The notes under the pieces: generated by a model
What the model was told of the DNA's origin: nothing
Seen by the model: only the letters and a program-made list of their open reading frames with translations
The model's database searches: none
In this document: in pieces, positions 1 to 10,267 of the stretch
Layout of the letters: every line of letters starts with the position of its first letter
Position numbering within the stretch: position 1 is the first letter of the stretch
Assembly (NCBI GenBank): GCA_043816965.1
Contig: JBDRHK010000069.1
Coordinates: 1-10,267, forward strand
Length of the DNA: 10,267 nt
DNA from: Candidatus Iainarchaeum sp.
Lineage (GTDB): Archaea > Iainarchaeota > Iainarchaeia > Iainarchaeales > JAFCCJ01
Direction: 5' to 3'
Program-made: the position numbers and the translations under genes

Positions 1-2
1 AG

Positions 3-26
3 CCAGAACCCGAGCCAGAGCCGGAA
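3..26 (+). repeat. Degenerate 6-bp tandem repeat encoding (PE)4, running off the window edge
   Basis: cca gaa ccc gag cca gag ccg gaa; third codon positions vary, so the repeat is conserved at protein level. Confidence 0.85.
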
Positions 27-335
27 TTTATAAGGGCAGGAGCAATTCTGAATTATAATAGCAATGAAAGGATTATGGGTGTGGGAAAGGAGATTTTAGT
101 TGACGGAAAGAACAACTATTCAGGCCAGATTTTGGCAATAAGGCTTGTGGAAATTTATATTACTGGGACAGAATACAGCGGAAAATTCGAGATTTTTAAC
201 AGTGGCGGGGAAAGGCTTGACAGGGAGGTTATTGAGGCAGGCCAGGATGTTGTTTTTTACGATTCCATAGGGGATGAAATTGGTGTTGACGCATTTATTA
301 CGGCAAAACAGTTCTTTATCTCGGCAACAGGCTGA
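3..335 (+). CDS. 5'-truncated hypothetical protein with a Pro-Glu linker followed by a ~100-aa beta-rich C-terminal domain; probably a surface/exported protein
   Basis: The frame of the 75..335 ORF is open from base 3 (PEPEPEPEFIRAGAILNYNSNERIMGVGKE...), so the Met at 75 is internal. Stop TGA at 333-335. PE repeats are typical linkers of extracytoplasmic proteins. Confidence 0.75.
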   Translation, partial: PEPEPEPEFIRAGAILNYNSNERIMGVGKEILVDGKNNYSGQILAIRLVEIYITGTEYSGKFEIFNSGGERLDREVIEAGQDVVFYDSIGDEIGVDAFITAKQFFISATG

Positions 336-344
336 GGGGTTATG

Positions 345-352
345 TTTATTAA
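345..352 (+). promoter_or_regulatory. Archaeal TATA box for the 430-aa gene (probably leaderless mRNA)
   Basis: TTTATTAA at -31..-24 from the ATG at 376; no SD motif before the ATG. Confidence 0.6.
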
Positions 353-375
353 TTCTTTAGGCTAAATAGTATACA

Positions 376-1668
376 ATGGCTGACATAAAAGTGCCGGATT
401 TAAAAGTCGGGAAGTTAAAAACAAACACCCTGCTGATTCTCGCAGGCGTTGTTTTCGCTGGCCTAATTATAATAATTCTTTTGTTCACCCTGTTTGGTCA
501 GCCTGCCGATGACGGTGTTGTGCCTGAATGCACTAGTGCTGCGGACTGCGAGGGAATGCAATCAGCAATTGCCTGTTACCCCTACAGCTGGAGCTGTGTT
601 GAGGGGAGTTGCGTTGCAAACTGCAGTCCATCCTGCAAAGAGAAATGGAGCTGTGGCGATTGGGGAGAATGTTCAAATGGCACAAGAGTCAGGGATTGCG
701 TTGAACTGAATGGCTGCAGCACCAGCTTAGAAAGGCCTGTTGAAAAGGAACCTTGTACCGAAGTTCCTGTCGATTACTGCATTGGCGCTAGTGATTGCGA
801 TGGCAAGGGCCTGATTCATGCCGATTGTGTGGGAAGCTGGGAGTGTGTAAGCAATAAGTGCGACTGGGACTGCGAAATAATCCCCCCAATAACCCCTCCT
901 GACACAACAGGGCCGATAATTAACCTTGATTTCGGGGAAAGTGTTGAGGTTAATGGCATTGAATTTGACCTTGTGAAAATTGAAGAATATCCGAGAATCC
1001 TGAGCGGTTACAGGAATTCAATTAATTTGCAGACCGCCACTAAAACCAAAACATACCTGACAGCCTGGGTTAAGGTTGTAAACAACAGTTCAGAAACCGT
1101 AAACATAACCGCCTCGAACTTTTCAGGAACTGATGATTTGGGAAATTCCTATGGTTTGGGGACCGGAATAAGGTATGATGCCCTGAATTCAAGGGCAGGA
1201 AGGCTTGCTCCTGGGCTTACAATAGCTGGCACAATAATCTGGGAGGTTCCTGAGGCGGCGAAAGCATTCACTGTTGAGTTTGATTTCACCAATCTGAATA
1301 CAGATAAGGAGATGCTGATTTGGGCAATTCCTGAAAGTGCGGTTACGCCAAGGGAATGCACTGGTTTTGACAAGGTCCAGTATCTTGCGCACTACTACAA
1401 TGAGGCAAGGGGGGAATTCCAGTTTGCCTTCAAGAATAACAGCGGAAAGGTGTGGAAAGAATATGAATTGGTAGTTGATGGCAATTCATCAATGGCGGTC
1501 TTTGACCAGCCAAGGCAGTTCCTGCAGTCATTTACCGATGTTATTGTTTATGTGCCGATGGACAAGGCGGCCATTGCAGTGGGCAAGCCATTTGATTTAA
1601 CCCTTGATTACAATGTTTTACTGGGTGACTTCTTCACGGAAAATGCAACGTGCACATACAGCACTTAA
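376..1668 (+). CDS. Membrane-anchored surface protein: N-terminal TM helix, three 6-Cys modules (central one thrombospondin-type-1-like), Pro/Thr linker, DUF4352-like Ig-fold domain, C-terminal domain
   Basis: 430-aa ORF. Basic N-terminus then hydrophobic aa ~19-40. 18 Cys in aa 52-166, including WSCGDWGECSNGTRVRDC. The pattern YLTAWVKVVNNSSETVNITASNF...DDLGNSY...LAPG...GTIIWEVP resembles DUF4352. Several N-x-S/T sequons. Confidence 0.8.
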   Translation: MADIKVPDLKVGKLKTNTLLILAGVVFAGLIIIILLFTLFGQPADDGVVPECTSAADCEGMQSAIACYPYSWSCVEGSCVANCSPSCKEKWSCGDWGECSNGTRVRDCVELNGCSTSLERPVEKEPCTEVPVDYCIGASDCDGKGLIHADCVGSWECVSNKCDWDCEIIPPITPPDTTGPIINLDFGESVEVNGIEFDLVKIEEYPRILSGYRNSINLQTATKTKTYLTAWVKVVNNSSETVNITASNFSGTDDLGNSYGLGTGIRYDALNSRAGRLAPGLTIAGTIIWEVPEAAKAFTVEFDFTNLNTDKEMLIWAIPESAVTPRECTGFDKVQYLAHYYNEARGEFQFAFKNNSGKVWKEYELVVDGNSSMAVFDQPRQFLQSFTDVIVYVPMDKAAIAVGKPFDLTLDYNVLLGDFFTENATCTYST

Positions 1669-2402
1669 GCCAATTCTTTCAGTTTACCGAAGAAATAGGG
1701 CCTATCTTCCACAACCCAGACCTCAAATTCCTGCAAATCCTGTTTCAGGAAAGGGCTGAGCCTTTTCTCCCTGGTTATGTCAGCCCCTATGGAAATTGCG
1801 TTCAGGGAAGGCATAACAACAAGGGTTTTCCCTTTCCACTTCCCACGCAAAAAGCATTTGAATAGTTCATGCTTTGCCCCCTCGCTGATTGAAACCGCAG
1901 GATGCTCATGGGCAATAACAATTGTTTTCGCGGAATCAATTTTCCCGGGTTCTGTCTTGTTGCCATGGAGGAAAAGCAGTTTCCCTTCCCCGAGGAAAAA
2001 TTCATCTAGAATTTCAATTCCCTCCCATTTTGCAATTGGGCCCAAAATGGAATCATGGTTTCCCTTTACAAGAATAATTTTTTTGCAGTATTTCTGCAGG
2101 AAACGGAGCAAGTCAATAACCTCGTTCCATTCCTGCTCGGAAATTGTCCCAAACTCATGCTTCAAATCCCCGTTTATAAGGATAAATTCAATTCCCTTAC
2201 CCCCTTTTTTCAAAACAGAAAACACCCTCTCCCTCAGCCTTTTCTGAATCTCCTTAAAATTGAACCTTGGAAGCAGCACTCCTTCCTTGTTCATCATTCC
2301 CTCATAGCCAAGATGCAGGTCTGCAATTGCAAGCAGTTTGCGCTTTTGCGAGTAAAGGGAAAGGTCAACTATCTCCCATCCGGGAATAATTTCATCAGCC
2401 AT
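1665..2402 (-). CDS. Calcineurin-like metallophosphoesterase (COG1407 / Lhr-associated MPE, PdeM-like nuclease)
   Basis: Motifs ADLHLG, NGDLKH, KGNHD, LHG, HEHP, then MPS. Start reassigned to ATG 2402 (MADEIIPG, 245 aa) because GGGGGTG lies at 2417-2411 and the 2462 start would overlap lhr. Confidence 0.9.
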   Translation of the reverse strand: MADEIIPGWEIVDLSLYSQKRKLLAIADLHLGYEGMMNKEGVLLPRFNFKEIQKRLRERVFSVLKKGGKGIEFILINGDLKHEFGTISEQEWNEVIDLLRFLQKYCKKIILVKGNHDSILGPIAKWEGIEILDEFFLGEGKLLFLHGNKTEPGKIDSAKTIVIAHEHPAVSISEGAKHELFKCFLRGKWKGKTLVVMPSLNAISIGADITREKRLSPFLKQDLQEFEVWVVEDRPYFFGKLKELA

Positions 2403-2424
2403 AATAAAAACACCCCCAAAAAAT

Positions 2425-5025
2425 TTAAGATTTTGACTTAATCCTGCTTTCAATTTCTGCATGCATCCTCTGAAGGAATTCCAATCTATCTTCCATTTTC
2501 AGCAAATCCATTCTCCCCTGCATGGCAATATTTATCGCAAATGGGGAGGGAATTTCAGTATTTATTCTCTCAAGCTTTATTTTTCCCTGCTCAATCTCCC
2601 CAATAATCAGGCCCGCATGCCCAATATCCATCAAATCCTCCAAAACCTCCCGCCTTGCCTCCTTCAATATGCTGAAATCGTTTGAAATTCTCTTCACTGC
2701 AGCAATAAGCAAACGTGCTGACATCTGCTGCCGTCCTGCGCTTTTCCTTCTCCCGCGGTATGAGCGCAGAATCATCAAACTCCTGACCGCGCAATGCCTG
2801 AACCTCCTCCCCAAAACCTCTGTCCTTTCAATCGCCATTTTCAGCAGTTCCCTGAGCTCATTGCTTTTCACCGCCCCCAGTGCCTTATCTATATTCATTT
2901 TTGAGTCGCTGCTCAGCATAAAGCCATTGTCATTGATGCTTATCTCCACATCCCTCCTGCTGAGTTTGGAGAGGGCAAAGCCATATGCCCTGCTCAAGGC
3001 GTCATTTGTCCTTCTCCCGAAAAGGGAATGGAAAACAATATTCTTTCTCCCCTGCTCATCCTCAAAGAATTCTATCAGCAGCCTGTTCCTGTGCGGAATT
3101 TTTGCGTAAAAATACTGCTCCCTGAAATACTCATATATTGCGGTTGCGGCATTCTCCTCAAGGTAAAGGTATTTCATTATAAATTCAACAATTTCCTTGT
3201 TACTCCGCTTTGCCGCAAACTTTCCCTCCATCAATTTCCTGAATTCACCAATTTGCTCGGCCAAATCAAAGCTCAATGGAAGCATTTCGCTAAACCAGCT
3301 TGGAACTGTCGGAGGCCTTTTGTATGCCGCAGAAACCTGGGCATTCATTCCTGAGGCATAGTTGAAAACATAGCTTTGCCCCCCAAGGACAAAAACATCC
3401 CCTTTTTTTAGCCTCATCAAAAAGCCCTCGTCTATAGTTCCAATTAGGTGGTCCTTAATCTTCACCTTAATCCTTGCCTCATCAGGAATTGTGCCGATAT
3501 TTGTCATGTAAATAATCCTCGCCATCTTCCCCCTTTTGCCTATCATTCCTGTTTTTTCATCATGCCAGATTTTTCCATATACATGCCTAAGTTCAAGTGC
3601 GGAATATTCCCCGCTAAGGTAGCTTATCACCTCATTGAAATCCATTCTGGGAAGCTGCCTGTAGCAATAACTCCCCCTGATGAGCTTAAACAGCTCATCA
3701 ATATGAATCGGTTCCTCAATCGCAATCCCATAAATATGTTGCGCCAGAACATCTAAGCAATTCTCAGGAATCTGCAATTTATCAATTTTTTTCTCAAGTG
3801 CATTTTTCAAAAGAACGGCACACTCAACCAAATCATCCCTGTCCATTACAATTATTCTTCCCTTAATCTTCTCGTGGAGCTGGTGCCCGCTCCTTCCCAT
3901 CCTCTGTATTGCCCTTGCAACACTTTTTGGGCTGCCCAAAAGCACAACCAAATCTATGTAGCCGATGTCAATTCCCAATTCAAGGGATGTTGAACATACG
4001 ACTGTTTTCAACTTCCCCTGTTTTAATCTCTCCTCAACATTCAGCCTCATTTCCCTGGAAAGGGAGGAGTGATGGGCGCCAATATTCCCCTCTGAGTAAA
4101 GGGTCGGGAATTTGTCCTTTAGATTATGGACAACCCTCTCAGTGGCCGACCTTGTGTTTGTAAAAATCAATGTTGTTTTATGGTCCTGAATCAGCTGGTG
4201 CAGTTTGCCGTAAAGGGCCTCATGTATCTGCCCTTGCGTGGTGTTGACCATGTCCCTTAAGGGGGAAATCACTTTCAGGTCCATTTTCTTGAGGAAGGAA
4301 ACATCAATAATCCTGCAATCCCTTGGCTCATTTTTGCCTTTGTTCCCAACCAGAAAATTCGCGACCTTTTCCAGCGGCGCAACTGTTGCGCTCAGGCCAA
4401 TCCTTGTCATTTCCGGGCTCAGGCGCCGGAGCCTTTCCAGTGAAAGTGAGAGGTGAACCCCCCTTTTGTTCTCCGCAAGGGAATGGATTTCATCAATTAT
4501 GCACCAATTTACCCCCCTTAAATTTTCCCTGAACTTTGGCGCGTTCAGCAGTATCGCAAGTGATTCAGGGGTTGTAATGAGAATATGCGGGGGCTTCCTG
4601 AGCATCTTTGACCTTTCAGATGTGGAGGTATCGCCGGTTCTTACCGCCACCCTAACATCAATTTTTTTCTTTATTTTTTTCGCCGCTGTTTTTATTTCCC
4701 CTAATGGTTCATTCAGGTTCCTTTCAATATCATTGCTCAGGGCGCGCAAAGGGGAAATGTAAACACAATAAACCCTGTCCTCAAGCCCCCCGGATTCTGA
4801 AAGGCCAATCAATTCACTCAAAATTGCGGTGAATGCTGAAAGTGTTTTGCCAGTCCCTGTTTCCGCGCTTACAAGGGTGTCAAGGCGGTTGTGGATGTTG
4901 AGGATTGAGTAGCGCTGGGGCTCTGTAAATGTGGAGAACTTCCACTTGAACCATGCCCCCATCAAGGGGTTCAGAACGCGGTAGATTTCCGCATCAGAAT
5001 GCTTTTCCTTCTGTAATTCAATCAA
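2425..5025 (-). CDS. lhr: ATP-dependent SF2 helicase Lhr (Lhr-core, COG1201)
   Basis: Q motif (FTEPQ), I AETGTGKT, Ia YISPLRAL, II DEIH, III SAT, IV FTNTR, V STSLELGID, VI QRMGRSGH, plus Lhr-typical GTIPD, PSW, RRFRH and PSPFA. Probable start is TTG at 5025 after GGTGAGG (5035-5029) rather than 5052. Confidence 0.95.
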   Translation of the reverse strand: MIELQKEKHSDAEIYRVLNPLMGAWFKWKFSTFTEPQRYSILNIHNRLDTLVSAETGTGKTLSAFTAILSELIGLSESGGLEDRVYCVYISPLRALSNDIERNLNEPLGEIKTAAKKIKKKIDVRVAVRTGDTSTSERSKMLRKPPHILITTPESLAILLNAPKFRENLRGVNWCIIDEIHSLAENKRGVHLSLSLERLRRLSPEMTRIGLSATVAPLEKVANFLVGNKGKNEPRDCRIIDVSFLKKMDLKVISPLRDMVNTTQGQIHEALYGKLHQLIQDHKTTLIFTNTRSATERVVHNLKDKFPTLYSEGNIGAHHSSLSREMRLNVEERLKQGKLKTVVCSTSLELGIDIGYIDLVVLLGSPKSVARAIQRMGRSGHQLHEKIKGRIIVMDRDDLVECAVLLKNALEKKIDKLQIPENCLDVLAQHIYGIAIEEPIHIDELFKLIRGSYCYRQLPRMDFNEVISYLSGEYSALELRHVYGKIWHDEKTGMIGKRGKMARIIYMTNIGTIPDEARIKVKIKDHLIGTIDEGFLMRLKKGDVFVLGGQSYVFNYASGMNAQVSAAYKRPPTVPSWFSEMLPLSFDLAEQIGEFRKLMEGKFAAKRSNKEIVEFIMKYLYLEENAATAIYEYFREQYFYAKIPHRNRLLIEFFEDEQGRKNIVFHSLFGRRTNDALSRAYGFALSKLSRRDVEISINDNGFMLSSDSKMNIDKALGAVKSNELRELLKMAIERTEVLGRRFRHCAVRSLMILRSYRGRRKSAGRQQMSARLLIAAVKRISNDFSILKEARREVLEDLMDIGHAGLIIGEIEQGKIKLERINTEIPSPFAINIAMQGRMDLLKMEDRLEFLQRMHAEIESRIKSKS

Positions 5026-5081
5026 CAGCCTCACCAGACTTCTACATAACAAGGGTTGATCATAAGTTAACCCCCTATAGA

Positions 5082-5101
5082 TTAACCTAAAGCAACATAA
5101 T
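5082..5101. repeat. 20-bp imperfect inverted repeat, left copy (partner 6468-6487)
   Basis: + strand TTAACCTAAAGCAACATAAT versus reverse complement of 6468-6487 TTAACCTAAAGCGACAAAAT: 18/20 identical, first 12 perfect. Confidence 0.8.
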
Positions 5102-5108
5102 TTAAAAA
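5101..5108 (-). promoter_or_regulatory. Putative TATA box for the lhr-MPE operon
   Basis: TTTTTAAA on the - strand in the AT-rich intergenic region; predicts a start near 5078 and a ~50-nt leader. Confidence 0.5.
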
Positions 5109-5133
5109 TTAATTAAACGAAAACCGGGTTTGG

Positions 5134-6300
5134 TCAGAAAAAAACTCCAACCACAATCAGAAATATGATGGAAATAATAATAAGTCCAATAAATATGGCT
5201 GCCCCTGCAATTGCCCCTTCCTTAATCCCATTTTTTGCCGCAAGGTAAACCGGCACCCCAAATCCGAGGGCCAAAGACACCAAAAGCCCGAGGAAAAGGG
5301 TTAGCATTACAATAAGCCCCATAACTGAGTAGGAAATCATTGAATCAAGAAGCACAAGTAAAATAAATGCCCCTATCCAGAAGAGAATCAATGCAAGGGA
5401 AACAGCGAATCCAATTCCCGCCATTTTTATGTAAGGGTTTATTTTAGTTACTGCCTGCTTTTTTCCGGAATCTATTTTTCCGGAACCTGTTTTGTTGCCT
5501 TTTGCCAATGCCCTGCCAACAATTTTCAGTGCGGCAAGAACCACCAAAAGCAGAACAATTACCGCCAGAACTATCTCTAACCAAAAAAGCGCAAGAATGC
5601 TTTTTGAATACTCTCCCCTTACATGGAAACTCTCCCAGGGGTCCAAATTCTGCGCAGTTTTTACCAGCCCTTTTGTGTTGCGGATGCTGTCTGAGTATTG
5701 TTTGTACTCGTAGCTTGCCTCTGATGCAACACTCAATTTCTGCATCCCGCCAACATCAAGAAAATCTGTTTTGTAATCAACCTCTGCAGAACCGCCTTTC
5801 AGATTCAGGCCTTCCTGCACATTTACCGCGACCCTCACATACTCAACAAGTGCGGCATCCTTATCGACAATTGTTTTGAAATCAATATCCCAGTTCCCGA
5901 GCATATTTTGTGTTGCTGATTTTGAAATTTTGTAGAATAAAGTTATTGTGCTGCTTCCATAGGCAGGAATTTTATTTGGCAAATCCATTTTCAGGATTGT
6001 CGCATTGGAAGTTAATTCCTTTTCATAACTGATGCGCTCTGCCCCTGGCTGCTCCTGGACAAGTTTGTAAACAACAACCTGGTTTGGAATTTCAAAACTT
6101 AATTCCTCAATTGGCTCATCAGTTGTATTTTCAATAACAATCTGCGCCCTGACAACGGCATCACCTTCTCCGTCGAAACTTACAGCGTAATACTGCTCCT
6201 TATGGATGTAGCCGTCACTTATCAGGGCACTAGTGGGGGTGATTAGCGTAAGCAGGACAAGCAACGCAAAAATTGCCGAAAATATTTTTCCTGATTCCAT
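5134..6300 (-). CDS. Hypothetical membrane protein: signal peptide, ~210-aa extracellular beta-rich domain, about four C-terminal TM helices
   Basis: 388-aa ORF. N-terminus MESGKIFSAIFALLVLLTLITPTSA looks like a cleavable signal peptide. One hydrophobic segment, a basic loop, then three more hydrophobic segments. No catalytic motif recognised. Confidence 0.85.
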   Translation of the reverse strand: MESGKIFSAIFALLVLLTLITPTSALISDGYIHKEQYYAVSFDGEGDAVVRAQIVIENTTDEPIEELSFEIPNQVVVYKLVQEQPGAERISYEKELTSNATILKMDLPNKIPAYGSSTITLFYKISKSATQNMLGNWDIDFKTIVDKDAALVEYVRVAVNVQEGLNLKGGSAEVDYKTDFLDVGGMQKLSVASEASYEYKQYSDSIRNTKGLVKTAQNLDPWESFHVRGEYSKSILALFWLEIVLAVIVLLLVVLAALKIVGRALAKGNKTGSGKIDSGKKQAVTKINPYIKMAGIGFAVSLALILFWIGAFILLVLLDSMISYSVMGLIVMLTLFLGLLVSLALGFGVPVYLAAKNGIKEGAIAGAAIFIGLIIISIIFLIVVGVFF

Positions 6301-6320
6301 GAAGGCATTGTGCAGGGGGA

Positions 6321-6328
6321 TTTATAAA
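6321..6328 (-). promoter_or_regulatory. TATA box for the 388-aa gene (probably leaderless)
   Basis: TTTATAAA at -28..-21 from ATG 6300; no SD. The box is palindromic, so it could also act on the + strand. Confidence 0.65.
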
Positions 6329-6372
6329 TAACCGGCGAAATTGTGAGGAAAAAACCTAATCGAAATATATTC

Positions 6373-6389
6373 AAAAAACAGAGAAAAAA
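6373..6389 (-). terminator. Tandem oligo-T archaeal terminator after the structured RNA candidate
   Basis: - strand TTTTTT-CTCTG-TTTTTT begins 1 nt after the closing stem; a third T6 lies at 6354-6349. Confidence 0.6.
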
Positions 6390-6495
6390 TGAGGTGCGGG
6401 AGCCATGAAGTATAACACTTTTACTCTCTTAGCAGAGTGAGCTTGCTCCCGACCTATGTGCTTACCTATTTTGTCGCTTTAGGTTAAATCACCTC
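6390..6495 (-). ncRNA. Candidate ~105-nt structured non-coding RNA of unrecognised family
   Basis: Closing stem GAGGUG/CACCUC (6495-6490 with 6396-6391). Hairpin ACCUA/UAGGU. 7-bp stem CGGGAGC/GCUCCCG enclosing two hairpins (ACUCU/AGAGU, AAGU/ACUU). TATA at -30..-23 and oligo-T directly downstream. No sizeable ORF. Confidence 0.6.
6468..6487. repeat. 20-bp imperfect inverted repeat, right copy (partner 5082-5101), inside the ncRNA candidate
   Basis: ATTTTGTCGCTTTAGGTTAA; its reverse complement matches 5082-5101 at 18/20. Confidence 0.8.
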
Positions 6496-6517
6496 GAAAG
6501 TATAAAGGGCATTCTCA

Positions 6518-6525
6518 TTTATATA
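6518..6525 (-). promoter_or_regulatory. TATA box with purine-rich BRE-like flank, positioned to start transcription at about 6495
   Basis: - strand GCAAGA-TATATAAA; the first G of the GAGGTG stem falls at +1 with the box at -30..-23. Confidence 0.6.
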
Positions 6526-6585
6526 TCTTGCCGGAACTTTAAGCCGTGAATAAGTTGTTAAAGTGAAGGCGTTACATTCGTTGCT

Positions 6586-8376
6586 TCACGAAGTGCCTTT
6601 CCACAGATTAAGCCTTTCTTCAAGGCCTTTGTTTTCCTCAATTATCTCTTTGGGGATTTTATCAAATTTCTTGAAGAATTCCTTCTGTTCCCCGACTTCC
6701 TTAATCCAGTCTTCTTTATCCACCTTCAGGAGCTCATTAAGCTGCTCCTTGCCAATGTCCAGCCCGTTAAGGTCGATGGATTCAGGGTTGGGCAAGAAGC
6801 CAATAGGGGTTTTAACAGCGTCAACTCGCCCCTCGCTCCTGTCAATTACCCATTTAAGCACCCTCAAATTCTCCCCAAAACCAGGCCACATAAAATCGCC
6901 TTTCTCATCTGTCCTGAACCAGTTTACATGGAATATCTTCGGTGCATTTTCCAGATTTTTTCCCATATTAAGCCAATGCTGGAAGTAATCTCCCATATGA
7001 TAGCCACAGAAAGGCAGCATTGCCATTGGGTCTCTTCTTGCTTCACCAATTTTGCCCTCAGCCGCCGCAGTTTTCTCCGAGGCAAGTGTTGCGCCAATAA
7101 AAGTCCCGTGCTGCCAGTTGAATGACTCATAAACAAGCGGGTCAAGTTTTGCCCTTCTCCCCCCAAAAAGGATTGCTGAAATCGGAACCCCTTTGGGGTT
7201 CCCCCACTCTTCTGAAAACGAAGGTGCCTGATGAATAGGGGCAGTAAACCTTGAGTTTGGGTGGGCACCTGGCTCATTTGAATCCGGAGTCCATCTCTCC
7301 CCTTTCCAGTCGGTTCCTCCCTTAATCTCGTGGCCAATTCCTTCCCACCACACAGTATTATCGTCACTAAGGACAACATTTGTGAAAATGCTGTTTTTCT
7401 GGACAGACTCCATTGCATTTGGGTTTGTTTTATTGCTTGTTCCTGGCGCCACACCGAAAAATCCTGCCTCAGGGTTTATCGCCCATAACCTTCCATCTTT
7501 TCCGATTCGCATCCAGCAGATATCATCTCCCACAGTCCAGATTTTATAGCCTTTGTAATTTGTTGGCGGGACAAGCATTGCAAGATTTGTTTTTCCACAG
7601 GCGCTTGGAAATGCCGCCGCAATGTAATGGATTTCTCCCTCAGGTGATTCAATTCCCATAATCAGCATATGCTCCGCCATCCAGCCTTCCTTTGATGCCA
7701 TATGGCTGGCAATCCTGAGTGAAAGGCATTTTTTCCCGAGAAGTGCATTCCCCCCATAACCAGAGCCCACACTCCATATTGTATTGTCCTCTGGAAAGTG
7801 GCAAATCCTCCTTTTTTCAATATCCAAATCTGATTTACCATGCAGGCATTTTGTGAAATTATCAGAATCCCCGAGAATTTCAAGGGCCCTTTTTCCTGCC
7901 CTAGTCATAGTCATCATATTGAGCACAACATAAATACTGTCAGTAATCTGAATCCCTATTTTGCTGAAATCAGAGCCAAGCGGGCCCATACTGAAGGGAA
8001 TCAGATACATTGTCCTCCCTTTCATAGAGTTGTCGAAATATCCGCCCAGTTCCTCATAAGCCTCATTAGGATGTTTCCAGTTGTTAAGAGGTCCTGCAGT
8101 AACTTGTTCCTCTGTGCAGATAAAGGTAAGGCTTTCAGTTCTTGCAACATCATTTTGCGCCGAGCGGTGAAGAAAGCAACCAGGAAGTTTTTCCTGGTCA
8201 AGTTCAATAAGTTCCCCTGTTTTAAGCGCCTCTTTTGTAAGCGCCTGCTTCTGTTCATCAGAACCATCAATCCAGACAACATCATCCGGCTTGCACATCT
8301 CAGCCATTTCCTCAATCCAAGCAATCAGCTCTTTATTCGAGGTAATTGTTTCAATTTTATCCCTGTATTTTCCCAT
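6586..8376 (-). CDS. pckG: Phosphoenolpyruvate carboxykinase (GTP)
   Basis: 596 aa. SGYGGNALLGKKC, AEHM, P-loop FPSACGKTN, VGDDI, NPEAGFFGVAPG, HPNSRF, FGGRR, VNWF, WPGFGENLRVL. SD GGGGTGA overlaps the upstream stop codon. Confidence 0.97.
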   Translation of the reverse strand: MGKYRDKIETITSNKELIAWIEEMAEMCKPDDVVWIDGSDEQKQALTKEALKTGELIELDQEKLPGCFLHRSAQNDVARTESLTFICTEEQVTAGPLNNWKHPNEAYEELGGYFDNSMKGRTMYLIPFSMGPLGSDFSKIGIQITDSIYVVLNMMTMTRAGKRALEILGDSDNFTKCLHGKSDLDIEKRRICHFPEDNTIWSVGSGYGGNALLGKKCLSLRIASHMASKEGWMAEHMLIMGIESPEGEIHYIAAAFPSACGKTNLAMLVPPTNYKGYKIWTVGDDICWMRIGKDGRLWAINPEAGFFGVAPGTSNKTNPNAMESVQKNSIFTNVVLSDDNTVWWEGIGHEIKGGTDWKGERWTPDSNEPGAHPNSRFTAPIHQAPSFSEEWGNPKGVPISAILFGGRRAKLDPLVYESFNWQHGTFIGATLASEKTAAAEGKIGEARRDPMAMLPFCGYHMGDYFQHWLNMGKNLENAPKIFHVNWFRTDEKGDFMWPGFGENLRVLKWVIDRSEGRVDAVKTPIGFLPNPESIDLNGLDIGKEQLNELLKVDKEDWIKEVGEQKEFFKKFDKIPKEIIEENKGLEERLNLWKGTS

Positions 8377-8380
8377 AAAA

Positions 8381-9559
8381 TCACCCCAGTTTTTCTACCG
8401 CATCCTTAATTCTTCCAATCCCTTCCCTAATATCATCCATTGAAGAGGCATAACTGAACCGAATGTGGTTGTTTGAGCCAAATTCATCCCCAGGCACCAG
8501 TGCAACCTTTGCTTCCTCCAGCAGGTAATCGCAAAGAGCGGCACCATTGCCTATGCTCTTGTTAAAAACTCCCCTGACATCAGGAAATGCGTAAAAAGCG
8601 CCCTCAGGTTCCACCAATTTTATCCCGTCAATTTCATTCAAATGCTTAAACACATACTGCCTTCTTTCATCAAACTGCTTAATCATCTCCCCCACAGATT
8701 CCTGCTGGCCGTTGAATGCCTCAAGCGCGGCATACTGTGCTATTGAGCAGGGATTCCCTGAGGAATGGCTCTGGACATTGCCCATTGCCTTAATAACTTT
8801 CTCATTTCCTGCAGTGTACCCAATTCTCCAGCCTGTCATTGCATAGGTTTTTGAAACAGCATTGCATGTGAGGGTTAAGTCCTTAACTTCCTCTCCCAAT
8901 GAGGCAGTGGAAATAAACTTCCTCCCGCCATAAACAAATTTCTCATAAACCTCATCCGAAATTATATAAAATTCCTTCTCAACAGCAAGTTCTGCAATCG
9001 CCCTTAATTCACTTTCTTCAATAGTTGCCCCTGTGGGATTTGATGGGGAGTTGATTATTATTGCCTTGGTCTTTTCACTCACTGCTTCCCTCACTTTTTC
9101 AGCACTTATCTTAAATGCCTCATCAGTCCCGACAAAAACCGATTTCCCCCCTGCAAGTGTAACCTGTTCCTTATAGCTTATCCATGCAGGAATCGGAATA
9201 ATCACCTCATCCCCCTTATTCAGCAACGCCAGCATTATATTGTACAATGAATGCTTCCCGCCATTTGAAACAATTACTTCTTTCGGGGAATACTCCAAAC
9301 CATTCTCCCTCTTCAATTTATCGCAAATTGCATTTTTCAGCTCAGGAATCCCTGAGGCAGGCGTATACTTTGACCGGTTATCATCAATCGCCTTCTTCCC
9401 GGCAGCCTTAACATTTTCAGGGGTGTTGAAATCAGGCTCCCCAATCCCGAACTTAAGGACATTTTCCCCATCTGCAATCATTTGGTTTGCCTTTGCATTG
9501 ATAGCCATTGTTGAGGATGGGGGAATGGCGACCGCAACTTTGTTAAGTTCCCTGCTCAA
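8381..9559 (-). CDS. aspC: PLP-dependent class I/II aminotransferase, aspartate aminotransferase-like
   Basis: 392 aa. GEPDF, YTPASGIPEL, NSPSNPTG, SDEVY, PLP-lysine motif SKTYAMTGWRIG, PEGAFY, VPG, IRFSYA. TTG start with GGTGA SD. Substrate specificity is inferred from family and context. Confidence 0.9.
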   Translation of the reverse strand: MSRELNKVAVAIPPSSTMAINAKANQMIADGENVLKFGIGEPDFNTPENVKAAGKKAIDDNRSKYTPASGIPELKNAICDKLKRENGLEYSPKEVIVSNGGKHSLYNIMLALLNKGDEVIIPIPAWISYKEQVTLAGGKSVFVGTDEAFKISAEKVREAVSEKTKAIIINSPSNPTGATIEESELRAIAELAVEKEFYIISDEVYEKFVYGGRKFISTASLGEEVKDLTLTCNAVSKTYAMTGWRIGYTAGNEKVIKAMGNVQSHSSGNPCSIAQYAALEAFNGQQESVGEMIKQFDERRQYVFKHLNEIDGIKLVEPEGAFYAFPDVRGVFNKSIGNGAALCDYLLEEAKVALVPGDEFGSNNHIRFSYASSMDDIREGIGRIKDAVEKLG

Positions 9560-9969
9560 TTCATCACCAGCACAGCATAGCTTTTCATTTCAACAATTTC
9601 GGCAAGGCCCCTTATCTTCTCAATAAGCTTGTTCATATCTTTGTTGGAATGTGTCTCTCCCTGGCAGATAATGTCATACTCCCCAACAACCTGATAAATG
9701 TGGTTCACCTCATAGGGCATTGTCTTCAGTTTCTTTACAACTTCAGTCCTGGGGGCGGAGGTTTTCAGGCGCAGGCACATAAGTGTCCTGAAATCAAATT
9801 CGGTCCTTGTTTCAACCGTAAATTTCTCAATTATTCCCCTTTCCAGCATTTCCTTTACCCTATTTCTTACAGTACCCTCGGAAACCTTCAATTTCTTCCC
9901 GATTTTGAGATAGGAGGTTCTTCCATTTCTCCTCAGTATTGAGAGTATCTGCTCATCAAGAATGTCCAA
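9556..9969 (-). CDS. Lrp/AsnC family transcriptional regulator
   Basis: 137 aa. N-terminal HTH (LDEQILSILRRNGRTSY...SEGTVRNRVKEMLERGII) and C-terminal RAM domain (VVGEYDII). TTG start with GAGGT SD at 9980-9976. Its TGA overlaps the aspC TTG (TTGA). Confidence 0.93.
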   Translation of the reverse strand: MDILDEQILSILRRNGRTSYLKIGKKLKVSEGTVRNRVKEMLERGIIEKFTVETRTEFDFRTLMCLRLKTSAPRTEVVKKLKTMPYEVNHIYQVVGEYDIICQGETHSNKDMNKLIEKIRGLAEIVEMKSYAVLVMN

Positions 9970-10001
9970 AAAATTACCTCAAATAGTAAGATGTGAAAAG
10001 G

Positions 10002-10009
10002 CTTAAAAA
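10002..10009 (-). promoter_or_regulatory. Putative TATA box of the lrp-aspC-pckG operon
   Basis: - strand TTTTTAAG about 33-40 nt upstream of the lrp start. Confidence 0.55.
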
Positions 10010-10020
10010 TAAATCAGAAA

Positions 10021-10035
10021 TTACGAATTTCGTAA
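10021..10035. promoter_or_regulatory. Perfect palindromic operator, Lrp-family-like
   Basis: TTACGAA-T-TTCGTAA, with the ACGA-WWW-TCGT core seen in archaeal Lrp-family sites such as Ptr2. Lies 11 nt upstream of the TATA box. Confidence 0.75.
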
Positions 10036-10050
10036 CAGGTTATTCTGCGC

Positions 10051-10266
10051 CTATTTTGCCGGATTAAGGAGGGCGGAAACAGATTTGCTCCCATGCATGG
10101 CGTTTATTGCGCTGGCAAATATTTTTGCTATTGAAAGCACCTTGATTTTGGAGAATCTCTTTTCCTTTGGAATCGGGATGCTGTTGGTGACCACAATCTC
10201 CTTTATTGCTGAATTTTTAAGGCTATTTACCGCATCCCCTGCCAGGACAGGATGTGCGACCGCAAC
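10051..10266 (-). CDS. prs: Ribose-phosphate pyrophosphokinase (PRPP synthetase), C-terminal 71 aa; absent from the ORF track because it is truncated by the window edge
   Basis: Manual translation VAVAHPVLAGDAVNSLKNSAIKEIVVTNSIPIPKEKRFSKIKVLSIAKIFASAINAMHGSKSVSALLNPAK*; TAG at 10053-10051. Matches the Prs C-terminal pattern H...G.A...EIVVTNSIP...LSIA...AI...SVS.L. Confidence 0.9.
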   Translation of the reverse strand, partial: VAVAHPVLAGDAVNSLKNSAIKEIVVTNSIPIPKEKRFSKIKVLSIAKIFASAINAMHGSKSVSALLNPAK

Positions 10267-10267
10267 A

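Follow-up and report, generated by a model that had tools for sequence, protein, structure and literature searches.

The window (the whole 10,267-nt stretch of DNA analysed here, from an Iainarchaeales MAG within the DPANN archaea) very probably carries a separate small RNA gene of ~106 nt on the − strand, type I of an uncatalogued family with two paralogues in Iainarchaeales. The gene runs from 6495 to 6390 (− strand, 106 nt), its 5' end placed from the TATA spacing, and we infer that it is transcribed. The genomes of DPANN archaea are very small, and hardly any regulatory RNAs have been described in them; full-text searches on noncoding RNAs of DPANN, Iainarchaeum or Diapherotrites yielded nothing relevant. 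Since promoters, synteny and covariation are conserved and two paralogues are maintained over an order of ~200 species, the family is very likely important to the cells that carry it.

A stand-alone gene with its own promoter and terminator

An earlier note on this DNA had described an orphan structured RNA gene, and its sequence and coordinates, rechecked on the − strand, are as written there. The features of the locus are as follows.

6533..6567, − strand: conserved upstream promoter element (TTCAC 6567..6563, TTCAC 6550..6546, AGTTCC 6538..6533)
6518..6525, − strand: TATA box TATATAAA, at −30..−23 relative to G6495, read from sequence
6390..6495, − strand: type I small RNA (fold z −3.15; covariance model R2 97.6 bits, E 8.6e-24)
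6488..6495, − strand: 5' end GAGGUGAU, Shine-Dalgarno (SD)-like, predicted to pair with the 16S 3' tail; 6495..6490 is the P1 5' strand
6452..6483, − strand: variable 5' domain, in which ACCUA 6483..6479 can pair with UAGGU 6468..6464 or 6456..6452
6445..6451, − strand: P3 5' strand CGGGAGC, with both-side changes at 7/7 pairs
6423..6444, − strand: invariant core by sequence conservation, AAGCUC 6444..6439 plus hairpin ACUCU-GCUAAG-AGAGU 6438..6423
6408..6420, − strand: AAGU-GUUAU-ACUU hairpin, not conserved (G000 and G001 only)
6397..6403, − strand: P3 3' strand GCUCCCG, covarying with 6451..6445
6391..6396, − strand: P1 3' strand CACCUC, the same as six bases of the 16S 3' tail
6373..6389, − strand: terminator-like T6-CTCTG-T6 after the last stem (T6 6389..6384, CTCTG 6383..6379, T6 6378..6373)
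6321..6328, − strand: separate TATA box TTTATAAA of the downstream gene, outside the RNA, in a region conserved in the same-genus genome

The end of a TATA-like box lies 18–22 nt ahead of the first helix in all seven of the first-found homologues, with the wider set alike, and a T-run stands immediately 3' of the last helix in most homologues. The promoter and terminator that the earlier note assigned to the RNA (i.e., TATATAAA at −30..−23 and T6-N5-T6 after the last stem) therefore hold up, their spacing being kept in relatives; the same-genus copy (G001) shares 89% identity with the window RNA across 200 nt. Upstream of the TATA box, the TTCAC...TTCAC...AGTKCC layout recurs in type I genes of other families, and the combined motif has three regex matches in the window genome, one of which—the window site—has a promoter after it. 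From this arrangement, the TTCAC/AGTTCC element is a probable regulator-binding site.

Because neighbours vary yet the TATA spacing and T-run are kept, because covariation is strong, and because a match in Rfam is absent, we agree with the earlier reading of the locus as a stand-alone gene for a structured ncRNA. A cis-acting leader or attenuator of the downstream gene (a 388-aa membrane protein here, Lhr elsewhere), with the T-run as a conditional terminator, is very unlikely. An Lhr-type helicase does follow on the same strand in five lineages (G000, with one gene between, G102, G103, G088 and G089), and the T-run terminator separates the RNA from the next gene. However, the window's downstream gene (5134..6300, ATG at 6300) has its own TATA box 20 nt ahead of the ATG, found at 6328..6321 and already claimed in the earlier note; Lhr does not follow the RNA in G001; in G026, G017 and others the genes on either side are encoded on the opposite strand; and type II genes are convergent with a topoisomerase gene.

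Fold, strand and covariation

Shuffled z-scores on both strands, a check that had been proposed for this locus, favor the − strand, for which 6495..6390 folds at −31.8 kcal/mol versus −22.2 ± 3.1 for 200 dinucleotide shuffles, none of which is as good (0/200). The + strand reaches z −2.51, with 3/200 shuffles as good. The earlier note had left the strand uncertain; the − strand is now well supported, since in relatives the TATA box lies upstream and the T-run downstream, and since G-U pairs in the 7-bp stem would turn into A-C mismatches if the + strand were the RNA. That fairly good + strand fold could also suggest that the locus is not an RNA at all, merely a DNA-level element or a chance fold, which we regard as scarcely credible: compensatory changes preserve pairing, including at G-U pairs valid on one strand only, the TATA and T-run placement fits the − strand across lineages, and the element occurs in 1–2 copies per genome with conserved synteny.

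Alignment with MAFFT alone misaligned the 3' strands of homologues, and a first covariance model (R1, from two same-genus copies) misplaced P1 in five of nine lineages. The second model, R2, was therefore built from P3 and the hairpin only, and P1 was tested separately. Homologue covariation had been named as a check on the fold; with relatives collected, all seven pairs of P3, the 7-bp stem, covary across 31 distinct relatives, and 94% of P3 cells are paired versus 71% in shuffles (0/500 shuffles as high). The ACUCU/AGAGU hairpin has both-side changes at three of its five pairs, and its first two pairs are invariant (A-U in 26/31, C-G in 29/31), with no alternative standard pair. P1, the closing 6-bp stem, shows compensatory changes between lineages (GAGGCGG/CCGCCUC and GGAGAUGG/CCAUCUCC). 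When duplexes were compared, 13 of 20 type I RNAs paired better with their cognate strand than with non-cognate ones, and 7 did not.

Five nested helices had been claimed, and these three have comparative support, whereas the ACCUA/UAGGU and AAGU/ACUU helices are not conserved. The ACCUA/UAGGU helix is lineage-specific (the MFE fold takes the second UAGGU, the earlier note took the first) and belongs to the 5' domain at 6452..6483, which is not alignable between families; the AAGU/ACUU hairpin is absent from G023, G102, G103 and G020. We also considered a switch between two states in which the 5' end and the stretch ahead of P3 vie for the 3' end. As it occurs in G000 and G026 but is missing from L042, G023 and the D lineage, it does not characterize the family and was rejected.

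Known RNA classes

Rfam 15 (4227 models) has no match across the whole window and none on 14 loci covering both paralogue types. Relaxing the search to E ≤ 10 over 6250..6650 gave five chance-level matches of 12–15 bits, against cut-offs of 50–249; RAGATH-32 (RF02922) gave no score there. This outcome of a cmscan search, which had been suggested earlier, is consistent with the claim that the family could not be named. The signatures of tRNA, 5S, SRP, RNase P and C/D RNAs had likewise been reported as lacking, and ARAGORN (no tRNA or tmRNA gene in the window), the Rfam models and sequence reading all agree.

Several individual classes were weighed and set aside. A 5S rRNA, suggested by the three-way junction, has no RF00001 match here, and a normal 5S lies at C76:25343-25459 (72.3 bits). 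For a minimal RNase P RNA there is no RF00373 match at the locus, and five of five family-carrying relatives have a standard one (92–120 bits); G000 is without an RF00373 match genome-wide, which fits its 86% completeness. An SRP helix 6 supplied in trans was rejected, SRP19 (PF01922) being not found in G000 and five near-complete relatives, with the control found in three of four archaea and the sensitivity accordingly limited; the G000 SRP RNA scores 138 bits and is without 40 model positions taken as helix 6. A piece or mimic of the 23S GTPase centre, suggested by a likeness in three short motifs, was dropped as well: G026 and G023 have full-length 23S genes, no LSU model matches at the locus, and the GTPase-centre region is intact in G026, the one genome in which it was read.

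Box C/D RNAs carry a C box (RUGAUGA) near the 5' end, a D box (CUGA) near the 3' end and a kink-turn; the 5' GUGAUUU of the window RNA is a partial C box only and no CUGA lies near its 3' end. Among Rfam C/D models none scores at the RNA, and the only one listed, sR4, has 12.7 bits at 6272..6319 on the + strand. In archaeal H/ACA RNAs an ACA box directly follows the lower stem, the upper stem holds a kink-turn or kink-loop, and the guide strands of the pocket vary. Here, the 3' ends of the family (CACCUCA, CCUCUCU, UUCCCUA, CCAUCUCC) keep no ACA, the loop is without tandem G-A, and the 5' strand of the pocket is invariant, not variable. By eye, against consensus sequences, a T-loop, a kink-turn and an 11-nt tetraloop receptor all fail to fit. 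A riboswitch or cis-leader class was rejected because the genes that follow change from lineage to lineage or are encoded on the opposite strand, and because the one in the window has its own TATA box. A mobile hairpin repeat (REP/MITE-like) was rejected with synteny conserved in both types and a core 20-mer that occurs once in G000; given at most three matches per genome and this conserved synteny, the family is not a mobile repeat.

A free RNA acting as a ligand-sensing aptamer or small ribozyme would fit the junction architecture with its invariant internal loop, and as no known class is matched a new one is conceivable. Nevertheless, we consider this most improbable, given that the RNA has no link to a regulated gene, that even at E ≤ 10 the locus draws no match from models of known ribozymes or riboswitches, and that beyond the core neither the junction nor the 5' domain is conserved.

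A two-paralogue family across Iainarchaeales

Model R2 (type I only) has matches in 52 of 151 genomes of the order at E ≤ 0.1, with 1–3 matches per genome, and in none of 11 genomes outside Iainarchaeales. It also finds second copies in G000, G001, G017, G020, G023, G120, G121 and G123. Families f3, f11 and f28 yielded between 0 and 2 R2 matches. The window RNA is accordingly not the orphan that had been supposed, but a member of a two-paralogue family that ranges across the order. For annotators, the covariance model offers a way to mark a gene left blank in Iainarchaeales MAGs.

Family members share a common build: a G-rich 5' end followed by a short UUNAAY or CUAAA segment, then an A-rich spacer or hairpin that varies, a GC-rich stem that covaries and surrounds the invariant (A/G)GCUCAC strand with a small GCYAA-loop hairpin, and a pyrimidine-rich 3' end that closes the RNA. 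The family is defined by a covarying stem around (A/G)GCUCAC and a GCYAA-loop hairpin, with the TATA box ~20 nt ahead and a T-run past the final helix, and the window RNA belongs to it. The core 20-mer is exact in seven genomes from five families of the order, GCUCAC and the GCYAA loop are retained in both paralogue types, and both end in oligo-U, with an A-rich linker in type II.

The two types differ in their surroundings. Type I usually neighbors PEPCK or PRPP synthetase, plus Lhr helicase, and in G023 it lies between SRP54 and FtsY. Type II RNAs (93–98 nt) are divergent from a conserved Lrp-like gene, X, and convergent with topoisomerase IA. At 28 of 30 X loci their GGCYCAC motif lies 155–200 nt away from the X start, on the strand opposite to X. 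Gene X, present in 168 of 196 genomes, resembles a DNA-binding Lrp/AsnC regulator (1i1g LrpA, E 5.5e-6), and a palindromic motif lies close to its start at 16 of 30 loci, as against 11 of 204 control windows (run without strand orientation). To judge from the divergent Lrp-like genes and the conserved motifs upstream, transcription of both paralogues appears to be regulated.

The constancy of the core invites the possible, though doubtful, explanation that the RNA is part of an RNP or a protein decoy, in which a protein would recognize GCUCAC, the two invariant pairs and the GCYAA loop by sequence, and the stems would be scaffold only. Invariant helix bases free of covariation (A-U 26/31, C-G 29/31) fit such a site, as does a core kept order-wide in two paralogues while the rest drifts; invariance such as that of the hairpin's first two pairs is commoner in sites that bind a protein or ligand than in pairing seeds, which also tells against the mimicry proposed below, and GCYAA could conceivably adopt a GNRA-type-like fold. 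Against this, we found no candidate protein, type I neighbors vary, the constant type II neighbor X resembles a DNA-binding regulator of the Lrp/AsnC kind, with its palindrome at those 16 loci, and the core hairpin is missing or replaced in some type II copies (e.g., L085 and L091).

Complementarity to the 16S 3' tail

The 16S gene ends in GGAUCACCUCCU in all four relatives, and the GAGGUGAU end of the window RNA is predicted to pair with this tail at −14.6 kcal/mol, which ranks it in the top 0.05% among 20,000 random 14-mers from the genome and in the top 1.4% among G-rich controls. The 5' 14-mer of the G000 type II RNA reaches −17.7 and is beaten by none of 20,000 random and none of 3,000 G-rich 14-mers. 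Leaders of ORFs are as strong in 6 of 1104 cases for the type I value and 1 of 1104 for the type II value, and the two paralogues achieve their complementarity by different sequences and registers. Across the family, 22 of 35 RNAs have a 5' 14-mer at ≤ −12.7 kcal/mol with the tail (random-genome 0.1% point −13.5), a count that overstates the support because homologues are not independent; in ten D-lineage RNAs (−7.0 to −10.7) and in a further three (−8.4 to −9.7), tail pairing is not above G-rich controls.

Sequence like that of the tail itself also occurs within the family, the type II loop GGCUCACC being equal to seven of eight bases of the tail's GGAUCACC. SD use in this organism is evident, with 223 of 1104 crude ORFs having a tail-complementary 5-mer that starts at −20..−7 (peak −10). 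The loop complement GGTGAGCC is not enriched in the window genome (18 seen versus 20 expected), and its RBS-placed sites number three (pdxS twice, pgk), about as SD frequency predicts. The loop's predicted pairing with tRNA, 5S and SRP RNAs stands out in no case. The likeness to SD and tail sequences was spotted post hoc, and the G-rich 5' strand of a closing helix may resemble an SD sequence by chance.

Proposed mechanism and its alternatives

We tentatively propose that the family comprises regulatory RNAs acting on translation initiation, which may mimic both the SD and the anti-SD partners. Specifically, the 5' end (GAGGUGAU in the window, GGGGGGAUCC or GGAGGGAUUC in type II) would serve as a “super-SD” pairing with 8–10 bases of the 16S tail, and the invariant loop (GGCUCACC in type II, AGCUCAC in the window) together with the 3' end CACCUC (window) would copy the tail, and might thereby cover the SD sequences in mRNAs. 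The tail-like 3' end of the window RNA shuts the SD-like 5' end in P1, so that activity would need P1 to open; this sequestration in the MFE fold argues against mimicry. The oligo-U 3' end of both paralogues and the A-rich linker of type II would suit the Lsm protein of the genome, in which an LSM-domain gene is present. What the data show is the gene structure, the family, its covariation and the complementarity; from these we infer binding to ribosome or mRNA, and any regulatory effect.

Should mimicry prove true, the RNA would tune the balance of SD-led and leaderless mRNAs in an organism that mixes both. A bolder version, in which sister RNAs, each under its own Lrp-type regulator, form a global switch between SD-led and leaderless initiation, or else protect the 16S tail while subunits mature or in dormancy, is improbable; to our knowledge, an RNA dedicated to regulating the initiation mode itself has not been described in any domain. 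For experimenters the mimicry hypothesis is concrete and cheap to pursue, as it predicts that the RNA binds the 16S 3' tail and SD sequences.

An ordinary base-pairing sRNA, one that would reach a few mRNA targets through an exposed GCUCAC with the aid of Lsm, its siblings sharing one seed and having no general link to SD sequences, is a rather unlikely alternative. A separate regulated gene, oligo-U in both paralogues, the A-rich linker of type II and the LSM gene are all in keeping with it, and the GCUCAC strand is likely accessible because the strand opposite is long, variable and A/U-rich. Archaeal sRNAs that act on ribosome binding sites are known as well, according to a review (PMC5867862). 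Yet the window genome is without an enriched or positionally conserved complementary site, and a seed unchanged across the order would require equally unchanged targets.

Relation to known regulatory RNAs

Among archaeal precedents for the proposed mechanism, sRNA41 of Methanosarcina mazei is intergenic and masks ribosome binding sites, and an archaeal Lsm protein binds sRNAs, as described in a review (PMC5867862). Like sRNA41, the window RNA is a stand-alone archaeal sRNA whose expression is probably regulated, and it is proposed to act on ribosome binding sites through a sequence like the 16S 3' end; the targets of sRNA41 are known, whereas the window RNA alone has an SD-like 5' end, a second paralogue and a range limited to Iainarchaeales. 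The two are unrelated in sequence and structure, the window RNA being without a match among the Rfam models.

The valine tRNA fragment of Haloferax volcanii, a ribosome-associated ncRNA and a further precedent, is a 26-nt product of tRNA processing. It is reported to compete with mRNA on the small subunit (PMC5711459, PMC11009984). Both it and the window RNA are small archaeal RNAs with a proposed action on the small subunit and mRNA binding, but the fragment binds near the decoding site, whereas the window RNA would be a primary transcript of ~106 nt from its own gene, with predicted pairing to the 16S 3' tail.

In bacteria, Qrr1-4 and OmrA/OmrB are sibling sRNAs that have one seed in common and depend on Hfq. 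The Iainarchaeales family resembles them in its two paralogues with an identical conserved strand, divergent remainder and oligo-U tail, and in the A-rich stretch of type II, in a genome that has an Sm-family protein; it differs in belonging to another domain of life, in having no homology to them, and in a conserved strand that is partly helical. Klein, Misulovin and Eddy are reported to have described, in 2002, the Hgc RNAs, whose small genes are GC-rich although the archaeal genomes around them are AT-rich. These too are structured RNAs with their own promoters in GC-rich, ORF-free islands, their function mostly unknown. The Hgc families in Rfam do not match the window RNA, and what defines the Iainarchaeales family is a fixed core motif together with covariation in tens of genomes.

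The window RNA gene

Re-reading of the window agrees with the minus-strand sequence proposed in an earlier note, and with the signals placed around it:

6495..6390, - strand: type I RNA, G6495 to A6390
6525..6518, - strand: TATA box TATATAAA, at -30..-23 relative to G6495
6389..6384 and 6378..6373, - strand: two T6 runs separated by CTCTG, 3' of the last stem
5134..6300, - strand: downstream ORF, with a separate TATA box TTTATAAA at 6328..6321

The 106-mer folds at -31.8 kcal/mol; its 200 dinucleotide-shuffled versions average -22.2 +/- 3.1, none of them folding as well (z -3.15), and the opposite strand gives a z of -2.51. A TTCAC...TTCAC...AGTKCC set is conserved ahead of the TATA box in type I genes, and in the window's own genome (G000) it precedes a promoter at this gene alone. 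That the locus is an RNA gene is well supported. Across the window there were no Rfam matches at gathering thresholds and only chance-level matches at E<=10, ARAGORN found no tRNA—as the earlier note had it—and neither type I nor type II RNAs (below) match any Rfam family. The 5S and SRP RNAs of G000 lie elsewhere, on contigs C76 and C107.

A two-paralogue family across the order

A BLAST search with 201 nt recovered a same-genus copy (89% identical) and a 30–38-nt core in three further families. A 17-mer pattern (<=1 mismatch) matched 13/196 genomes of the order Iainarchaeales (DPANN), to which G000 belongs, with true homologues in seven as judged by inspection (reversed control pattern: 7 hits in 6 genomes). 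Among 185,579 species genomes, the core 20-mer occurred in 14 stretches, six from Iainarchaeales MAGs and eight bacterial, the latter all lacking the flanking stems. A metagenome scan returned six stretches: L044, the same bacterial sequence as L032, and five others, of which two are identical and represent one new lineage while the remainder closely resemble the copies of G026, G020 and G023. All seven first homologues have a TATA-like box ending 18–22 nt 5' of the first helix and a T-run after the last.

A covariance model (R2), built on nine type I sequences with only the 7-bp stem and core hairpin as structure, matched 52/151 order genomes at E<=0.1 and, in a phylum-wide sample, 39/151 genomes at E<=0.01; none of 11 genomes from five families outside the order matched. 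Because R2 also recovers second copies within the same genomes, G000 included, we distinguish two paralogue types. The window RNA is thus not the orphan that had been supposed, and the proposal of a stand-alone ncRNA of unnamed family resolves into membership of a real, new, order-wide small-RNA family with two paralogues. With 1–3 hits per genome and fixed synteny, we reject a mobile repeat.

Conserved structure

In an alignment of 32 members (31 distinct), whose fitting to the model favors the structure by construction, 94.2% of cells pair, versus 71.4% in shuffles (0/500 as high) and 30–53% with the partner column slid; both these slid-column controls and stems read by hand agree with this alignment. 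Both sides change at 7/7 pairs of the 7-bp stem and at 3/5 pairs of the core hairpin, whose first two pairs (A-U, C-G) are at no point replaced by another standard pair. Hand-read versions of the 7-bp stem are:

CGGGAGC/GCUCCCG
UUUGGAGG/CCUCCAAA
CAACUGAAAU/AUUUCAGUUG
GGCCGGGGAG/CUUCCCGGCC

In type I, whose 5' end reads GAGGUGRUUKAAC (in family f21 instead GGAGAUGGUUUAAY), a helix between both ends (P1) closes the molecule, with compensatory changes across lineages (GAGGUG/CACCUC, GAGGCGG/CCGCCUC, GGAGAUGG/CCAUCUCC). Cognate ends formed better duplexes than non-cognate ones in 13/20 type I RNAs, namely those of G000, its same-genus relative G001, G023 and all ten of f21 (seven outright; in three, one of nine non-cognates was equally good). 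The seven that did not pass have a GGUGGUU-type 5' end, six reading GGUGGUUGAAC. Of the five nested helices first drawn, comparison supports the 7-bp stem, the hairpin and P1; the second is lineage-specific and the fifth was found solely in the two same-genus copies.

Genomic neighborhoods

Upstream of type I lies PEPCK in G000, G006 and G089 and PRPP synthetase in G020, G026 and G096; downstream, an Lhr-type helicase occurs in five lineages. Since the flanking genes vary and the gene downstream carries a promoter of its own, as previously noted, we reject a leader of that gene. Its 388-aa product (5134–6300, -) has Peptidase_M50 as sole domain match (weak, 19 bits, below cut-off); G001 has a version with 86% identity, and no other genome was seen to carry it beside the RNA. 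The promoter suggests a leaderless mRNA.

Type II RNAs start with GGGGGGAUCCAAUCCUAAAAAG or GGAGGGAUUCAAUUCUAG; an A-rich linker then leads into a single long hairpin. In G000, the start is GGGGGGAUCCAAUCC and the hairpin carries UAGGCUCACC; an Lrp-like gene (X, 180 aa) is divergent and topoisomerase IA convergent, the RNA itself being conserved across the order:

C15:30786-30879 (locus L077 1501-1594), - strand: type II RNA (R2, 40 bits)
C15:31017-31544, + strand: gene X (locus L090; relatives L083-L112)

The Lrp/AsnC-like X is divergent upstream in 14/16 type II loci examined (of the other two, one has X by coordinates and one is at a contig end), and all ten downstream ORFs submitted were convergent topoisomerase IA. 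X resembles Pyrococcus LrpA (1i1g; E 5.5e-6), has no Pfam match above cut-off, and is present in 168/196 order genomes at roughly 40–65% identity. On the opposite strand, G(G)CYCAC lies 155–200 nt from the X start in 28/30 X loci, with an R2 match (E<=1) in 19/30. Because three type I genes (G053, G013, G025) are divergent from a distant X relative with an HTH_24 domain, RNA and Lrp-like gene may have been duplicated as one unit. A TGTR-N(6-11)-YACA palindrome occurs <=170 nt from the X start in 16/30 loci. The topoisomerase IA gene beside the type II RNA of G002 (L054 2-1495) probably contains an intein, as a LAGLIDADG_3 domain lies inside it.

A possible link to translation initiation

In 4/4 relatives the 16S gene ends in GGAUCACCUCCU, a tail to which the family RNAs are strongly complementary at their inferred 5' ends. 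In G000, the predicted pairing is -14.6 (type I) and -17.7 kcal/mol (type II), whereas 20,000 random genome 14-mers average -3.5, with their 0.1% point at -13.5; among 3,000 G-rich controls, 1.4% and 0.0% reach these respective values, as do 6/1104 and 1/1104 crude ORF leaders. Across the family, 22/35 RNAs pair at -12.7 or better; f21 (-10.7) and four others fall short, and type I and type II pair in different registers. The RNAs also resemble the tail itself: the invariant type II loop GGCUCACC is 7/8 identical to its GGAUCACC, and CACCUC at the window RNA 3' end is a six-base copy. These two sequence features, 5'-end complementarity and a tail-like loop or 3' end, point to a relation with translation initiation. 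In G000, tail-complementary 5-mers peak at -10 (SD usage) and an Lsm gene is present.

Conceivably, the RNA would mimic SD and 16S-tail sequences and so act on initiation. Counting against this, the resemblance was noticed post hoc, the homologues are not independent, and loop-complementary sites are not enriched in the G000 genome. Given these points we hold mimicry only tentatively, treat a protein-binding role as a similarly doubtful possibility, and think a conventional target-specific sRNA unlikely; a role in initiation is offered as a testable lead from sequence. A literature search for DPANN, Iainarchaeum or Diapherotrites ncRNA yielded nothing relevant. The nearest functional analogues are an archaeal sRNA that masks ribosome binding sites, sRNA41 (PMC5867862), and a ribosome-bound Haloferax tRNA fragment (PMC5711459).

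Standard RNAs and other loci

RNase P RNA (RF00373), 16S and 23S genes were not found in the G000 MAG (1.34 Mb, 86% complete; 19 tRNAs only by ARAGORN). Since relatives possess these RNAs (RNase P RNA in 5/5 near-complete genomes; full-length 23S and 16S genes), the gaps look like assembly incompleteness. The G000 SRP RNA (C107:695-966, -; L036) lacks the 40 model positions of helix 6, and a search for SRP19 (PF01922) found none in G000 or in five near-complete relatives.

Between aminotransferase and RNA, G000 carries a GTP-dependent PEPCK (6586-8376, -) and G001 an archaeal-type PEP carboxylase (PEPcase_2; L033 870-2333): a gene for the opposite reaction is swapped in at one locus. Window positions 1665-5052 (-) encode an Lhr-type helicase (DEAD, Helicase_C, WH_Lhr, DEAD_assoc), then a calcineurin-like phosphoesterase, which we take to resemble the bacterial Lhr-MPE repair pair; the pair is absent here in G001, where a DUF4352 gene directly adjoins the membrane-protein gene. 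Two near-identical pdxS genes on separate G000 contigs (C8:~1636 and C102:~1636, -), with near-identical upstream regions including AGGTGAGCC 5' of the ATG, may reflect either true gene duplication or redundancy between strains in the bin.
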